DNA of 64,000 nt from the IMG/VR virus record IMGVR_UViG_3300034068_000286, positions 22,544 through 86,543 of that record; one strand, 5' to 3'. A model generated the notes under the pieces. It saw only the letters and a list, made by a program, of their open reading frames with translations, was not told where the DNA came from and did no database searches. Position 1 is the stretch's first letter, and every line of letters begins with the position of its first letter. This document shows, one piece after another, positions 1 through 64,000 of the stretch. The DNA comes from a virus. The position numbers and the translations under genes were made by a program.

Positions 1-93
1 TTCTGCTAGGCTAGGGTGGTGTGGGCAACGGCCCTGTCTGTAATCACACTGTGGTGAATATGTCTTGCGGCATGTTGTGCAGTTAGTATTCAT
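1..93 (-). CDS. Partial small Cys/His-rich protein (runs off window)
   Basis: Manual translation MNTNCTTCRKTIHHSCDYRQGRCPHHP...; ATG 6 nt after a TACAAT -10 box (100-105) with TTGACT -35 (123-128). Confidence 0.55.
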   Translation of the reverse strand, partial: MNTNCTTCRKTYSPQCDYRQGRCPHHPSLAE

Positions 94-130
94 GTTACTA
101 TTGTAGCATACATGAATACTAAAGTCAATG

Positions 131-505
131 TTATCTTGCGCCGAAATCTTCCGCTTTGGCACCATCTGGCTTGGTATTAATACCAACGCCTACAAAGTCG
201 TCATCTGGTAATTCATCTGTAACAATCAGACATTCTTTATTGTCCAAGTGAACCAACTTTATTTTTTCACCGTCGTGTTCACATTCAAACTGACGGCTCC
301 AACGACCGTGTGCTACCAGTACATACTGTCCAGGCTGTACCCAATCGATACCTTCACCAACTAAGCGTACCTTGGCCCAGCGAGGACGAATGCCACGGTC
401 CTTGCCGTTTTCGCCTTGGATGATAATACCACTGGCAGTGACTCGTTGTTCGAGTCCCATAAGTTCTGCTAGTACACGTTCTTTTAAAGGTTTAATTATA
501 GGCAT
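131..505 (-). CDS. groES: Co-chaperonin GroES (Cpn10)-like
   Basis: IKPLKERVL...TASGIII...VGEG...V.PG..VL pattern of Cpn10. Confidence 0.85.
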   Translation of the reverse strand: MPIIKPLKERVLAELMGLEQRVTASGIIIQGENGKDRGIRPRWAKVRLVGEGIDWVQPGQYVLVAHGRWSRQFECEHDGEKIKLVHLDNKECLIVTDELPDDDFVGVGINTKPDGAKAEDFGAR

Positions 506-912
506 TAGATATCTTCTTTAGGAATAATTTCAAGGCTACCATCCGAGTATTCAACTTCTACGGCTGGTCCATTTTCGGTTTCAACGTCACGGGAAGCAAC
601 AATAGACAAGTCTTCGTTGAATGATTCCTGTGGAGTAACAACAGGTTCTTTGGCAGGTGCTGGTGCAGGTGGAGCAGAAATTTTATCATCTGCTTTTAAG
701 CTAACATGTTTGGATTCGCCGTTTTTAAGATCGGCAGCCATTCTTGAAATAGTTTGAGTTGGAATTTTTACATTACCTTTGGCATCAATAATGTCGCCAC
801 GGGCGTTCATTGATACATTGCCCACTACTTTGGTGTCACCATTTTTCTCTGCGAATGCACTCATGTTGAACTCACGTCCACGATGGGTCTTGTATCTTGA
901 ATTGGCACTCAT
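505..912 (-). CDS. Hypothetical phage protein
   Basis: 135 aa ORF coupled to neighbours. Confidence 0.7.
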   Translation of the reverse strand: MSANSRYKTHRGREFNMSAFAEKNGDTKVVGNVSMNARGDIIDAKGNVKIPTQTISRMAADLKNGESKHVSLKADDKISAPPAPAPAKEPVVTPQESFNEDLSIVASRDVETENGPAVEVEYSDGSLEIIPKEDI

Positions 913-1385
913 CTAATAAACTCCTTAATATCTAAATTATACTTAATCGAATCGACCTGGTGTAGTCCTGCCAAGAACAACAAATATGAGCTAACTGAGC
1001 TTCCTCGGCCGACTCCCCATAATATGTTGTTGTCTTGCATTACCTTGACTAGGTAAATCATAAATCTCAGCATGGGTTCTAACCCATGCTCTTCGAATAG
1101 TGCCAGTTCTTCAACTACTCGAACGGCTTGCTCATTGGTGCTTATCTTATTAGCAAAGTAAATGTCTAAGTCTAACTCCAAGTATTCTGTTGGCAAGTTC
1201 CATTGCTTGATTGCTTCTTCTGCGGACTCTGGCAAATTGGCAATTTTAAAAACTGTGTCTTGACCAAGTTCCTTACAACCTTCATTGTATACATCTAATA
1301 ATTCTGCAGGTGCAGTTAACATACCTGCTTTGCCCTGGTAAAGAAGTTCAACCAGGTCAGTCTCTGCTATGGTAGTCATTGGCAT
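909..1385 (-). CDS. Stand-alone fragment of DNA polymerase III alpha (DnaE)-like protein
   Basis: WGVGRGSSVSSYLLFLAGLHQVDSIKYNL matches the DnaE GRGS motif; start moved to ATG 1385, adjacent to upstream stop. Confidence 0.75.
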   Translation of the reverse strand: MPMTTIAETDLVELLYQGKAGMLTAPAELLDVYNEGCKELGQDTVFKIANLPESAEEAIKQWNLPTEYLELDLDIYFANKISTNEQAVRVVEELALFEEHGLEPMLRFMIYLVKVMQDNNILWGVGRGSSVSSYLLFLAGLHQVDSIKYNLDIKEFIR

Positions 1386-1386
1386 A

Positions 1387-1590
1387 TTAGACGATGCTGT
1401 CTTTAAATGGGTCACTGTCTTTACTTGCTTCAAAACTTTGTTTGTATCCTATTTCCCACATGGCATGCCTAATTGCATCCATGTGTCCTAGCATTTGATT
1501 CATAACTTCTTGGCTTGCACCACCACCATAGGCGGCATTGTAACGTTTGGTAATCATTCGTTGTTGTTCCATTAGCTCATCAAATGTCAT
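1387..1590 (-). CDS. Hypothetical protein
   Basis: Short ORF in operon; start uncertain (1590 or 1611). Confidence 0.55.
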   Translation of the reverse strand: MTFDELMEQQRMITKRYNAAYGGGASQEVMNQMLGHMDAIRHAMWEIGYKQSFEASKDSDPFKDSIV

Positions 1591-1627
1591 AGTATAATAT
1601 CTAGAATACATGATTTTCCCTTAAAAG

Positions 1628-1957
1628 TCAATTGGGGCTAAAACTACTGCCACATCCACATGTTGTTTCGGCGTGTGGATTTTCAATAATAAATCTGCTG
1701 CCTGATATGTCCTCTTTGAAGTCAATTACTGCTCCGCTGAGATATTGCATACTTAATGCGTCTATCAACAAGGTCTTTGCATCAACCAATGGAATTTCAA
1801 AATCATCTTCATTTTTAGCCTCATCAAGAGTGAAACCATATGACATACCTGAGCAACCACCACCTTGTACAAATGTGCGTACATGCAGGTTGGGATTGCT
1901 TTCTTCTGCAAGTAACTCTAGCACTCTTGCTTTTGCGCTTTCTGTAATGGTTAACAT
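1628..1957 (-). CDS. erpA: A-type Fe-S cluster carrier (ErpA/IscA, HesB family)
   Basis: GGGCSGMSY and C-terminal TCGCGSSF motifs. Confidence 0.92.
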
Positions 1958-1960
1958 AAT

Positions 1961-2242
1961 TTAGGACCTTATAATAATTTCTATTAGTTCTTCTTTTTTC
2001 TTCCTGGAATTAATAGTAATCCCATGGGCATAAGCATAAGCTAGTACCTCTTTCTTAGTTAGCTGATTTAGTGATTCAGCGTCATGCCTTAGCTCAACAA
2101 CCAGTGGCTTTTCCTGATCTTTTTTGATCTGTGTACCTAACCAAGACTTAATCTTTTCCACTAACACCTTCTCCAAAAAATAACTTAGCAAATACAGCGT
2201 CTTCTTTGTTTTCAAACAACAACCAACTTTGGCTCTCGTCAA
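1961..2242 (-). CDS. Hypothetical protein, C-terminal Rho-N/HeH-like motif; true start probably near 2165
   Basis: LNQLTKKEVLAYA...GI...KKKEELIE. Confidence 0.5.
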   Translation of the reverse strand: MTRAKVGCCLKTKKTLYLLSYFLEKVLVEKIKSWLGTQIKKDQEKPLVVELRHDAESLNQLTKKEVLAYAYAHGITINSRKKKEELIEIIIRS

Positions 2243-2423
2243 AACCCCAACCTGTCCATTCTTTTGTTAAGCCCAATGCTTGCTCTAGCACCAGTTGCGG
2301 AATGCCCTGTATGCTCTCCATGCCAGTTTGATTTACTACTGACACAGCCCAAGCCTTTTCAGGCTTGTACCCTTCAAGGAAGCTATACGTTTGATAAAAA
2401 TCTCTAACAGTAATAGATTTCAT
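2148..2423 (-). CDS. Hypothetical phage protein
   Basis: 91 aa ORF coupled to queD stop. Confidence 0.6.
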   Translation of the reverse strand: MKSITVRDFYQTYSFLEGYKPEKAWAVSVVNQTGMESIQGIPQLVLEQALGLTKEWTGWGFDESQSWLLFENKEDAVFAKLFFGEGVSGKD

Positions 2424-2926
2424 TAAGCAAACAAGTCTTCATTCCATTCACGATGACCTTCTGTAAAGGCCATGTTGCTTTGTGTCTCACGTACTTCTAC
2501 ACGATAGCACCATAAGCGAGCCGCTTCACCTGGTCCCCACATCTCTGGAATGTAAACTCCGTTAACATACTTATAAAGCATGTCACTAAGACCTTCACAT
2601 CCTAACTTGGGTAGTACAACTACCTTGGCCATGTTCCGCTCTTGTAACAGTTTGTATGTGGCCATCTCTGGATCATCTGCCGCTACAATAAGTGTATGAT
2701 CAAACTGGTCTTCTAGGATTTTCTTTAGTTCTTTTAAGCCGCCATAGTCTGCCGCCCAATTGCGGACATCTAAGTCGTTGGTGCCAAAGTAGAACTTCAT
2801 ACTAAATGAATATCCATGAATTAAATTACAATGGCTATCGGCCCTCCACTGTCTGTACGCACATGGAAAGGCGTCGTGATACTCTTTAGTACTTGTGTAC
2901 TTGTATGTTACTGGTTGGAATGACAT
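2423..2926 (-). CDS. queD: 6-carboxytetrahydropterin synthase QueD / PTPS
   Basis: HCNLIHGY, FDH and VEVRET motifs; AGGAG RBS. Confidence 0.9.
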   Translation of the reverse strand: MSFQPVTYKYTSTKEYHDAFPCAYRQWRADSHCNLIHGYSFSMKFYFGTNDLDVRNWAADYGGLKELKKILEDQFDHTLIVAADDPEMATYKLLQERNMAKVVVLPKLGCEGLSDMLYKYVNGVYIPEMWGPGEAARLWCYRVEVRETQSNMAFTEGHREWNEDLFA

Positions 2927-3000
2927 GCTTTTCTCCTATGTTAATTATAGCATAGGCTTGCAGAATTTGTAAAGCGGGATGAATGCCGGAAAGGCCGCTG
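2927..3000 (-). promoter_or_regulatory. Structured 5' leader of queD (riboswitch-like candidate)
   Basis: AGCGG/CCGCU stem plus CCUAUG/CAUAGG hairpin covering the RBS; TAAATA box at 3005-3010. Confidence 0.45.
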
Positions 3001-3018
3001 TTGATATTTATTGTAATG

Positions 3019-3603
3019 TTAGCGTGTTTGTAGTTCGTTAATACCTAATGCTTTGAAAGAACGTTGAACACCAACCAACTGACTCCAGCAGTCCCATAGC
3101 GCATGATGCGCGGCGCCTTGTGGCCGTTGCAGTCCAGGAACCAGTGCGTACAGTGTGCGAGCGTCACGGGCTTGCCAGTACTGCCAGGCCACACCACGTT
3201 TTAGTTCTCGACTAAAGTGTTCCAAGATGTTTAAGTCAAAGCCTGTACCATTGGCCCAGATAGCATCAACGCCGCCACACCACCGATGAAAGTCTTTGAG
3301 CACGTTACGGATGTCATGGCGATCATGTTCGTTAAAAGCTTCACCGCGTACTTCTTCACTTTGTTTGCCCCACCATGCTAGTGTATCGTCATCAATAACA
3401 TGGTCAAGACCTTCAAAGCTTTCAAAGCTAACACGACGGTAAAATGTATCCATCTTCTCCATTGGGTTGTCAGTATCATCAGCCCAAGGATTAAAACGAA
3501 TTGCGCCAATAGTTAGCATTAAACTGTTTGGCTTTGTTCCTAGCGTTTCCAAGTCAACCATGATGTGATTACCTGGTCGATCAAAATTATATACTTTATT
3601 CAT
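3019..3603 (-). CDS. DEDDh 3'-5' exonuclease (Rv2179c/exonuclease VIII-like)
   Basis: MVDLETLG, WANG..FD, RDART, HHALWD motifs. Confidence 0.88.
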   Translation of the reverse strand: MNKVYNFDRPGNHIMVDLETLGTKPNSLMLTIGAIRFNPWADDTDNPMEKMDTFYRRVSFESFEGLDHVIDDDTLAWWGKQSEEVRGEAFNEHDRHDIRNVLKDFHRWCGGVDAIWANGTGFDLNILEHFSRELKRGVAWQYWQARDARTLYALVPGLQRPQGAAHHALWDCWSQLVGVQRSFKALGINELQTR

Positions 3604-3784
3604 TGTTATCGGTAACTTTCTGTTTGCTCAAAGTAAACGAACCGTTTTGATTATCTTTCCACAATATGATGTCACCAAAGTCCCATCCTACCTGTGCCAA
3701 CATGTCAGGCGAAAAGGGAATGACCAGTTCTTTAGTTTCTGGATCTTCCTCAACTGTAACAGTCCAGCGTTTGTTTTCTGTCAT
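3596..3784 (-). CDS. Small AbrB/MazE-like fold protein
   Basis: LVIPFSPDMLAQVGWDFGD pattern. Confidence 0.55.
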   Translation of the reverse strand: MTENKRWTVTVEEDPETKELVIPFSPDMLAQVGWDFGDIILWKDNQNGSFTLSKQKVTDNNE

Positions 3785-4002
3785 TTTATTGTGTTTCCGT
3801 GATAGTCTTTAATTGAAAGCATGTCTGGCACCTTTGATGCTAATCGTGTTAATTCGTTTTGGCTTGGATGGTGGCGCATGATCCATCGAGCACGTTCTCG
3901 CACATCACCTGGTACTCGTGGAGTAACTTGTGGAATCAACAAGTCCTCAATTAGCTTTAGGCCTTCTACCATGGCGCGGTAGCGTTCATCTGGCATAGTC
4001 AT
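3781..4002 (-). CDS. Hypothetical protein (BPSL0761-like)
   Basis: MTMPDERYRA...TPRVP..VRERA...RHHP. Confidence 0.6.
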   Translation of the reverse strand: MTMPDERYRAMVEGLKLIEDLLIPQVTPRVPGDVRERARWIMRHHPSQNELTRLASKVPDMLSIKDYHGNTIK

Positions 4003-4172
4003 AGTTCACCTCTCATTTCCGGCACGTTGGGCCTATTGGTACAGTATTCGCATGTTGGATCATCACATTTATCTTCTAACCATTTATTACAAGATTTGCA
4101 ATAGTAAGCGTCATACTCTTGCGAGTAAGATTTTTTATTCTCACAATCACAATAGTTTAGGTTCAAGTCCAC
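3999..4172 (-). CDS. Small Cys-rich zinc-finger protein (not in ORF track)
   Basis: GTG start; YCDCEN...YYCKSCNKWLEDKCDDPTCEYC; fills the gap and overlaps both neighbours. Confidence 0.6.
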   Translation of the reverse strand: MDLNLNYCDCENKKSYSQEYDAYYCKSCNKWLEDKCDDPTCEYCTNRPNVPEMRGEL

Positions 4173-5002
4173 AACGAGTCTCTTGCTTTAATCAGTCGTA
4201 TCATCATTGCTTCATCTTCTTTTTCGTAGGCAGCTTCTATCTTTTGTAATTCTTTATGAGCTAGCTTACTGGCTTTTTTAAGCTCAGGTGTTTTATCTGT
4301 ACCCCAATTTAGTTTGCCACCATTTGCTAAACGACTAAGTTCGCAATAAGCAGTCCAACCACTGGCATCATGTGGATCGGGGCGGTTGGGATATACAGTG
4401 GTCCACCATGTGTAAAGCTCTTTTATTTCTTTTGCACGGATAGCTTGCAATGTAGGCTTGCCGTAGTCGGGGTGCTCCGGACCACACCAGTCACTGTTGG
4501 TTAGTGACATAGCCCAGTCTAGATGATCTAATCCTGCTTGCGGACAACGCCAAGTTCTCCAACGCCACCAACCACTTGCATAGAATGGAGGATTGTACTT
4601 TACACGGTCTTTCTCGTCGCCCCAAGCAATGTGGCTCCATGCCGTTTCTATCTCGACAAAGTCCACAAGCTCATTGAATAAACAAGGCAAAAAGCGATTA
4701 CCCACATCCTGCCACTGACCAGGTTTGATGTCTTTGGCATGAGCAGTAAGAGCATGAGTGCGAGTAATCCAACGGTTGTTAATGTAGTATTTGATGTCAT
4801 ATAAAGTCCTTGCAGGCCAAGTAACGAAATCTTGGATATAGCCTAGCCCTTCTTCTGCTAGCCAGTAGCGAAAATTGTGTTTCATCTGTGCGGCAGTGTT
4901 CCATTCATCCCATTCCTCGCTGGTACCGGCACTGAGTTTTTTAGTGCCGCGAACCCAATCTGCAAAAGGTGTGCATGACCAGTAACGTGTATGATGTGCC
5001 AT
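4163..5002 (-). CDS. Trp-rich hypothetical phage protein
   Basis: 279 aa ORF. Confidence 0.75.
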   Translation of the reverse strand: MAHHTRYWSCTPFADWVRGTKKLSAGTSEEWDEWNTAAQMKHNFRYWLAEEGLGYIQDFVTWPARTLYDIKYYINNRWITRTHALTAHAKDIKPGQWQDVGNRFLPCLFNELVDFVEIETAWSHIAWGDEKDRVKYNPPFYASGWWRWRTWRCPQAGLDHLDWAMSLTNSDWCGPEHPDYGKPTLQAIRAKEIKELYTWWTTVYPNRPDPHDASGWTAYCELSRLANGGKLNWGTDKTPELKKASKLAHKELQKIEAAYEKEDEAMMIRLIKARDSLWT

Positions 5003-5506
5003 TTATTCTTCAACCTTGTTAATTGTAACACCTGCCTGCTTCAAAAAAGCAATGCCTGCTTCACTTCTATAATTATCCCGATAAAACACTTGTTTGATAC
5101 CACTTTGGTATATCAGCTTGGCACATTCAATACAAGGTGCATGTGTAACAAATAGCACAGCATTTTCTGCAGACTCTGGACTACGTGCTACCTTGGCAAT
5201 AGCATTTGCTTCTGCGTGAAGTACTTCTGGTTTGGTCACAGTTTTTGCCCAACCTGCTGTATCCTTGTCTACTCCAAAAGTATAACCTTCTGCTATCATG
5301 CTGTCATGGTCTTTGGCATTAGACTCTGTAATAAACACAATATCTTCACAGTTGTTGTCCCAACCGCTGGGCATGCCGTTGTAACCAATACTGATAATCC
5401 TGTCCTCTTTTACAATAAGGGCACCAACTTGCAGGCGTCTGGCAGTACTGAGTCTAGCATAGGTGCCAGCCACTTCCATGTGTGCTTTGATGTATTTTGG
5501 TTTCAT
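5003..5506 (-). CDS. dCMP deaminase
   Basis: GYNG, HAEANA, PCIEC zinc motifs. Confidence 0.93.
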   Translation of the reverse strand: MKPKYIKAHMEVAGTYARLSTARRLQVGALIVKEDRIISIGYNGMPSGWDNNCEDIVFITESNAKDHDSMIAEGYTFGVDKDTAGWAKTVTKPEVLHAEANAIAKVARSPESAENAVLFVTHAPCIECAKLIYQSGIKQVFYRDNYRSEAGIAFLKQAGVTINKVEE

Positions 5507-5540
5507 AGTATAAGTATAACATCAAAGTAGAAAGAAGTCA

Positions 5541-6134
5541 ATGAAAATAATTTTTATTCACGGTGCCAATGCATCCAAAACATCTTGGAATTGGGTTGGT
5601 TCTCAGGTAGAAAATCATGACAGATTTGAGTGGGGCATGATGACTGATCCTGAAAAGAACCTTGAATCAATGGAAGCAAAGTTAACCGAACCTTGCTTTA
5701 TTGTGGGACACAGCATGGGCGGTTTGTATGCTTGGCACTTGGCTAATCGTAATCCTGACCTGGTGGTTGGTGGTATGAGCATTGGTACGCCGTTTGGTGG
5801 ATCTATACAAGCAGGACTTTGGCAAATGTTCAACATCAATGTACCTTGGTTGCAAATGTTAGCAAGACACGAACCATGGACTGCTCAAACAAGGTTACTT
5901 GATACACCTGTGGCCTGGACCAATGTAGTAACTACACATGGATTTGATTTGTTTGCTGTTGGTAAAAACGATGGTGTGGTCACTGTAGCAAGTCAAAGAG
6001 AATTGGGCGGTGAGCATAAAGAAATAACTCTAGACTATGGTCACAATGAAGTGCTACAAAGTCTAGAGTTAGCGTCTACCATACTAGATGTTTCTAGTCG
6101 TTGTTTCTCCCGCCAAACAAATTTAGTAAGTTAA
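5541..6134 (+). CDS. Alpha/beta hydrolase (lipase/esterase-like)
   Basis: FIHG, GHSMGG nucleophile elbow, NDGVV, GH. Confidence 0.85.
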   Translation: MKIIFIHGANASKTSWNWVGSQVENHDRFEWGMMTDPEKNLESMEAKLTEPCFIVGHSMGGLYAWHLANRNPDLVVGGMSIGTPFGGSIQAGLWQMFNINVPWLQMLARHEPWTAQTRLLDTPVAWTNVVTTHGFDLFAVGKNDGVVTVASQRELGGEHKEITLDYGHNEVLQSLELASTILDVSSRCFSRQTNLVS

Positions 6135-6795
6135 GAAAGATATTGATAAAGTCCATGTAAAGTGTCAAGGCACCACGGATTTCTGCAATACCATCATTCT
6201 CTACACTAACTTCTTCTCGGATCTGTTGCGTATCATAAGCAGTCAAGCCAAGGAAGATGATAATAGCCAATGCTGAGATTACCATTTGCATTACTGTACT
6301 GCCAATAAAGATATTAACAATGCTGGCAATAACAATAGCAATCAATCCCACAAACATAAATTTACCTAAGCTATCTAAACTACGTTTGGTAAAGTATCCG
6401 TAGCCACTCATGACACCAAACAAGACTGCGGCAGCCATAAACGCACTTACAATACTACCCATGGTAAAAATAGCAAAGATAGTAGCAAAGCTCAGGCCCA
6501 TTAATGCCGCAAAGCCATGTAAGCATAATTGAGCTGTACTCTTAGTAGGGCTTGCATTTAGTACAATGGTGACACCAAAGATTGCTACCAAGGGTGAAAA
6601 GATTACAATCCATTTCATCCAGCCTGTAAAAAAGAAGGCCAATAACTCTGGGCTAGATCCTACAAAGTAACTGACAATCATTGATACAATGACAGCAAGA
6701 CTCATGTGTCCATAAACACGACCCATGGCCGAATTGATTTCTTCTGCTGAACGGTAAGGCACATACTGGTTACCGGTATAAGTTGTTCCAAACAT
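6094..6795 (-). CDS. Bax inhibitor-1/YccA family membrane protein
   Basis: About 7 TM helices, AYDTQ and ALTLYMDFINIFL motifs. Confidence 0.92.
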   Translation of the reverse strand: MFGTTYTGNQYVPYRSAEEINSAMGRVYGHMSLAVIVSMIVSYFVGSSPELLAFFFTGWMKWIVIFSPLVAIFGVTIVLNASPTKSTAQLCLHGFAALMGLSFATIFAIFTMGSIVSAFMAAAVLFGVMSGYGYFTKRSLDSLGKFMFVGLIAIVIASIVNIFIGSTVMQMVISALAIIIFLGLTAYDTQQIREEVSVENDGIAEIRGALTLYMDFINIFLNLLNLFGGRNND

Positions 6796-6807
6796 TGTTT
6801 TCTCCTT

Positions 6808-7140
6808 TTAAACAATAACTGATTTCTCTCTTGCATATTTAAACAAATTCGTGCCCTTCTCTCTGACCGAATCTGCTACCACTTGCGGTGAGTCTGTCCA
6901 CATCTCACGCATGTTTTCATATGTATAATCTTCTTCTGTATCATATGCCCATACTTCTGGAAAGCGTTGGTGGTTGGCCTTAGCTCTCATGATCATCATG
7001 TTAACACGTTGACCAACATGGTCCTTGGGTTTCCGGCCCGACAGCACAGCCAGCATGTCATCACCTTTAAGGTCATCCCAAGGTATCAAGGTATCAACAC
7101 CCAAGGTGTCAAAAAGTACAACCCATTGCTTAGCCATCAT
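6808..7140 (-). CDS. Hypothetical protein
   Basis: ORF with AGGAG RBS before ATG 7140. Confidence 0.65.
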   Translation of the reverse strand: MMAKQWVVLFDTLGVDTLIPWDDLKGDDMLAVLSGRKPKDHVGQRVNMMIMRAKANHQRFPEVWAYDTEEDYTYENMREMWTDSPQVVADSVREKGTNLFKYAREKSVIV

Positions 7141-7324
7141 TCTCTCCTGTTTCAAGAACATGCATGGCATGTTTCATGTTATCAAAGTTTGATTCACATG
7201 CCCGCATCAAGGTTTGTCCTGAGTGTTCATCATAAACACTGACCATTGGAATACTATCTGGTCCTTTGATTAAAAGTAACTGCCGAGAATCATAGCTGGC
7301 AATTTGAGCAACATTATAAAACAT
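7130..7324 (-). CDS. Hypothetical protein
   Basis: 64 aa coupled ORF. Confidence 0.55.
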   Translation of the reverse strand: MFYNVAQIASYDSRQLLLIKGPDSIPMVSVYDEHSGQTLMRACESNFDNMKHAMHVLETGENDG

Positions 7325-7613
7325 TAGGAGTCTCCTCTGCTTCTATAAGAATACCACGTCGGTTGGGATAACGTATCCCAAAGTTTTTGTTTAGTTCTTC
7401 CATGGTTGTACCTTGGCATATGAATTCATCAGTTGTTGCATCATAAGCAAATATCTTATCACCATGTTTTTCTACTCGCATGAAAAGTATTTTGTTGAGT
7501 ATATTATGAACGTCTTTTTCTACTTCTCTTAAATTGCGCTCAACTTTGCGGAACCACAGCCAAACACCAATGAGCACGGCCCAGCAAATAATAATCCAAA
7601 ACCAGTCGTCCAT
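7314..7613 (-). CDS. Hypothetical membrane-anchored protein
   Basis: N-terminal TM helix. Confidence 0.65.
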   Translation of the reverse strand: MDDWFWIIICWAVLIGVWLWFRKVERNLREVEKDVHNILNKILFMRVEKHGDKIFAYDATTDEFICQGTTMEELNKNFGIRYPNRRGILIEAEETPNVL

Positions 7614-7888
7614 TATACAGCCCGCACACTGATCACATTGTCAACACGGAAGCTACGCCATTGTTGTTTGTCTGTACAAAACACACTCATAACTTCTAGC
7701 TTGGGTTCTTTCTTTTTCTTACCTTCAACTATTTCCACATGCGGTAGCAATGCAGTTTGCAAAGTACAAGGCATAGTACGAACCTCACCATCCACCTTGG
7801 TAAAGGTAACTTCTACAATACCAGTGTTAAGTTGTTCACTGAGAACTAGTCTACGCTGTTCTAGTGTTTCTTTATCAAATTGAATCAT
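7613..7888 (-). CDS. WYL_2/SH3-like beta-barrel phage protein
   Basis: VTFTKVDGEVRTMPCTL...WRSFRVDNV. Confidence 0.75.
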   Translation of the reverse strand: MIQFDKETLEQRRLVLSEQLNTGIVEVTFTKVDGEVRTMPCTLQTALLPHVEIVEGKKKKEPKLEVMSVFCTDKQQWRSFRVDNVISVRAV

Positions 7889-7901
7889 TCCGGTTACCTT
7901 A

Positions 7902-8369
7902 TCAATTAAATTTAAAATCAGTTGAGTCAAAAATATCTAAGGCTTTGTCTCTTCCAAACTTTTCCATTACTCTAATGCTACACCAGGCTCCTGCAAGGTG
8001 TTCTGTCGGTGCGCCCAATGGACATATACCACTACTTGATGCGCTATATGACTTGCCAGCATTATCAACCTCAATGTCTAAATTTTCAATAATGTCATTA
8101 ATCATGTTTTCTAAATCATTGAATTTAATTTTGAACAGTTCTCGTTGACCATAATTTCCTATAGCGCAATATTCCAGCTTCCTTTTAAGAGTATCTTCGA
8201 GAGTTTTGATATCTCTACCTCTGCCAAAATATACTTTGTCAAGCTCAAATCGTTTAGCTAAAAATCGTTGCCGCAATCTTACAGCTGAATATGGTGTTAT
8301 GGAAATTCCTATTTTCCATACATCTGCCTGTCCAGATAACTCTTTATGAATATAAAAAAAGTTAGACAT
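7902..8369 (-). CDS. GIY-YIG/T5orf172-like protein
   Basis: FYI...WKIGIS...R...LE...RELF pattern. Confidence 0.5.
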   Translation of the reverse strand: MSNFFYIHKELSGQADVWKIGISITPYSAVRLRQRFLAKRFELDKVYFGRGRDIKTLEDTLKRKLEYCAIGNYGQRELFKIKFNDLENMINDIIENLDIEVDNAGKSYSASSSGICPLGAPTEHLAGAWCSIRVMEKFGRDKALDIFDSTDFKFN

Positions 8370-8688
8370 TTTGTTCCTTTACAATATTATATAATACATC
8401 AAATTCTTTTTTGGCTTCTGCTAGGTTTGGATACTTGGCGCAAAGTTCTTTGATGGCAAGTTCTTCGGCTTTCATGTTTTCAAACCAAATAATCATCTCT
8501 CGTAGCTTGGGTCCAACATTGATGTTGGCTGACCCCTGTGGCACAGACTGTGCGTTTCCATTTACATCAATAATTTTATATTGACGAGTGTTGGCGTCCC
8601 AATAAAATGCGCCACTTGTGTATGCCCCGTTGTTGAAAGACGATACTTCAAGGATGCTTGGATCTGAACTTATAATGTAATCAATCAT
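8362..8688 (-). CDS. Hypothetical phage protein
   Basis: 108 aa coupled ORF. Confidence 0.65.
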   Translation of the reverse strand: MIDYIISSDPSILEVSSFNNGAYTSGAFYWDANTRQYKIIDVNGNAQSVPQGSANINVGPKLREMIIWFENMKAEELAIKELCAKYPNLAEAKKEFDVLYNIVKEQNV

Positions 8689-8996
8689 CGTATTTGAGTT
8701 AGTTTAAAATGTCTTTCATCGATAAGGCTTTTAACAAACTCTAGTAGTTGCTCAGCTGTCCACCCATTGTCAAGCCATTCAGTTTCCCACTCGTCTATTT
8801 TCCAAAGCATCTCTTTATTTTGAATTTTGATAATGTTTTCTAGTCGCTCAACATGTGTACGTGCCCCTTTAAACAAATACGCAAATTGTGCTACATCTCC
8901 CCATGCGCCAGTGTAATCTTTTTCTCGTCGATTATAATCGCTTGTGATACCAAATCCAGTTCTAAACGGCCCAGGCAAAATGTAGAAGTAACTCAT
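8685..8996 (-). CDS. GIY-YIG/T5orf172-like protein
   Basis: YFYI...GFGIT....R...Y...LE...TEW pattern. Confidence 0.5.
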   Translation of the reverse strand: MSYFYILPGPFRTGFGITSDYNRREKDYTGAWGDVAQFAYLFKGARTHVERLENIIKIQNKEMLWKIDEWETEWLDNGWTAEQLLEFVKSLIDERHFKLTQIR

Positions 8997-10132
8997 ACAG
9001 CTTCTACTTCTTCATATAATGCTTTAATTTCATCGTCAAGGAAGTCAATGATCTTTTCAAAACGATCTAATAAATGTTTTGGAATACGTTGAGTACCACC
9101 AAGACGCTGATATAACAGCATCAACACAGAGGCAATAGCTTCATCTTGCCAAGGAAACTCTTCATATCCATAATAGTATTTGCCCCATTTTTTATGAGCA
9201 CTGTGTACCGCCTTATGAAAGCCAGCAAGTCCCATAAAGTAGCCTTGCAATATGCCAGCAAGTTCACTTAGAAACTCTTCTGTGATTTTAATATTTGCCG
9301 CTTTAAATGCCTTAAAAAGATCTTCAATGATAAACCATAACGAGCCGTTAATTTCGTCGAAATGAAAATATGTGTCATGAAACTTACAGGCCATTTCTAA
9401 GATATCATCGTCAAGATTCAATGCCTGCATGTGAGTAAATGTACCCGGCTTGCCAATGAGGCTATCATGTTCTTTATCCACTGGATAGCAATTATATTTT
9501 TCACATATAGATTGCTTACGTTCTGCCTCAATGTCATCTTCGTCTGTGCTATTATCAATGCGAACACTCATTACCTTGGTACGATGGTCATACCAAGCAC
9601 TTATTTTCTTTTTGCCTTTGCCGTTAATAAGGGCAAATGCCTTGCGGGCAAATGCCTTATTATTAGTTTCCATGTAGAGCACCGGCATCTCAACCTCTTG
9701 CCAATCTGTTTCACCAGTAAACACACCAGCATCAATTAGTGCCGCAACCAGCGTGGCAGTATGTTGGGCATCAACAGAATGGTATTCCTCTTTGCCAGGT
9801 ACTTTAACACAATAAAATACCTGAAGGTACATTGGATTAAATGTACCAATGGAAGCAATATTTGTACAATGCTTTGCATCTAATGCTCGCTGAATATCCT
9901 CGTCAATGAATAAGAACTTTAGTTTAACCATCTTGATCAATGGACGTAGATTGGGATTAATCTGAATCCCTTGCTTTTGATACTCAGCAATTAACTTTTG
10001 CCAACCTTTATAGTTTTGTAATTCTTTAACACGGTCAATTAAGGCAACTATACGACTACTCTTTTGCTTCAATGGGTTTAAATTTTTCATGACGTTGGGC
10101 TTACGCACAACATCTTCATAAACTGGAATCAT
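8993..10132 (-). CDS. ParB/Srx-like N-terminal domain protein
   Basis: IDEDIQR and VDAQHT (DGQH-like) motifs, F..IN helix; own sigma70 promoter 10154-10182. Confidence 0.55.
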   Translation of the reverse strand: MIPVYEDVVRKPNVMKNLNPLKQKSSRIVALIDRVKELQNYKGWQKLIAEYQKQGIQINPNLRPLIKMVKLKFLFIDEDIQRALDAKHCTNIASIGTFNPMYLQVFYCVKVPGKEEYHSVDAQHTATLVAALIDAGVFTGETDWQEVEMPVLYMETNNKAFARKAFALINGKGKKKISAWYDHRTKVMSVRIDNSTDEDDIEAERKQSICEKYNCYPVDKEHDSLIGKPGTFTHMQALNLDDDILEMACKFHDTYFHFDEINGSLWFIIEDLFKAFKAANIKITEEFLSELAGILQGYFMGLAGFHKAVHSAHKKWGKYYYGYEEFPWQDEAIASVLMLLYQRLGGTQRIPKHLLDRFEKIIDFLDDEIKALYEEVEAV

Positions 10133-10182
10133 ATATTTCTTTCTAAAGATTGTATTGTATACTATTTTAGGTTAACTGTCAA

Positions 10183-10620
10183 TCACCAACTTGCTCGGTA
10201 GTAAAAGTCCCATCCGGTCCATTCTTTAGACAAGATGTCCTCTAAGCGTTCTTTGGTCTGAACCAAGTCTTCCCAGTACCAGTCATCTACATCCTTGCTA
10301 CCAAAGAAGAAACCCGATGCTGGTGGAAGTAGTAACAAGGCCTTTGAACGTTCAACTAGGACCTCATCAATAACTGCCAACAGGGCTTCCAAGTGTTTGC
10401 GTTCAACCCAGGACTCTTGGCACTCGTCTGCACCATCTTGTACGTTATCCACAAACCACTTATGGATTGCATTTGACTTGCGCCAGTACATGAGTTCTGC
10501 TGTGATTTCTTTAACACGTGCAGATCCAAGTTCGGGGAATACCTCACCTACCTGGTCGGCCAGTTTATCTTCGGTTTGCCAAAGAAACCGTTTGGCATTC
10601 AAGTACATGTCCAAGCCCAT
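10183..10620 (-). CDS. Conserved phage hypothetical protein
   Basis: MGLDMYL...YWRKSNAIHKWF...GFFFG...YYRASW. Confidence 0.8.
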   Translation of the reverse strand: MGLDMYLNAKRFLWQTEDKLADQVGEVFPELGSARVKEITAELMYWRKSNAIHKWFVDNVQDGADECQESWVERKHLEALLAVIDEVLVERSKALLLLPPASGFFFGSKDVDDWYWEDLVQTKERLEDILSKEWTGWDFYYRASW

Positions 10621-10621
10621 T

Positions 10622-10795
10622 TCATGCACCTGCATAAGGACTGTAAACTTCTTCATCTGCGGTAACTTCAGCACGACCAAACCAAGAGTTCACTGCGGCT
10701 GTTAGTGCAGAAAAATCATAATGTACTGCCTTGGGGCGAATTACTTCACGGTTATCGTGTGCATTGTTTTTTTCGCGATTAGTAAGTGTTGACAT
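10622..10795 (-). CDS. Small hypothetical protein
   Basis: Manual translation MSTLTNREK..., AAGGA RBS. Confidence 0.5.
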   Translation of the reverse strand: MSTLTNREKNNAHDNREVIRPKAVHYDFSALTAAVNSWFGRAEVTADEEVYSPYAGA

Positions 10796-10804
10796 TGTGT
10801 TTCC

Positions 10805-10999
10805 TTAAAGTGATTTAATATGATTGATAACTTGGTTTGCTTCTGCGTAACCAGAATCTTCTAGCATTTGATCTTCATTAATCTCTGCTATCATTTTCCT
10901 GGCTATCATTTCTAGGTCTCTTGCTGTCAACTGACCATTCAGTTTGTAAGCTTGTACCCAACGAATCTTATAACCTTTGAGTGGATCGTTTTCTTCCAT
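10805..10999 (-). CDS. Hypothetical protein
   Basis: 64 aa ORF with GGAGG RBS. Confidence 0.6.
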   Translation of the reverse strand: MEENDPLKGYKIRWVQAYKLNGQLTARDLEMIARKMIAEINEDQMLEDSGYAEANQVINHIKSL

Positions 11000-11172
11000 T
11001 AGGCCGCCTCCGGTTGTTCCATCAGTTGCTCGTTGCGTTTTTGTGCAAGCCCTGCAATACTTGCAATGGCTCGGAAAATTTCAGCTTCTTGTTTTAGTGT
11101 AAGCTCTTCAGATTTAAGACGAGCAACACCAAATTCAATACGCTCAATCAGTTCACTGTTTGAGATATTCAT
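10999..11172 (-). CDS. Small hypothetical protein
   Basis: Manual translation MNISNSELIERIE..., coupled at both ends. Confidence 0.55.
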   Translation of the reverse strand: MNISNSELIERIEFGVARLKSEELTLKQEAEIFRAIASIAGLAQKRNEQLMEQPEAA

Positions 11173-11312
11173 TTTGCAGTCTCACCTGATTCTGTAGCAA
11201 GAGCCTGAACAAAGCGAGCTAGAATACTTTGAGTGTCTTCCATTTGATCTAAAGGATCACGGTCTAGAATTTCTGCAAACTTGACGATAAGATTGTCCAC
11301 GTTTGAGTTCAT
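11169..11312 (-). CDS. Small hypothetical protein
   Basis: Manual translation MNSNVDNLIVKF..., ATGA overlaps. Confidence 0.55.
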   Translation of the reverse strand: MNSNVDNLIVKFAEILDRDPLDQMEDTQSILARFVQALATESGETAK

Positions 11313-11449
11313 GCATCTACTCCTTGACTTTCAATCCAACCCAATACAATTTCAATTGGGCACTCTAGTTCTGTTGCAATTTGTTTTGGGTTCAAGCCAT
11401 CAATGTATAATTGCTCAATGTCCCATGCCAGGTCCTTCATTGCACTCAT
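11309..11449 (-). CDS. Small HTH-like protein
   Basis: Manual translation MSAMKDLAWDIEQLYIDGLNPKQIATELECP. Confidence 0.55.
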   Translation of the reverse strand: MSAMKDLAWDIEQLYIDGLNPKQIATELECPIEIVLGWIESQGVDA

Positions 11450-11922
11450 GCTGTCACCTCTTCTGCGGCAATTGCCTCGGTTAATACTGTTAATTTTTTA
11501 GCTAGCGAATGGCCAACTTCGTAAGTTGTTCCGCAATACCAAACACCATCTTTCATGATGTAATAATACTCAGCGGCACAGTTGTCACATTGTTCCAGGA
11601 ACTCTTCAAAAGTGTGTGCTACTTTAAAGTCTGTACCTGTCTCACCACGGTCACGTCCGTAAAAGGTACACATGTTGGCTGTAGTGGCTTTGAAGGCTTC
11701 AACTTCATCTTTGGGCAAGTCGTGATAGCTAAAGGCATGTGCTTCGCCAATCTCTGCTCGCAAGGTTGACAAGTCACCTAGTGCCACTAAGTTGTTGGCT
11801 TTAGCAGAGTCAAAATGTTCTTGCAAGATTTTACCATTGTGAGCCAAATAGCCGTCCCAATGACAGTAAACACTTTTGACTTTGTCACCGTGCATGACAC
11901 CAATTCTTGAACGTGTACTCAT
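11446..11922 (-). CDS. Conserved phage early protein
   Basis: MSTRSRIG...YCHWDGY...EYYY; AGGAG RBS. Confidence 0.8.
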   Translation of the reverse strand: MSTRSRIGVMHGDKVKSVYCHWDGYLAHNGKILQEHFDSAKANNLVALGDLSTLRAEIGEAHAFSYHDLPKDEVEAFKATTANMCTFYGRDRGETGTDFKVAHTFEEFLEQCDNCAAEYYYIMKDGVWYCGTTYEVGHSLAKKLTVLTEAIAAEEVTA

Positions 11923-11954
11923 TTTAAACTCCTGTTTTGTTTGTGTATGTATGT

Positions 11955-12017
11955 ATTATAACACTGAACCAATAACCCGTCAACCGAACGGGCTATTGAG
12001 TGTTGTTTTTAAGCAAC
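11955..12017 (-). promoter_or_regulatory. Sigma70 early promoter with upstream GTTG-N8-CAAC palindrome
   Basis: TTGACG-N17-TATAAT (11983-11955); palindrome 12002-12017. Confidence 0.8.
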
Positions 12018-12032
12018 AAACTGAGATTAGAA

Positions 12033-12260
12033 TCAGCCTTGGAATGCTGGCAAAATGCCTTTTGGCAATTCAGTAGCCAACCATGCATGAGCATCTTCCT
12101 TGGGCATTGGTTGGGGCAAGTTATAAAGAGTAACTCCAGTATTGCCAGTCTTCAAAAGGACTTTGCCGCGCAATTCTGCCTTGCCTGCTGAAACTCGAAC
12201 GCGATGTTTGCCGCCACGAGTTGAGTGTCCAACTACTGTAAAAAGCTTTGATGTTTTCAT
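12033..12260 (-). CDS. Hypothetical early protein, paralog of 63423..63713
   Basis: KLFTVVGHST..GK..R...K.L.KTG.T...LY.L..P..K..A. Confidence 0.7.
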   Translation of the reverse strand: MKTSKLFTVVGHSTRGGKHRVRVSAGKAELRGKVLLKTGNTGVTLYNLPQPMPKEDAHAWLATELPKGILPAFQG

Positions 12261-12292
12261 AATAAATTCCTAGTTTGTTTGTGTATGTATGT

Positions 12293-12365
12293 ATTATACT
12301 GCTCTTTTGGGTTCTGGACAACCAATAACCCTGAAAACTGTATGGTTTTGTTGTTTTTAAGCAAC
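12293..12365 (-). promoter_or_regulatory. Sigma70 early promoter with GTTG-N8-CAAC palindrome
   Basis: TTGTCC-N17-TATAAT (12321-12293); palindrome 12350-12365. Confidence 0.75.
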
Positions 12366-12650
12366 AACTTCTAGCATGTTAGCAGGCACTCTCCACAAGC
12401 CGCTGGTGTAAGAACCAGGGTTGTTGTCGCGAACTGTGACATACTTGATGGCAATCTTTTCAACTGTACCAACAATGGTCACACCACGTTTGGTGCTACT
12501 GAACTTGACCTTGGAGCCCAGAGTCAGACTACGTTTGGTCTGGTCTGTCAATTGTGACCGAGCAAATTTGATAGCATCAATGATGCTGGACAATTCGGTG
12601 TTGTTGAGATTGCCAGTGATAATGGCACGGTTGATTTCATGAACAGTCAT
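12357..12650 (-). CDS. Hypothetical protein, SH3-like C-terminus
   Basis: 97 aa, AAGGAG RBS. Confidence 0.7.
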   Translation of the reverse strand: MTVHEINRAIITGNLNNTELSSIIDAIKFARSQLTDQTKRSLTLGSKVKFSSTKRGVTIVGTVEKIAIKYVTVRDNNPGSYTSGLWRVPANMLEVVA

Positions 12651-12665
12651 TTGAGTCTCCTTGAA

Positions 12666-12899
12666 TTAACAGTAAAAATCTTCACCGCGATCGTAAGCAC
12701 CAATCGCTTCGTAAACAACTTCGCGAACAGCGGTGTCCATTGCTTCACCAAACTTTTCGTAATCACTATCAGCCAAGTCACGCAGGTTTTGTTGAACCAG
12801 GCTCCAAGGGCTTTTGCGATAAGTGTGATACTCGATAATGCCTGCAACAGCTTGATCGCCTGCTTCGCTGAACATACCAAAACTTTGAACTACTTGCAT
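12666..12899 (-). CDS. Hypothetical protein
   Basis: AAGGAG RBS before ATG 12899. Confidence 0.65.
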   Translation of the reverse strand: MQVVQSFGMFSEAGDQAVAGIIEYHTYRKSPWSLVQQNLRDLADSDYEKFGEAMDTAVREVVYEAIGAYDRGEDFYC

Positions 12900-12929
12900 A
12901 CCCAACTCCTTTTTGCTTAACATGTATTG

Positions 12930-12958
12930 ATTATAAGCGGTTTTTGAGTTTTGGTCAA
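12930..12958 (-). promoter_or_regulatory. Sigma70 early promoter
   Basis: TTGACC-N17-TATAAT. Confidence 0.8.
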
Positions 12959-12968
12959 CCGTTTTCGT

Positions 12969-12997
12969 AAAAAACCCTACTTAAAGTAGGGCTTTTT
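12969..12997. terminator. Intrinsic terminator
   Basis: CCCTAC/GTAGGG stem flanked by A and T tracts. Confidence 0.75.
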
Positions 12998-13001
12998 GGG
13001 G

Positions 13002-13289
13002 CTATTTTGTGGCTTTTTTGCGACTTTGTAAGTCATTGATTTTTAACACTTTTTTGTACCCAGTTTTTCGTGGTTTTTTCACGTTAAATTCCAAATCTGT
13101 GTAATATTTTAGCATTTTCTTGCTCATATTATGAACCACATCCATACTGTCGTCGTCAATGACCCATTGGTAAGGACACAATTTCCAAGTCTTGGTAACT
13201 GAAAATTTATAGTATAAACTACGATGCTCTGCGTCTGTGGCATCAAATATTCTTAATGGTCGTTGCCCTAAAATAAAAGATTTTAACAT
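13002..13289 (-). CDS. Hypothetical protein
   Basis: 95 aa ORF. Confidence 0.65.
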   Translation of the reverse strand: MLKSFILGQRPLRIFDATDAEHRSLYYKFSVTKTWKLCPYQWVIDDDSMDVVHNMSKKMLKYYTDLEFNVKKPRKTGYKKVLKINDLQSRKKATK

Positions 13290-13293
13290 AGGC

Positions 13294-13494
13294 TTACCCT
13301 CCGTTGATGGCTTTTATCTTTTCACGTTTCTCATTGTCATCCCTGCACTCGGGACTACAGAAAGTGAACTCTGTTGGTACTTCACATTCGATACAGAATC
13401 CTGTTCGGACCGGTACAAATGGTTTTGCGGTTGCACGTCGAAACTCTTCGGCTGCCTCCATTGCTTCTTGTGCGTCATCAATTATATCTGCCAT
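13294..13494 (-). CDS. TraR/DksA-like C4 zinc-finger protein
   Basis: N-terminal DIIDDA (DxxDxA) plus CIEC...CSPEC. Confidence 0.65.
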   Translation of the reverse strand: MADIIDDAQEAMEAAEEFRRATAKPFVPVRTGFCIECEVPTEFTFCSPECRDDNEKREKIKAINGG

Positions 13495-13512
13495 TATCTT
13501 AGTTTCCTTTTT

Positions 13513-13779
13513 TTAACTTCCATTACTTAGTACCCACATAAAAATGTCAGGTCCTTCAAGTATTACCATTTCATTTGCGTACTTCAAGCATTTGAATCTA
13601 TATTTACGATCAATAACTATAATCTCTACCATCTTGGGAGTAAAACGTTGAATCTGTGCAACATGTAAGCTTCCATCACTCACTGCCACATACTGACCTT
13701 CTTTAAGAGTGCGACCAAGCAAGTCTAGATGACAGCCATTGGTTGGTACACTTTTAATTGGTCGCCTGGTCTGCAACAT
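13513..13779 (-). CDS. Hypothetical protein
   Basis: D.LGR.L..G..VA motif common in phage SH3-like ORFs. Confidence 0.6.
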   Translation of the reverse strand: MLQTRRPIKSVPTNGCHLDLLGRTLKEGQYVAVSDGSLHVAQIQRFTPKMVEIIVIDRKYRFKCLKYANEMVILEGPDIFMWVLSNGS

Positions 13780-13780
13780 T

Positions 13781-14044
13781 TTATTCCCACTGACCCAGTT
13801 TATGATCCCAATGTCTAGCATCATAAATTTGAAATTCAATTTCTAAACCCAACGCACCTAATCTAAATTTGCCTCCGGCATGATCTCGCTTGACAGAAAA
13901 ATCAAGTGCAATCAGAAAAATAGTATTTGTACGATATACATTCAACTCCCATGACTTAACTTTGGTAAGCCGTCCATGCTTAATAAAAAGTCCTGAAAAC
14001 TTTCTACTAAAGGGATTGACGATTTCAAATATAAAATTTATCAT
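13781..14044 (-). CDS. Hypothetical protein
   Basis: 87 aa; promoter TTGACA-N17-TACAAT at 14099-14071. Confidence 0.65.
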   Translation of the reverse strand: MINFIFEIVNPFSRKFSGLFIKHGRLTKVKSWELNVYRTNTIFLIALDFSVKRDHAGGKFRLGALGLEIEFQIYDARHWDHKLGQWE

Positions 14045-14106
14045 GTAGTAAATGTACCTGGTGTGCGTGTATTGTACACGAATACATTTACTATGTCAAG
14101 TCTTTT

Positions 14107-14835
14107 TTAATCTATTTTAATGATCCAGGCATCCGTCAGTTGATTGTTAAGGTAGTTGAATGGAATCCAAAGATGTCCACGTTCTCCCCAACTACTACCA
14201 AAACTATTACGGGCCAGGATCAGCCTCCGTTTCAAGTCGTATCCTACAAATAGGACAGCGTGAGCACCAAATGGTTCTTCGTTTGGTTCAGGTAATTTGA
14301 GTATTGGATCACTTGGACTTATTTCTTCAAATGCTTTGAACACTCGAATGCTAGCTATAACTGGATTTCCTGCATTTAGCGCATCTGTTATATCATTGAC
14401 ACCAGTTAGTCGATAATAGTTTTCAACGGTGGAGTTTAATGCATCTACATAACATTCATCAGTGGGGCGAACATTAAACTTTGAAATGTCATACGGCCAT
14501 AATTCTTCTGTACAAATACCATACTGCTTTGCGGCTTTTAGGGCATCGCGTGGGTAAGCACCAATATCTTCATTGATGGTTCCATCTTGTAATCGTGTGT
14601 TATAATACAAAAACAATGGACTCAAATCTACGTATGACTCTGGATAGTCTCTTTTTACAATTAACTCATATGCCCCGACTATGGCTTGACTTGCACAGCT
14701 TCCTAAATTGTATTGCTGTTCAACATCGCTGGCCATTGGTCGGAGGTCAACACTTTCGCGTATTGGCTTACGAGTAAGGTTATAATATAGGTCTCGCCAA
14801 TCTGTTTTATCTATGGCAAGATTATATTTTAACAT
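14107..14835 (-). CDS. Papain-like C1 cysteine peptidase
   Basis: VDLR, Q..LGSC, LSPLFLYY, HAVLFVGYD, RNSFGSSWG. Confidence 0.92.
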   Translation of the reverse strand: MLKYNLAIDKTDWRDLYYNLTRKPIRESVDLRPMASDVEQQYNLGSCASQAIVGAYELIVKRDYPESYVDLSPLFLYYNTRLQDGTINEDIGAYPRDALKAAKQYGICTEELWPYDISKFNVRPTDECYVDALNSTVENYYRLTGVNDITDALNAGNPVIASIRVFKAFEEISPSDPILKLPEPNEEPFGAHAVLFVGYDLKRRLILARNSFGSSWGERGHLWIPFNYLNNQLTDAWIIKID

Positions 14836-15518
14836 TATTGAATAAATTTATTTGGATACTGTTGAATTACACTATTTGCAAACGAATTTGCAAAGGTTGA
14901 TATTCTTTCAGCTGCCTGTGTATGAGCTGATGCACTTGTTGTATCGTCTTGATTTATAATAGCTGTTACTTCGCCGACCAAAGATTCTCGTATCGCAACC
15001 CACATGCGCTTGCCTGAACCAGGGAACCAATTGTTATTATACTGATTTAGTAACAGATCAAATCCATCAAAATTTGAATCTAAGTTTGTAATTTGATTTT
15101 TAACATCAATTTTAAATTTTAGATTACGACAAATGCCAACCATGCCAAGCCCAACGCCTCTAAAAACTTGAGTTAATCTTTCGTTGAATTCAATACCATA
15201 GTATGGTCGAAGCATTAGGCCAAGATCATTGACTTCATCAAAATACGCTGTTTCCTCTGTTAGCAATGCGTCCATGTCGCCATTTTCTGTTGCGGTTGCG
15301 AAGCTTGTTAATCTTTGATGCATTGTTGTAAAGTACGCATTTACATCTGCTCTAAATTTGTCAGCAGTTGTTGCGCCAACCATTGGACGCATGTCGTCAT
15401 ATCCGTTATATCCGTTATTTCCGTTATTTCCGTTGTCCAGCATACGTTTAATTTCAGTGTCTGCTGGGAGATCGAAGTGCTCTTCTTCGGTAATTGTATG
15501 AGTAATTTTCTTGTACAT
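14835..15518 (-). CDS. Hypothetical helical-bundle protein with NGN/NGY repeats
   Basis: AAGGA RBS before ATG 15518; LRPYYG motif. Confidence 0.7.
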   Translation of the reverse strand: MYKKITHTITEEEHFDLPADTEIKRMLDNGNNGNNGYNGYDDMRPMVGATTADKFRADVNAYFTTMHQRLTSFATATENGDMDALLTEETAYFDEVNDLGLMLRPYYGIEFNERLTQVFRGVGLGMVGICRNLKFKIDVKNQITNLDSNFDGFDLLLNQYNNNWFPGSGKRMWVAIRESLVGEVTAIINQDDTTSASAHTQAAERISTFANSFANSVIQQYPNKFIQ

Positions 15519-15529
15519 AATGTATTTCC

Positions 15530-16081
15530 TTATACTATAAACCAATGACCACCACGGCTAAGCAGGTGTACTGATTGCCAAGGTTCTGTCATTGTATAAC
15601 TTAAAGCACCATCTATGGTGCTGTCATTATTTGTTTCTATCGTCACATGCTGGCCGGCTGCTAATTTAGACATTTCTATCTTTAGTGCTATTTGGTAACC
15701 ATCGCCAGGATAAAGGGGAAGTGTAATAGTAATCGGTCTATCACAATTAATACCAATATAGCAATCATCGTTCGTGCATCCATAATCTTCCGATACTAAA
15801 ATTGTACCGAAAGTTGATTCCTGCGTATCACTGGAATCTCCTTGCGGTCCTGCAGGGCCTGCTGGCCCTACTACATGTCCAGCATTTAATTCAGTACCGT
15901 CGTTGTAAACTAAAATTAAATCACCATCTCGTGTTAGTCCTGCACTGACAATAATTTTTGCAGATGCGCTTATAACACCATCTGGTGTAATATTAATACC
16001 AGCACCAATCTTTACAACACCTAAAGATGTTTTGGTGGCAATGTCATCCTGCGACAAAACTGTTTTGGTATTGTATGACAT
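15530..16081 (-). CDS. Fibre-like protein with short collagen repeat and C-terminal beta domain
   Basis: LGVVKIGAGINITPDG repeat, GPAGPAGPQG, ITLP...IDG...W.IV. Confidence 0.7.
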   Translation of the reverse strand: MSYNTKTVLSQDDIATKTSLGVVKIGAGINITPDGVISASAKIIVSAGLTRDGDLILVYNDGTELNAGHVVGPAGPAGPQGDSSDTQESTFGTILVSEDYGCTNDDCYIGINCDRPITITLPLYPGDGYQIALKIEMSKLAAGQHVTIETNNDSTIDGALSYTMTEPWQSVHLLSRGGHWFIV

Positions 16082-16110
16082 AGTTTTATATCGTGTTACT
16101 GTATGCTATA

Positions 16111-16515
16111 TTAGATTAAGATCCACTGTGCGCCATCAAAGATAAACGTCAATGAACCAAATGGTACATCAATAGTAGCAGTTGCGGCGCCATCTACTGT
16201 GTCAGGGACTGTTGGTGTAATAGTAATAGGTGTTGCTGGTGCAGCCAATCCTAGTCCGTCTTTGATTGTGAATACTTTACCAGCAACACCTGCTGGCAAT
16301 GTAACTGCTACAGCAACTGGTCCAGGAACTTGTACGCTGATTACTTCATCTGTGGTTGCACTGGCTACGACTGGAGTTGCAACTGCAATTCTAACTGCCA
16401 CTGGATTAATACCATTAGTGCTAAGAGTAATTGTATTTGCACCTGTACCTGTTGTTGGTGTAACTGTGATACCTGCTCCGGCAAGTATCGATGTTGGATT
16501 ATTTGTATATGACAT
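16111..16515 (-). CDS. Small fibre-domain protein (paralog family)
   Basis: VTLP.G..G.VFTIKD..G.A...PITI...VDG...GSLTFIFDG..W. Confidence 0.7.
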   Translation of the reverse strand: MSYTNNPTSILAGAGITVTPTTGTGANTITLSTNGINPVAVRIAVATPVVASATTDEVISVQVPGPVAVAVTLPAGVAGKVFTIKDGLGLAAPATPITITPTVPDTVDGAATATIDVPFGSLTFIFDGAQWILI

Positions 16516-16556
16516 TTTTAGTTTTCCTTTATATTAACTAATTTCGACTGGAATGG

Positions 16557-16916
16557 TTATCCTATAATCTTCCAGTTTGTACCGTCATACACTACCTGTA
16601 TATGACCATATCCACCATTGATGATTGCAAATGGATTGCTGTCAATGGTCTTGGATCCTGCTGATGTAATAGTAACTGGGTTCGCCACTGAGTTACCTGA
16701 AATATCTTTGATGTAATATGAACGCTTTAGCACTGGCTTTTTTTTGCCGTTGTAGTCGTCGTCTTCATCGCCGCAACAATCTTCACCTGTGGCCAGGCCA
16801 TTGGCTGGCAATATAACAGACGATGGTCCAACAACATTCATAAAAATTACTTCATCTGATGATAACACGGTGTAAGGTGTTGTTGTAACTATTTTTGTGT
16901 TTAAATTTGAAGACAT
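16557..16916 (-). CDS. Small fibre-domain protein (paralog family)
   Basis: VILP...YYIKDISG...NPVTI...ID...VVYDG.NW. Confidence 0.7.
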   Translation of the reverse strand: MSSNLNTKIVTTTPYTVLSSDEVIFMNVVGPSSVILPANGLATGEDCCGDEDDDYNGKKKPVLKRSYYIKDISGNSVANPVTITSAGSKTIDSNPFAIINGGYGHIQVVYDGTNWKIIG

Positions 16917-16925
16917 ATTATTTCC

Positions 16926-17477
16926 TTAACTGATTCTTGTTAGTGTAACTTTTACACTGGCGCCGCTTGGACGCACTGGACCAACTCTTGCTGGCAATGC
17001 CAATAACTGCATGGTAGTGTCAGCACTACTCCAGCATAGTTCTACATTGCCCCCAGCAGGTATATCCAATGTATAATTGCCTGTAACGAAGATTGTATCC
17101 AATGCTCCTGTTAAAATTAAATCTTGTGCTGAGCCTGCAATGTCTGCTCCATTTAGACGTAGCCATATGCTAATAGTGCTAGCGCCACCGGATGTTTTGT
17201 TTACATTCATTGTAAACACCGTGTTGTATGTTCCAGCGTTGACTACTGTAAGTTGAGTACCCCCGACTATACTAATTCCATTTGCGGGACCAGTTTCACT
17301 AAATGTTGCCAAGTTAACTGCACTGGCCACTGGGTTAGTTTGTGTTCCGTTTTCAAAAAATCCATAGTTAAGTAAGCCTGTTGATGCGTTAACGGTTCCA
17401 TCAGTAACTGATAAACCAGTGCCGACTTTCATAATTCCAAAATCGGTGGTTGAAGTAAGTGGTGCTTTGTAGCCCAT
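16926..17477 (-). CDS. BclA C-terminal/C1q-like domain protein with N-terminal fibre repeat
   Basis: FGIMKVGTGLSVTDG; GISI.....V.NAGTY...F...IWLRLNG.DI.GS; TAATG coupling to upstream gene. Confidence 0.6.
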   Translation of the reverse strand: MGYKAPLTSTTDFGIMKVGTGLSVTDGTVNASTGLLNYGFFENGTQTNPVASAVNLATFSETGPANGISIVGGTQLTVVNAGTYNTVFTMNVNKTSGGASTISIWLRLNGADIAGSAQDLILTGALDTIFVTGNYTLDIPAGGNVELCWSSADTTMQLLALPARVGPVRPSGASVKVTLTRIS

Positions 17478-17947
17478 TATACGATACTCCACGCACTTCC
17501 ATTGAATACAAAAGTTAAGCTTCCGAAATTAGTATTAATTGTGGCCGTATTTCCATCGACTAATTCCCCGCCAGTGCCTTGAATAGTAATTGGATTAGTG
17601 ACTGCATCACCATCGCAATCTTTGACTATGTAAACTGTGCCTAATATACCAGTAGGCAATGTAATTGTCACTGGCGCGGCTACATCAACGCAAAGGAAAT
17701 AATCCTGTGCGGTGGCTGTGTATGTTGCTGTTGTTACTTGTGTGACTGTGACTGGACTTGGGTTTCCTCCAGTAATAATATTTCCGCTCCCGATATTAAT
17801 AATGTCATTATCATTGCCTGTATTACTTCCAGGAATGTACAATGGTATTGGTACAAACGGAGGGAATGGTGGGTAAAAACCTGCTGGTGCAATACCTTGG
17901 GTTTGATTTTGATACGGATATTGATCCTGAAATTGATCTTGTGACAT
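17477..17947 (-). CDS. Small fibre-domain protein with Gln/Pro-rich N-terminus
   Basis: ITLP.G..G.VYIVKD..G.A..NPITI...VDG...GSLTFVFNG..W; GGAG RBS. Confidence 0.7.
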   Translation of the reverse strand: MSQDQFQDQYPYQNQTQGIAPAGFYPPFPPFVPIPLYIPGSNTGNDNDIINIGSGNIITGGNPSPVTVTQVTTATYTATAQDYFLCVDVAAPVTITLPTGILGTVYIVKDCDGDAVTNPITIQGTGGELVDGNTATINTNFGSLTFVFNGSAWSIV

Positions 17948-17956
17948 AGGTTCTCC

Positions 17957-17992
17957 AAAAAAAAGCACTCGCCCTTGTGAGGCAAGTGCTTT
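17957..17992 (-). terminator. Intra-operon intrinsic terminator
   Basis: GCACUUGCC/GGCGAGUGC stem followed by U8. Confidence 0.8.
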
Positions 17993-18000
17993 AATAACAA

Positions 18001-18759
18001 TTATCGAATGTTAGTATTGTTGTTCAATGGATTGGCCGTTTGTGTGCCAGTTCCAACATTGATAGCTTGGTTAGTAGCCTGAATGCCTTGCGCTAGTGAG
18101 TAAATAGCGTGGTACAACTGGCCATACTGTTGCTGTTGCTGAGTTTGTTGTTGCATCTGATTGATGTTATTAGTTGTAGTAACTTCAACACCACGAGTAC
18201 GCTCGGCATTATCAAAGCGATTCTGCAAAGCAATAACTGCGGCATTAGCATCAGATAGTTGACGATTCAACATTGCTTCGTATTGTGATGTAATCAATGC
18301 ACGAGTTTTGTCACCGTCATCATAAACTGCACGTTGTGTTTCATTAGCTGTTGTCATCAAGTTAGTATTGATGGTGTTCAACTGTTGTGCAAGTACCATT
18401 GCATTTGCATTAACTGCTTCTCTTGTGCCGTCAATACGAGCTGCCAAACTGCCTGTGACATTGTTCAATTGTGATGTGATAGCCGCTGATTGGTTAGCTT
18501 GACTGCCTTCCATTGCCGCTGTGCCAACTGCCACTGCTTTGTCAACTGCTCCAACGCTGGCCATCAAGTCCATGTTAGCTTGAACTTGCTCAGGTGGACT
18601 GCGTAAAACTGCTCCGCCTGCACCATCGTTGCCTAATAGATTGCCGTTGTTACGTAGTAATGATCCTAAAATCAAACCACCAATCAGGCCACCGCCTACG
18701 CCCATGCCACCGCCGCCAAGGATGTCGCCACCGCCTGTTACTGTAGATAAATCTGCCAT
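18001..18759 (-). CDS. Gly-rich N-terminus / coiled-coil / Gln-Asn-rich protein
   Basis: GGGLIGGLILGSLL hydrophobic segment, long heptad region, QQQ tail; AGGAG RBS. Confidence 0.75.
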   Translation of the reverse strand: MADLSTVTGGGDILGGGGMGVGGGLIGGLILGSLLRNNGNLLGNDGAGGAVLRSPPEQVQANMDLMASVGAVDKAVAVGTAAMEGSQANQSAAITSQLNNVTGSLAARIDGTREAVNANAMVLAQQLNTINTNLMTTANETQRAVYDDGDKTRALITSQYEAMLNRQLSDANAAVIALQNRFDNAERTRGVEVTTTNNINQMQQQTQQQQQYGQLYHAIYSLAQGIQATNQAINVGTGTQTANPLNNNTNIR

Positions 18760-18854
18760 TTTTTAATTTCTCCTATTTAAATATGAGACTTAGAAGTTCT
18801 CATATCTACTTAGGGGGAAATCTTAATAGTAATGGTAGCTTTTAGTATTACGGT

Positions 18855-18866
18855 ATACTCCAGTAC
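18855..18866. promoter_or_regulatory. Putative LuxR/NarL-type operator
   Basis: ATACTCCAGTAC, 11/12 identical to the palindrome at 19650-19661. Confidence 0.5.
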
Positions 18867-18875
18867 TAGAAAAAG

Positions 18876-19580
18876 TTATGCTCGCAATCCAAATTCTGAA
18901 CCAGACAATGCCAATTGTGTTCTGTTGCGTACCTTGTATGCTTTTAGGATTGCGCTGATATGGACCTTGACTGTACTTTCACTTATGTTTAATATTTGTG
19001 CTATCTTTTTATTACTCAATCCGCGTTTACACACTAGGTCAAAAATTTCGGTTTGTCTATTTGTCAATGCAATTTCATCTTTGGCATTTTTTGTTTTTAT
19101 TACAGCGCCTGGTAACTGATCTAAAATATGTTTAGGCCAATATGATATTTGATTAACCAGCATTGTCAGGCCCTGAGTCATTTCACTTATTCCAAATGAT
19201 TCAGCCGATGGCACTATTCCTACCAATGACGTTCGTTTTAAATCCCTTATCACCGCATATGGTGTTTCCTTATCTATACTAACGCCAATGGGAATCGTTC
19301 TTCCTGGTGTGGTAAATTTGATAAGTGTTTCAAGCATTGACACAAATTCAAAAATAGTAGTACCCTCTTGCACAAGCATACCAATATGAAATATAATTTG
19401 AGATGGCTCTGAACTTAACACATCACTGAGATCCTTCCAGTGACCACAAAACTTGGTTTTAAATACAGCATCTTCTCTTGTTAGTAGTGCCAGAGTTGTT
19501 GCTGGTATTTGTGTTTCCCAGTCTTTACGAAAATAAACACTTACTGGTTTATGATTTAAATTTGGTATTACGTTTGACAT
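18876..19580 (-). CDS. LuxR/NarL-family transcriptional regulator with degenerate receiver domain
   Basis: LTNRQTEIF.L...GLSNKKIA..LNISESTVKVHISAIL....VRNRTQ. Confidence 0.9.
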   Translation of the reverse strand: MSNVIPNLNHKPVSVYFRKDWETQIPATTLALLTREDAVFKTKFCGHWKDLSDVLSSEPSQIIFHIGMLVQEGTTIFEFVSMLETLIKFTTPGRTIPIGVSIDKETPYAVIRDLKRTSLVGIVPSAESFGISEMTQGLTMLVNQISYWPKHILDQLPGAVIKTKNAKDEIALTNRQTEIFDLVCKRGLSNKKIAQILNISESTVKVHISAILKAYKVRNRTQLALSGSEFGLRA

Positions 19581-19638
19581 TGTTATGCTTTCTTGTACCA
19601 ATACTTAAAAGCATATAAGCATAATAGTGGTAAGCAAT

Positions 19639-19661
19639 AGTACTAGATAGTACTCCAGTAC
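19639..19661. promoter_or_regulatory. Putative LuxR/NarL-type operator upstream of the regulator
   Basis: Palindrome GTACT-CC-AGTAC (19650-19661) plus AGTACT at 19639. Confidence 0.5.
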
Positions 19662-19676
19662 GATATGATCAGCCAT

Positions 19677-19700
19677 AAAAAACGCACCCTAGGTGCGTTG
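19677..19700 (-). terminator. Intrinsic terminator insulating the LuxR module
   Basis: AACGCACC/GGTGCGTT stem plus U tract. Confidence 0.8.
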
Positions 19701-19719
19701 TAATTTAAGAAAGACTAGA

Positions 19720-19944
19720 TCAACCCCAGTCTTTTTTATCGCCGTTGGCTTCGTTATCACGATAGCCTGCGGTGTAAGCCGCAAGCTCTGCCGGCGTCAT
19801 TTGATCCATGTCAACACGACGGCTTCTATGAGTGTCACCTGCAAAGTAATGAGGCCAGTAATCACGACCATAATATGAATCGGCTGTACCGCGATCGTAA
19901 GGGCCACCATGACGTTGATCGTAAGTTGTAGTTTCTTTAATCAT
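19720..19944 (-). CDS. Conserved phage hypothetical protein
   Basis: HGGPYDRG.ADSYY.R; AAGGAG RBS. Confidence 0.75.
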   Translation of the reverse strand: MIKETTTYDQRHGGPYDRGTADSYYGRDYWPHYFAGDTHRSRRVDMDQMTPAELAAYTAGYRDNEANGDKKDWG

Positions 19945-19954
19945 TTGTTTCTCC

Positions 19955-20158
19955 TTAAACAGTTGACACTTGTGGATGGAATTCAATACGGAAACCTAAC
20001 CTAGTAGGATAGAGTTCGTATTGTAGTTCTCGGACTTCACGCTTCATTTCAGCTGAGTCACGATGTTGCCAAACAGAGGTACTAAAAAGTCTTTCGCCAG
20101 TTTTAGTACGCCTGTCTGTTTTGTAGATGTACATGGTATGAATCTGTTTCATAATCAT
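19955..20158 (-). CDS. Hypothetical protein
   Basis: 67 aa; AAGGAG RBS. Confidence 0.65.
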   Translation of the reverse strand: MIMKQIHTMYIYKTDRRTKTGERLFSTSVWQHRDSAEMKREVRELQYELYPTRLGFRIEFHPQVSTV

Positions 20159-20162
20159 CTCC

Positions 20163-20489
20163 TTATAGTGTATTTAGAGTGGGCTTCAATAATGCAGTCA
20201 GTTCACGCTCACGAGCATGAGCCGCTGTCTTGCCACGCACCACTTCCAACAAGTAAGGAGTGAAACCTTCACGTCCATATGTACGAAGTGCTTCGCACAG
20301 GTTCCAGTTCTTGCTTTCTGTATTGGCACGGCTCAAATGACGGTTAAAACGTCCACGCACAGAGCTCAATGCAGAGCCATCAACTACAGTGATACCAATG
20401 TAGCTGTCACCTGTAACTTCGCAAAACAATTCGTAAATTGCGTGGTTACGGTCTGTACGTCTTTTGCGGGATACTGTTTTGCTGTTCAT
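20163..20489 (-). CDS. GIY-YIG nuclease family protein
   Basis: AIY...SYIGIT...RF.RH...ERE...LN; probably leaderless. Confidence 0.8.
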   Translation of the reverse strand: MNSKTVSRKRRTDRNHAIYELFCEVTGDSYIGITVVDGSALSSVRGRFNRHLSRANTESKNWNLCEALRTYGREGFTPYLLEVVRGKTAAHARERELTALLKPTLNTL

Positions 20490-20495
20490 GTGTTT

Positions 20496-20582
20496 ATTAT
20501 AACGCACTTTGAGCCAGACGTCAACCGTTTTCTGGGCTTTTGAGCCAGATTTCTGAGCCTATTTTTGTTGTATTTTAGCAAC
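20496..20582 (-). promoter_or_regulatory. Sigma70 early promoter with GTTG-N8-CAAC palindrome
   Basis: TTGACG-N17-TATAAT (20524-20496); palindrome 20567-20582. Confidence 0.8.
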
Positions 20583-20610
20583 AAACTAGATTATCGATAA
20601 TATTATATGG

Positions 20611-20680
20611 AATTATTATCAATTATTATCAATTATTATCAATTATTATCAATTATTATCAATTATTATCAATTATTATC
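20611..20680. repeat. Perfect tandem repeat (AATTATTATC)x7
   Basis: Seven exact 10-bp units. Confidence 0.95.
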
Positions 20681-21737
20681 GATTATCGGGGAAATAATCT
20701 TCCATTGTACCTTCTCTGTGTAAATCAGTAGTGATACAATGTAATCCACCATCCCAGAAATAACGATGTCTAAAATTGCAAATATGTGGAGTAATATTAT
20801 ATCTACCGAATGCATCAAATACTGTTTTATTATATCCATTAACGATTACATTATGTTTGTCAATAACCAGCATATTAACATCAAACACACTTTCTTCAAC
20901 ATAACCTACCCAATGACTCATCCACTTCTCAACGTAGCTGGTAAAGTCATCATTTAGTTCTTGTCCAGGAACCCACCACTTGCCTTCATTTTTGTATTTC
21001 ATTTGAAGGAACGGATCTACTTTATTCATCTCACCAGTTAGTGCAACTACCTCCCAGCCAGGAAATGTTTTCCCATATTGTAAAGGTTCTTGATTAGATA
21101 TTATCAATCCTGGTACCACAGGACAAAATGTACCATCAGTGTGTCCCTGAGTATCTATATTGTGAACACGATAATCGGGCAATTTGTCTTGTAATTCGTT
21201 TGATACTCTTGCCAGATCTTCAGCGGTGTTGTTGAATTCGAATCTACCCGGCGTCCCAACTATTAAGTCTCGACCAATACGACTAATCATTGCGGCATTT
21301 AAAAAATGCCATGTATCCAACTTAGGTTCACTTGAACCATAATCTGGCCCTCGTTCTGTAGTATTGCCCTGAGCTTGTACTAAATCTACTATGGGTTCAT
21401 TGGTTGCAGGTACGCCTCGCCAGTAAAACTTATCGCCTAACATGGCACAGTAATCTCTAGGTTGCATTTCACTTGGTCGCGGAATAAATGTATTGGTTTC
21501 AATACCTCGTTGTGATTCTGCAATCCGTTCGGTCATGTCAGGTCTAACTGTTTGCACACCAAAACTATGTAATAGATTAATTAGTTTTTGATAGTCTTCT
21601 TCAGTTTCTTCTGCTATTTGATAAAATACCTTGCGAACCTTTTCGTTCTTGATATAATCATAAAGTTCTGGGGGATACGATTTTCCCACTGCACAGACTT
21701 TGAGTCTGTCCCAATGTTGATAAACTGAATATGTCAT
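20676..21737 (-). CDS. Amidinotransferase (glycine/inosamine amidinotransferase-like)
   Basis: PRD, H.DG, FDVNML, GGLHCITTDLHREG. Confidence 0.85.
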   Translation of the reverse strand: MTYSVYQHWDRLKVCAVGKSYPPELYDYIKNEKVRKVFYQIAEETEEDYQKLINLLHSFGVQTVRPDMTERIAESQRGIETNTFIPRPSEMQPRDYCAMLGDKFYWRGVPATNEPIVDLVQAQGNTTERGPDYGSSEPKLDTWHFLNAAMISRIGRDLIVGTPGRFEFNNTAEDLARVSNELQDKLPDYRVHNIDTQGHTDGTFCPVVPGLIISNQEPLQYGKTFPGWEVVALTGEMNKVDPFLQMKYKNEGKWWVPGQELNDDFTSYVEKWMSHWVGYVEESVFDVNMLVIDKHNVIVNGYNKTVFDAFGRYNITPHICNFRHRYFWDGGLHCITTDLHREGTMEDYFPDNR

Positions 21738-22066
21738 AGTGCGTCTGGCCAATCTCTAAAAAGTGCATGTTGTATATTGCCGCTTACAAACTGATTGAAA
21801 CTCTTGTGCTTGACTTCCAATTCACCTTCTAGCGGTGCTACTCGTTGGAATGCAGTATCCATTTGAGCCATGCCTGTAAACTCCATCATGACGTGCCATT
21901 CGGGCATGTCTGCGATGCTACGAAATCCCATCTTACATCTAGTAATACGATATGATTCCATTTTCTTTTCTGCAACAAGATGATCTAAAAAAGACTTCAT
22001 GTTGTTGACCCATTCAAGGTCTGGTATGTTTTCTGTTTTGTCACACCATATGTGGTAAATGTCCAT
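21734..22066 (-). CDS. Hypothetical protein (DUF6614-like)
   Basis: YHIWCD...YRITRCKMGF...EWHVMMEF...ALFRDWPD. Confidence 0.65.
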   Translation of the reverse strand: MDIYHIWCDKTENIPDLEWVNNMKSFLDHLVAEKKMESYRITRCKMGFRSIADMPEWHVMMEFTGMAQMDTAFQRVAPLEGELEVKHKSFNQFVSGNIQHALFRDWPDAL

Positions 22067-22490
22067 TAAAAGGTCCTAATAGTTCAAAGCCCTGCATACT
22101 CAGCATGTAGGGTTCTACTGATTCAAAATACATAAATTCATAGCCTCGATCTCTGTACAAGGCACATTCATTTTCTAAACTCCGTAAACCTATTCTTAAC
22201 TTGGGATTACTATAGTCCCAGGCATGATGATCTATAACAATACTTTTGCTGTCCCAAATACGATACATGCTCCAGGCTATCAATTTGTTTTGATCGTAAT
22301 AACCAAGCACTTCAGTCCCTGGTATTGTGAATCGGCCAGGTACTAGTGGCATGACACTTTTAAAGTTTTTATATAAACAATATGTTTCATATACCTGGTT
22401 TATTTCATCAATTGGTACAGGATTTAGCAAGTGTGCATCTAGTATAATATTGTATGTGGTTTTTGTTAAATCTAAGCGTCCAAATTTCAT
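22041..22490 (-). CDS. GNAT-fold protein resembling arginyl-tRNA-protein transferase C-terminal domain
   Basis: YYD..KLIAWS...WDY..PKLRIG..SL..E.......GY...Y. Confidence 0.55.
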   Translation of the reverse strand: MKFGRLDLTKTTYNIILDAHLLNPVPIDEINQVYETYCLYKNFKSVMPLVPGRFTIPGTEVLGYYDQNKLIAWSMYRIWDSKSIVIDHHAWDYSNPKLRIGLRSLENECALYRDRGYEFMYFESVEPYMLSMQGFELLGPFNGHLPHMV

Positions 22491-22494
22491 GCGT

Positions 22495-22986
22495 CTATTT
22501 ATATCGCCATGAAACTACTGAATCTAAATCTTCTTTAGTCCAAGAATTATAGTAACCTTTTTCACGTAGTTGGTCACTTGCGTTGTTTAGCTTATCTAGC
22601 TTCTGAATAATCAGCAACCCACAATGGCCAAAGTTCATACACACACCATTGATGTATTCAGGTGTCCATGGATGATCTTCTAATATAACATAGTTTGCTG
22701 GAATTAACGTCTTGTTCATTCCTTCAACATATTCTTGAAGTTCAACTGGATTAATGTTATTGTGGTCAAAGCATACCACTACCACCTCTTTAGAAGCTAA
22801 CAAGTCAACTGATTCATGTACCGCTTGTGTTAACTCTGCAATATCAGCAAATTTAATACTGATATTGTTGTTGACTCTGGCTTGTCTAGCATACGGACAA
22901 GGAGCCCAGTCACCTAACTTAGGATTTGGCGATTCAATAAACTCGGTCATCCATTTTGTTAGTTTTGCTATAATATCATTATGCAT
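22495..22986 (-). CDS. DUF1415-like protein
   Basis: W...FI.......PCPYA motif. Confidence 0.55.
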   Translation of the reverse strand: MHNDIIAKLTKWMTEFIESPNPKLGDWAPCPYARQARVNNNISIKFADIAELTQAVHESVDLLASKEVVVVCFDHNNINPVELQEYVEGMNKTLIPANYVILEDHPWTPEYINGVCMNFGHCGLLIIQKLDKLNNASDQLREKGYYNSWTKEDLDSVVSWRYK

Positions 22987-24472
22987 TGTTTAAATGTTTA
23001 CCTGTGATCAAATTATAATTATAACTGGCTCGTGCCATTGAGTTTTCTACAGACTTCTCATTGAGATTGGTCTGATTAAATGGCATATTTTCTACAATAT
23101 ATTCTGGTATGTCATGAAACCAAGCACTTGCAACTTCCCAGCCGCCAATTTTTATATGATGTCTAGCAGACTCAATGCATTTGTTAGAAATTTCTTGTGC
23201 CTTATTTGCAGTCATTCCAGAGGTATGCACCCAATCCAATGACCGTGTGTTGTATGCTAATTCTTTAGTGGTATACCCATAAGATTTTGGGTCCTTTTCA
23301 AACAAGCTGTATGGAACTTCACCCTTTGCTGTTCGGTGCATTCCAAGTGCATTGAAATTCCAACTTCTGAATAGACGATTCTTGTTTTCAATTAAGTAAT
23401 CACTCCATTTATAAATTTCTTCTTCAGTGTCACCTGGTAGTCCAGCAATCAAACTGGCATGCATTTTAACACCATTCTCATTGAGAGTTTGTGCAATTTC
23501 AAGCACCCGGTCAACTGCGATGCCTTTTCCGACTATCTGTCTAGATTCTTTTCGCATAGATTCAAGGCCAATAAATCCACCCTTAATACCCAAGTCAAGT
23601 AACATAGAAAGCATGTTGGGTTTGGTAATAATTAGTTCAGGCCTAATATAACCCACAAATTCAAAATTTGATAATTTAGCAATTTCAATTGCTCGTTTAA
23701 CTATATCTAGTTTTTCGTAGCTGTCGTTAAATGTGTCATCAGATATCATGTATCGGTAGGTACCAAACAATTCATAATTTCTTTTAAGTTCGCGACCAAT
23801 GCTTTCTGCTGTTCGTATATAATCGTATGACTTTTTACCCAGGAATGGATGTGTGCAAAATGCACATTTAAAAATACATCCCCTGCTTATTTCAATAGGT
23901 AAAGGTTGATGAGATAAGAATCCATCTTCTTCCTTAAAGACTGTTTCAATTTCGTCTACATTTATTACTGGATAATCTCTGTCAGCTGATACTATTTTAA
24001 TTTCGCCTGAATTGGGACCTGGAATACCGTGTGCATCTGTTATATAAATCAAATCTGACGTTTTTCCGTAGAGATAATCAACAAGCTTGACAAATGCAAT
24101 ATCACTAAACCCACTAACAAACCAGTCGCAATAGTTATATAACAATGCCGGTGGGGTAGTACTAGTGCCTCCAACCACAATTGTTATATCTGGAAAGAGT
24201 CTCCTAAATCTTCTAAAAAAAGAAAGATCCTGTGCCCACTTATTGGTTGGGAAATGATACCAGGCAGCACTGATACCTAATATTTTTGTTTCCGTTGTAA
24301 CAAGTGTTGACAGCAGTTCAATCATTTGATCCTGATTAAGTGCCCATGCGTAGTCAATGATTTTTAGCGAATATCCTGCATTTTCAAATGCTGTTCTTAA
24401 TCTAAAAGAGCCAATTGCTCTACCTACTCGATCAAACGTGATACCACCAATCAGTATTACGTTATAACCCAT
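22979..24472 (-). CDS. B12-binding radical SAM protein
   Basis: VVGG, SRGCIFKCAFC, DDTFND, GLES, I.GLPGD. Confidence 0.88.
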   Translation of the reverse strand: MGYNVILIGGITFDRVGRAIGSFRLRTAFENAGYSLKIIDYAWALNQDQMIELLSTLVTTETKILGISAAWYHFPTNKWAQDLSFFRRFRRLFPDITIVVGGTSTTPPALLYNYCDWFVSGFSDIAFVKLVDYLYGKTSDLIYITDAHGIPGPNSGEIKIVSADRDYPVINVDEIETVFKEEDGFLSHQPLPIEISRGCIFKCAFCTHPFLGKKSYDYIRTAESIGRELKRNYELFGTYRYMISDDTFNDSYEKLDIVKRAIEIAKLSNFEFVGYIRPELIITKPNMLSMLLDLGIKGGFIGLESMRKESRQIVGKGIAVDRVLEIAQTLNENGVKMHASLIAGLPGDTEEEIYKWSDYLIENKNRLFRSWNFNALGMHRTAKGEVPYSLFEKDPKSYGYTTKELAYNTRSLDWVHTSGMTANKAQEISNKCIESARHHIKIGGWEVASAWFHDIPEYIVENMPFNQTNLNEKSVENSMARASYNYNLITGKHLNNA

Positions 24473-24762
24473 TATCGTCCATAGCCGCGTCGATATGCTT
24501 CTGCTTCTCGCTTGCGTTGTTCTTCGTAGTGGCGCTGACGTGTACCACGTTCACATGCGGCTCTTTCGCTGTGCAGTTGATATTGAGTGCAGGTGCTGTT
24601 TACAATAATCACTTGCTCGTGTGTTACCACTCTGTGCTGTGGCTGTGCCATTGCATTGCCAATGATAAGTCCAGTGGTGCCTGCAAGTACTGCTGTACCT
24701 GTTCTACTTGCACAACCTGTTAGAGCCAAGGTCGCTACGATTGCAATTAAAAGTTTTTTCAT
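24472..24762 (-). CDS. Lipoprotein with glycine zipper
   Basis: Signal peptide with LTGC lipobox. Confidence 0.75.
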   Translation of the reverse strand: MKKLLIAIVATLALTGCASRTGTAVLAGTTGLIIGNAMAQPQHRVVTHEQVIIVNSTCTQYQLHSERAACERGTRQRHYEEQRKREAEAYRRGYGR

Positions 24763-24782
24763 TATAAACTCCTTTGAAATAT

Positions 24783-25175
24783 TTATCGACGCATTGTTGA
24801 AATTGCTATGGCTTCTTCATCGCTGAAAATAGGAACAGCATTTGACTTGTGCATAGTGCCAATACCTTTAACCTTGGTACCTGTGTACTGCGGTGATGCT
24901 CGGTATGTTCCGGCACCAGTTTCGCCTGTGTTACGAGATGGGATATGTGCAGACGTTCTACCTGCTGGTGCGCCAAGATTATACACCAACGGCTCAGCAC
25001 TCATTGCTCGCCGGCGTTTACGTTCTTCTTGCTCTACGCCCTGACGCTTTAGTAAGTCATTCCAAGATTCTTCCAATTCTTCTGCCTTTCGTTTAGCTTC
25101 AGATGAGGCAAATTTCTTTTTGCCTCGCATCTTGCCTGTTGTACTAAGCCACGGACCTTCCATATGCATCGACAT
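24783..25175 (-). CDS. Conserved phage hypothetical protein
   Basis: YTG...GIGTMHKSNAVPIF; promoter TTGACA-N17-TATAAT at 25237-25209. Confidence 0.8.
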   Translation of the reverse strand: MSMHMEGPWLSTTGKMRGKKKFASSEAKRKAEELEESWNDLLKRQGVEQEERKRRRAMSAEPLVYNLGAPAGRTSAHIPSRNTGETGAGTYRASPQYTGTKVKGIGTMHKSNAVPIFSDEEAIAISTMRR

Positions 25176-25275
25176 ATTAGCCTTTCAAAGTTGCTTGCTC
25201 ATTGTGTTATTATAGCGTATAATTAAGTACTTGTCAAATTTCTTGATAAGTATAGTTTTATCCTGAACCACTTTT

Positions 25276-25833
25276 ATGATCCACGATTCACAATATCCAG
25301 CTTTACTACTAAATGCTGACTTTCAACCGGTCCACATGCATCCTTTGAGTACTATCTCTTGGCAGGATGCAATTAAGTCTGTCTTTACGGACCGTGTAAA
25401 TGTTGTAGCTGAATACGATATAGAGGTCCATAGTGCTACACGAAGCTGGAGACTACCCAGTGTAGTGGCCCTAAAAGACTATGTCAAGCGAGACCAAACT
25501 CCTACATTCAGTCGTTACAATGTTTATCTTAGAGACCAGTTCACTTGTCAATATTGTGGTGGCGAATTTGAAGCCAAGCACTTGACATTTGATCACGTTA
25601 TCCCAAGAGCACATGGTGGTATCAGTTCGTGGCAAAATGTTGTTGCGGCATGTAGCCCTTGTAATCATCGCAAAGGGGCGAAGTTACCGCAGGAGGCTAA
25701 AATGTTTCCGTTAACAAAACCCGTGCCACCTAGTGCATGGGATTTGTATGCACGTGGTAAACGCAGGCCTCAAAGCAATCTCCATGAAACGTGGAGAGAT
25801 TATTTGTACTGGGATATTGAGTTAGATGCTTAG
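25276..25833 (+). CDS. HNH endonuclease (McrA-like)
   Basis: RD.FTCQYCG...TFDHVIPR..GG...W.NVV.AC..CN.RK. Confidence 0.92.
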   Translation: MIHDSQYPALLLNADFQPVHMHPLSTISWQDAIKSVFTDRVNVVAEYDIEVHSATRSWRLPSVVALKDYVKRDQTPTFSRYNVYLRDQFTCQYCGGEFEAKHLTFDHVIPRAHGGISSWQNVVAACSPCNHRKGAKLPQEAKMFPLTKPVPPSAWDLYARGKRRPQSNLHETWRDYLYWDIELDA

Positions 25834-26426
25834 TACTCGCCAGGAGCATCAACAAGGCCAATTGGGTTAATTCCTAGTTGCCTTGATTCTTGCCATTTGC
25901 TTTCGGGCATGATGTCCAAGATCAAGTGAGTTCTAAACTCTGTGCCTCTGTTGGTTGCACTATGAGTCACACGATTGTTTAGCTCATACAGATAGCCCAT
26001 TTCCATGTGATACTCTTCAGTTTTCCAAAGTTGTACACACTGGTCGTTGGTATAAATTGGCACATGCAAACGCACACAATTGTCATGGAACCACTGCGGA
26101 TCTTTATGCCAACCTAGTGTTACTCCTGGAAGTAGCGTAGCAACTTCACCACGAATCCATTTGTATCCTGCAAATCTAGGCAAGGTCAAGATCCAGTCTA
26201 ACAGTGGCTTACTTGCTCTTAGTATCTCTGTTTGTTCTGGTGTGTAGTTTTTATTGGGCTTGCTGATAGGGAACGGATATTCTACTAACTTACCATCAGA
26301 TAGGACTTTTTCAAACCGGTCATATGTTCCATTGCCCCAGTTTGCTTTTTTGCAGGCTTCAATGATTGGGTCTACTAGGCCAGCATCAATAGTTTCTACC
26401 ACACGATAATTTAATTCAAATAGCAT
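25830..26426 (-). CDS. 2OG-Fe(II) oxygenase, aspartyl/asparaginyl beta-hydroxylase-like
   Basis: HKD...RLHVPI...ELNN...HSA.N.G...R.HLI.D. Confidence 0.85.
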   Translation of the reverse strand: MLFELNYRVVETIDAGLVDPIIEACKKANWGNGTYDRFEKVLSDGKLVEYPFPISKPNKNYTPEQTEILRASKPLLDWILTLPRFAGYKWIRGEVATLLPGVTLGWHKDPQWFHDNCVRLHVPIYTNDQCVQLWKTEEYHMEMGYLYELNNRVTHSATNRGTEFRTHLILDIMPESKWQESRQLGINPIGLVDAPGEY

Positions 26427-26427
26427 A

Positions 26428-27135
26428 TTACCAATCCAGTATAGTTGGGATAGTTCTTTTATTGCGAGGGAGATATTCTCTCACTGGCCAAGTCTTAGCA
26501 TACGGCTGAACTGCACTTTTTAAAATGTCAATCAACATGATTATTCTAGGCTCTGTTCCTGTATGCTTTGTGCCATGGAATACATTACAATCATCAAAAC
26601 CAAACAACTCACCATCTACCCATTCGTGCCGTTCGTTTTCAATGTCAAATACACAACCTGTTGCTTGCTTTAGCACCAAGTGAAAACGAATATATTCATT
26701 TACCAATCCCCAGTGGTGATTCAGTTTACTTCCTGGCAATGAAATATTAAAAGTGACTGCGCCAAGTACTTCAATATTTTTATACATCCACTGTTGTATA
26801 AATGGCATATGGTGTATCCTTGCATCATTGAATGATATTTTGGCACCACCTGGTTGCTTCCAATTCTTCCAGTCCATTGACTTTGCTTCATGATGGTCAA
26901 CAAAATCTTCTCTAAGCATTATTGGCATGGCTTTAAAGTCACCAACGTATAATTCTTCGCCTGTTAGGTCAGTGATATAATTTGCCTTGATGCCTTTTAC
27001 TTCTGTTATTTTTTGCTTTACCCAATAAGTCTCTCTTACACATTGTTTGACAAACTCGTCACGAATTGTGGTCCAATTGTTGGTCAATGGATCTAGTAAT
27101 TTACAAGGATTAAAATATATGTAGTTACTTTCCAT
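26428..27135 (-). CDS. Aspartyl/asparaginyl beta-hydroxylase family
   Basis: PG...HHWG...RFHL...W.DG....FDD...H...R..M.ID. Confidence 0.85.
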   Translation of the reverse strand: MESNYIYFNPCKLLDPLTNNWTTIRDEFVKQCVRETYWVKQKITEVKGIKANYITDLTGEELYVGDFKAMPIMLREDFVDHHEAKSMDWKNWKQPGGAKISFNDARIHHMPFIQQWMYKNIEVLGAVTFNISLPGSKLNHHWGLVNEYIRFHLVLKQATGCVFDIENERHEWVDGELFGFDDCNVFHGTKHTGTEPRIIMLIDILKSAVQPYAKTWPVREYLPRNKRTIPTILDW

Positions 27136-27985
27136 ACAGGGTTTCTTTTAAGCTTTCATCATGTTCAATGTTACAACGCCACATTAGTCGTTCGTCTTCG
27201 GCTTTCAAATCCAAGAATGTACGACTATGTACAAATGGCCAGTTGTCATACAGCACCATGTCATTGGGGCTCCAAGTATGCGTGTACACACACTCTGGTA
27301 CAGCCGTCATTGCTTCCATAAGTTCTTCTACAATGCCAGTGCCCATGCTTTTACCGTTCATCTTGGTGTCAATGATCCAAGAGTCTGTTGTCCCGTGAAA
27401 GTTACATCTAGGGCTCCAACGTCCGGTAATTGGTTGCTGTTTCATTGAAGGCCACTCAATAATATCTTTGCCTAAGTGATGCCAATTTTGTTGAATAATA
27501 GTACGCTTCTCCCATCGTGCCCTAAGTTTAGGATGCACTTCAGGATAAGCTTTTTCCATATCTAACCAAACAGTTAAACCTGCTCTAGGATTAGGAACAG
27601 TTTTCATATAGATGATACGATGCGGAAATTGAATGCCGCCGTCAACACGATTGGCAATATCAGCATGCCATGGCATTTCTTTATCACCAAGTCGTACGCT
27701 AATTTTGTTACTAATTGCTGTAATGAATTTTGGTTCTGTTGGGTTATCCGGATCGCTGACTACCTCCCATTTTTCCGTACTGTCGTGATAGTTTTTATTT
27801 GTCCAAGGTTGACCCCATAGCGCACAGAATTTCCAATAGGTTAACTTGTCCCATTCAGGGGCATGAAGTACTATCATCTTTCGATCGTAAAGTAGCTTAC
27901 GTAGTTCACGTGTATCTTGATCAAAAATATCACTCATATCTGTAACTTCGGTGCCCCAATCAGAGAAAATGTTTTTTGTTTGCAT
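27125..27985 (-). CDS. TauD/TfdA-family dioxygenase
   Basis: WHAD, H.W...D..LYDN...HSR, R.MWR. Confidence 0.85.
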   Translation of the reverse strand: MQTKNIFSDWGTEVTDMSDIFDQDTRELRKLLYDRKMIVLHAPEWDKLTYWKFCALWGQPWTNKNYHDSTEKWEVVSDPDNPTEPKFITAISNKISVRLGDKEMPWHADIANRVDGGIQFPHRIIYMKTVPNPRAGLTVWLDMEKAYPEVHPKLRARWEKRTIIQQNWHHLGKDIIEWPSMKQQPITGRWSPRCNFHGTTDSWIIDTKMNGKSMGTGIVEELMEAMTAVPECVYTHTWSPNDMVLYDNWPFVHSRTFLDLKAEDERLMWRCNIEHDESLKETLYGK

Positions 27986-28016
27986 AATTGTATTTACGAC
28001 AGTTTATTTGTTCAGT

Positions 28017-28601
28017 TTATCTTATCAACCACTCTGCTACAGATTGTCCACCTAGTTCGCCTGACAATAGTTTTAATCTTTTCCATAATGGATTGCATAC
28101 TGATCCTTCTCTAACGACTGCTCTACCTAATATTACTACTATTCCCCACTCTTGTCTTTCCCATCTTGGTTCATACACAGGTAAGGTACCGTGTAATTGT
28201 TTATACTCCTCAGACAAAACTTCTCTACGCAAAGGATACCCATTTATCTCTGTCAATCTAACAGCATAGTCAGGTACAGTTATACTGTCTGGAATCCTAT
28301 CAGCCTCATACCAATGTCGGTATCCTTTATCAATCCACTCAATCATAACTTGGTCTTCCCATTGCAAACGCCCGGCAACATCGCGTATGTGTTTTCCATG
28401 CCATTCTTGTGGGCTAGCATTACTCACTGCGGCCACGCTGGTGTTGTCTCCACCAACGACTCCAATGGGTACATCATTGGTCTTTGCTACTCTAATTTTA
28501 TCGCCATTATAAAGTGCCACAGTCAATCCTGTACGATCTTCTTTGTTAGGATTACCATCTTCCCATTCAAACATTTCAGCATAGCCGCTTGCTATTTTCA
28601 T
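28017..28601 (-). CDS. Stand-alone peptidase G2 / intramolecular-chaperone domain protein
   Basis: YAEMFEW.DGNP..EDR.G..V...IGVV...Y.PR.ER.EW..V..LG. Confidence 0.8.
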   Translation of the reverse strand: MKIASGYAEMFEWEDGNPNKEDRTGLTVALYNGDKIRVAKTNDVPIGVVGGDNTSVAAVSNASPQEWHGKHIRDVAGRLQWEDQVMIEWIDKGYRHWYEADRIPDSITVPDYAVRLTEINGYPLRREVLSEEYKQLHGTLPVYEPRWERQEWGIVVILGRAVVREGSVCNPLWKRLKLLSGELGGQSVAEWLIR

Positions 28602-29155
28602 TTGGATTCCAATTTGATTTTTAATTCTTTTAGTACTTCTCGGTAAAGTTCTTCACCTGCTGACACTTGTTCTTTCCAAGTAGTACCTGCGCCTGTATCT
28701 GCAGGGTCGCTGATGTATTTCCATATTTCAATGTCAAGTCCAAGTTTATTTGCTACCTTGGCCACACTATAAGCTTCCATGTCAACCACATCACACTCTA
28801 CTCTAAGCTTCTTGGGCTCTGTAATAAACATATCACCTGACGCACAAGTCTTGCCTACACCGGGCATGATAATCATGCTCTCAGGATCGTTAAAATGTAT
28901 GCCCGGCTTCATGCCAAGTGCCATCAAGTTAACATCATGTTGCCATACTGTATTAATGCGGTGTACTCCGTGGCCCAATCTAATGCCACCTGCTGTACCC
29001 ATGTTGATAATACGCCTGGGATGATACATGTGACACAGTCGCATTGTATTGATTGCTGAGTTTACCTTGCCTACACCAATACAATGCACATTAGAGTATT
29101 CTTTAAAAAGGTTTGGTGCTTCATCTTCTAAAGCAAATACAATTAGATCATTCAT
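28598..29155 (-). CDS. MTA/SAH nucleosidase-like (PNP/UDP family)
   Basis: GVGKVN, INMGTAGG, SGD.F, DMEAY, ISD. Confidence 0.85.
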   Translation of the reverse strand: MNDLIVFALEDEAPNLFKEYSNVHCIGVGKVNSAINTMRLCHMYHPRRIINMGTAGGIRLGHGVHRINTVWQHDVNLMALGMKPGIHFNDPESMIIMPGVGKTCASGDMFITEPKKLRVECDVVDMEAYSVAKVANKLGLDIEIWKYISDPADTGAGTTWKEQVSAGEELYREVLKELKIKLESK

Positions 29156-29699
29156 CTAGTAGTCCATGTACCGTAACACCCTGCTCGGTTAAAAGAGTTT
29201 CGCCACCCAAGAAGGATAGGTTAATTAATACAGCAACTGTCATTGATGAATATGCGATGCCTAAGTTGTTGTGTAACAACTTGCAAATTGCTTCTGCCGT
29301 ACCACCTGTTGCTAGTACATCATCAACAATGAGTACCGGCCTATCACCTACTTCTATGTTTTGTTGTATTTCTAATGTGTCTGTACCATATTCCAACTTG
29401 TAACTTTGACTCCATACATCTCCTGGTAGCTTCCCGGGTTTACGTACAACATTCATTGGCAAGTGTGATTTGATTGATAGTGCCGAACCAAATATGAAAC
29501 CACGAGCATCGGGTGCAAATATTTCTTTGGCAACTGATTGTCTTGCTACCAAAGAAAACCAGTCTATAGCATGTGCAAATGCAATTGGTTGCTTGGCCAG
29601 TTCTACCGTATTCTTGTATGAGACGCCTGTCTTGGGCCAATCTTTATAAACCGGTATTGCATTCTTTACGCTAGATATAATATGAGATGGAATATACAT
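29148..29699 (-). CDS. apt: Adenine phosphoribosyltransferase
   Basis: DARGF, RKPGKLPG, LEYG, VDDVLATGGT. Confidence 0.92.
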   Translation of the reverse strand: MYIPSHIISSVKNAIPVYKDWPKTGVSYKNTVELAKQPIAFAHAIDWFSLVARQSVAKEIFAPDARGFIFGSALSIKSHLPMNVVRKPGKLPGDVWSQSYKLEYGTDTLEIQQNIEVGDRPVLIVDDVLATGGTAEAICKLLHNNLGIAYSSMTVAVLINLSFLGGETLLTEQGVTVHGLLDE

Positions 29700-29755
29700 G
29701 TATGTAATTATACATTTGTCACCTGCTGTGTTTAGTCAAAAGCCCGACGGGCATT

Positions 29756-30454
29756 TTAAATTGCAATCTTGACTCTGGTCAATCGAGTTTCTTGGGCTCC
29801 ATCCCTATCTTGTCCGTGTGCTTTAACAACGGCAACAATGGGAAACTGTTCAGGAGTATCGGGCCACATGTCAATTGTTTTGCTACTGGTCCAAAAGTAT
29901 AGGTTAGTGCCGTCTGTAGCACGAACTACACTACCAGCAAACACTTTGCCTGCAAATTTATTGATTACAGTAACATCGAGTCGAACATGCTGGCCTACAG
30001 CACCTTGGTGAATACTGGTTGCAATAACTTTATTTAGAGTTTCTTGCCGTTGTTCTTTTACAACTTCTTTATGATAGCGGGCACCAAGGCAGGCCATATA
30101 TGCCAGGCCCATGTTAGCGTCAATGTCTTCTTGTGTAATAAAATTCATGATCTTTTGATCAAAGTCATTTGCTTTACCACCTAGCATACTAAATGCAAGC
30201 CCTTGAAAATGCTCTGCCATTTTAGCACCAAGTTCTCTGTCGGCTGTAGTAACATTAGGAAAGCTCAGTGCAACCTGCGTCTTAATAAGTTCGCGATTGG
30301 GGTGCAGTTTAACATTGCCAGTATCTTGATCCATCTCTGGAAACTTGATATACTTTCCTTCGTTGATGCGGTCAGCAAAGGCCACCAAGGCCCACGCATC
30401 TGCAATAGGTAATTTCTGTTCTTTGAGAAAACGCTTTTTTTGTACTTGATCCAT
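29756..30454 (-). CDS. Hypothetical protein with C-terminal OB-like domain
   Basis: GAGG RBS before ATG 30454; ends VKAH...TRLTRVK. Confidence 0.65.
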   Translation of the reverse strand: MDQVQKKRFLKEQKLPIADAWALVAFADRINEGKYIKFPEMDQDTGNVKLHPNRELIKTQVALSFPNVTTADRELGAKMAEHFQGLAFSMLGGKANDFDQKIMNFITQEDIDANMGLAYMACLGARYHKEVVKEQRQETLNKVIATSIHQGAVGQHVRLDVTVINKFAGKVFAGSVVRATDGTNLYFWTSSKTIDMWPDTPEQFPIVAVVKAHGQDRDGAQETRLTRVKIAI

Positions 30455-30461
30455 GGTGTCC

Positions 30462-30656
30462 TCAAAAGGCAAAAGTTCTAATCCAATCAAAACGAGTGCT
30501 AGCAGGCACCCACTTGAATTGTTCTTTCTTACGTTCGGGCTTTTCAAAGTCCATGCAAACCATTACCCAACCACGTTCTGTGGAGAACGGAACTGTGTCA
30601 GCAACACGAATGACTTCGACTAACCTATCTTTCATTCTTGCTATAGTAATGGTCAC
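30462..30656 (-). CDS. Hypothetical protein
   Basis: 64 aa; AGGAGG RBS. Confidence 0.6.
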   Translation of the reverse strand: MTITIARMKDRLVEVIRVADTVPFSTERGWVMVCMDFEKPERKKEQFKWVPASTRFDWIRTFAF

Positions 30657-30665
30657 GATGACCTC

Positions 30666-31049
30666 CTATATTAACTTTTCATATTCCAAACTGACACTCT
30701 CCGAGTAGTAGCCGTTTGACTCACCTAACCAGCGAACATCAACCCAACCTTTGAAGGTTGCAAATTTGTAGAAAGTCCATGTAGACGATTCATACGACTC
30801 GTGGTCAGCAGGAATCTCACCAGACACTTCGTCTGCTATCAAAATTGGTGTGTTTGCCAGATCCTCTATGTCACCGACAATGTCATAGATTTCAACGGAC
30901 TCACAACAATCTTGCTCGTGTAAAAACACAAACCGCTCAGTGGCGTTTTCAAAAATCATTTCACGACCAGTGCTGGTCACTGAAGTGAATACTTTGCCTA
31001 TCATGTTGGCTAGGCCTTCTTTGGTTCCAATTACGTTATCATATGACAT
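30666..31049 (-). CDS. Conserved phage hypothetical protein
   Basis: HEQDCCESV...TWTFY...T.KG....RW.GESNGYYSE. Confidence 0.8.
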   Translation of the reverse strand: MSYDNVIGTKEGLANMIGKVFTSVTSTGREMIFENATERFVFLHEQDCCESVEIYDIVGDIEDLANTPILIADEVSGEIPADHESYESSTWTFYKFATFKGWVDVRWLGESNGYYSESVSLEYEKLI

Positions 31050-31163
31050 TTTAAGATCCTTACTAAAATAGATTGGCTGGGCTAGGCCCATTTAATGTTT
31101 CGTGCTTGCCTTTTTGCTTTCGCGTAGCTTGCGTTTTGAAACAACCTTAATTAACCGTTGCCC

Positions 31164-31221
31164 CATCTAAGTGCCCCAGTGCTCTGGGGCTTTACCGCTG
31201 TTCCTCAAGCGGACTTAAATG
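31164..31221 (-). ncRNA. Candidate three-way-junction structured RNA in an early leader
   Basis: 9-bp, 5-bp and 7-bp helices in a GC-rich non-coding island. Confidence 0.4.
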
Positions 31222-31259
31222 CTCTTTACTTCAACAACCTTATTTCTTACTATGTGTTT

Positions 31260-31329
31260 ATTATACTGGATCTGGACTAATTGGGCAACCGTTTTTTGGG
31301 AAAAGTTGTTGTATTTTTACAACAACTTT
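31260..31329 (-). promoter_or_regulatory. Sigma70 early promoter with extended GTTG-N8-CAAC palindrome
   Basis: TTGCCC-N17-TATAAT (31288-31260); AAAGTTGTTGTA-tttt-TACAACAACTTT 31302-31329. Confidence 0.75.
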
Positions 31330-31331
31330 GC

Positions 31332-31616
31332 TTACTTTTTAGGCAAATCTTTTGCCATCTCGAACCACCGTGTAGCTTGTTTATAGTTAAAATTTGGGTG
31401 TCTGTACATGTAATCTCGTTTGCGCTCTGCCGCCTCTAATGCATCTAGCATACGCATTTTATCGTTAAATGGTAATGCCATTAACACTTTATTCATATCT
31501 GTAATGTCTAGCATATACTCTACCCATTTTTCCGTAGCTTTTATATTATAAAAACTCCCATATGCTTTACGATTATTGGCACTTGTATATTTGCTTATAA
31601 AGTTTTTAGCTTGCAT
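31332..31616 (-). CDS. Hypothetical protein
   Basis: AAGGAG RBS; promoter TTGACA-N17-TATACT 31665-31637. Confidence 0.7.
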   Translation of the reverse strand: MQAKNFISKYTSANNRKAYGSFYNIKATEKWVEYMLDITDMNKVLMALPFNDKMRMLDALEAAERKRDYMYRHPNFNYKQATRWFEMAKDLPKK

Positions 31617-31704
31617 ACTTTCTCCTTTAATTAAACAGTATAACACAAACTGGCTCACCTGTCAAGGTACGCTGTTGCATTTTTACAACACTAAATATTT
31701 CACT

Positions 31705-32373
31705 ATGAACCCTAGCATACTTGATCCGCTTACAGAAGAACAGCGGCTGGCATTGATTTCTTGCTTTGAAAATAACAGCCAAATAAAAATTCTACCACAA
31801 CGCAAGTTTGCGCTTGACTTAGAACCTGCACTAGAAATTGTCAAGCCCATCATCGACGGCGTACTTGGCGAAGGCACATGGGAAGTTACTGGTGGCAACT
31901 TTTTTGAAACTGAAACAGGATATCGTGTTCATGCTGATACAGGCAAAGAAGGCCCTGAACGTGTGTTACAGACTTTTGTTTTTCCACTGCGGCAGGAACT
32001 ACGTGACGACATTCCTGTAAGATTAGAGCGAAATAGATTTTTGGTTTTAAACCAAACCTGGTCTGGTGATGCGGCATTCTTCCTACGTGGTGAAACTGTA
32101 GAGCCCAACGAATATAATCAGGTCATAACAGATTATCAAGATGTTGAAAACTTAGATGATATAGAAACACTAGACGGCATACTACTAGATCATTGTCCTC
32201 ACTTGAACATTAAAAACTTTGCTGGCCTTACCGTGGATAAGCACTGGCAGTGGATTCCTGGCATCCCAATGACTTTCCCTCGCAATCGTTTACATGTTAG
32301 CAGTGCGTTTCCACGTAATGGAATTAAACGCAAATTAGGTTTAAGTATTTTTACTTCACGCCTGGGTCAGTAA
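31705..32373 (+). CDS. Putative 2OG-Fe(II) oxygenase-like protein
   Basis: VHAD ... RLH.S...K; TAAATA box 31692-31697. Confidence 0.6.
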   Translation: MNPSILDPLTEEQRLALISCFENNSQIKILPQRKFALDLEPALEIVKPIIDGVLGEGTWEVTGGNFFETETGYRVHADTGKEGPERVLQTFVFPLRQELRDDIPVRLERNRFLVLNQTWSGDAAFFLRGETVEPNEYNQVITDYQDVENLDDIETLDGILLDHCPHLNIKNFAGLTVDKHWQWIPGIPMTFPRNRLHVSSAFPRNGIKRKLGLSIFTSRLGQ

Positions 32374-32998
32374 ATTCTAACTGGCTCAGTGCCCACTCTC
32401 GTTCCTTGCAGTTGTAACATTCTCCGCATCGACCTACTGTAAGTGCGGTACACGAATGAGTAAGTTCAATTAGCGGCCATACATCAAATATGTCGTACAG
32501 ACTTAGTGTATGACGTTTATCAACCAAAGCAAAGGGACACGTAGTACCAGGCAACTCTACACTGGCAGGTCGACTGGGATATTCACCGGGCAATTCAATT
32601 AGTGCTCGATCAGGGTGTGCTTGACTACCATAAAAAATATGTTCAATTCCATATTTTGTTCTTGCTTCATGCTCACCAGTGCGACCTTGTTGACTGTGGT
32701 GTACTGTTGGGTCTCCGACTTTGATGGGATCGGATAATTGTTCAATGGTAAGATTAAGTTGATTTCTAACCCACTCTACAATAGGTTTAACATAATCCCA
32801 TGCGCCGTCAGGACGGGCAACAGTGAACGGAATAATTTCTTGTGTACTCTTATCCATCCTACGCTCTAAGCAGACTAGATACAGTAGCACCGCAGAATCT
32901 GCACCGCCGCTTAACATTACTCCAATTCGTTGCTTGCCTTCAGGTAGCTTGATGTCTACCTGTTTGATAAAATCATTTTTGCCTACTGTAATTCTCAT
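32351..32998 (-). CDS. QueC-like PP-loop ATPase (7-cyano-7-deazaguanine synthase-like)
   Basis: LSGGADSA PP-loop; THSC...CGECYNCKER. Confidence 0.75.
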   Translation of the reverse strand: MRITVGKNDFIKQVDIKLPEGKQRIGVMLSGGADSAVLLYLVCLERRMDKSTQEIIPFTVARPDGAWDYVKPIVEWVRNQLNLTIEQLSDPIKVGDPTVHHSQQGRTGEHEARTKYGIEHIFYGSQAHPDRALIELPGEYPSRPASVELPGTTCPFALVDKRHTLSLYDIFDVWPLIELTHSCTALTVGRCGECYNCKEREWALSQLEFTDPGVK

Positions 32999-32999
32999 C

Positions 33000-33758
33000 T
33001 TAGTGCCTATGTTGTAAATGTTTTAGTACCTTGTCAACGTTTGCTGGTGTAAACGGTACATTAAGAATTAGATGCCAGCTATCATTGACCCAAGATATAG
33101 TGCGATGTGTCATGCGAGTGTTTACATAGTAAACCCTACCTAGTTCAATGTTTGCTTTACGTTCATCCATCCACCAGTCATAATCCAGTGGCCCACAATT
33201 CTTTAAAAATGCCACCAATCTAAAACAAGGACGCGGTAGGCCAGGATGGTCTCGATGCGGGACAAAGTATCCACCGATGCCTGAATTAATTAAAAATGTT
33301 CTTCCAAGGGGATTCCATTCATCTAAAAATCCTTTAAGGCTTGTTAGCCCTGGACTTGCTCTATCGCAATCGTTGTATAGTTGTGTGGGGTTACAGAATT
33401 CTTCTTCGTTTGGTGTACGACCAAGTTTGTTTGTTGCTTCTGGTATACTGGGTGCTTGGCGATGATCCCATCCGTCAATTGTTGTCAAGGTCATTGACCT
33501 GCGATTGTTTGGCCGGTCAGTTCGGGGCAAATAATCTACCCAATCACTGCTGTATTTTTCGTTAATGACACTTTCAATGCCAAATGTATCCAGCTTCCAA
33601 TCCAATGGTTCAAAGTTTCCAATTTGACTTAATGCCAGTTCAGATGCCACAGCGCCTGGCATTTGTTGCAGTCTATCAAAATTAAGTCCTTGGCGACTTC
33701 CGCTAACACCTGCGCCTTGCACAGCGTTGGGATTGTTTTGATTGAATATGTTTGTCAT
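33000..33758 (-). CDS. 2OG-Fe(II) oxygenase-like protein
   Basis: GGYF.PHRD...FRL...YYVNT..TH. Confidence 0.75.
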   Translation of the reverse strand: MTNIFNQNNPNAVQGAGVSGSRQGLNFDRLQQMPGAVASELALSQIGNFEPLDWKLDTFGIESVINEKYSSDWVDYLPRTDRPNNRRSMTLTTIDGWDHRQAPSIPEATNKLGRTPNEEEFCNPTQLYNDCDRASPGLTSLKGFLDEWNPLGRTFLINSGIGGYFVPHRDHPGLPRPCFRLVAFLKNCGPLDYDWWMDERKANIELGRVYYVNTRMTHRTISWVNDSWHLILNVPFTPANVDKVLKHLQHRH

Positions 33759-33807
33759 GCAAATAGTTATCTACTGTATGATAACCCTGCATCGTCTAAT
33801 TCCGTTG

Positions 33808-34257
33808 TTATGGAATTTTTTTAGTTTGTACCTTGTCTAGTCTATAGTGTTTCATTCTATAGCATCTACTGAGTGTGATGTTATAGTTTGCCAACTGGTT
33901 TCGCCATAAAAAGAATTGAGGACCATGTGTCATATTATCGTTGGTCAACCATTCCCATTGATGTACCATTTCATGCGCCATGGTGTTGATGAATAATCGT
34001 TTGCTCAAGAAGCTTTTGTTGATTTTCATTTTACATTTGGTTTGATCACCAAGTACACCCTGACACTCGCCCCAGAATGCTTTGGTATAAACTAGTCTAA
34101 AACTAGGCATTTTGAGTTCGTTGTTAAAAACATTGCGATTAATGTTTCTAAATGCTTCCCTACAATCAGCAATCGTAGGTCTAAACTTAGCATCATGCTC
34201 ATCAAAGCTTTGAACCATCTTAAATAATTTGGTTCTAGTAATATCCTTCTTGCCCAT
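33808..34257 (-). CDS. SprT-like zinc metalloprotease
   Basis: TMAHEMVHQW...HG..F. Confidence 0.85.
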   Translation of the reverse strand: MGKKDITRTKLFKMVQSFDEHDAKFRPTIADCREAFRNINRNVFNNELKMPSFRLVYTKAFWGECQGVLGDQTKCKMKINKSFLSKRLFINTMAHEMVHQWEWLTNDNMTHGPQFFLWRNQLANYNITLSRCYRMKHYRLDKVQTKKIP

Positions 34258-34354
34258 TGGATAAAAGCCCCATGTTGTTACTCTTAGCGAGTAGTATATT
34301 TATTGATGACCTACTTTAGTTTAAACACCAGTTGCTTGCGTAATAACTACTTAC

Positions 34355-35269
34355 TTAACTGCTTATTAACTTGATGCCTTCAATGATGTCCCCATCTACT
34401 AACATGTCTAGCGGATGCTTTACTCCGGCAAATTTGTTAGTATTCCAAACTTTGAAGTTTTCGTTATAATGCCACCAGGGGCTAATGCCTAACATCAAGT
34501 GTATACGTGGGGGTGCGGTACGAGTTCGAGCATACGCACGATGCAGAGTATTTGTGTCCCATGAATATGCATGTCCTGCTTCTAAATGTAAAGGGTTGTA
34601 ACCTTCTTGTTCCAGGACATAGTCAGGGTGAGTAACTAGCGGAATGTTAATTCGCAAATTTGTTGTCATTGGTTCGTCTTTATGCCATGTAACTCCTGCA
34701 TATTTGTCATCTCCAACTGGTCCTTCTTGTTCTGCATATATGATACGAATAGCTGTTCTAACCATGGTACATTTAAAAGAATCTAAGAATGTACCCAATG
34801 ATTTAAAGCGACTAGCCGGTGTTCTTGTAGCAAACCCAAATGTATCATAGTGGGTATTTCTTTTAACACTTGGCATATTTTCATTGGAATACGTAGAGTA
34901 AGGATTTGATACTCCTATCGTGCCAGGATTGTGATTTCCTTGTACCTGTTGATGTACGTCACCGCTGTTACCATCAATATGATCAGGATTGTATGTTAGA
35001 CCCATACCACCATAACTCATATCCATGTGTCCTTCTCCTAATAATCTATAATTCCATTGACCAAATGTCAGTAATGCTTCGTGTGTATCATCAACTAGTT
35101 GTTGAAAATTTACCGACTCGGGCAATTGAAATTTTAAAAGAGGCGCATATTCTCTTGAAGGTGGTGCATATAACTCTGACTTGTTAATTTTAAATGGTGT
35201 TAATGAGTCAAAATAATTTGCTCTAGTTTCTGTCAATGGTGCTTTATCTGTTTCTCTAACAATAATCAT
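34355..35269 (-). CDS. 2OG-Fe(II) oxygenase-like protein
   Basis: WHKDE...RINIPL...WDT..LH...RIHL. Confidence 0.75.
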   Translation of the reverse strand: MIIVRETDKAPLTETRANYFDSLTPFKINKSELYAPPSREYAPLLKFQLPESVNFQQLVDDTHEALLTFGQWNYRLLGEGHMDMSYGGMGLTYNPDHIDGNSGDVHQQVQGNHNPGTIGVSNPYSTYSNENMPSVKRNTHYDTFGFATRTPASRFKSLGTFLDSFKCTMVRTAIRIIYAEQEGPVGDDKYAGVTWHKDEPMTTNLRINIPLVTHPDYVLEQEGYNPLHLEAGHAYSWDTNTLHRAYARTRTAPPRIHLMLGISPWWHYNENFKVWNTNKFAGVKHPLDMLVDGDIIEGIKLISS

Positions 35270-36252
35270 TTTGTAATCCAATCTTTGTATTTTTCATAAC
35301 TTGGCTCTAATGCTTTGAGCCATTCTGTAATCTTTGGTCTACCCTTAACTGCCATAATAATCTTTGGCTTGGCTAGATCGGCGCCGTGCATGAATGCGCC
35401 GTTGTTGAATACAAATGTATTTGTGTCTGGTGGTAATTCTACATAAGTTCTATTTTTCATAGGAACTCGTTCTGCACTAACACCATATGCCGCACCTGTT
35501 CTTACTGTGATAGGTTTAGGGTCATAATCTGCTGTGCGTTCTGGCCAGCGACTTATCCAGAATGTAGGGCCATCGTTGGTGTCCCAAATCATAATACGCA
35601 GGCTATCAGGCCACGGATAAATGACTGCGTCTGGATCTATGTGTGGAGTCACCTCATTAATGTTTGACCAAAGTACAACCTTTTCAATACTGTGGAAAGG
35701 CAAGCAGTCAAAAATCTGTTGGAACATTTTAGGAAAGTGTCCTGTCCAATCATCCACCACTGTGTTTTTATAGTTAAATTTAGTATGGTCTACTTCCGGG
35801 TGCAGGAAGCAACATAAGCCTTTCCAGAACTGTGTCTCTGCTTGACCACGAGTGATGTCAGCTTGCTTTTCATTCCATAGCTTCCAAAACAAATCCCAGT
35901 CATCTGGTTCAATTTTAGGTATATCAAGTGGCACCCATTTGATAGGAGTCCATTTTTCGTCAACCAAGGCAATCTCAGGCCATGCCGCAGGACTAATGCG
36001 ACTTAAAAAGTCAACGTTGGTATCGGGCATGTGTACTACCCTGGCACCCAATCTAATCCATTCATGCCATGGACTACGACCGTTCATTAAATGCATTGCT
36101 GAATGTATATCAAGCACAACCCATTCTCCTGGATGTTGATCAGCTGGCAATGATTCTCCTGCTGGCAGTGTTAAGGTTCGGCCTGTTAGTCGATTAGTGC
36201 GCCAATTTACATGGGCTACTATTGTTACTTTCGGTGGTGTAATGGGGTTCAT
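35266..36252 (-). CDS. 2OG-Fe(II) oxygenase-like protein
   Basis: PHID...SLRI...NTFVFNN...HG. Confidence 0.65.
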   Translation of the reverse strand: MNPITPPKVTIVAHVNWRTNRLTGRTLTLPAGESLPADQHPGEWVVLDIHSAMHLMNGRSPWHEWIRLGARVVHMPDTNVDFLSRISPAAWPEIALVDEKWTPIKWVPLDIPKIEPDDWDLFWKLWNEKQADITRGQAETQFWKGLCCFLHPEVDHTKFNYKNTVVDDWTGHFPKMFQQIFDCLPFHSIEKVVLWSNINEVTPHIDPDAVIYPWPDSLRIMIWDTNDGPTFWISRWPERTADYDPKPITVRTGAAYGVSAERVPMKNRTYVELPPDTNTFVFNNGAFMHGADLAKPKIIMAVKGRPKITEWLKALEPSYEKYKDWITK

Positions 36253-36282
36253 AATAGTAATTATGATTGCAAACCCGCTATG

Positions 36283-36888
36283 TTACTTCAATAGTACTGT
36301 TGCAACATCGTTCCAGTTGTTAAATCTGCGAACTGAAATATCGGAAAAATTGTAATTCCAAGGCTGTGACAAAATATAAGTTGCATGTCCTGCTTCTGCA
36401 CTTGCCTTTGCCGCCGATTCAGTTGCTGTAACACAAAATGCCGGCTCGTGTTCTTTAAACATTGGGTACATGTTTGCATGCCTATTCACAACATATAATT
36501 CATGAAACACATTAGGAAATAGTAACTCTAAGTTTGCTCTACGTAGTGTGGCGCGATGCATGTCTTTTGATGATCTGCTGTAGCCCACAATGTACCAACC
36601 TGCTTTAACAAATTCTGTTAGTATTTTTTCTGCCCCAAGACAAGGATACATTGCACCCCATTGCCATGAATGCTCACAGAAATCGCTCATCCATAAATCG
36701 GCCAATTCATCTGGAACACTCAACCAATTACCCAAGTGTTCTCTACTGGTTAATGTATTACCAGCAACATTTTTTAATCTGTCGTGTTGTGCTAACCATT
36801 TTACAAAAGCAGTTATTGTATCTATGCAAGTATCATCTATATCAATGATCAGCTTGTTTTTATAATCATCAACCAGCAAGCTCAACAC
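36283..36888 (-). CDS. HAD-family 5'(3')-nucleotidase-like protein
   Basis: IIDIDDT motif I, PWN...R.NNW tail. Confidence 0.65.
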   Translation of the reverse strand: MLSLLVDDYKNKLIIDIDDTCIDTITAFVKWLAQHDRLKNVAGNTLTSREHLGNWLSVPDELADLWMSDFCEHSWQWGAMYPCLGAEKILTEFVKAGWYIVGYSRSSKDMHRATLRRANLELLFPNVFHELYVVNRHANMYPMFKEHEPAFCVTATESAAKASAEAGHATYILSQPWNYNFSDISVRRFNNWNDVATVLLK

Positions 36889-37180
36889 TTACTCCAAGCG
36901 GGTGACCATTGGTACGAGCAATTTGAGTTGACTCCATGGCTTTTTGTTCAGCTACTTCGTATGTGTAAATTCCAGCGGTACCTTTACCATTTTGATGTAC
37001 CTGCATCATGATTTGTAAAGCGGCTTCTTGCTGATGGTGAAAAATTACTTTAAGTAACTCAATGACAAATTCCATTGGCGTGGAATTATCATTTAAAATG
37101 ACGACACGGAATTTTTCTGGTTCTTTTACGCCAGTTGTATTATCTGTTTTCTTAACTGTTTGAATTGCTGTTTCTGACAT
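36869..37180 (-). CDS. clpS: ATP-dependent Clp protease adaptor ClpS
   Basis: VVILNDNSTPMEFV...IM.QVH..G.G.AG.Y..EVAE.K...HPL. Confidence 0.93.
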   Translation of the reverse strand: MSETAIQTVKKTDNTTGVKEPEKFRVVILNDNSTPMEFVIELLKVIFHHQQEAALQIMMQVHQNGKGTAGIYTYEVAEQKAMESTQIARTNGHPLGVSVELAG

Positions 37181-37219
37181 ATTGTTATACCCGTGTTCTT
37201 GTCTAATATTTATCTAAAG

Positions 37220-37242
37220 GGTGGGATTTTTAATTCCCACCC
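37220..37242 (-). terminator. Hairpin after hsp20 (putative terminator)
   Basis: GGTGGGA/TCCCACC stem. Confidence 0.55.
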
Positions 37243-37256
37243 ATGTGAAAAGTTAA

Positions 37257-37673
37257 TTATTCCTTGATTAGAGGAATCTTCTTAGCCTTGTATTCTTCAG
37301 CTACAAGTTGTTCGAAGTCAATTATCAACATGCCATCTTTAAGGCTTGCAGTTCGTACTTCTACATGGTCTGCAAGCACAAACTCCCTACGGAAGTTGCG
37401 TTTTGCTATACCACGATATATGTAGTTTGCTGTTGATTCATCATTGGACTTTTCACCTTTTACAACCAAGGTGTTATCCTGGTGTGTAATATCAATTTCA
37501 GATTCGTTAAAACCAGCGACAGCCATCGTAATACGATGCTTGTTATCTTCTAGTTTTTCTACGTTGAATGGCGGGTATCCATTTGCTGTTGCACCACTGA
37601 TTAAGCGGTCCAACTCTTTGAACATGCTATCGAATCCGATACCAAATTGTGAATAAGGTAATTGCTTTGACAT
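37257..37673 (-). CDS. Small heat-shock protein Hsp20 (IbpA-like)
   Basis: YPPFNV...AVAGF...RGIA.R.F.R.F.LA...L.DGML. Confidence 0.93.
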   Translation of the reverse strand: MSKQLPYSQFGIGFDSMFKELDRLISGATANGYPPFNVEKLEDNKHRITMAVAGFNESEIDITHQDNTLVVKGEKSNDESTANYIYRGIAKRNFRREFVLADHVEVRTASLKDGMLIIDFEQLVAEEYKAKKIPLIKE

Positions 37674-37760
37674 AATTTAATCTCCTTTGTAAAGCGAGTT
37701 TATTTGACAACCCCTTCATGGGCATTATCAAGTGAATCACTAGCCCTCATGGCACTAGTA
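37674..37760 (-). promoter_or_regulatory. ROSE-like RNA thermometer
   Basis: Three hairpins; the last pairs CUCGCUUU with AAAGGAG (bulged G opposite SD); promoter TTGACT-N17-TATAAT 37796-37768. Confidence 0.7.
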
Positions 37761-37799
37761 TATCACTATTATATTTATTTCTTAGCGAGAAGTCAAGTA

Positions 37800-38072
37800 T
37801 CAATACATCCGGCGTTTGATACCATCACGCGGTACACGCTTGCCGTTTAGTTCGTCTGTTTCTACTTGTTTTAAATGACGACGTCTTGCTTTATTAGCGG
37901 CAACTCTGCGCTCTGTGGTTGGCTTAACGTATTCTCCACGCTCGCGAACTTCGTCCATTTTACCACTATCTTGTATCTTGTTTTTAAATTTTCTAAGTGC
38001 TTTTTCAACTTGGTCATCTTTGACTAATACACTTGTGCCACGTATTTTAGGGCGTTGATTATCTCTACTCAT
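37800..38072 (-). CDS. rpsU: Ribosomal protein bS21
   Basis: V.V....VEKALRKFK......G...E.R.R..Y.KP..RR. Confidence 0.85.
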   Translation of the reverse strand: MSRDNQRPKIRGTSVLVKDDQVEKALRKFKNKIQDSGKMDEVRERGEYVKPTTERRVAANKARRRHLKQVETDELNGKRVPRDGIKRRMY

Positions 38073-39301
38073 TATGCTACTATTTCTAAGTTTTTATAAA
38101 TTTTGACTGTGCTATGGTCTTCCACAGACTGTTCAGTGATTATAACTTTACTTAATCCTTCTTGTACCAACTCGGGCAAATTGAACTGTACATCCAGTAA
38201 CACTTGCTCAATTATGCTTCTTAATCCACGGGCGCCTGTTTTTTTGGCAATGCTTAAATTGGCAATAGCTACACGTGCTTCTGGCATAAATTCAAGTTCA
38301 ACCCGATCTAGTTCAAAGATTGCTTTATATTCTTTTTCAATGCTGTCTTCTGGATCAGTCATAATATGTACCAAGTCATTGGCAGTCAATGTATCTAATG
38401 CGGCAACAACTGGAATACGTCCCATAAACTCAGGAATCATACCAAACTTGACAAAGTCTTCTGGTTCCACTTCAGCTAGCCATACATCTGTTTTAACATC
38501 AGCGCAATCTACTTCTGCTCCAAACCCAATTTTGGCTCCACCACTTATACGTTTTTTAACCTGTTCGTCTAGGCCTACAAATGCACCACCTAGAATAAAC
38601 AAAATGTTTTTTGTGTTTACTACGTTTGTTTCACTACCAGGGTGCTTGCGACCACCATTTTGTGGAACACGACATTCTGTCCCTTCAATTAGTTTAAGCA
38701 AGGCCTGTTGCACACCTTCTCCACTTACATCTCGAGTAATACTAGAGCTTTCGCTTTTACGACCTTTTTTATCAATTTCGTCAATGTAAATAATACCAGT
38801 CTCAGCTTTTTTAATGTCGCCTCCAGCGGCTTGGACTAGACGGTGTATAACACTTTCAACATCGTCACCTACGTAACCTGATTCTGTCAGTGTTGTGGCA
38901 TCGGCAATAGCAAAAGGCACATTGATCTTTTCAGCTAGTTTTTTTGCTAAAAGCGTTTTACCTGAACCAGTGGGGCCGATTAACAATACATTTGATTTTT
39001 TAATAAGGTCCGTGCTGCCTTGACTCAGTCGTTTGTAGTGATTACGCACAGCTACACTCAAACTTCGTTTGGCAAGGTCTTGTCCAATGACAAATTTATC
39101 TAGGTATGCTTTAATTTCACTTGGCGTTGTTGAATTAATAAATTCACCAGGTTTATCTTTTACATCAGACGCAATGGCATCTACACAAAGATTAATACAC
39201 TCATCACAAATGTATGCGTTTTCGCCAGCAATTAATGCTTTGACTTCGTCTCTGCCTTTACTGCAAAAACTACATGTTAATTTTTGAACTTTATCTACCA
39301 A
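38072..39301 (-). CDS. clpX: ATP-dependent Clp protease ATPase ClpX
   Basis: CSFC/CDEC zinc finger, [25 protein letters not shown] loop, GARGL. Confidence 0.96.
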
Positions 39302-39713
39302 GGGTCAACTCCAAGATAGCAAGCAAGTGATCAAAGTCTTCAAAGTGAGGAATGTCAACTGCATTTAACAATGCTACCAATTCGTCGTTGCCAGTTTTAA
39401 CATGGAACACAACTGGTTGGTCAATTTTAGACATTGCCAGGGCCATACGGATTTCATGTTCAGTACAACTTGCTGTATCTACAAACACCATACTGCAATT
39501 GTCAACTACATGCCAATACCAAACCCAAGCCTTGGGGTCTTTGGCTGCGGTTTCATTGGCATAAAATGTTAACTGATTTTGTATTCCCTTTTCTAATATA
39601 TCAATAATAGTATCTTGCCATACCTTGTCATTGCTAACCAAACAAAATGCAAGACCGCCACTTGGCATATAAAGAGTAGGCGGACTTACAACATAAACAC
39701 TTGAATCACTCAA
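39291..39713 (-). CDS. Hypothetical protein
   Basis: 140 aa ORF. Confidence 0.65.
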   Translation of the reverse strand: MSDSSVYVVSPPTLYMPSGGLAFCLVSNDKVWQDTIIDILEKGIQNQLTFYANETAAKDPKAWVWYWHVVDNCSMVFVDTASCTEHEIRMALAMSKIDQPVVFHVKTGNDELVALLNAVDIPHFEDFDHLLAILELTLGR

Positions 39714-39726
39714 AATAAACCTTTAG

Positions 39727-40920
39727 TTAATTAACATCATCGCGGCCAGGATAGGTAACATTGAACCAACCTCTACTGCGCTTTCGTTTAGCAATATCTT
39801 CTTTGCTTGCTGTATATATTTTATCTTCTTTTAAAGGTTGTTGTTGCTCGGATTGAACAGGGGCGTCCCATGCTTCACCGGGTGTTCCCGGAGGTGCTGT
39901 AATCAAATCACTAGCGTATTGCTCACCAATTACTTCTTCCTTGGCATCAGCTTTGGCATCAGCAAGTTCTTCTACTTCTGTTTCTGTGGCTGGATATACT
40001 GGGTCTAAGTTGCTGGTAATGCTTTCGCTGTGTGTTTCTGGTTCTTCGTACACAGGTGTAGGTGCTGTGTCAATTGGTGGTTCTGTAGCAGTTGGTTGAG
40101 ATAGTATTGGTTTGCTATCTTCTTCTTCTTCTTCTTCTTCTTGTTGGCGGAACCATTGGAAGCTATATTGACTTGCCAACAATAATATAACTGCTAGTGG
40201 ATCAAAAACTGACACAATAATAATAATTACCCATGTTACAGCTTTCTCTAATAAGTTAGCATCGGGATTATCACCATAGATAAATGCCGCAATGTATTTG
40301 ACAGGCCCTACTTCAGCTTCTACTTTACGTACTTCTGCACGAATTGGTGCGGCTTCGTCGTTGAGTTTAGCAATAAGCTTTTGGTTAGCTTCAATGTCCT
40401 TGGCCAATGCAGAACGATCACGTTGCTGACTCTTGCGTATATTAACTGCTTTGTCTGCACCCTTTTCATCTGCGCTTCGACCCATGACTTGGTCAACTGC
40501 CTCATCCATCTGTTTGAGTTGCTTGCGGTTAGCTTCAATATTTTCTCGTGCGGTTTTGATCTTTTCATCATAGATTGCAATCCTACTTTGTACATCACCT
40601 GACACTAAACTTTGGTCGCTGTGTGCCTTAGATAAGAATCCAAAGATACCCATTGAGGTAATGATCATTAAAATAGCTACGGCCAGCGACATGTATGCTT
40701 TAATAAAGAATGGGGCTCGACTCCAGTTTAGCTTTAGCCAAATTGTGGCAATCAGTTTGCTAACTTCAAGTGCTACACCCATAACAATAATAGGAATAAC
40801 CGCGGCAGCAAAGATGCTTACTAGGCCTGCCACTGAATAGTATACAGCCACAGCCGATATACTTAGGCCGCTTAGTAGTGCCAAATAGGCAACTAACTTG
40901 TCTGTGCGTGTGATTTTCAT
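39727..40920 (-). CDS. Membrane protein with coiled coil and acidic tail
   Basis: 3 N-terminal TM segments, coiled coil, FDPLA TM, poly-E linker. Confidence 0.75.
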   Translation of the reverse strand: MKITRTDKLVAYLALLSGLSISAVAVYYSVAGLVSIFAAAVIPIIVMGVALEVSKLIATIWLKLNWSRAPFFIKAYMSLAVAILMIITSMGIFGFLSKAHSDQSLVSGDVQSRIAIYDEKIKTARENIEANRKQLKQMDEAVDQVMGRSADEKGADKAVNIRKSQQRDRSALAKDIEANQKLIAKLNDEAAPIRAEVRKVEAEVGPVKYIAAFIYGDNPDANLLEKAVTWVIIIIVSVFDPLAVILLLASQYSFQWFRQQEEEEEEEDSKPILSQPTATEPPIDTAPTPVYEEPETHSESITSNLDPVYPATETEVEELADAKADAKEEVIGEQYASDLITAPPGTPGEAWDAPVQSEQQQPLKEDKIYTASKEDIAKRKRSRGWFNVTYPGRDDVN

Positions 40921-40921
40921 T

Positions 40922-41656
40922 TTAAATGTGTGTCCTTGCTGGGAAGCAGTGTGGTAAATCGTCAAATAAAGGTGCTTCAATTCTTTTTCCATCGACATCA
41001 TAGTCGTATGTTTGATTCTTGCTTTGTGGGTTTGGTACTTTGCCGTACGGATCATAGAGTTCGCACATACGGTCATAGTAATTTTTTGGCATTACATCAA
41101 TGATCAAATGTGTTCTCCAAGTTTCCCCATAGTTTACTGCGGTGTGAATAATTTTGTTGTTTAATTCCCAGACTTCTCCAGGTTCAATGTGGTCTCGCAT
41201 TCCACCATTATTTAAATCATAACTGTAATGATACAACCAGCATTCAGCATTAGTACTAATTGCAATATTGTATCGGCGAGCATAGCGTTGATTAAATCTA
41301 GTATCAGTATGAAATACTGTATCACCTTCGCGTGGCCGCATTCTTGCAATATCTGCTTGTACAACAACCGGGTCAGCAATGCCAGTTAAACTGGCCAGGT
41401 ATTCGCATTTTGACTTTAGTATATTATCCCACATGTCCTGTATACCCGGTGGGTAGCCACGTGTTACTTCAATGAAACCTTTTTGCCTAGCTTCATTGAC
41501 AGGCAGGTATATCAAGTGAGTAAGATCTGTTCTTACATAGCGATATGGTTGCTCAACAGGGTCCCAGTCCCATTCAGCTTCCCATTTTCGATAGTCATCA
41601 AATATTGCTGAATCAAACTCAGCAATTTTTCTAGCTGTTAAACCTTCTTCATACAT
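40922..41656 (-). CDS. 2OG-Fe(II) oxygenase, aspartyl beta-hydroxylase-like
   Basis: HTD...ELNN..IH.A.N.G..WR.HLI.D; similar to 25830..26426. Confidence 0.8.
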   Translation of the reverse strand: MYEEGLTARKIAEFDSAIFDDYRKWEAEWDWDPVEQPYRYVRTDLTHLIYLPVNEARQKGFIEVTRGYPPGIQDMWDNILKSKCEYLASLTGIADPVVVQADIARMRPREGDTVFHTDTRFNQRYARRYNIAISTNAECWLYHYSYDLNNGGMRDHIEPGEVWELNNKIIHTAVNYGETWRTHLIIDVMPKNYYDRMCELYDPYGKVPNPQSKNQTYDYDVDGKRIEAPLFDDLPHCFPARTHI

Positions 41657-42000
41657 TATTCATCATCCTCTTCTTCAGTGACCTGGAAGCTGGTTGCTAG
41701 TCCTTGGTCTACCATGGCTTGATTAATATTTAATGCTGGCTCACCAGCTTCGTTGGGAATATATGCCCAACCAAGCACACGACCAAGTTTGGCACGTTTA
41801 GTAATGATAGGTTCTACAATGAGTCCATCTTTGCAAAGTTCAGTTAGTACAATTCGTACATCTGAATCTTTGCCGCATGATGCAACTCCAAACAGTCTAA
41901 TCTTTTGACGTGTGTAAACATTAAAGCCAAGATCCAGTTCTACGTCTAGCATGTCAGTGCCGCGTACTTCCAATAATCTTGCAGGGTATAGTCTTCTCAT
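41656..42000 (-). CDS. Thermonuclease (SNase)-like protein, degenerate active site
   Basis: DLGF......IRL.GV, K.GR.LG, N..MV..GLA; lacks DGDT. Confidence 0.65.
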
Positions 42001-42608
42001 TTTTCCTCTTTTGGTCTTACTCTATAAAAAACATGATTACCAATTTGGTTAACAGAGTCTTTGACTCTGCGCCAGGTCGGTTTCCAATTGATATATGTAG
42101 CATGAAAATGTGTTGCTCCATTGGTTGGATCTTCCACTTGCTCTCTGTTATTTAACGTAATTAGTGCAATGCCAACGGCCTGATTCCACAGGTGGCCTGA
42201 TGGAAAACCCAGTCCTGAAAGACAGGTCCAACTGAATTGGCAACCCTGTTTTACTACTCCACACACAGTATTAGCATAGCCTTCATCTAATCTGTTGAGA
42301 GTTACGTTTGCAACTGCCACTTGGCCTTTTAAGCTTTCGCCACGGCTTTCATAATAGATATTTTCAGCCAGGCATTTTACCTGCTTGTCTGCCAAGGCTT
42401 TTTTTGCACCACCAATTTCTTCCAAATTGATATGCATTAATTTACGTACTCTATGTTCCCATGTTTCTTTGTCATTGGTCTGATTGACAGTACCAGATAC
42501 AACTGGGGAAACTAATAATACTGCTAAAGCCAATAAGATGACTTTAGATAGCAAACGTGTGACCGCTTGCTGTGACATGCCCGAGAAATTCTTAGGGGTC
42601 ATGTGCAT
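41997..42608 (-). CDS. Cell wall hydrolase SleB (Hydrolase_2)
   Basis: [13 protein letters not shown]...VA.V..NR...C.VV.Q..QFSW...GATHFHA...IGNH.FY. Confidence 0.92.
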
Positions 42609-42640
42609 GTTACACCTCCTTTCATTAGGACTACCTCCAG

Positions 42641-43159
42641 TCAGGCCTTTGACAATAAAATATTATCTAAGACTTCACCTGGGTTACTGTATCCATAATC
42701 AACCTGGGTGTAGGTTATATTATGCTTCGCCAGTAACGCCGCAATCCTTTGATCGACCTCAATGCTAGCATCAAGGTTATGCACACGGCCGCGATCATCG
42801 AACCACGGGCCGCGCCCTAGAAATGCCACGTGGTTATCGTAACGTTTCCAGAGTTCTACTACTACCTGTTCCCACTCTGCAGGATAATCTGCAGGTGCAT
42901 AGATAGCACTCAATAACACAGGACTATCTGTGATTACAAAATCAACCTGTCCCGCAAGCCTGTGTATTCGTTGTACTTGACGACCAAATACATAAGCTTG
43001 ATTTTCCAGCGCACAATGCCTGCCTTCCCAAACTAGGTCCTTGGCAACTTCCGTTACCAACTCTACATTCCACCCTCGGCGTTTTGCTTGATGATACAAG
43101 CCTGACGCTAGAGTGCTTTTACCTGCACCTGGGCCTGCAATGACATTAATTACTTTCAT
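42641..43159 (-). CDS. P-loop kinase/ATPase (NadR/AAA_28-like)
   Basis: [13 protein letters not shown]; probably leaderless from TTGACT-N17-TACAAT 43194-43166. Confidence 0.8.
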
Positions 43160-43299
43160 CATGTTATTGTAGCAAAATACTTATAATAAGTCAAGAAAAC
43201 AGGGCTACCAATGTGCCCTATCTAGTGATACCGTATGCGGCGGTTTTGATTTTTAGGTTAAAAAGATAACCATTAACCTAGTTGTTAATGGCATTAATT

Positions 43300-44082
43300 T
43301 TAAGATTTTTGCCAAATACATCGGTAAGCAGTGGGCTCTGATTCAGGCAAATTCCTAAAAACAGGTTCCCACCTGTCCCACTGATGACTACCACGCATCC
43401 AGTGTCCTTCAGGTTCAGTTACAATTCTAGTTAATCTTTTATCAACTTCATCCAAGTAACCGTTGATGTTTAATACAGGATTTAAAATTAGATATCCACC
43501 AGGTTTTAGAGCATTGACTACCTTGTCTAGGTAAACATCTATGGGATAGTGCATACCCCATGAGTAGCTACTGAGAATTAAATCGGCCGGTTCACTAAAG
43601 TCGTAGTTGGTTCCCATGATTGTAAAATTGGCTGGGTCCAAGTTAGATAATTCAATTGCATCATGCACCATTTGCCATGAGTTATCAGTTTTAAAATCTC
43701 TGCTGTGCAAAATATCACTATTCATATTATGACCATCACCGTCAACTAATATAAATTTTGCAGATTTTAAATACACCGAAAGTGCAAGATCAATAAGGCT
43801 ATTGCCTGCACCTATATCAACTATTGTAGCATTGTCTGGTAGTGAAATATTGTCTGTTATAAAGTTTAATAAACCAGACAATGTCCCAAACAAGGTTTCT
43901 TTTAGTTTGTCGGATACAATTACTGTACCATCTGTATCATAATCTACTTGCACACCTAGCTGGTTAACAAAATAATCTCTAAAATTATCATCATTTTTGT
44001 ATGTTATGACAATTGGCTCATCAAATGGCCTATCCATGGCAGTAATTGTACTCAGACTGACAGTGACTACCTTATCTAACAT
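43300..44082 (-). CDS. Class I SAM-dependent methyltransferase
   Basis: IVDIGAG, DLI.S, LKPGG. Confidence 0.82.
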   Translation of the reverse strand: MLDKVVTVSLSTITAMDRPFDEPIVITYKNDDNFRDYFVNQLGVQVDYDTDGTVIVSDKLKETLFGTLSGLLNFITDNISLPDNATIVDIGAGNSLIDLALSVYLKSAKFILVDGDGHNMNSDILHSRDFKTDNSWQMVHDAIELSNLDPANFTIMGTNYDFSEPADLILSSYSWGMHYPIDVYLDKVVNALKPGGYLILNPVLNINGYLDEVDKRLTRIVTEPEGHWMRGSHQWDRWEPVFRNLPESEPTAYRCIWQKS

Positions 44083-44528
44083 TAGTCACACCAACTTTGT
44101 TTGGCTTCACCGTAGTATTCACGTGCAAATCCATTTTGGATCAATAGCGCACGAAGACTAACATTGTTGTCTAAAATAATATCTCCAAGCACACGGCCGC
44201 CAAATTTGTCCCAGTCAATAAGTGCAACTCTGGCTGTTTTACTTTCAGTGATAACTTTCTTTGTAAAGGCTGAGGCAGCTTCACCGCGTTTGGCCTCTGA
44301 TTCACACTTGGCTCTAAACCCTTTTTCTGGCGTGTCGACTCCAAATACTCTAACTGCTAATTTTGGTTTAAGTGGGGCAGGTAGAAACGGGGCTGAGAAT
44401 TCAACTGTATCGCCATCTACTACACGTGTCACTGGGAAATCGTATACCTTCATTTCAGGTTGCTTCTTTTGAGCAAAAACCCCAGTTGACAAAACTATCA
44501 ACAATACAGCAAAAATCATCTTCTTCAT
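44082..44528 (-). CDS. Secreted thermonuclease (SNase)
   Basis: Signal peptide; VVDGDT, GVDTPE, DKFGGRVLG. Confidence 0.88.
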   Translation of the reverse strand: MKKMIFAVLLIVLSTGVFAQKKQPEMKVYDFPVTRVVDGDTVEFSAPFLPAPLKPKLAVRVFGVDTPEKGFRAKCESEAKRGEAASAFTKKVITESKTARVALIDWDKFGGRVLGDIILDNNVSLRALLIQNGFAREYYGEAKQSWCD

Positions 44529-44542
44529 ACCAACACTCCTTT

Positions 44543-44633
44543 ATTAAAACAATACTTATCCATATAATAGTATACTGGACTACCACAAACGTTATAAATT
44601 TGTAATAAATCTGTAATTAAAACAATACTTATC
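44543..44633. repeat. 18-bp direct repeat containing a late-promoter-like box
   Basis: ATTAAAACAATACTTATC at 44543-44560 and 44616-44633. Confidence 0.8.
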
Positions 44634-46089
44634 AATAAACAGGTATGTTATGCAGATTTTGGAATCTTAGTGCATCATCCCAAGTGTTAACCAAGGGCTC
44701 ACCTTTGATATTCAAACTTGTATTCATTAAGATAGGGCAACCTGTGCGGGCGTTCCATTCTTCTAGAATGCTTCTAAACAAAGGATTATCTCTGTGTGTT
44801 ACTGTTTGTACTCTGCTGGTATTGTCTACGTGACATACACCCGGTAGCAAGTCAGGAGTCCTGCAACGTGCAACAAATTGCATATAAGGACTATCTTTAA
44901 CTGGCATGTCAAAGTAAGTGTCAGCATGTTCTGCTAATACTGCTGGCGCAAATGGTCTAAACTGTTCACGCTTTTTAATAGTATTCATTCTAGGCTTTGC
45001 ATCTACTCCCCTAGGATCACATAGTAAACTACGATTACCCAAAGCTCTTGGACCAAACTCTGCTCTGCCATTTGCTAGTGCAACAACACGACCTGCTTCT
45101 AAATCATCTACCAGTGATTTGATGCCCACATCTTGTTTGATGTCTGTGCCCAAGTAAGGGCCCAACCAGTTCAAATGCCGTCGGGTGTGCGCGGCCACAG
45201 CACCAATTGCACTACCAGAGTCTCCGGGGTTGGGCATTATCCAAATGTTTTTAAAGATGCCGCTTCGTGCTATAATAGAGTTTGCAACACAATTAAGAGC
45301 AACACCTCCCATGAAAATCAAGTTGTCACTTGTGGTATTGGATCGCATCACTAGCACAGTTTCCAACAGGTATTCTTCTGCAAGCTTTTGTACACTTGCG
45401 GCAATGTCAAACTTTGAAGCTGAACTATCACATGGCTCCCACCATGAGCAACCACGATGCAGGTCGTGTCTTAGTTTAAAGTCAGGTGGCGCCCAACTAG
45501 AAAAAAATGTTTCACGTAACTCATCTACATACTTTGGTGTACCATGTGCGGCCATGCCCATCAAGATGTATTCTTCTTCATTAGGCTTTAGTCCTAGCCA
45601 CTGTGTCATTGCTGTATAAAATAACCCAAAACTGTTGGGATAACGCTTACGCCAACGATTGACTATTTTATCTTTACGTGCTTCCCAAATGCTTACTGTG
45701 TCCCATTCACCAATGGCATCTACAACTAATATGGCAGCGTCTTCATATGGACTTGTGTAGTAGCCAGCTGAGGCATGGCTGTGATGATGTCCAACATAGT
45801 CAATGGGCAAGTGATCTAATCCTACTGCACGTAGTTGGTCACTGGGACTTACTCTCCACGGACGCTGTCCAGAAAATAATCTACGCAGGTCTTTTTGCAA
45901 AGGCTTCTCAAACCATACAAGCTCTGTCGGTTCTCCGTACAATCTCATATCTGCCAACATGTCTGCATTTAGCAGGTTATCATTTTTAACTCTACTATAA
46001 CGCTCAGCATGTGCGGCCCATACAATCCGATCACCATCAATTAATGCCAGACTGGCATCGTGATTCTGCGCTGTAATACCTAGTATCAT
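44632..46089 (-). CDS. Carbamoyltransferase (NodU/CmcH family)
   Basis: HDAS, HH.SHA, DAIGE, GGVALNC, EFGPRALGNRS, RE.FRPFAP, NTSLN. Confidence 0.95.
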   Translation of the reverse strand: MILGITAQNHDASLALIDGDRIVWAAHAERYSRVKNDNLLNADMLADMRLYGEPTELVWFEKPLQKDLRRLFSGQRPWRVSPSDQLRAVGLDHLPIDYVGHHHSHASAGYYTSPYEDAAILVVDAIGEWDTVSIWEARKDKIVNRWRKRYPNSFGLFYTAMTQWLGLKPNEEEYILMGMAAHGTPKYVDELRETFFSSWAPPDFKLRHDLHRGCSWWEPCDSSASKFDIAASVQKLAEEYLLETVLVMRSNTTSDNLIFMGGVALNCVANSIIARSGIFKNIWIMPNPGDSGSAIGAVAAHTRRHLNWLGPYLGTDIKQDVGIKSLVDDLEAGRVVALANGRAEFGPRALGNRSLLCDPRGVDAKPRMNTIKKREQFRPFAPAVLAEHADTYFDMPVKDSPYMQFVARCRTPDLLPGVCHVDNTSRVQTVTHRDNPLFRSILEEWNARTGCPILMNTSLNIKGEPLVNTWDDALRFQNLHNIPVY

Positions 46090-46090
46090 T

Positions 46091-46204
46091 TTAGTAGATA
46101 AATGGATCTCGTTTGCGTAGTTCAGCAATACGCTTTTTTAATCTGCGCTTGTCTTGGAACTTGCGATATGGTGAAAGTATAAAGTCTAATATTTTTTTAA
46201 ACAT
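46091..46204 (-). CDS. Small basic protein preceding carbamoyltransferase
   Basis: MFKKILDFILSPYRKFQDKRRLKKRIAELRKRDPFIY; AGGAG RBS. Confidence 0.7.
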   Translation of the reverse strand: MFKKILDFILSPYRKFQDKRRLKKRIAELRKRDPFIY

Positions 46205-46225
46205 TGGATATCTCCTGTCAAGTAC

Positions 46226-48295
46226 TTATTGCCACGCACCAGTGCCATTATATCTATGTGTAAAAGAAAAGTCCCAAGTCTTACGCTCATCTAATAATGT
46301 CATTTCTTCCGAGTACTCTTGGTTAGTAAATTGACTTTCGCCGCCGCTACCAGGTAATGCCAGCTTGCGAGCACGTTTAGCGGCTACACTATCAGCACGG
46401 CTAAACTCACTGTAGTGCCAAGCATCGTCACGTTGAACAAAGTCGTAATAAAAATCAGCGATCCAATTACCATTCACGTCAATGTCAAACTTGAACATAC
46501 CTGTAAAGTTACAGCCCATTCTGTCCCCAAACTCTCGATTGCTAAATTCTGGAGTAATTGTCAAGTCTATAGTATATGCGCCGCGACTGCGCCACATTAG
46601 ACGAAGTAAAGGCCAAATTTCATTTACAAGACTATCGGCAAAACTATTGATGCCAGGCTTAATTATGTTGTAATCAAACACTTCGTACTCTACTTCACGT
46701 ACCACGCTGTTGTCAAAGTTTAATTTACATATATCATTGACACCACTGCGGTTAGTGAAGTCAATATTCTCTTCTGTTACTACGTTGTTAAGGAATATAT
46801 TAAACGTAGTCAAGCGAATTAAACGATGCACCTTACTGTTATCATAATCTTTGGTAATCCAGTTGCCTTCAAAGTAGCTTTTGGCAATGTTGTACTTGTC
46901 TGTGTTCTGTGCCAGGATAGTATCTGGCGGAATAGTAAAGCCGTGTCCGGCACTGACGTTGGTTAAATTGTTGTTGCGATTGCGCCAAATAAAAGTCATT
47001 GACTCATAAAAGTCTTGTGGAGTTTCTGTAGGGAATCCAATGATCCAATTAGAGAAAGCTTCAACACCTACTAGTTTGCCGTGACGTAAATTCTGTTCCA
47101 TTTCTTCAACAGTAACGCCCTTGTCCATATCAGCAAGAACCTTGGTACTGCCGCTTTCAATGCCGTAACTTAAACTGATACAGCCACTTGCCGCAAGATC
47201 TTTGTAGTATTCCAAATCCATACGCCCATCACATCTAGCATAGCCTGTCCAGGCTATTTTCATTTCACGTGCAATTACACCTTTACAAAATGCTCGTAGC
47301 TCATTTAGGTTGCCATTTACTAAACTGTCCAAGAACCAAATAACATTAACGCCGCGGTTGAAGTATAAGTCTGCTACTTCTTCTAGGATATTACGTGCCT
47401 GACGTCCGCGATACTTCCAAAAGTGTGTTTCACTGCAGAACACACACTTGGCAGTACAACCACGACTGAGTTCTGCATTGACGCCGTTGGGGAAACCATA
47501 ATCAAGCGGATCAAAATAACTGTAGTCAGGTGGTGGCAATTGATCCAAGTCTAGTCGCTGTCCGTCTGTTTGACGTAACCAACGCTGACGTCCATCAAAC
47601 TTGCCTGCTTCTATTTCTTCTAATGCTTCTAGTAACAACTGTTCGCCTTCGCCTGTGATGATGTAGTCGTACTCGGGTTCAGGTTGCCAGTAACTTTGGT
47701 GACATTGTGGACCACCAATCATGACAATTATGTGTGGATATCTGCGCTTTAATTCTTTGACCATCCACTTGGTGGGTTCTTGGTTACAGTAATAAAGACT
47801 AAAGCCTACTATAGTAGGATTCAATTCTCCAATTTTATCTAAGTACTGGTTTAAGAAGGGTTCCACATACTTGTGTAGATATTCATAGTAGTGATTATCC
47901 ATCCAGCGCCATTCTCTACTGCCATCCCAGGGATTAAAGTCCAGACCTGGCCAGTTGGCATGGTCAACGTGTGCTTTAGCATTTAAGTCAAATGCGTCAG
48001 TTGCATAGCCAGCATCGCGACTAATAGCCGCAAGTCGTGCTATATTGTATGGAGGAAAGTTATGAGCCCACTCTGGCAACAACATAAACACCACACTGGT
48101 ATTGCGTGTAGCAGGAGTTATCTCTACTTGTGTTAGGTTGCCTTGTGGCCTGGCACGAGCGAACGGCTGTAGTGCTTCTAGTACCTTGCGGTGTTTGGCG
48201 TCGTAATCTTCTTCTACTTTAGCAACAGGCTTTGTCTCTTTAAGAGCATAAATCTTTTGCCAGCCATATACGCTGTTTTCTTTGGGTTTAGTCAT
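46226..48295 (-). CDS. B12-binding radical SAM protein
   Basis: IGGP, GEGE, SRGCTAKCVFC, GIESGS, GFPTET. Confidence 0.9.
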   Translation of the reverse strand: MTKPKENSVYGWQKIYALKETKPVAKVEEDYDAKHRKVLEALQPFARARPQGNLTQVEITPATRNTSVVFMLLPEWAHNFPPYNIARLAAISRDAGYATDAFDLNAKAHVDHANWPGLDFNPWDGSREWRWMDNHYYEYLHKYVEPFLNQYLDKIGELNPTIVGFSLYYCNQEPTKWMVKELKRRYPHIIVMIGGPQCHQSYWQPEPEYDYIITGEGEQLLLEALEEIEAGKFDGRQRWLRQTDGQRLDLDQLPPPDYSYFDPLDYGFPNGVNAELSRGCTAKCVFCSETHFWKYRGRQARNILEEVADLYFNRGVNVIWFLDSLVNGNLNELRAFCKGVIAREMKIAWTGYARCDGRMDLEYYKDLAASGCISLSYGIESGSTKVLADMDKGVTVEEMEQNLRHGKLVGVEAFSNWIIGFPTETPQDFYESMTFIWRNRNNNLTNVSAGHGFTIPPDTILAQNTDKYNIAKSYFEGNWITKDYDNSKVHRLIRLTTFNIFLNNVVTEENIDFTNRSGVNDICKLNFDNSVVREVEYEVFDYNIIKPGINSFADSLVNEIWPLLRLMWRSRGAYTIDLTITPEFSNREFGDRMGCNFTGMFKFDIDVNGNWIADFYYDFVQRDDAWHYSEFSRADSVAAKRARKLALPGSGGESQFTNQEYSEEMTLLDERKTWDFSFTHRYNGTGAWQ

Positions 48296-49451
48296 CTTGC
48301 CATTCTACTAAAAAATCAGGCCATAGTTCATTGAATGAATGTTTCTTGTCACTTAGATATTTTACTTCTGTAGCATGTGTCCAGTCTGTAAATTCTAATT
48401 TCTTTACCAACCACTCATCCCCTGTTCGACCAATGGTCGTAACTAACTGATCTCTAATATTTTCCAACGCACTCATATCATAGCCGCTGGTGCCGTATTT
48501 GGATATGCACAGATCTAATTCTGCCAAGGCCTTATGTTTAAAGTTATCAGGTAATTTGAATACATTTAAGCTACGTATGTTTTGTATAGCACACCAATAT
48601 ACTTCGTTGAAGTAGCCTTCGCTGATGATAAAGTCGTAATACTCGCACAGGTTAAACGCAGAGTAGGTACAGTATAACGGATGTGCATTTATCATTTTTA
48701 CACCTTGCTTGTCGAGATATCGTAGATTGTCAACAAAGGTCGTCCATTCTGCACCATGACGTACATACTCAAAGCGGTCGCCTACTGTATCAAAACTAAT
48801 GCCCCACTGTGCATTTTCGTTGGCAATTAACTTGGGTGCAATAGTATTGTTGGGTAGATCGATACTTAGGTTAGAAAGGATGTAATAATTCTTTGTAGGC
48901 AACAAATCAATTAACTTGTGGTTCTGCTTTTGTAGCAAAGGCTCACCGCCCAACAAGTTAATTGTTTCAATACTGTCTAAGCTATCTATATTTTCTGCTA
49001 TTAGTGTAAACAAACTGTCTTCTGCTTCGGCTTTGTTGGCATTAACCTTGATACCTTTAAGTATACTCCATTTGCTACTAAAATATTCGTAGCAGTAATT
49101 GCAGGCTAGGTTACATAAATTACTCCAACGTAGATCTAGCTTTTGAAGTTCAAATGTTTCTTTGGTAGCTGATTCAAATATTTCAAATTTATTTGCACTA
49201 CCAGTATCTACACGCTCGCTTCTAGCACCCATGGCTTCCAACTTTTGGCATTGTTCACATTGTGGGTGCCAGCGTTCTTCTATAATGGCCTGTCGTATGC
49301 TTTGTGCCACAGGTCCTTGTAGGATTTCTTGTATGCTTTGTTTATTAATGTCACCAATATCTATTTTGGCACTACAGCAGGTTTTAACTCCGCCGTCGGC
49401 CCCTAGGAAAATAGTGTTAAATGGGTAAGCGCAAAAGGTTTCTTTATTCAT
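48288..49451 (-). CDS. Radical SAM protein with N-terminal SPASM/twitch domain
   Basis: CAYPF..CC..CEQC; CNLACNYC; GGEP. Confidence 0.9.
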   Translation of the reverse strand: MNKETFCAYPFNTIFLGADGGVKTCCSAKIDIGDINKQSIQEILQGPVAQSIRQAIIEERWHPQCEQCQKLEAMGARSERVDTGSANKFEIFESATKETFELQKLDLRWSNLCNLACNYCYEYFSSKWSILKGIKVNANKAEAEDSLFTLIAENIDSLDSIETINLLGGEPLLQKQNHKLIDLLPTKNYYILSNLSIDLPNNTIAPKLIANENAQWGISFDTVGDRFEYVRHGAEWTTFVDNLRYLDKQGVKMINAHPLYCTYSAFNLCEYYDFIISEGYFNEVYWCAIQNIRSLNVFKLPDNFKHKALAELDLCISKYGTSGYDMSALENIRDQLVTTIGRTGDEWLVKKLEFTDWTHATEVKYLSDKKHSFNELWPDFLVEWQDD

Positions 49452-51219
49452 TGTTTAATAATTTATCTACAAATTTGGCGGCAAGTTGCTCGTGAAACTC
49501 TGTGTGTGGATGATAGAATCCATGCACCTGATCAGGGTCGTTCCAGCTTACTAAATTGCCAAGGCAAAGATCACGGTCAACTATACTTGAAAATCCACGA
49601 ATGTCTGTGACCATTGCCATAAAGCGTTCGTTCAACGTGGCATCTGTTACATAGTTAGCATAATCTGTCATATTATGATGAATAAATTGTACCAGTACTC
49701 TGCCGTCATATTGTCTGTTTAATAATTCAAGATAGCGCAATGACATGAAGTAATTAAAAAATGTAAAGTAGTCATTGGCTATATGCGTTGTAAAATCATT
49801 ATGAAATTGCTCATTGGGCCAACGGTCTGGCCAGCCAACAATTGGAGTGGCAGGGTGCGGCCATCCAAATCTCTCTTCTTTAGTAAAATACATCCAACGA
49901 TCCATACTAGTAGCACCAACTATGATTAAATCATTGTCAGTGATGTGACCATCAAATCTATCTTTTTCAATGCAGTATATAATACCTTGCATACTACTAC
50001 CCGGTAGCCCCCTATTAAACAAAGGAACTCCTAATTTTTCAGCAACCTTGCCAGCCCAAGTTAATTTTTGCTGGGCCGCGATCACATCATCACGACCGGC
50101 TACTGGATATTTTGCATAAAAGTCTGTTGGATTTTTATAACTACGTTTTATTTTATCAAGTTCTTTGGCAGTCATTTTTGGTTCACAGAACAAGTGATCT
50201 GCTAATTCACTTCCTGCTGTGTGGCTACATCCGTAAGCTACAACTCGATTAAATTTAATAACTTGACTGTTTCGTGTAAATGATTTGAGTGGTGGCATGC
50301 CCCATTCGTTGTGTAATATTTCAATTGCCGCTGGGCGAAGCTGGTATAAATTTTCTTTAAACGTTTCTCTAAAGAATGTAATCTTCCAATCACCTACTAT
50401 ACCTTTTGTTCTAAGAAACTCTCCCAGTACATCTGCATTTTCTGGTGTGGTATGAAATCTATGCATGGTAATCATCTTGGCTCCTGCCTTGGCAGCACTT
50501 TCAAACTCAGCTTTTAACTGGGCAGGTGTTAATCTTTCATTGCGATCAAATCCGCCGTACTGACCAAACATTGTTTTTTCTTCAGACTTTATCCATTTTT
50601 CTTTGTCTTGAGCATATATCCAGTACAATGATGCTTCACTGCTTTTTAAAACAGGTTGCGAATAGATATCATAGTTTAGTGATAGTAGTTTTTCTAACAG
50701 GTCACGAACCAAGTCATTTTTCCAAATAAAGGGTGTGATTGGATACATTTCACTGACAGCCGTTACATCTACTCCAAGTACCTTACAAGAATTAATTTGG
50801 TCTATACTTGGCACTTCTCCCTTGTCCCTATCAAACAGTTTGACTTTTAAATTTCCATTATCAAAGAAATCTTCAAACTTGGTATCAGTGATTAAAAAGT
50901 TTTTACTGTCTAAGATGACGCTGTAATCAGCTTTGGATTCACTTGCGGCCCACATTTTTAATATCTGTTGTCTGTGCCAGCCATCAGTTGCAACAAGCCG
51001 TGGACCAGTTACAATGTTTAAGATCCAGTCTGGCATTTCTGATGCAATATGTGCATTTATCCAGTCAATGACCTTTAGGTAGACTGACTGATCTTCAACC
51101 ACAATGGTCCAACGCTTCTCTCCTGTCCAGTACTTTTCAAGGCTGAGTGCATGATAATATAAAGGAGCCAAGTCACCACTATAGGTAACTGTGATTAATT
51201 CTGCTGTGGTAGGTCGCAT
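49444..51219 (-). CDS. Fusion of putative glycosyltransferase-like N-terminus and SGNH-like C-terminus
   Basis: GW.RQQILK...LDSKN; GCSHT.G...N.G.PG...HP. Confidence 0.55.
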   Translation of the reverse strand: MRPTTAELITVTYSGDLAPLYYHALSLEKYWTGEKRWTIVVEDQSVYLKVIDWINAHIASEMPDWILNIVTGPRLVATDGWHRQQILKMWAASESKADYSVILDSKNFLITDTKFEDFFDNGNLKVKLFDRDKGEVPSIDQINSCKVLGVDVTAVSEMYPITPFIWKNDLVRDLLEKLLSLNYDIYSQPVLKSSEASLYWIYAQDKEKWIKSEEKTMFGQYGGFDRNERLTPAQLKAEFESAAKAGAKMITMHRFHTTPENADVLGEFLRTKGIVGDWKITFFRETFKENLYQLRPAAIEILHNEWGMPPLKSFTRNSQVIKFNRVVAYGCSHTAGSELADHLFCEPKMTAKELDKIKRSYKNPTDFYAKYPVAGRDDVIAAQQKLTWAGKVAEKLGVPLFNRGLPGSSMQGIIYCIEKDRFDGHITDNDLIIVGATSMDRWMYFTKEERFGWPHPATPIVGWPDRWPNEQFHNDFTTHIANDYFTFFNYFMSLRYLELLNRQYDGRVLVQFIHHNMTDYANYVTDATLNERFMAMVTDIRGFSSIVDRDLCLGNLVSWNDPDQVHGFYHPHTEFHEQLAAKFVDKLLNNE

Positions 51220-52493
51220 GAGGGGTCCGCTGGTTTATTTTTTATAGATCTGTCGTTGATTTCGTGCGTAAAGATTCTGTCTATACTGCTGTTCTGTCCG
51301 CATGTGTCCGCACAGTAACTTAATCGACCGTTTTCAACTTGGTCAATTGACCATGTATCGGCAAACACACGGTCTAGGTGTTCTGCGCTTAATATTTCAG
51401 CCAATGAATGTGTATCTAAGCTAAAGTGTTCCCAGCCGTAATCATTCATGTGCTTGTGCAACTGTAAGCTACGAGTATCTGTGTATACACCATTCAAGTG
51501 TGTTCCAATATAACAGCAAGGCATTACACGGCCAAAGTTATCAACAAAGATTTCTTTGCCGCCTGTCCAAGTTTTGCTTTTACATTTAATCTCACAGCTA
51601 TTAAATTTTGTATTATCTTCAGCATAGATCCTATGAGTATACACTTCTGCTACTTCTTGTTGGAAGGCCTTGGATATTTGTTTTGTTTCTTTTAGTTTAC
51701 GATAGTCATCTACATCAAAGGGATAAAATGTTACTGCCAGTTCACCCTTGGGTTCAGCTAGGTTACGATTCTTAGCTTGTGCCGGTGCTTCAATGATGTA
51801 GTCTAAGTTGCCGTCTTTATCTAGCACAGGCATTTTGGTAAGGTATTCACCGTTGTCAACGCCCAAGGCTTTCTTGGGTACAAACTCTGTAAACTTCATT
51901 TGTTCTGCTAATGCTTGTGCTTCTTCAATTTGATGCTCGTTATGACGGAAGATCAAGTAGTCCCAGTTGGCACTGCCGCCTGCGTCGATGAATGCCTTGA
52001 CATTTTCCATAAGCACATTCCAATTAACATTACGGCGGTATAAATGATTAGTATCTTCTAAGCCATCAATGCTGAAGGTAATTTGCCAGTATGCGGGGTT
52101 ATGGTCACGTGGAAATTGTGAAAATAGCGCACCCATTTTTGCCCACCAATCAGGCTTACGCATACCACCATTGGTATTCATGCGTACCGCTGTGGTCTTG
52201 CTTACACTGGCAATGTACTCGCAAATTTCAAGTGTGTCTTTAGCTGTTCCTGGATCTCCGTGTACACCACAGAATAGAATAAGTTTGCAACGTTGTATAA
52301 CTTCAGGAGGGAAATACTGCTTGAACTTGTCTAGTGTGATCTGCCCGATTTCTAAATCAGGTCTTGCATGTGGGCTGTTGTTATGGAATCGCACACACAT
52401 AGGGCAAGCGGCATTGCAACCATTGGTTAACTCAATGTGCATTTGCTCTAGTTCATTCATGTTCCAGAATGCTTCAGTATTTTCTATAGTCAT
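51195..52493 (-). CDS. Radical SAM protein with C-terminal SPASM domain
   Basis: CNAACPMC; GDP; TNG; PCC...C..TC. Confidence 0.9.
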   Translation of the reverse strand: MTIENTEAFWNMNELEQMHIELTNGCNAACPMCVRFHNNSPHARPDLEIGQITLDKFKQYFPPEVIQRCKLILFCGVHGDPGTAKDTLEICEYIASVSKTTAVRMNTNGGMRKPDWWAKMGALFSQFPRDHNPAYWQITFSIDGLEDTNHLYRRNVNWNVLMENVKAFIDAGGSANWDYLIFRHNEHQIEEAQALAEQMKFTEFVPKKALGVDNGEYLTKMPVLDKDGNLDYIIEAPAQAKNRNLAEPKGELAVTFYPFDVDDYRKLKETKQISKAFQQEVAEVYTHRIYAEDNTKFNSCEIKCKSKTWTGGKEIFVDNFGRVMPCCYIGTHLNGVYTDTRSLQLHKHMNDYGWEHFSLDTHSLAEILSAEHLDRVFADTWSIDQVENGRLSYCADTCGQNSSIDRIFTHEINDRSIKNKPADPSCDLPQQN

Positions 52494-53124
52494 TTAAGTA
52501 TTTTTCTAATATGTAATAATCATTCTTGTCGTAATGACGAGCAACAGGCAAGTACTGTAATTCTATGTCACCGTCGGCTCTTGCACCATTTTCCCCCAAG
52601 TATGTATTACCAACAAAGGCAAAGTCAACAATACTGGGATTATTTCTTAGCCAATCCATTTTCATGTTTAACGCTTCGTTTACATCAATAGCAGGCATAC
52701 CTAATGGCGGAGTGCTCATGTTCCATGCCAGGTAAGGTATGTTTCTTTGCGCTAACAATCCGTCAAACATAATCATATCAGTTAGAAATCGATCTAATAT
52801 AGCCGACGGATGTTCTACGGCCGCAAGTTCTTCAAATAGTGGGCCGTGTTTATGTGTTTGGCACCACCCATTGCTAATAGCAATGTATTCAGCCCTTGGG
52901 AGATTGTGATCGAAAAAAGATTCAGTTCTATTGAAGAATGTGATAGGGTATAAGACATAGTCTGGGTTGCCGTTTTTGAGTATCCATTCCACTGTGGTAC
53001 GCATGACTCTGCGATTGCTTCCGCCACATTCGGCAATGTTAACAATGTTGTAACCTTCAAACCAATTGGTAGGCTTCCAGTTATAAGCATAAGAACAGCC
53101 GTTAATTAAAACAGTCTTAGACAT
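52474..53124 (-). CDS. SGNH-hydrolase-like protein
   Basis: NGCSY, NIA..GGSN, terminal H. Confidence 0.6.
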   Translation of the reverse strand: MSKTVLINGCSYAYNWKPTNWFEGYNIVNIAECGGSNRRVMRTTVEWILKNGNPDYVLYPITFFNRTESFFDHNLPRAEYIAISNGWCQTHKHGPLFEELAAVEHPSAILDRFLTDMIMFDGLLAQRNIPYLAWNMSTPPLGMPAIDVNEALNMKMDWLRNNPSIVDFAFVGNTYLGENGARADGDIELQYLPVARHYDKNDYYILEKYLNDYRKY

Positions 53125-54346
53125 GCGCTTTTACAACTCGACCGTATGCTTCAAATGTTTTAAAGAAGTCTTGCTCACGATAATCATCGTGTGTTTTAAT
53201 TGTACTTAGGAACTTGGCCCATTCTTCTTCTGAACAAGGTGTACCGTTTTCCAAGAATCCAATGATACCAGGCAACTGATACCATGCATGTTCATACTGT
53301 TTAGGAATGTTATGCAGTCTATCAAGTACAGCTTCTTTAATGTCAGCGGGTAAACTACTCATGTTATAATGAGCAGGACGATGTACTAGGTTTAAGTATA
53401 GGCCAAAGTCTGTAAAGTTATCATAGTATGCATCCAGTGTTTCAGGCAAGTTGTAGATGTTGATACTACTGAGTGTAATGCACCAGCTCAAACTTAAATT
53501 GCCGTGCAGTTTACTAAAGGCACTGGCTTTCTTCATGTTATCTACTGCTTCTGTCCATACAGCAGGATAACGCATGTACTCAAACTGTTCGCCTGTGCCA
53601 TCAATACTAAAGCTCAGATTAACGTGCTTGAAGTTTTTCCAAACTTCTGTTTCTTCTGGCCATGTTGTGCCATTGGTGTTGTAGTGTAGCTCGATATCTT
53701 TGGCATAGCCGTTGTCTACACAAAGCTTTAGCACTTCCCACATCTTCTTACTAAGAAATGGTTCACCACCATAAAAGTCAAACTGTTTGATTGTGCTTAG
53801 GTTATTGGCCAAGTCATCCCAGAAAGGACTGTCCTCATCATATGTCTGATGATACTTTTTCATCTCAATGGCATAATCTTTGTAGGTGGTACGTTCAGTA
53901 TGATTTAGGTCATAATCTTCTTTCATCCATAAACTACTAATAGTAGGATGACATGTACGGCACTTAATGTTACAGGTGTTGCCTAAGTTAAGTTCAAACT
54001 TGGCAAGTCCAGTGAATGGTTCTGCAAAGTCATATTCTATACCATGAAAGTATTTGTCGTTGTCACGTAGACGTTTGCTCTTACGGCCGCCATCTTCTTC
54101 TTGCCAACATTGATTACAAGCACGATCACGTACACCTGCTGTTAAGTTAGACTTAATGCTTTGAGCAATAGGGTTGTTAAAGTTTTCTTCAATTGTTTTA
54201 CTACCCAAGAACCATACTCGTTCCCCGCCCATGTAGTTGTACGACTCATCGATCATGCAACACATTTTACTAGAGCCGTCGTTGTTGCCGCTCATGCCAT
54301 GTAGTGCATTCACGCACCAGCTGTGTTTATTGTCCTGGTTCATCAT
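53117..54346 (-). CDS. Radical SAM protein with N-terminal twitch domain
   Basis: CNIKCRTC; GGEP; TNG. Confidence 0.9.
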   Translation of the reverse strand: MMNQDNKHSWCVNALHGMSGNNDGSSKMCCMIDESYNYMGGERVWFLGSKTIEENFNNPIAQSIKSNLTAGVRDRACNQCWQEEDGGRKSKRLRDNDKYFHGIEYDFAEPFTGLAKFELNLGNTCNIKCRTCHPTISSLWMKEDYDLNHTERTTYKDYAIEMKKYHQTYDEDSPFWDDLANNLSTIKQFDFYGGEPFLSKKMWEVLKLCVDNGYAKDIELHYNTNGTTWPEETEVWKNFKHVNLSFSIDGTGEQFEYMRYPAVWTEAVDNMKKASAFSKLHGNLSLSWCITLSSINIYNLPETLDAYYDNFTDFGLYLNLVHRPAHYNMSSLPADIKEAVLDRLHNIPKQYEHAWYQLPGIIGFLENGTPCSEEEWAKFLSTIKTHDDYREQDFFKTFEAYGRVVKAHV

Positions 54347-55697
54347 AGTTTAAGTATACCTGTTTGCATAATGCATAAAATTCTTTGTATTCAGGGAATA
54401 ACTCTATTAAGTTAGTACCTAGTCTGTTGTCATTTTCATTGAAGAAACTAAAAAAGTCTCTACGACCTGCACGGATGTGTTCTGGTGTTAATTCATGTTC
54501 CTTCATATAACCAGTCACACGCTTGAACTTCTCATATTCAACACTGGTAAAGTAATCTGGATTATCTTTGATAAAATCCATGTTAGCATCCATGTAAGGA
54601 ATAAAATCTGGAGTTAGAATTTTAATCATCCAGTGTGGTGGTTCTTTCAAGTAAGGTGTATCAAATGATATAGCTTCCTTACCAAATTCTTTACGCCATT
54701 CAATTACTTTTTCTAGGAATGCACGGAATGTAGCAACGCATAATACATTGAATGTACACATCAAATTAATTGTGGCACCAGTCTTCATAACTGCTTTCAT
54801 GTTGCGTTCCCAATGAGCACAATCCATGCCTGTACGCATGTACTCTGCTTGAGCACCCCAACCTTCAATACTAGTAAAGAAGCTGAACTTACGAATCTTC
54901 TTTTGTGCCAGTAAACTTTCTACACGTAGAATCAAGTCATCAACCTTGGCAAAGCTTACACCCAAGTTACTGTTAAGTGTAATCTCCAACTGCGGCGCAG
55001 GCTCTTTTTCTAGCAGATCAAAGAACTGCATGGCACCTTTGTTCATTAACGGCTCGCCTCCAGTAATACGAAGTGTATGTAGGTCATGCTTGAGACTTGG
55101 CCACCACTTCCAAAATGCTTCAATATAAGGGTTCTCATCTTTAGGACCGTAGTATGTTCCTGTCTTTACGAACTCAATGCCATACTGATTGTATGTTAGG
55201 TCATGGTTGCCAAACTTTTTAGTTTCCTCCATCCATAACGTACTGGCTTGCGGACTGCAATAACCACAGCGATAGTTACAGTTATTGCCAAAGCTGACTT
55301 CTAGGTAGCGTGGGTTAATGGGTGCGTCCCAAGGTAGCTCTGCTAACTTTTCAATAAGTGGTGCAGAAAAGTCTGAGCTACTGTGGATCATACGATCGCT
55401 GATGTGATCACCTTCCAAGTCTTCAATGTTCCAACAGTAGTAGCACTCATCGGGGCGGCCGCCTTCCAACATTGTCTTGCGCTGTTCCTTTTTCCATTTG
55501 GTATTGTGCAGGGCACTTGGATCTACAGCAATCTCATCTAGTGGAATGTGGTGTGGCCGTGGATGATAGCAACTGTGATTATCACCTGTGTGAAGATACA
55601 GAGTCTGGTGCAACCATTTCATTGCACAGAAACCTGGGCCTACTTTATTAAGACGGTCTCGCACATTCTTAATGTGTATTACTCTATTATCTGACAT
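54327..55697 (-). CDS. Radical SAM protein with N-terminal twitch domain
   Basis: CAMKW..HSCYHP; CNYRCGYC; GGEP. Confidence 0.9.
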   Translation of the reverse strand: MSDNRVIHIKNVRDRLNKVGPGFCAMKWLHQTLYLHTGDNHSCYHPRPHHIPLDEIAVDPSALHNTKWKKEQRKTMLEGGRPDECYYCWNIEDLEGDHISDRMIHSSSDFSAPLIEKLAELPWDAPINPRYLEVSFGNNCNYRCGYCSPQASTLWMEETKKFGNHDLTYNQYGIEFVKTGTYYGPKDENPYIEAFWKWWPSLKHDLHTLRITGGEPLMNKGAMQFFDLLEKEPAPQLEITLNSNLGVSFAKVDDLILRVESLLAQKKIRKFSFFTSIEGWGAQAEYMRTGMDCAHWERNMKAVMKTGATINLMCTFNVLCVATFRAFLEKVIEWRKEFGKEAISFDTPYLKEPPHWMIKILTPDFIPYMDANMDFIKDNPDYFTSVEYEKFKRVTGYMKEHELTPEHIRAGRRDFFSFFNENDNRLGTNLIELFPEYKEFYALCKQVYLNYDEPGQ

Positions 55698-57283
55698 TAG
55701 TTTCCTTTTAATTTATTATACGCTTCTTTGCTTACAGTAGCAAGAGCTGAAAGTTCTGGGAAGGTTGCTGTAAAATCTGTGCCTCGGCGATCATCATGTT
55801 CTTTGAAGAATGCATAAAAGTCTGCTCTTGCTGATTCTAGTTCACTATCATATACTGGCTGATTGGCCCAGTCGTACAGTCGCCGAACCTTGTCAATTTC
55901 ATAATCCTTGAAACCTTTAAAAGCAGTTTCTTTTGTTTCCATGTTTGCTTGCATGAACTTGATACTTTCTTCTAGTACTTTTAAATTTTCTTTGGGAAGA
56001 ATTTTTAAACTCAACCAATTTGGATCCATTAACATTGGAACATCAAACCAAATCAGTTGGCGGTTAGTGTTAAATTCTTGTCGCAGTTTGAGAATGTTCT
56101 TTACATATTCAAGCCACCCAGGTATACTTAGCGCATTGAATGTTACAATGAAAGTTAAGCTGTGCTTTTTACCTTGGCGCAAGAATTTAGTCACATTGTT
56201 ATACATAACTTCAAAGTCTAGCCCATTGCGAATATATTCTGCTTGCTTGCCCCAGGAGTCTAAGCTACAGTAAAGCATAAAGTGATCAATGGCGTTGGCA
56301 TTTTCAAGAGCAGATAAACTTGTCAAAAACTTATTCCATTGATCACCAGGTGGACAGCAGTTACTAGTAATACTTAAATGCAAATCAGGATTTATGGGCT
56401 TTTCAAGCACATAGTCAAATACCTTAAAAGTATTTTTATCCATCAAGGGCTCGCCACCCGTCATACGGAAAGTTTGTAGTGTAGGATACACTGATGGGAA
56501 CCAGTCCCAAAATGCCTTCAAGTAAGGATTGTTTGGGCCATTGTCTGGCACCATGTTTGAATCAATCATCCATTGCAAGTCGTTGTGTTTGCCACCAGAT
56601 GGCAGTACGTACGGGCCAAATTTCTCAGCTTCCTTTTGCCACTCGGTGCTAAGGTGAGGACTACAGTAAGCACATTTAAAATTACAGGCCTGGTTAAAGT
56701 TCACTTCAACATATCTAGGCAATGGATTACCACTGTAGCCATCTTCGGCCAGTTCTTTTAAAATACCTGGACGGAATACGTCCTTACTGCGATATGCCCT
56801 GTCGCTTAACTCCTCACCTGAGTCTTCGATGTCCCAACAAAAGCTACACTCTTCGGGACGAACACCGTTGAGCATTTTCTTACGTTGTTCTTTCTTGTGT
56901 TTTGTATTATGAATAGCACCTGAATCTAATGCAATTTCTGCCAAGGGAATATGATGTGCAGGTGGATGATAGCAACTGTGAGTTTTTCCTGTGGGTATAT
57001 GCAGGCTTACATTGTACCATTTGGCCAGGCACATGCTAGGAGATACTTGATTTATAATCTCAAAAACCTTGCGGGTGTCTATTGCGTAGACACTTTTAAG
57101 GTTACCATCAACTGCAACTGCGCCATCGCCACGTTTGCTATTAACAAGAGCCAGTTTTGCTTGTTCTCGTTCTGCTTTAGACATGAAAGTGACCAGCTTT
57201 GGTTCTGTTAACGAACCAATCTTACGCTTAATGGTGTCCTCGGATATATACTTTGGTCCGCTTGCTTTATCAAATATGTTCAT
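55697..57283 (-). CDS. Radical SAM protein, paralog of 54327..55697
   Basis: CLAKW..HSCYHP; CNFKCAYC; GGEP. Confidence 0.9.
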   Translation of the reverse strand: MNIFDKASGPKYISEDTIKRKIGSLTEPKLVTFMSKAEREQAKLALVNSKRGDGAVAVDGNLKSVYAIDTRKVFEIINQVSPSMCLAKWYNVSLHIPTGKTHSCYHPPAHHIPLAEIALDSGAIHNTKHKKEQRKKMLNGVRPEECSFCWDIEDSGEELSDRAYRSKDVFRPGILKELAEDGYSGNPLPRYVEVNFNQACNFKCAYCSPHLSTEWQKEAEKFGPYVLPSGGKHNDLQWMIDSNMVPDNGPNNPYLKAFWDWFPSVYPTLQTFRMTGGEPLMDKNTFKVFDYVLEKPINPDLHLSITSNCCPPGDQWNKFLTSLSALENANAIDHFMLYCSLDSWGKQAEYIRNGLDFEVMYNNVTKFLRQGKKHSLTFIVTFNALSIPGWLEYVKNILKLRQEFNTNRQLIWFDVPMLMDPNWLSLKILPKENLKVLEESIKFMQANMETKETAFKGFKDYEIDKVRRLYDWANQPVYDSELESARADFYAFFKEHDDRRGTDFTATFPELSALATVSKEAYNKLKGN

Positions 57284-57314
57284 ATGTACGTACTTATCAG
57301 ATTGTAAAAAGCAC

Positions 57315-57337
57315 TAAAGGCCGCATTGCGGCCTTTA
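57315..57337. terminator. Intrinsic terminator upstream of the radical SAM operon
   Basis: TAAAGGCCGC-ATT-GCGGCCTTTA. Confidence 0.75.
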
Positions 57338-57351
57338 TTGAGATGTGTTAG

Positions 57352-57867
57352 TTAGACAGTGATTTCATGCCTGGCAATTGCTTCACGCAAGGCAGTTTCA
57401 ATTAATTGATTGAATGTAATGTCCTGTTCATGAGCCAGTTTCATGTATGTTAATAATTCTTCATCACTAAAGTCAACTGGCACACTCACTCTTGTGTCAT
57501 AATCTTCTTCATTTACAATGGCAGTTAGCTTTTCAATGAAGTCTGATTCTAACTCTAAGTCTGTATATTCAACACCTTCCCACGCTTCTTTTGTGTCACT
57601 ATCTCTATGCAGGCCTTCAGCAACATGTGCTTCGTTGAAAGCTGGATTAACTAGCCTATAAGCTCTTTCCCGGGTATAATCATAGGCTGTAACTTGATAA
57701 ACTTCTTGGGTTTTGGTATCAAATACAATGCCAGCACTATGGCCATCTTGCTCGCCGTTCCAGCTATCTAATGCATAAGCATTAGGCCCAAAACAATTCC
57801 AACCATATGTGCTACCCTCAGTGATGCGATAGCCTACTGCTTCCATGAATTCTTTTAACGTTACCAT
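57352..57867 (-). CDS. Conserved phage hypothetical protein
   Basis: AAGGA RBS; C-terminal RHH-like segment. Confidence 0.75.
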   Translation of the reverse strand: MVTLKEFMEAVGYRITEGSTYGWNCFGPNAYALDSWNGEQDGHSAGIVFDTKTQEVYQVTAYDYTRERAYRLVNPAFNEAHVAEGLHRDSDTKEAWEGVEYTDLELESDFIEKLTAIVNEEDYDTRVSVPVDFSDEELLTYMKLAHEQDITFNQLIETALREAIARHEITV

Positions 57868-57886
57868 TTTAATATCCTTTGTAAAT

Positions 57887-58387
57887 TCAAGGCCGGTCTG
57901 TTGGAAACGGCCAACCAGCATTATCCGTTTTTGCTTTTTCTCTTGACTTCAGTTTAATATTTTCTTCAATCACAGTACCATCTTCTTCGCACAGGTCAAC
58001 TTGATATGGTGCAATGATATGTACTGCGGCATCTTCTTCTTGCCAATCATGTTCACCATCATAAAGCCAACCTGCACCACCTTCGTAGTAGAGTTCTTTT
58101 AATTCTTGTTGTTCTAATTCTGGAATGTCATCACTAAATTCCCATTCAATGCTACAGCTATCGTCAAACTCACAACCCCAACCTGCATCAGTTCGAGCAT
58201 AGGCAACAGGATCACCCTGCCAGGGAAGGTTGCAATCTAAATCACCTTCAACAAAGCCTTGCCCCCAACGATAGGTTTCGTCTATGTTGAACCAACTAAT
58301 AGATCCGTCTTCGTTTTCACGAAACATCTCTACGTGGTAAACAATGCTTTTCTTTTCCAATGGTTTGATTAGATATACTCGACTCAT
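57887..58387 (-). CDS. Acidic hypothetical protein (paralog of 58384..58800)
   Basis: KKS...YRWG...DG.V. Confidence 0.7.
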   Translation of the reverse strand: MSRVYLIKPLEKKSIVYHVEMFRENEDGSISWFNIDETYRWGQGFVEGDLDCNLPWQGDPVAYARTDAGWGCEFDDSCSIEWEFSDDIPELEQQELKELYYEGGAGWLYDGEHDWQEEDAAVHIIAPYQVDLCEEDGTVIEENIKLKSREKAKTDNAGWPFPTDRP

Positions 58388-58800
58388 TCTGTATCTCCTG
58401 TTCCTACTACGTTGCCATCTTCGTCAGTTAACTCCAGTGGGCCTTGTAAGATATAATCAGTATCGTCACAACTCCAACCCAAGCTTTCAAGACCTTCAAA
58501 GGAATCTTCGTCCCAGGCATTCTCAATGGCTTCTTGGTCTTCTTTGCTCATGTCTTCTGGAAATTCCCACTCAGCCCAGCAACCATCATCAAGGCTTACT
58601 AGTTCCCAATCATAATCACTGTTGCTTAGATTGTATTCTACCAAGTTATTCAAATCTAATTCAGGTTGTTGATCGCTTTCGCAGTAGAACTCACCCCAGC
58701 GATAACCTTCATATCGAATAACAGTTTGGCCATCTTTGTACCAATACTGTTTTTCAATAGCAGACTTCTTGTATAAAGTCTTGAGTGTCCAGGTTGCCAT
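58384..58800 (-). CDS. Acidic hypothetical protein
   Basis: KKS...YRWG...DG.V. Confidence 0.7.
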   Translation of the reverse strand: MATWTLKTLYKKSAIEKQYWYKDGQTVIRYEGYRWGEFYCESDQQPELDLNNLVEYNLSNSDYDWELVSLDDGCWAEWEFPEDMSKEDQEAIENAWDEDSFEGLESLGWSCDDTDYILQGPLELTDEDGNVVGTGDTE

Positions 58801-58809
58801 GTTTGTTCC

Positions 58810-59121
58810 TTAAACGTCTAAATCCATTGCGTTATATTCTTTGATTAACGCAATAAGTTCTTCTTCTGTGTTACATACAATCTTACAGTTCTTCCATTCG
58901 TTGTCAGCATCGCGGCCTCCAATATCAGCCATCCAACCGTTGTCATACCGATTGATAGTGATTGATTCATTTACTTTTGCTAGCTTACCTAGCCTATTTG
59001 CTGTTGTCATGATGTCTCCTTGTTTAACTAGTTCATCAAATTCTAACATAAGTTCCTCTAGGTCGTCAATGAGATCCTGTTCGGAAACTTTGGGTTCTTG
59101 TTTAGGTTTACGTTTTGCCAT
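58810..59121 (-). CDS. Hypothetical protein
   Basis: 103 aa; internal AGGAG-ATG suggests an alternative start near 59010. Confidence 0.6.
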   Translation of the reverse strand: MAKRKPKQEPKVSEQDLIDDLEELMLEFDELVKQGDIMTTANRLGKLAKVNESITINRYDNGWMADIGGRDADNEWKNCKIVCNTEEELIALIKEYNAMDLDV

Positions 59122-59122
59122 T

Positions 59123-59803
59123 TTAAAATTTATAAATTTCCATTGCGTATTGTGGATCAGAAAATACTGATTTTTTAACTCGAAATTCTAATCGTGTTTT
59201 GCCAATATATACTTTTGTTTCTGCAAACAGTGGATCTACCAAGGAATTTACTTTCATAGACTTCTTTGAAAAATCGCATGCCTCTTGTGTATATTGTACA
59301 CTAATATTGTCTACTTTAAAAGCCGCAATTGAACAATCAAAGGTATTTCTGTCTCGGAAGATTGCCAAAAGATAGTATTCTTTTATTGATGATACTTTCT
59401 TGAGCCATCCAGCAACAAACAGGTTCCAAAGTTCTTGTTTATTTTTATTTTTAAAATGTTCTGCCGCTGGCTCAGCGTCGGATAAAGGTTGGAACATGCT
59501 GGCTTCTGTTGTAGTAGTTTTTCCTATTTGTATACTTTTAACATCACACCCTATGTCGGTACCAATGCTAACATCTACTATGCTCTTACCTGCACCACAC
59601 CATACTCCACCTTCGATACTGTCTGCTACTGCATATTCCCACAACTCTTTGCCCATACTGGCAGGGCGTCCTTGTGCAATGTGTTTTCTTAAAGGCAAAA
59701 TAATAGTATCAATTTCAGCCTGGAAATTAGAAATGAAATCTTTTCCTAACAAATTTTTTAAATCAGCAACAGGGAGTGGAACTAAGCAATAAAGTTGAGA
59801 CAT
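59123..59803 (-). CDS. Putative PD-(D/E)xK nuclease (restriction endonuclease-like)
   Basis: WE......D.....IVDV......CDVKS motif. Confidence 0.45.
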   Translation of the reverse strand: MSQLYCLVPLPVADLKNLLGKDFISNFQAEIDTIILPLRKHIAQGRPASMGKELWEYAVADSIEGGVWCGAGKSIVDVSIGTDIGCDVKSIQIGKTTTTEASMFQPLSDAEPAAEHFKNKNKQELWNLFVAGWLKKVSSIKEYYLLAIFRDRNTFDCSIAAFKVDNISVQYTQEACDFSKKSMKVNSLVDPLFAETKVYIGKTRLEFRVKKSVFSDPQYAMEIYKF

Positions 59804-60012
59804 TAGGCCTCAGCATCTTTCTTCTTCCGTGTGCGTTTTGGCTTCTCTACTACAGTTTCTACACTAGCCAAGGCCTCACGCACATCACGAAGCAATGCGT
59901 CATCATCCCACTCCAATGTGGTCTTACCATCTGGATATGTTGTTACTGTAAGGTGACTGCCTTTGACAACCACTGCCTCGGTAACTACTGCTGTTTTTTT
60001 CTTTGTAGCCAT
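59803..60012 (-). CDS. Hypothetical protein
   Basis: 69 aa. Confidence 0.65.
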   Translation of the reverse strand: MATKKKTAVVTEAVVVKGSHLTVTTYPDGKTTLEWDDDALLRDVREALASVETVVEKPKRTRKKKDAEA

Positions 60013-60013
60013 T

Positions 60014-60250
60014 TTAATAGTCCTGTTGAATAATCATGTGCTTGCCTAGTTCAAATAGGCCAACTGCTGTAGGTAAGTCTCTTACCAAACTATGAATCTG
60101 TGGTTCCCCATCATCGCACATACTTACTGCTACAAATTCTACTATGTTGCCCTGTTCAATTTGTTTACGCATTTCGTCAAGCACTTCTAACAGTTCAGCT
60201 CGGTGGCGACGTTTTTCTTTTTCTACTGGGTCTATACTGATAACGTTCAT
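60014..60250 (-). CDS. Hypothetical protein
   Basis: 78 aa. Confidence 0.65.
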   Translation of the reverse strand: MNVISIDPVEKEKRRHRAELLEVLDEMRKQIEQGNIVEFVAVSMCDDGEPQIHSLVRDLPTAVGLFELGKHMIIQQDY

Positions 60251-60258
60251 ATCTATTC

Positions 60259-60486
60259 CTAATTAGACAACTGCATGACCATGTACTCTTCGTCAGTTAC
60301 ATGGGCAACAGGTTTGATCCATCCTGCCTTTATGGCAGTAACAATGATACTTTTATATTCTGCTGGACAGTTATTGCTGATTTCAAAGCTGGCTCGACTG
60401 GTCACTACCAGGCCGTTGCTGATTGTAAAATGCGGTTCGCCTGGGCGAATAGATTTAACATTGGATCGAGCAACGGTGTAAGTCAT
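60259..60486 (-). CDS. Hypothetical protein
   Basis: 75 aa. Confidence 0.65.
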   Translation of the reverse strand: MTYTVARSNVKSIRPGEPHFTISNGLVVTSRASFEISNNCPAEYKSIIVTAIKAGWIKPVAHVTDEEYMVMQLSN

Positions 60487-60704
60487 TCGTGGCCTTTATA
60501 GATCAGTTGATTCACCACGTTAAGATCAAACTGTAGGCTTGTGATACGATTTTTAAGTGCTTGATATTCGGCACTGGCCGTATCACCGTTGTGTGTGACA
60601 ATGTCCAGATACATTGCGGCTGCCGCTTCGTGCGCCTTTTTCAAATCTTGCTCTAATAATACTCGTCTATCTTTTAACATAGTTTTTCTCCGCAATGTGG
60701 ACAC
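60483..60704 (-). CDS. Hypothetical protein (start probably 60680)
   Basis: GGAG RBS before MLKD. Confidence 0.6.
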   Translation of the reverse strand: MSTLRRKTMLKDRRVLLEQDLKKAHEAAAAMYLDIVTHNGDTASAEYQALKNRITSLQFDLNVVNQLIYKGHE

Positions 60705-60913
60705 ATTTTGATATTAGCATTACGCATTTCTTTCAGTGTCCGGTTTAGTTTCTTGGCATCAGACAGTTGACTTTTAATCAGCTTACGATTTCGCTCACCC
60801 TTGGCCTTGCTCAATTCTTCTTTAAGGTGTAGCTTCATCTTGTTAAGCCTACCTTCAAAGATTTCAATAAAGCCAGTTATGCCCGGGCTTTTGTCTGCTG
60901 GTGTGCCATTCAT
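60674..60913 (-). CDS. Hypothetical protein with C-terminal CPHCG
   Basis: 79 aa. Confidence 0.65.
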   Translation of the reverse strand: MNGTPADKSPGITGFIEIFEGRLNKMKLHLKEELSKAKGERNRKLIKSQLSDAKKLNRTLKEMRNANIKMCPHCGEKLC

Positions 60914-61233
60914 TCTACTACTCCGAAATGTTTCTTTGCACCAGCAATCGTAAACAACTTGCTGGATGTAATTCCAGCAAATAGTGCCTGCTCATCAGCC
61001 GACAAAATTGGAACAGCACGGTCTTCAACTCCGAAATGTGTTAATATATTACCACCAATCCATTCGCACTTGTTTTCATCTGCGATATCAGCAACCTTGG
61101 CACATTCCTGCACAATCAACTCGGCGAACTCTTTCATGATCTTTTCCACTTCGGCATGATCAAGATTATGCCAAGTATAGGGTACTGCTTTGTCCAGAGC
61201 ATTTCCGTAAAGTTCTTTGATTCGTTTGTTCAT
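60910..61233 (-). CDS. MN.RI.E..FAELIV family paralog 1
   Basis: Shared motifs with two upstream ORFs. Confidence 0.75.
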   Translation of the reverse strand: MNKRIKELYGNALDKAVPYTWHNLDHAEVEKIMKEFAELIVQECAKVADIADENKCEWIGGNILTHFGVEDRAVPILSADEQALFAGITSSKLFTIAGAKKHFGVVE

Positions 61234-61415
61234 TCTTCAACTCCGAAATCTTGTTTAATCTGCTCACCGATCATGCGACCAGTCCAAGCAGGATGATCCT
61301 CACAAGTCTGTAACATTTCTTTTACAATCAACTCTGCAAAACTTTCCAAACTAACATTATGCTCATATGTCAATCGTTTTGATTGGTTAATAAGTTCTTG
61401 AATTCGTAGATTCAT
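61230..61415 (-). CDS. MN.RI.E..FAELIV family paralog 2
   Basis: Ends FGVEE. Confidence 0.75.
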   Translation of the reverse strand: MNLRIQELINQSKRLTYEHNVSLESFAELIVKEMLQTCEDHPAWTGRMIGEQIKQDFGVEE

Positions 61416-61666
61416 TCCACTACTCCAAAATGTTCTTTAATTTCGTCCCTAACTTCTTTTAACGCACTATAAGTCCATTCACACGCCATTTCACCTGCGG
61501 CACTATTGCCAACAGGAATACGATGTGTTTCAATCTTGTCAATACATTCCCGAATAATCAAATCAGCAAATCGTTTTTCAAACTCGTAATCTGATGCATA
61601 GCGTGTGATGCCATCAACAGTGATTAACCTAGCTTCAAATGCAAATTCTTTAATACGTTCGTTCAT
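61412..61666 (-). CDS. MN.RI.E..FAELIV family paralog 3
   Basis: Ends HFGVVE. Confidence 0.75.
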   Translation of the reverse strand: MNERIKEFAFEARLITVDGITRYASDYEFEKRFADLIIRECIDKIETHRIPVGNSAAGEMACEWTYSALKEVRDEIKEHFGVVE

Positions 61667-61827
61667 TCTTCTTCAAACTCTTGGGTTACCTGATGTACCA
61701 TATCGCACATACAACTATAGCATGTTGGGCAAAACGATACAGGAATCATTCCAAAGTAGCCAAGTATGCCACCTTCGTCATCAGTAAATTCACAATTACA
61801 AACACTACATTTGTTGGCGTCGTTCAT
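61663..61827 (-). CDS. Small Cys-rich protein (not in ORF track)
   Basis: MNDANKCSVCNC...FCPTC. Confidence 0.6.
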   Translation of the reverse strand: MNDANKCSVCNCEFTDDEGGILGYFGMIPVSFCPTCYSCMCDMVHQVTQEFEEE

Positions 61828-61828
61828 T

Positions 61829-62002
61829 TTAATACACTTCTTTTACAATGTCAAATTTATCAGCGGGCCATTGAGTCTTGAACTCTTCGCTCTTGACATA
61901 TTCATTGTAGCTCTTGGCTTCAAAAAATAACTTCTTAAAGACACTGACATGAGAGCCTTTTGGAAGTATTGTAAGATATATTGATTTAGCTTTGCCGCCC
62001 AT
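61829..62002 (-). CDS. Small hypothetical protein (not in ORF track)
   Basis: MGGKAKSIYLTI...KEVY; AAGGA RBS. Confidence 0.6.
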   Translation of the reverse strand: MGGKAKSIYLTILPKGSHVSVFKKLFFEAKSYNEYVKSEEFKTQWPADKFDIVKEVY

Positions 62003-62027
62003 GACTTTTCCTTGTTGTTTAATTTAG

Positions 62028-63362
62028 TTATAATTTTTCGCCTGCTTCGAATCCACGAAAACGTAAGAATCGGGGGAATCGTAAACTGTATGAGCCATCT
62101 TGATTTTGTGTGATGGCGTCTGCACGTACTTCTACGATACTGCCATTAAGAGCAGTCCTGCCGCTCCAATACTCAATACGATGCTCATCGCTAAAGCCAC
62201 TGCCCACGTTGACCCTAATCGTTTTACCATCGTCAATGCCTTCACATACAAGAGCACCGAGGCGTCCAACATTTTTTCCTGTACCTTCTTCAACATCAAT
62301 TACTCCTAAACTAACTTCAATAAATGGTTTTAATTTGAGCCATGCTACACTGCGTTTACATTCGTAGCCAGCATCGGGTTCTTTGATCATAATGCCTTCA
62401 TAACCACCATCAATGGCCTGTGCATTAATCTCTTTAAAACGTAACTTGCCTTCTGGTGTATCCAAGTCAACAAGTTCCTGTGCCAAGGCTCTAACATGAG
62501 TCAAGGTAGCTTGGTGATGCTCAACAAACTGCATGATATGCGCGGTACGGAATGTTTGTTTGGCATTCCATTTGCCTGCTTTAAAATGCACAAGTGGAAC
62601 GCAATCAAACAGATTCAATACTGCGTCATCTGCGGCCACTGCACTCTTACGATGCACCTGCTTCATCAAGTCTTGAAAACTACTTGACATTATCTCGCCG
62701 TCGAACACCCAGGGCTCCAGCAAGCCAGTCGCCACCTGTTCGAACTGCTTTTTGATGTGGCCAAAGTTCACCAGTTCCTTGCCATTGCGGCTGTACTGGT
62801 TTACCTGTCCATCCGGGTACACGACTGTTAGAATTCGAACCCCATCCAGTTTGACTTCGATTAGTTTTTTGCCACATACTTTGCTTTCATGGTTGGCACT
62901 GTCATGTGCAAGCTGACATTCAAATACAGGAATCAAATACTCAGGTTTGAGCTTCTTGACCGGTTTAAGTTTGTTGATTACCTTGTTTACGGTAACTTCA
63001 CTGATGCCACATCGCAGATCCTTTGCAAGGATACGCATGTACCAGTCGTTCCATTCGCTTTGTTTTGCAACAGACAAGCATAGTTCAATTGCAGTTTTGG
63101 CGGCATCACCTGTAAGCTCTCGTCTAGCAAGATTATCTGCTAAAGCACGGAAGGCAGTCCAGGTTAGGCCTTGACCATCTGGACCACTGTGCTTGGGGAT
63201 TTTCTTAACACCAAATGTGATCATTGGGTCAAGTGCAAGACGCACACCAGCAAAGAACACATCGTTCCCTGCAAGAGCTTCAGCTTCTATAATTGCTTCC
63301 TTCTCCAAGCGACTAGGATGTGTTTCTAGTGCATGAATAACAAAAGTTGTTTGAGCTGACAT
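62028..63362 (-). CDS. lig: ATP-dependent DNA ligase
   Basis: KLDGVR, DGE, EGIMIK, WLKLKP, VGSGF, SLRFPRF. Confidence 0.95.
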   Translation of the reverse strand: MSAQTTFVIHALETHPSRLEKEAIIEAEALAGNDVFFAGVRLALDPMITFGVKKIPKHSGPDGQGLTWTAFRALADNLARRELTGDAAKTAIELCLSVAKQSEWNDWYMRILAKDLRCGISEVTVNKVINKLKPVKKLKPEYLIPVFECQLAHDSANHESKVCGKKLIEVKLDGVRILTVVYPDGQVNQYSRNGKELVNFGHIKKQFEQVATGLLEPWVFDGEIMSSSFQDLMKQVHRKSAVAADDAVLNLFDCVPLVHFKAGKWNAKQTFRTAHIMQFVEHHQATLTHVRALAQELVDLDTPEGKLRFKEINAQAIDGGYEGIMIKEPDAGYECKRSVAWLKLKPFIEVSLGVIDVEEGTGKNVGRLGALVCEGIDDGKTIRVNVGSGFSDEHRIEYWSGRTALNGSIVEVRADAITQNQDGSYSLRFPRFLRFRGFEAGEKL

Positions 63363-63422
63363 GTGCATCCTTTAAAAATTTGTTGGGGGCTTTAGGCCTG
63401 CCCCCGATAGGCCCAAAGTCTA

Positions 63423-63713
63423 TTAAGCGGCTTTGGAAACAGGGCCAGTCTTAATAAGATCAGCCACTTTGCGCTTTGTGCGCTTGGCCAGCTCTTCGGC
63501 GATAGCAACGCCAGCATGACCAGCGATGTTCTTGGCATGCAAGAACTCCAGTGCTTCAACTTTGGAAGCAGGCTTGGCCAACTCATAAAGTTGGATGTCG
63601 GTATGACCGGTCTTAACCAAGGTCTTGATACGTGTCATATCAGTTGCGAAACGGGCCTTTGTTTTGCCATCTTTAGTAGAATAGCCAGCCACGGTAAAAA
63701 GTTTATCAGACAT
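63423..63713 (-). CDS. Hypothetical early protein, paralog of 12033..12260
   Basis: KLFTVAGYST..GK..R; AGGAG RBS. Confidence 0.75.
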   Translation of the reverse strand: MSDKLFTVAGYSTKDGKTKARFATDMTRIKTLVKTGHTDIQLYELAKPASKVEALEFLHAKNIAGHAGVAIAEELAKRTKRKVADLIKTGPVSKAA

Positions 63714-63790
63714 AATATCTCCTGTGAGTGTGTCTTAGTTTAGCAAGAAAACCGCTTGCTGTCGGGCATGAACTTCTTGTCCATGTTCTT

Positions 63791-63819
63791 ATTATACCAC
63801 AAAGTGTTCGAAAAGTCAA
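63791..63819 (-). promoter_or_regulatory. Sigma70 early promoter
   Basis: TTGACT-N17-TATAAT. Confidence 0.75.
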
Positions 63820-64000
63820 CCACTTTCTGGCAAAATCTAAAATTATTTTTCATCTTGGTCCAATAGGTCCAGATCCTGTTTGGTTCCATTCTTAGCAGGA
63901 TCAAATGTCATAACAGCACTATAAAGGGTCTGGGCAATCTTGACATTGTTCTCTGGACTAAAGTGGTTTCTAAATGTAACTGGATGAATACCATGTACGG

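Follow-up and report, generated by a model that had tools for sequence, protein, structure and literature searches.

A conserved H-type pseudoknot in the mRNA leader of a phage queD-like gene, a candidate preQ1-I-like riboswitch

The window analysed here is a stretch of 64,000 nucleotides, bases 22544-86543 of an 86.5-kb IMG/VR virus record (IMGVR_UViG_3300034068_000286). The record is 26% complete according to CheckV, which suggests a genome of roughly 300 kb or more, and the largest related contigs are up to 383 kb long. Coding sequence covers 91% of the window, and 88 of the 97 crude gene calls lie on the minus strand. Two of these minus-strand genes, one for an Rv2179c-like 3'-5' exonuclease and one for a QueD-like protein of the PTPS fold, are separated by a gap of 92 nt, which forms the leader of the latter (Table 1). 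An earlier note, made from the letters of this DNA, had described in the leader a 5-bp stem with a 17-nt loop, followed by an A-containing tail and by a hairpin (CCUAUG/CAUAGG) hiding the ribosome-binding site (RBS). The stem, AGCGG (2999-2995) with CCGCU (2977-2973), is present on the minus strand where the note had placed it, and both the tail and the hairpin over the Shine-Dalgarno (SD) sequence are found on the same strand. The 3' arm of this anti-SD hairpin overlaps the first bases of the SD sequence AGGAG (2937-2933).

Table 1. Genes, structural elements and promoter-like sequences in and around the queD-like leader, with positions in the window; the leader is listed in the direction of transcription.
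Feature	Position	Strand	Evidence or remark
Rv2179c-like 3'-5' exonuclease gene	3019-3603	-	Pfam, 118 bits
ATAAATA, T4-late-promoter-like, 5 nt upstream of P1	3005-3011	-	likely promoter of the leader
Whole aptamer-like H-type pseudoknot (P1, L1, P2b, P2a, L2, L3)	2955-2999	-	R1 covariance model and covariation
P1 5' strand, AGCGG	2995-2999	-	pairs with 2973-2977
L1, CCUUUCC	2988-2994	-	starts N-C-U; U at third position invariant
P2b 5' strand, GGCAU	2983-2987	-	against 2955-2959: 4 of 5 pairs in the window, one A-A
U facing C2960, between P2a and P2b	2982	-	U opposite C in 127 of 128 variants
P2a 5' strand, CA	2980-2981	-	pairs with UG 2961-2962; C-G invariant
L2, UC	2978-2979	-	C2978 unpaired and invariant (variant table)
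P1 3' strand, CCGCU	2973-2977	-	pairs with 2995-2999
L3, UUACAAAUUC	2963-2972	-	A-rich, 10 nt; highly conserved W-U-A-N-A-A-A-Y-U-C
P2a 3' strand, UG	2961-2962	-	pairs with CA 2980-2981
C facing U2982	2960	-	127 of 128 variants
P2b 3' strand, AAGCC	2955-2959	-	last two C are the first two bases of the anti-SD arm
Sigma-70-like TTTACA-18-TGcTATAAT	2944-2973	-	overlaps L3 and hairpin loop; 11 of 12 matches plus TG
Anti-SD hairpin: CCUAUG (2956-2951), 10-nt loop, CAUAGG (2940-2935)	2935-2956	-	-5.8 kcal/mol
Shine-Dalgarno AGGAG	2933-2937	-	read in the sequence; 6 nt before ATG at 2926
Regulated gene, 167-aa QueD-like PTPS-fold protein, CxxxHGY not CxxxHGH	2423-2926	-	Pfam PTPS, 53.6 bits
QueC-like ORF	32351-32998		PF06508, 25 bits

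The regulated protein scores 32.4 bits against the NCBIfam QueD model TIGR03367, below the equivalog cut-off of 89.25, and carries CxxxHGY where the signature of QueD is CxxxHGH (PMC10516641), so that it falls outside QueD membership on both counts. The CxxxHGY form is found at 76 of the 80 listed loci of the leader motif (from at least 120 matches, see below). In Pseudomonas phage Iggy, too, the annotated QueD has this form; it is encoded in a QueE-QueC-QueD-FolE-DpdA operon, and the DNA of Iggy carries dPreQ0 (PMC10484667). Because Iggy combines the same variant with dPreQ0-containing DNA, the function of the protein in the window may still be QueD-like. FolE is encoded in relatives of the window phage (134-137 bits), a QueE-like radical-SAM ORF adjoins queD in one relative (G003) or folE in another (G001), and a QueC-like ORF is present in the window itself. 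A TGT/DpdA protein with the PF01702 domain gave no match, even in a 100%-complete relative of 383 kb; however, divergent DpdA subfamilies exist (PMC10516641), and the PF01702 miss is therefore not proof of absence.

Comparison of the leader with its relatives assigns the 5-bp stem as helix P1 of an H-type pseudoknot, in which bases of the loop pair with the tail to form a second helix, P2. For this comparison 128 distinct variants from uncultured phage contigs were parsed. P1 is found in seven fully complementary helix types (AGCGG/CCGCU, AGAGG/CCUCU, UGCGG/CCGCA, ACCGG/CCGGU, AGUGG/CCACU, UCCGG/CCGGA and AUCGG/CCGAU), with about 2 of 640 cells being non-canonical and a mismatch in two of the 128 variants. 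In a model-fitted alignment (A2) P1 is 99.3% paired and covariation is seen in 3-4 of its 5 pairs. P2 consists of two parts, P2a and P2b, split by the U-C apposition. The second pair of P2a is A-U in 124 and G-C in 4 of the 128 variants with no mismatches (A2: 48 A-U, 5 G-C), the G-C form being present in 4-5 variants of perhaps three lineages. P2b is 4-5 bp long, which gives the whole P2 a length of 7-8 positions, and its helix types include GGCAU/AUGCC, GACGC/GUGUC, GACUU/AAGUC, GGCG/CGCC, GACA/UGUC, GGCUU/AAGCC and GGUG/CACC. Among the unpaired elements, L1 ranges from 4 to 9 nt across the family, L2 is UC in 97, CC in 16 and AC in 10 of the 128 variants, and L3 reads AUAAACACUC in a marine clade. 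Altogether about 20 unpaired positions are nearly invariant while the proteins have diverged to 42% identity to the query. Such near-invariance of the U in L1, of L2, of L3 and of the U-C apposition is conservation as in aptamers with tertiary structure. A pairing of CUGC with the 5' strand of P1 was also considered and was dropped, as it did not covary with the AGAGG variants.

The earlier note had proposed that the loop could pair further downstream, overlapping the arm of the hairpin that masks the RBS. Such a pairing exists, but in a register about 6 nt away from the one proposed. GGCAU (2987-2983) does form five pairs with AUGCU (2953-2949) in the window, one of them G-U; the partner used across the family, however, is AAGCC (2959-2955). 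Five pairs in the AUGCU register are found in 17 of 60 variants of group A (the platform group of the window, see below) and are impossible in the other three groups, whereas 44 of the 60 reach four or more of the five pairs in the register directly after UCUGC, which also covaries family-wide. P2 additionally contains the CA/UG step and the invariant U-C apposition, neither of which was part of the original description. Some variants could also form P2 in a second, proximal register that involves the GC of UCUGC.

Folded alone, the leader of the window has a minimum free energy of -15.3 kcal/mol (z = -0.54), and 59 of 200 shuffled sequences fold as well; the single-sequence fold is no better than chance. 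It is the comparison with relatives, rather than the single fold, which lifts the pseudoknot above chance. With the register fixed, 82% of the P2b pairs are canonical; permuting the tails 1000 times lowers this to 56 +/- 2% (62% at most), and sliding the register lowers it to 32-48%. On A2, 87.4% of the cells are paired with a covariation score of 0.233 vs 0.077, and 0 of 500 shuffles reach either value, while slid structures pair 30-50% of cells; because the variants are related by descent, these shuffle controls overstate significance. The count of independent helix types has no dependence on them.

The distribution of the motif was followed with a covariance model, R1, which was built with P1 as its only helix. 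R1 matches positions 2946-3010 with 73.3 bits and has no second match in the window or elsewhere in the 86.5-kb record; four large related records contain one strong copy each. Among the best 80 of at least 591 loci encoding relatives of the protein (89-95% protein identity), the motif is present in every relative with enough upstream sequence. A pattern scan of viral contigs that took no account of genes gave at least 120 matches, of which 80 were listed, and all 80 are strong R1 matches. At 79 of these 80 listed loci a PTPS-like gene lies downstream on the same strand, within about 100 nt in 76 of them and with one gene between in three; at the sole locus without it the contig ends 122 nt past the motif. 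The identity of the protein to the query goes down to 42% among the listed motif loci. The same type of scan over 185,579 prokaryote genomes gave one true match among 80 listed loci, a phage-like contig binned as a marine 'Rickettsiales' MAG (L160), and this led to the marine clade, with 295 relatives and the motif in 67 of the 80 loci kept. A second, weak match of the prokaryote scan (L123) was rejected, as it lies in coding sequence. Neither 1.4 kb of the locus nor the 55-nt aptamer gave a true blastn match in 50,697 phage records. At the queD loci of Iggy, R5C, R26L, ACP17, X1, Phosso and Me-ZS1, the cultured phages with the closest QueD-like proteins, there is no R1 match and mostly no leader. 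In these searches the motif was found almost solely in uncultured phage contigs, from lakes (giant phages) and from the sea (small contigs).

The earlier note's comparison of this phage queD-like leader with H-type pseudoknots is therefore borne out, as a conserved H-type pseudoknot recurs in relatives and both its helices covary. The covariation check across phage queD leaders that the note proposed has turned up both conservation and compensatory changes. We have hardly any doubt that the leader contains a real, selected, cis-acting RNA pseudoknot.

Downstream of P2 the relatives display four architectures of the expression platform (groups A to D). Group A, which includes the window (33 variants modelled), has the anti-SD hairpin that hides the ribosome-binding region, and this hairpin is present in 61 of the 128 distinct aptamer variants. 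The hidden element in groups B, C and D is the start codon. In group B (15 variants modelled) the P2 3' strand GUC(A/G)UC pairs with GAUGGC, in group C (8 variants modelled) GUCAUUGUUA pairs with UAACAAUGGC, and in the marine group D (34 variants modelled) AAGUCAUC pairs with GAUGACUU. Closing the knot and hiding the SD sequence or the AUG are tasks of one and the same strand in each of the four groups. Since the 3' strand of P2 is at the same time the anti-SD or anti-start strand, formation of the knot should free translation (ON), a direction of control that the earlier note had left unsaid.

Accessibility was computed by partition-function folding as the probability of being unpaired, for the RNA folding freely and for the RNA held in the knot. 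With the knot imposed, accessibility in group B rises from 0.09 to 0.59 for the SD sequence and from 0.05 to 0.35 for the AUG, and that of the AUG rises from 0.00 to 0.39 in group C and from 0.00 to 0.82 in group D. In group A the SD sequence becomes more accessible (0.41 to 0.67) but the AUG less so (0.56 to 0.26). The loss at the AUG comes from UAUGCU, which, once released, is able to pair again with AGCAUG; 25 of the 33 group A variants have AGCAUG as their start context. In the window itself, pairing of C2956 and C2955 with G2986 and G2987 is computed to destabilise the anti-SD hairpin, from -5.8 to +0.4 kcal/mol. The models thus firmly predict that formation of the knot would turn translation ON in groups B-D, and less firmly that it would do so in the window's own group A.

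The same competition between the two structures could in principle run without any effector, as a folding timer, a thermosensor or a translational enhancer, in which the knot would form first and permit a burst of translation before the anti-start hairpin takes over. The strands of the knot are transcribed before the SD sequence and the AUG, and P2, taken as a duplex, has a stability of -3.9 kcal/mol against -8.6 kcal/mol for the anti-start helix of the marine clade, which makes a default ON state decaying to OFF physically plausible. However, an element of this kind leaves about 20 near-invariant unpaired positions unexplained, and we judge it to be quite unlikely.

Promoter-like sequences are found on both sides of P1. 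The T4-late-promoter-like ATAAATA upstream of P1 occurs six times on the coding (minus) strand of the window and never on the plus strand, and four of the six lie within the 9% of the window that is intergenic. Among the relatives, 110 of 131 contexts have a TAAATA- or TATAAT-like hexamer in the 24 nt preceding P1, at a distance of 5-9 nt in most cases. With this spacing the aptamer would be situated at the very 5' end of the transcript. In a freshwater metatranscriptome 5% of the words were found, in low-depth contigs of 151-185 nt from relatives, 90-95% alike; these contigs cover part of queD and 34 nt of leader and at their low depth no transcript ends were seen in them.

The sigma-70-like sequence downstream of P1 offers a different account of the conservation, namely that the leader carries a DNA-level, sigma-70-type promoter of queD (2973-2944) and that the stems are incidental. 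It has 11 of 12 matches and the TG of an extended -10, and of the 61 group A variants 57 retain TANNNT and 59 have a spacer of 17-18 nt. Its -10 element lies inside the loop of the anti-SD hairpin. The T4 genes e, soc and I-TevI likewise have an RBS-hiding hairpin with a late or middle promoter inside, and, as there, a transcript starting from the TATAAT of the window would drop the inhibitory 5' arm. In contrast to the T4 genes, which are without an aptamer, the sequence here is a consensus match in one of four groups. The other three groups (B, C and D) have no -10-like part at that place although they retain P1, P2 and L3, and compensatory changes on one strand, tolerance of G-U pairs and covariation of loop and tail are all left unexplained by a promoter. 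Moreover, in the marine clade, where the motif is part of an operon, 4-8 nt separate its start from the preceding stop codon, and the conserved sequence cannot be a promoter there. As the sole explanation a promoter is hardly credible. Because TANNNT is kept while the rest of the loop varies, an additional internal bypass promoter is possible in group A only, though we consider it doubtful.

Our best explanation is that the queD-like mRNA leader folds into an H-type pseudoknot aptamer of roughly 45 nt, and that the 3' strand of P2 would have two mutually exclusive partners, the aptamer loop when the knot is formed and the ribosome-binding region when it is not. In the window the competing structure would be the anti-SD hairpin CCUAUG/CAUAGG. 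Our proposal is that a small molecule with a guanine-like face would stabilise the knot and draw the anti-SD strand off, turning translation ON; candidate ligands would be an intermediate or product of the route from GTP through H2NTP and CPH4 to 7-deazaguanines. On balance, the leader is probably a phage-restricted riboswitch candidate with preQ1-I-like features, hitherto undescribed, through which translation of the QueD-like protein would be activated. The judgement is evenly poised on a fuller proposal, in which the leader would be a new riboswitch class of uncultured aquatic phages that senses a guanine-like metabolite of GTP, pterin or 7-deazaguanine metabolism (or a host signal of like shape) and turns QueD ON, committing host GTP to DNA modification only when the pathway is fed. 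A pathway metabolite that turns a biosynthetic gene ON would be an unusual logic, which speaks against the small-molecule explanation.

Riboswitches are rare in phages (PMC9004378), and no riboswitch is mentioned in two main papers on phage 7-deazaguanine DNA modification (PMC6884629, PMC10516641); nor did the literature searched contain a description of the leader motif. If the proposed riboswitch is real, it would constitute a new small class with a preQ1-I-like shape and an example of how one fold gets re-wired and re-targeted. It would also mean that phages control an anti-restriction DNA-modification pathway through metabolite sensing, and it would provide a compact ON switch (about 45 nt) for engineering. 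The 128-variant alignment makes the riboswitch question directly testable with synthetic RNA.

Searches of Rfam (4227 families, E <= 10) with positions 2400-3700 and 2915-3025 of the window, 14 marine loci and the most preQ1-like variant (L026) gave nothing but chance matches, among them preQ1-II (15 bits), SmY and pieces of lncRNA. The Rfam comparison that the earlier note had called for therefore places the leader in no catalogued family. In five phage records, the window and four related ones, the preQ1-I model RF00522 gave no match at the leader (E <= 10), while control genomes responded; its noise elsewhere reached at most 15.5 bits against a gathering score of 39 bits. A cmscan of leader pieces of 111-121 nt likewise gave no RF00522 match.

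Of the known RNA families, preQ1-I (RF00522) is nevertheless the closest. Both are small H-type pseudoknots with a 5-bp P1 that has G-C pairs at its top, and both lie in leaders of genes of the queuosine/7-deazaguanine pathway. Directly before the 3' strand of P1, preQ1-I RNAs of type I have UC and those of types II and III have AC; type I also has UU atop the 5' strand of P1 and an A-rich L3 interrupted by C (PMC11625349). The phage leader shares with type I the UC before the 3' strand of P1, a U in L1 and an A-rich, C-interrupted L3. The earlier note's description of the leader as preQ1-I-like yet off the consensus is thus an apt one, as the leader has the 5-bp P1, the UC and the A-rich L3 but gives no RF00522 match. 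By analogy only, C2978 occupies the place of the C that specifies the ligand in preQ1-I, and the phage RNA may work like preQ1-I, with the unpaired C recognising a ligand that stacks between the two helices.

The H-type knot, the 5-bp P1, the UC, the A-rich tail and the queuosine-pathway gene would also suit an ordinary, divergent member of preQ1-I that binds preQ1 or preQ0 and represses queD. However, P2 of preQ1-I has about 4 steps, its A-rich L3 is 6-8 nt long and the SD bases are inside P2 in the translational members. The P2 of the phage leader, with 7-8 positions, is twice as long and is split into two parts by the invariant U-C apposition, its L1 of 4-9 nt starts N-C-U and its L3 of 10 nt has a conserved YUC end. 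The phage SD sequence is situated outside P2, 18 nt downstream of it, where it pairs with the 3' strand of P2, and the computed wiring predicts ON, opposite to the OFF logic of such a repressor. With RF00522 finding nothing at the leader in the five phage records and cmscan finding nothing in the leader pieces, we do not file the leader as preQ1-I on account of this failure, the long two-part P2, the longer L1 and L3 and the opposite logic, and an ordinary preQ1-I riboswitch is very unlikely here.

The preQ1-II and preQ1-III riboswitches (RF01054 and RF02680) are, like the phage RNA, pseudoknotted leaders of the same pathway with translational control. In contrast to the phage RNA, they are HLout-type knots of about 80-100 nt with an embedded hairpin, and the alignment of RF01054 to the leader (15 bits, E = 2.8) skips the whole structured core.

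In phage Mu the start region of mom is hidden in a hairpin, and the zinc-finger protein Com activates its translation. As proposed here for the queD-like gene, a phage DNA-modification gene is thereby switched ON by remodelling of the RNA upstream of it; however, the Mu system consists of a simple stem-loop and the Com protein, whereas the leader described here holds a conserved pseudoknot. With this precedent for the control of a DNA-modification gene, the pseudoknot could be the binding site of a phage or host protein, possibly the enzyme itself, that releases the SD sequence or the start codon. The structure and the competing pairings fit a protein as well as they fit a small molecule. However, the motif is retained in freshwater contigs of giant phages as well as in small contigs from the sea, no conserved neighbouring regulator gene was noticed in an unsystematic look at the neighbourhoods, and the invariant unpaired A, U and C beside P1 copy the layout of the preQ1-I pocket, and we regard a protein effector as unlikely. 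The small-molecule aptamer that we favour has a further parallel in the THF-II riboswitch (folE motif, PMC6800512), which is likewise small and acts at a neighbouring step of the route from GTP to pterins. THF-II differs in being a bacterial OFF switch built as a hairpin with internal loops, and it is without an Rfam match in the phage leader. With riboswitches in general the leader has in common a conserved, covarying aptamer-like element lying in cis to the genes of one pathway, and an expression platform that shares a strand with it.

In the relatives of the window's phage, the motif, an H-type pseudoknot that leads the queD-like gene and is a riboswitch candidate, occurs in two further arrangements. 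On the contig shared by the viral loci L044 and L291, the only double arrangement among approximately 215 related viral loci, a degenerate second copy and the 309-aa PRMT-like SAM methyltransferase ORF that it precedes lie directly upstream of a normal motif and queD. In this second copy P1 is shifted to ACCAG/CUGGU, one P2a position is A-C, and AUC stands where the distal GCC would be. On the L019/L346 contig, the motif is followed by a canonical CxxxHGH paralogue and then, about 490 nt later, by the gene with CxxxHGY. Therefore, the switch candidate can head a two-gene PTPS operon.

In the window's own expression platform (group A), the start codon lies within AGCAUG, whose complement UAUGCU belongs partly to the anti-SD hairpin's 5' arm and partly to its loop. 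Of the 33 group A variants, 25 preserve AGCAUG around the start, and the two segments may form a third alternative pairing of the platform.

Two closely spaced ORFs follow queD on the same strand (909-1957). Approximately 30 kb from queD lies an ORF with an N-terminal PP-loop (SGGADS) and, in its C-terminal part, a Pfam QueC match of 25 bits (cut-off 22); it is possible that this is a divergent QueC. The QueE-like ORFs of two relatives weakly match TIGR03365 at the N-terminal signature with 27-29 bits; one is located about 600 nt downstream of queD (G003), and the other adjoins folE in the complete 383-kb relative (G001). Seven radical-SAM domain matches are present in the 86.5-kb record, five of them grouped within about 8 kb, and relatives carry up to 14. 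Judged from these matches, the window's phage is unusually radical-SAM-rich.

The heptamer ATAAATA is found six times on the coding strand of the window and never on the other. Four copies are intergenic, each located shortly upstream of a gene start and sharing the context (A/G)ATAAATAT. The heptamer looks like a late-type promoter of this phage.

Coordinates of the features (window positions unless a locus or record is named)
Feature	Position	Strand	Evidence or remark
Second motif copy, degenerate	L044 1864-1928		39.5 bits
Motif ahead of CxxxHGH PTPS/QueD paralogue	L019 2475-3001		L019 and L346 are one contig
UAUGCU / AGCAUG	2949-2954 / 2924-2929	minus	complementarity
IscA/HesB-like Fe-S assembly protein	1628-1957	minus	Pfam Fe-S_biosyn, 55 bits
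174-aa ORF	909-1433	minus	DNA polymerase III alpha domain, N-terminal part only
QueC-like ORF, 215 aa	32351-32998	minus	Pfam QueC match, PP-loop
QueE-like radical-SAM ORFs	G003:C1:83366-84097; G001:C1:251318-251989		weak TIGR03365 match
Radical-SAM matches	23408-23896, 46988-47470, 48684-49124, 51918-52436, 53522-53989, 54954-55298, 56135-56476		
ATAAATA, intergenic copies	3005-3011, 34296-34302, 37206-37212, 37771-37777	minus

What the first reader, a model, noticed from the sequence alone, without database searches (positions are those of the whole stretch)
14107..19700. Terminator-insulated, LuxR-controlled module of fibre/BclA-like proteins, a putative major subunit and a papain protease
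Seen: nine co-oriented genes cut off from upstream early transcription by a terminator (19677-19700). The order is LuxR regulator, a 252-aa Gly-rich/hydrophobic + coiled-coil + Q/N-rich protein, a terminator, five small beta-domain proteins, a helical protein and a C1 peptidase. Known: the small proteins carry motifs seen in phage fibre repeats, and one resembles a BclA/C1q trimer domain. Inference: this is a separately regulated unit that builds a fibre, surface or secreted structure, with proteolytic maturation. It lies away from any recognisable virion gene block in this window, and virion genes do not normally have a dedicated LuxR regulator. I cannot name a described system with this layout.
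Basis: partly seen in the sequence, partly recalled or inferred. Interest (0 to 1): 0.85.

Follow-up and report, generated by a model that had tools for sequence, protein, structure and literature searches.

The report
Conserved phage stalk-and-fibre gene module
An uncultured lake phage carries a self-contained gene set: a strongly conserved stalk-like protein of unknown family, followed by several small fibre proteins with knob-like heads. The same core pair recurs in about a hundred other phage contigs, but where the structure sits and what it does remain unknown.

Summary
Nine co-oriented minus-strand genes (14107-19601) lie behind a terminator (19699-19681). In order they are: a LuxR/GerE regulator, a 252-aa protein (g2), a second terminator (17992-17962), five small beta proteins, a helical protein and an intact papain-type peptidase.

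In 76 of 80 IMG/VR loci, g2 is directly followed by 1-5 small genes that share a C-terminal domain. That domain is related to the XD1 domain of T4 gp34/gp9 and CBA120 TSP4. One small protein (g4) has a BclA/TNF-like fold.

The first gene after g2 belongs to a position-specific class. It has a Gln/Pro/aromatic N-terminus, a DxDxxI motif, usually collagen repeats, and an XD1 head.

g2 is modelled as a Gly-zipper hydrophobic segment, one 172-residue helix and a conserved tail. It has no Pfam or PDB relative. It is as conserved as replication enzymes. A hairpin follows it in 58 of 67 loci.

LuxR (4 loci), the peptidase (6) and the helical protein (2) are lineage-specific additions. g2 homologues also sit at cargo positions in enterobacterial prophages.

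Best reading: an accessory stalk-plus-fibre assembly whose location is unresolved. This scan's first readers noted the same module in other genomes, without follow-up.

The parts
19681..19699 (-). Intrinsic-terminator-like hairpin plus T-run that closes the upstream transcription unit
   Evidence: 8-bp stem, 5 GC pairs, loop of 3, T-run; sequence read
19651..19661 (-). 11-mer GTACTGGAGTA, part of the inverted repeat GTACT-GG-AGTAC; candidate operator upstream of g1
   Evidence: exactly two perfect copies in 64 kb, both in the intergenic regions flanking g1
18876..19601 (-). g1: LuxR/GerE-HTH regulator with a divergent response-regulator/CsgD-like N-terminal half (probable ATG at 19580)
   Evidence: PF00196, E 5.7e-15; ErdR, CsgD and NarL models align from residue ~109/139 onward; orthologues upstream of g2 in L076, L024 and L088
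18856..18866 (-). Second copy of GTACTGGAGTA, about 95 nt upstream of the g2 start; candidate operator
18781..18805 (-). Leader hairpin directly before the g2 ribosome-binding site, preceded by the conserved TAAGTAG
   Evidence: L076 keeps it with a compensatory A:T to G:C change; L088 inverted repeat I1
18001..18759 (-). g2: 252-aa protein with a Gly-zipper hydrophobic segment (about residues 13-35), one long helix (57-228) and a conserved Asn/Thr-rich tail with an INxGxG motif. Founding member of an unannotated family
   Evidence: over 2,145 homologues; 251 clusters at 50% identity; AF2; no Pfam, PDB or NCBIfam hit; 4 of 44 members hit phrog_8119, function unknown; conservation
17962..17992 (-). 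Terminator-like hairpin (13-bp stem, T8) between g2 and g3; conserved attenuator or 3' stabiliser
   Evidence: (equivalent hairpin after the g2 stop in 58 of 67 distinct loci, with different stem sequences)
17477..17947 (-). g3: first partner. Gln/Pro/aromatic-rich N-terminus, NDNDxINIGSG motif and C-terminal XD1-like head; this sub-lineage lacks the collagen repeats
16926..17492 (-). g4: N-terminal fibre-repeat motif plus a C-terminal TNF/C1q/BclA-like jelly-roll head
   Evidence: orthologues in 20 of 80 loci
16557..16916 (-). g5: XD1-like head with almost no stalk and an acidic, Cys-containing insertion
16111..16515 (-). g6: short Thr/Gly fibre-repeat stalk plus XD1-like head
15530..16081 (-). 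g7: fibre-repeat N-terminus, short collagen-like GPAGPAGPQG stretch and XD1-like head
   Evidence: 81% identical orthologue in L076
14835..15545 (-). g8: helical protein of unknown family with an Asn/Gly-rich stretch (probable ATG at 15518). Its stop overlaps the g9 start (TAATG)
   Evidence: only L076 has an orthologue (29% identity)
14107..14835 (-). g9: papain-family (C1) cysteine peptidase with Gln41, Cys47, His192 and Asn210 in canonical motifs; no signal peptide and no propeptide
   Evidence: PF00112; phrog_16701; residues; its closest relatives all follow XD1 genes
14071..14099 (-). TTGACA-17-TACAAT promoter-like site of the next gene; marks the 3' edge of the unit

Best explanation
The unit encodes an accessory stalk-plus-fibre assembly built from a conserved two-gene core.

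g2 is made in excess. It has a strong ribosome-binding site, a leader hairpin, and a terminator-like hairpin right after its stop codon. It is predicted to form an oligomeric coiled-coil stalk about 25 nm long, non-canonical and rich in Asn, Gln, Ala and Thr. A Gly-zipper hydrophobic segment lies at its N-terminal end, and a conserved tail with an INxGxG motif lies at the other.

The gene directly after the hairpin encodes the cognate fibre. Its Gln/Pro/aromatic N-terminus and DxDxxI(N) motif are inferred to dock onto the Gln-rich end and tail of g2. A collagen-like (or, in this window, Gly/Asn-rich) spacer then carries an XD1-type beta-sandwich head.

Further paralogues (here g5, g6, g7, plus the TNF/BclA-like g4) supply alternative heads on short stalks. 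These heads plausibly bind carbohydrate or protein ligands.

In the window's sub-lineage the unit has three additions. It sits under a phage LuxR/CsgD-like regulator, with two identical 11-mers in the g1 and g2 upstream regions. It has also gained a translationally coupled pair: helical g8 and a prodomain-less papain-type peptidase.

What is shown:
- gene content, synteny and conservation
- domain homologies
- the g4 fold
- the hairpins
- the position-specific partner class

What is inferred:
- oligomeric state
- g2-partner docking
- ligand binding
- LuxR control
- any substrate of the peptidase

The place of display is unresolved. My split is: virion surface (neck, capsid or baseplate accessory fibres) about 0.45; membrane-associated structure of the infected or lysogenic cell about 0.3; other about 0.25.
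For: Synteny:
- g2 is followed by XD1-type genes in 76 of 80 loci.
- Copy number is 1-5 in the 55 of 57 loci that have at least 4 kb downstream and carry at least one copy.

Position-specific partner class:
- Among 66 distinct first partners, 53 start MxQxQ, 51 have the Pro/aromatic motif, 48 have DxDxxI and 55 have four or more GXY repeats.
- Among 62 later XD1 genes the corresponding counts for the DxDxxI motif, GXY repeats and MxQxQ start are 0, 2 and 0.

Co-variation between g2 and its partner:
- In L086-L088 a shorter g2-like protein lacks the Gly-zipper (A4 HMM E 1.7e-10 and 3e-4).
- There the partner N-terminus is a coiled coil plus collagen instead.

Shared motif: the g2 tail and the g3 N-terminal region share the motif IN(V/I)G(S/T)G.

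g2 model: a single helix spanning residues 57-228, with pLDDT above 90 over residues 80-190. Hydrophobic periodicity is 3.34/3.67, not 3.5.

XD1 homology:
- The profile hits T4-type gp34 N-terminal domains (E 7e-7 and 1.9e-6), CBA120 TSP4-N (E 1.8e-3) and gp9 (E 0.04).
- The TSP4 match (residues 99-167) falls inside the XD1 domain (residues 80-178) defined in PMC8825819.

g4 has a TNF/BclA-like fold.

The hairpin after g2 is present in 58 of 67 distinct loci, with varied stems.

g2 is as conserved as FEN, SbcD or PhoH in the same loci: mean 66.5% identity against 62-79%.

A 4.1-kb contig from an RNA library, from a relative about 90% identical, spans g2 to g7 at depth 31.7. This is weak evidence: contigs only, and DNA carry-over is not excluded.

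LuxR:
- Two perfect 11-mers lie in the two regions flanking g1.
- LuxR genes lie upstream of g2 in L076, L024 and L088.

Peptidase:
- The catalytic residues are intact.
- All three closest IMG/VR relatives, plus L076 and L024, directly follow XD1 genes.
Against: - No direct evidence exists for any physical complex, oligomeric state or location. The fold tool handles single chains only.
- The unit never lies in a morphogenesis block. In about 30 loci it lies between class II RNR, dUTPase, FEN, SbcCD and SSB genes on one side and PhoH on the other.
- In many loci the g2 upstream region carries a sigma-70-like TATAAT rather than the (N)ATAAATAA or CTAAATAA late motif seen before structural genes of the T4-like relative G002.
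- In enterobacterial genomes, g2 homologues sit at cargo positions. One is between Q and holin-lysozyme-Rz on the opposite strand. One is at a prophage end after a putative HicAB-like pair (read from the translations, not scanned). One is next to an integrase remnant. At least two of the three are followed by a Gln/Pro-rich protein, and none of the following proteins shows an XD1-like sequence. This placement is unusual for a virion part.
- The cultured phages At2 and KLER1-1 have g2 without any XD1 gene.
- The Gly-zipper segment is only borderline for a membrane helix: median 19-residue hydropathy is 1.52, and 14 of 44 homologues reach 1.6.
- The two LuxR 11-mers are not found in the corresponding regions of L076.
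Confidence: 0.55

Rival explanations
1. This is a non-virion, membrane-anchored accessory (moron-type) system. g2 inserts its Gly-zipper into the inner membrane of the infected or lysogenic cell. Its stalk, with the attached head proteins, acts at the envelope, for example in superinfection exclusion, defence against other phages, or control of lysis.
For: - g2 occupies cargo or moron positions in three enterobacterial genomes.
- It is placed among early and replication genes in phages.
- Sigma-70-like -10 elements lie upstream of g2 in many loci.
- Dedicated LuxR regulators are present in a sub-lineage.
- g2 is close to lysis genes in At2 (endolysin plus spanins within 1.5 kb), in L094 (holin-lysozyme-Rz) and in 22 IMG/VR loci (a lysozyme-like gene about 5 kb away).
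- The hydrophobic glycine zipper is followed by Arg.
Against: - The partner proteins have no signal peptides. They could meet g2 only on the cytoplasmic side.
- Many homologues carry a 90-130-aa N-terminal beta domain or a long disordered region before the zipper. L086-L088 lack the zipper altogether.
- Hydropathy is borderline.
- g2 evolves as slowly as core enzymes, unlike typical exclusion or defence genes.
- There is no PADLOC hit.
- XD1, collagen and TNF-like heads are typical virion fibre parts.
Confidence: 0.22
2. These are ordinary tail-fibre or baseplate parts that happen to be encoded away from the main tail block. The small XD1 proteins are adaptors or connectors of the tail-fibre network, like gp9 or gp10 fragments. 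g2 is a fibritin-like whisker or assembly chaperone expressed with the late genes.
For: - XD1 homology to gp34, gp9 and TSP4, plus PHROG hits to baseplate and tail-fibre families.
- In T4, accessory virion genes are also scattered (established knowledge of hoc and soc).
- A CTAAATA late-like motif lies before the small gene upstream of g2 in the T4-like G002.
- The window's contig has a tail-fibre block at genome positions 6.1-13.7 kb.
Against: - The module occurs unchanged in phages with a T4-type capsid gene and in complete 104-kb and 124-kb genomes where none was detected. g2 also occurs in a 49-kb myovirus, a 76-kb Acinetobacter phage and lambdoid or P2-like prophages. It therefore cannot dock on one particular baseplate.
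- No other protein on the 86.5-kb contig carries the XD1 domain.
- g2 has no similarity to fibritin or to any solved fibre protein.
- In the prophages it lies outside, or on the opposite strand from, the late operon.
Confidence: 0.13
3. g2 is an ejected, membrane-active pilot protein. A fusion-peptide-like Gly segment plus a long helix would form a conduit across the envelope, like the phiX174 H tube or tape-measure C-termini. The small proteins would be tip factors.
For: - Composition is typical of proteins that pass through narrow channels: Ala, Gly, Asn, Gln and Thr make up 55%, with no Cys or Trp.
- A 172-residue helix would be about 25 nm long, roughly the width of the periplasm.
- One homologue (P0131) joins a tape-measure-like N-terminal half to the g2 C-terminal half.
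Against: - P0131 is a single sequence and may be a chimeric assembly. It has no PHROG hit.
- No fused long forms were found.
- The genomic position is far from the tail genes.
- This reading does not explain the collagen/XD1 partner or the prophage cargo position.
Confidence: 0.07

Closest known systems
BclA / ExsFA(BxpB) hair-like nap of the Bacillus exosporium, and F-BclA on F-ENA appendages
   Same: - Fibres are built from an N-terminal anchoring peptide, a collagen-like spacer and a C-terminal globular trimer head.
- They are anchored on a separate base protein.
- g4's head has the same TNF/C1q-like fold.
- Most first partners carry collagen repeats (PF01391 on several homologues).
   Different: - The heads of the main partners are XD1-type, not TNF-like.
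- The base protein g2 is a long helix with a Gly-zipper, not a TNF-like trimer.
- The carriers are phages of Gram-negative or freshwater hosts.
- There are no signal peptides and no spore context.
- There is no sequence similarity beyond the fold and the repeat type.
T4 tail-fibre network proteins gp9, gp10 and gp34, and the CBA120 TSP4 N-terminal region (XD1 domain)
   Same: The ~90-aa C-terminal domain of g3, g5, g6 and g7 matches the XD1 region by profile search. The match boundaries fit the published XD1 domain (PMC8825819).
   Different: - Here the domain stands alone at the C-terminus of 119-183-aa proteins, as the distal end of short stalks. It is not an internal spacer of large baseplate or fibre proteins.
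- The genes are arrayed in 1-5 paralogues behind g2, away from the tail genes.
T4 fibritin (Wac) whiskers and phi29 head fibres (gp8.5)
   Same: Both are accessory coiled-coil fibres of a few tens of nanometres, dispensable for particle assembly. They are encoded as separate small genes.
   Different: - g2 has no detectable sequence relation to them.
- It carries a hydrophobic Gly-zipper and a Gln-rich end.
- It is paired with a separate head-bearing protein.
- It occurs at prophage cargo positions.
Lambdoid and P2-like prophage morons (for example bor and lom of lambda), from established knowledge
   Same: Enterobacterial g2 homologues lie between Q and the lysis genes on the opposite strand, or at the prophage end after the tail-fibre genes. 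These are typical positions of autonomously expressed cargo.
   Different: - Known morons at these sites are lipoproteins, outer-membrane proteins, toxins or defence genes.
- None is a Gly-zipper coiled-coil protein with a Gln/Pro-rich partner.
- In lytic lake phages the same family evolves as slowly as a core gene.
Fimbrial or pilus operons with an attenuator after the major-subunit gene, under LuxR/CsgD/FimZ-type regulators
   Same: - The first gene is followed by a conserved terminator-like hairpin, which would give an excess of the first product.
- The regulator matches CsgD, FimZ and NarL-type models in its C-terminal part.
   Different: - There are no signal peptides, chaperone, usher or secretion genes.
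- g2 is predicted to be one long helix, not a pilin fold.

Membership tests
XD1 beta-sandwich domain of T4 gp9/gp10/gp34 and CBA120 TSP4 | Sequence-profile similarity to the XD1 region of solved members | tested here: met
   9x3r gp34 residues 104-189, E 7e-7; 9f4a gp34, E 1.9e-6; 7rej TSP4-N residues 99-167, E 1.8e-3; gp9, E 0.04. XD1 of TSP4 spans residues 80-178.
XD1 beta-sandwich domain of T4 gp9/gp10/gp34 and CBA120 TSP4 | Nine-stranded mixed beta-sandwich fold | not tested
XD1 beta-sandwich domain of T4 gp9/gp10/gp34 and CBA120 TSP4 | Internal spacer domain within a large trimeric baseplate or fibre protein | tested here: not met
   The domain is C-terminal in stand-alone proteins of 119-183 aa.
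BclA/C1q/TNF-like trimeric head proteins | TNF-like jelly-roll fold of the C-terminal domain | tested here: met
   g4 model pLDDT 81, pTM 0.72. Foldseek hits to 4-1BBL, F-BclA, BclA and BxpB/ExsFA at E 3e-8 to 3e-7. Sequence-level hints alone were not significant.
BclA/C1q/TNF-like trimeric head proteins | Collagen-like GXY stalk preceding the head | tested here: not met
   g4 has a fibre-repeat N-terminus and no GXY run. Collagen repeats occur on the XD1 partners instead.
BclA/C1q/TNF-like trimeric head proteins | Homotrimer | not testable with these tools
   Only single-chain prediction is available.
Papain family (C1) cysteine peptidases | Pfam PF00112 match above the gathering score | tested here: met
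   48.2 bits against a cut-off of 20.7, residues 27-225.
Papain family (C1) cysteine peptidases | Catalytic Gln, Cys, His and Asn in canonical motifs | tested here: met
   Gln41, Cys47 (GSC), His192 (GAHAV) and Asn210 (NSFG..WG).
Papain family (C1) cysteine peptidases | Signal peptide and I29-type inhibitory propeptide (typical of C1A enzymes) | tested here: not met
   The protein starts about 25 residues before the mature-domain motif. No other Pfam domain was found.
LuxR/FixJ/NarL-type regulators | C-terminal GerE-type HTH | tested here: met
   PF00196, E 5.7e-15, residues 179-231.
LuxR/FixJ/NarL-type regulators | N-terminal receiver domain with a phospho-acceptor Asp, or an autoinducer-binding domain | tested here: inconclusive
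   There is no Pfam hit to Response_reg or Autoind_bind. NCBIfam response-regulator models (ErdR, CsgD) align only from residue ~109/139. No structure was made.
T4 fibritin (Wac) | Sequence or profile relation to fibritin, or a C-terminal foldon | tested here: not met
   The g2 family profile has no significant Pfam or PDB hit.
Two-component spanins (i-spanin/o-spanin) | N-terminal membrane helix plus periplasmic coiled coil | tested here: inconclusive
   A long helix is predicted. The hydrophobic segment is borderline. Many homologues have large domains before it.
Two-component spanins (i-spanin/o-spanin) | Adjacent or embedded outer-membrane lipoprotein gene, within a lysis cassette | tested here: not met
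   The downstream genes lack a lipobox or signal peptide. At2 and L094 each carry a separate spanin or Rz gene besides g2.
Known anti-phage defence systems (PADLOC 2.0) | Match to any defence-protein model | tested here: not met
   Only the HTH of g1 matches regulator models. g2-g4, g6-g9 and the L094 pair have no hit; g5 was not submitted.

The most novel reading that the evidence does not exclude
g2 and its collagen/XD1 partner build a previously undescribed phage-encoded structure that is not part of the tail. It would be a BclA-like 'nap' of stalks and heads. The anchor would be a glycine-zipper segment, either in the host inner membrane (an infected-cell or lysogen structure) or in the capsid surface. 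The structure would be shared as a mobile two-gene cassette between unrelated phage lineages and prophages. In one lineage it would be wired to phage LuxR-type regulators and a papain-type peptidase.
Probability: 0.2. Interest if true: 0.85.

Novelty: new variant of a known kind. Interest (0 to 1): 0.6.

Why it matters
The g2 family is abundant in public metagenomes, with more than 2,145 homologues and 251 clusters at 50% identity. It evolves as slowly as replication enzymes, yet it has no Pfam, NCBIfam or structural annotation.

Together with a position-specific collagen/XD1 partner it forms a cassette. The cassette moves between T4-like jumbo phages, 100-kb phages in which no T4-type capsid gene was detected, small myoviruses and enterobacterial prophages.

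Knowing what it builds would:
- annotate thousands of 'hypothetical' genes in lake viromes;
- show whether stand-alone XD1 and TNF-like heads act as adhesins;
- possibly reveal a new class of phage accessory structure, or a new cargo function in prophages.

Two cultured carriers make it experimentally accessible: Acinetobacter phage At2 and Pararheinheimera phage KLER1-1. The LuxR link in the window's lineage would be a rare case of a phage-encoded regulator dedicated to a fibre-like unit.

Tried and rejected
- **Near-identical DNA in cultured phages:** none found. The contig comes from lake-water metagenomes.
- **g2 against known libraries:** Pfam, PHROGs, NCBIfam, PADLOC and PDB gave nothing meaningful. 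The only hits were chance-level CCDC154 and SctB, and phrog_8119 of unknown function.
- **ESM Atlas:** returned only unnamed viral clusters.
- **Fused long forms of g2:** none found (weak evidence).
- **T4 late promoter TATAAATA:** it occurs once in the window and not near the unit. The TTTAAATA before the g2 ribosome-binding site lies too close to the start codon to be its promoter (read). The expression class therefore stays open.
- **RNA evidence:** only Logan contigs were available. They show presence in two metatranscriptome libraries but cannot give transcript ends, strand or expression level.
- **Bacterial genomes:** the first scan with one protein found nothing, and the full alignment was too diverse to use. 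A narrower alignment found four loci.
- **E. coli genomes:** no match to the Entomohabitans prophage pair.
- **Literature:** no paper was found on phage KLER1-1 or on this module.
- **Fold search with the g2 model:** not run, because a single long helix would give meaningless matches.
- **Spanin, holin, fibritin and pilus readings:** considered and not adopted. See the membership tests.

Full report
**Setting.** The window is bases 22544-86543 of a single 86.5-kb virus contig assembled from lake-water metagenomes. It has no near relative among 50,697 phage records. The contig carries T4-type replication genes, many radical-SAM and other metabolic genes, and a tail-fibre block at genome positions 6.1-13.7 kb. 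The closest relative of the region (L076) lies on a 233-kb contig judged 65% complete. That contig has a T4-type major capsid gene, so the phage is probably a T4-like jumbo phage.

**Observation.**
- Nine genes lie head to tail on the minus strand between 19601 and 14107.
- g1 has a GerE/LuxR HTH and g9 is a papain-family peptidase, both above Pfam's cut-offs.
- g9 keeps Gln41, Cys47, His192 and Asn210 in canonical motifs. It has neither a signal peptide nor a propeptide.
- Terminator-like hairpins with T-runs lie at 19699-19681, before g1, and at 17992-17962, between g2 and g3.
- g3, g5, g6 and g7 share a ~90-aa C-terminal domain. g4 is different.
- g8 and g9 are translationally coupled (TAATG). 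The next gene downstream has its own TTGACA-17-TACAAT site.

**What is conserved.**
- A scan of IMG/VR with g2 gave 124 confirmed loci. In 76 of the 80 fetched, g2 is followed on the same strand by genes with the small domain. g4-type genes occur in 20.
- Of the 57 loci with at least 4 kb downstream, 55 carry one to five copies and two carry none.
- LuxR genes occur upstream only in L076 and L024, the peptidase downstream only in the same two, and g8 only in L076.
- A second scan with the peptidase found eight loci. The three closest (43-45% identity; L086-L088) again sit directly behind two XD1-type genes and a shorter g2-like coiled-coil protein, with a LuxR gene in L088. The five more distant peptidases are in unrelated contexts.
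- The core is therefore g2 plus XD1 genes. LuxR, g8 and the peptidase are additions of one sub-lineage. Within that sub-lineage the order is kept even though the add-on proteins have diverged to 29-43% identity while g2 stays at 85%.

**The small domain.**
- A profile of 33 diverse copies hits the N-terminal domains of two T4-type long-tail-fibre proximal subunits (E 7e-7 and 1.9e-6). It also hits the CBA120 TSP4 N-terminal fragment (E 1.8e-3) and the gp9 connector (E 0.04).
- The TSP4 match (residues 99-167) falls within the XD1 domain (80-178) defined by the crystal structure paper. That paper also notes the same fold in gp9 and gp10 and in glycan-binding modules of the secreted proteases CpaA and StcE (PMC8825819).
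- In the proteins studied here the domain is the C-terminal end of short stalks: fibre repeats, collagen repeats or coiled coils.
- g4's C-terminal domain is a TNF/C1q/BclA-type jelly roll by predicted fold.

**g2.**
- The family has more than 2,145 members at 90% clustering and 251 clusters at 50%. It has no Pfam, NCBIfam or PDB relative.
- AlphaFold2 with 44 diverse homologues gives a short helix over the Gly-zipper (25-36) and one uninterrupted helix spanning residues 57-228, with pLDDT above 90 for residues 80-190. The tail is disordered but conserved.
- The helix shows hydrophobic periodicities of about 3.34 and 3.67 rather than 3.5. Ala, Gly, Asn, Gln and Thr make up 55% of the protein, which has no Cys or Trp.
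- The hydrophobic segment is only borderline for a membrane helix.
- Many homologues carry a 90-130-aa beta domain or a long disordered region in front of it. The L086-L088 variants lack it.
- In 24 loci that also carry RNR, PhoH and dUTPase, g2 is as conserved (mean 66.5% identity) as FEN, SbcD, SbcC, dUTPase and PhoH (62-72%).

**The g2-partner pair.**
- The first XD1 gene after g2 is a distinct class. Of 66 distinct sequences, 53 begin MxQxQ, 51 have a Pro/aromatic motif (PFGWP, FFPPP and the like), 48 have DxDxxI and 55 have four or more GXY repeats. The 62 later XD1 proteins score 0, 2 and 0 for the DxDxxI motif, GXY repeats and MxQxQ start.
- The window's g3 keeps the Gln/Pro/aromatic N-terminus and an NDNDxINIGSG motif, but it has lost the collagen repeats.
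- The g2 tail carries the same INxGxG motif.
- Where g2 is of the short, zipper-less type, the partner's N-terminus is a coiled coil instead. This co-variation, the fixed gene order and the shared motifs are the basis for inferring direct docking. It remains an inference.

**Expression signals.**
- A GC-rich hairpin followed by a T-rich tract lies just after the g2 stop in 58 of 67 distinct loci. The stems differ widely and the loops are similar. This fits a conserved partial terminator or 3' stabiliser that favours g2 over the downstream genes.
- In the window, L076 and L088, a leader hairpin preceded by TAAGTAG lies directly before the ribosome-binding site. There is one compensatory base-pair change between the window and L076.
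- GTACTGGAGTA occurs exactly twice in the window, in the two intergenic regions flanking g1. This is compatible with autoregulation and activation by g1. However, the motif is not found in the corresponding regions of L076.
- g1 aligns with response-regulator, CsgD and NarL models only over its C-terminal 100-130 residues.
- A 4.1-kb contig from a metatranscriptome library, from a relative about 90% identical, covers g2 to g7 at depth 31.7. This shows presence in an RNA library but is no proof of a single transcript.

**Context elsewhere.**
- In about 30 loci the module lies downstream of class II RNR, dUTPase, FEN, SbcCD and an SSB-like gene, and upstream of PhoH, a ferritin-like gene and a lysozyme-like gene. 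These neighbour names were read from the cluster representatives' sequences, not confirmed by a family scan.
- It occurs in complete genomes with a T4-type capsid gene (171 kb). It also occurs in complete genomes of 124 and 104 kb where none was detected.
- g2 alone occurs in Acinetobacter phage At2, next to an endolysin and spanins. It also occurs in Pararheinheimera phage KLER1-1, in the early/replication region.
- It occurs in three Enterobacteriaceae genomes:
  - between Q and holin-lysozyme-Rz on the opposite strand;
  - at a prophage end between a putative HicAB-like pair (read from the translations) and purB;
  - next to an integrase remnant.
- In at least two of these three genomes g2 is followed by a Gln/Pro-rich protein. 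None of the following proteins shows an XD1-like sequence.
- In the T4-like relative G002, structural genes are preceded by (N)ATAAATAA or CTAAATAA. g2 is not, although the small gene before it is. Many other loci have a TATAAT upstream of g2.

**Interpretation.** The evidence supports a stalk-plus-heads assembly made from a conserved pair, with optional extra heads. The nearest analogy is the BclA/ExsFA nap, or an accessory whisker. The evidence does not settle where it is displayed. Fibre-type domains point to the virion. Genomic placement, prophage cargo positions, the hydrophobic zipper and the dedicated regulators point to a cell-associated role. I give the assembly reading 0.55 overall. 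The rivals are a membrane-anchored moron-type function (0.22), ordinary tail parts (0.13) and an ejected pilot protein (0.07).

**Limits.**
- No multimer prediction was possible.
- No model was made of the XD1 proteins.
- No raw RNA reads were available.
- No cultured close relative exists.
- The same module had been noted by this scan's first readers in other genomes, without follow-up. Those notes are not independent evidence.

Noticed in passing
window 20611-20686: A 10-bp unit (AATTATTATC) is repeated 7.6 times at 98% identity. It lies in the gap between the amidinotransferase-like gene and the next gene. The promoter scan reads it as five phased TTGATA-16-GATAAT sites.
   Followed up: no
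L076 7956-9044: The relative's second LuxR-type gene encodes a 362-aa protein. It has an N-terminal signal-like peptide, a domain that by eye looks like a periplasmic-binding (TctC/Bug-like) domain (not scanned against Pfam), and a C-terminal LuxR HTH. This is an unusual fusion for a phage regulator.
   Followed up: partly
L094 9560-11083 (Entomohabitans teleogrylli), L096 9587-10609 (Lelliottia wanjuensis), L097 10001-11029 (Buttiauxella brennerae): g2 homologues in enterobacterial prophages or remnants sit at cargo positions. At least two are followed by a Gln/Pro-rich protein. The L094 copy has a His/Lys-repeat and Gly/Tyr-rich N-terminal region.
   Followed up: partly
L081 (Acinetobacter phage At2) 7518-10343: In this cultured phage the g2 homologue lies about 1 kb upstream of an endolysin-like gene. 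An overlapping pair follows that looks like i-spanin/o-spanin, with a lipobox LVGC.
   Followed up: partly
P0131 (metagenome protein, 402 aa): A tape-measure-like N-terminal half is joined to the C-terminal half of g2. This is either a natural fusion or an assembly chimera.
   Followed up: partly
window 14071-14099, 8993-10132 upstream, 24783-25175 upstream and others: Many genes of the contig are preceded by near-consensus TTGACA-17-TATAAT sites. In contrast, (C)TAAATA-type motifs precede only a few genes.
   Followed up: no
IMG/VR loci, about 650 nt upstream of g2 (cluster 8; e.g. L021 5602-5859): An 85-aa acidic protein of unknown family precedes g2 in 27 loci. In several it is translationally close to g2. 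It has no PHROG hit.
   Followed up: partly
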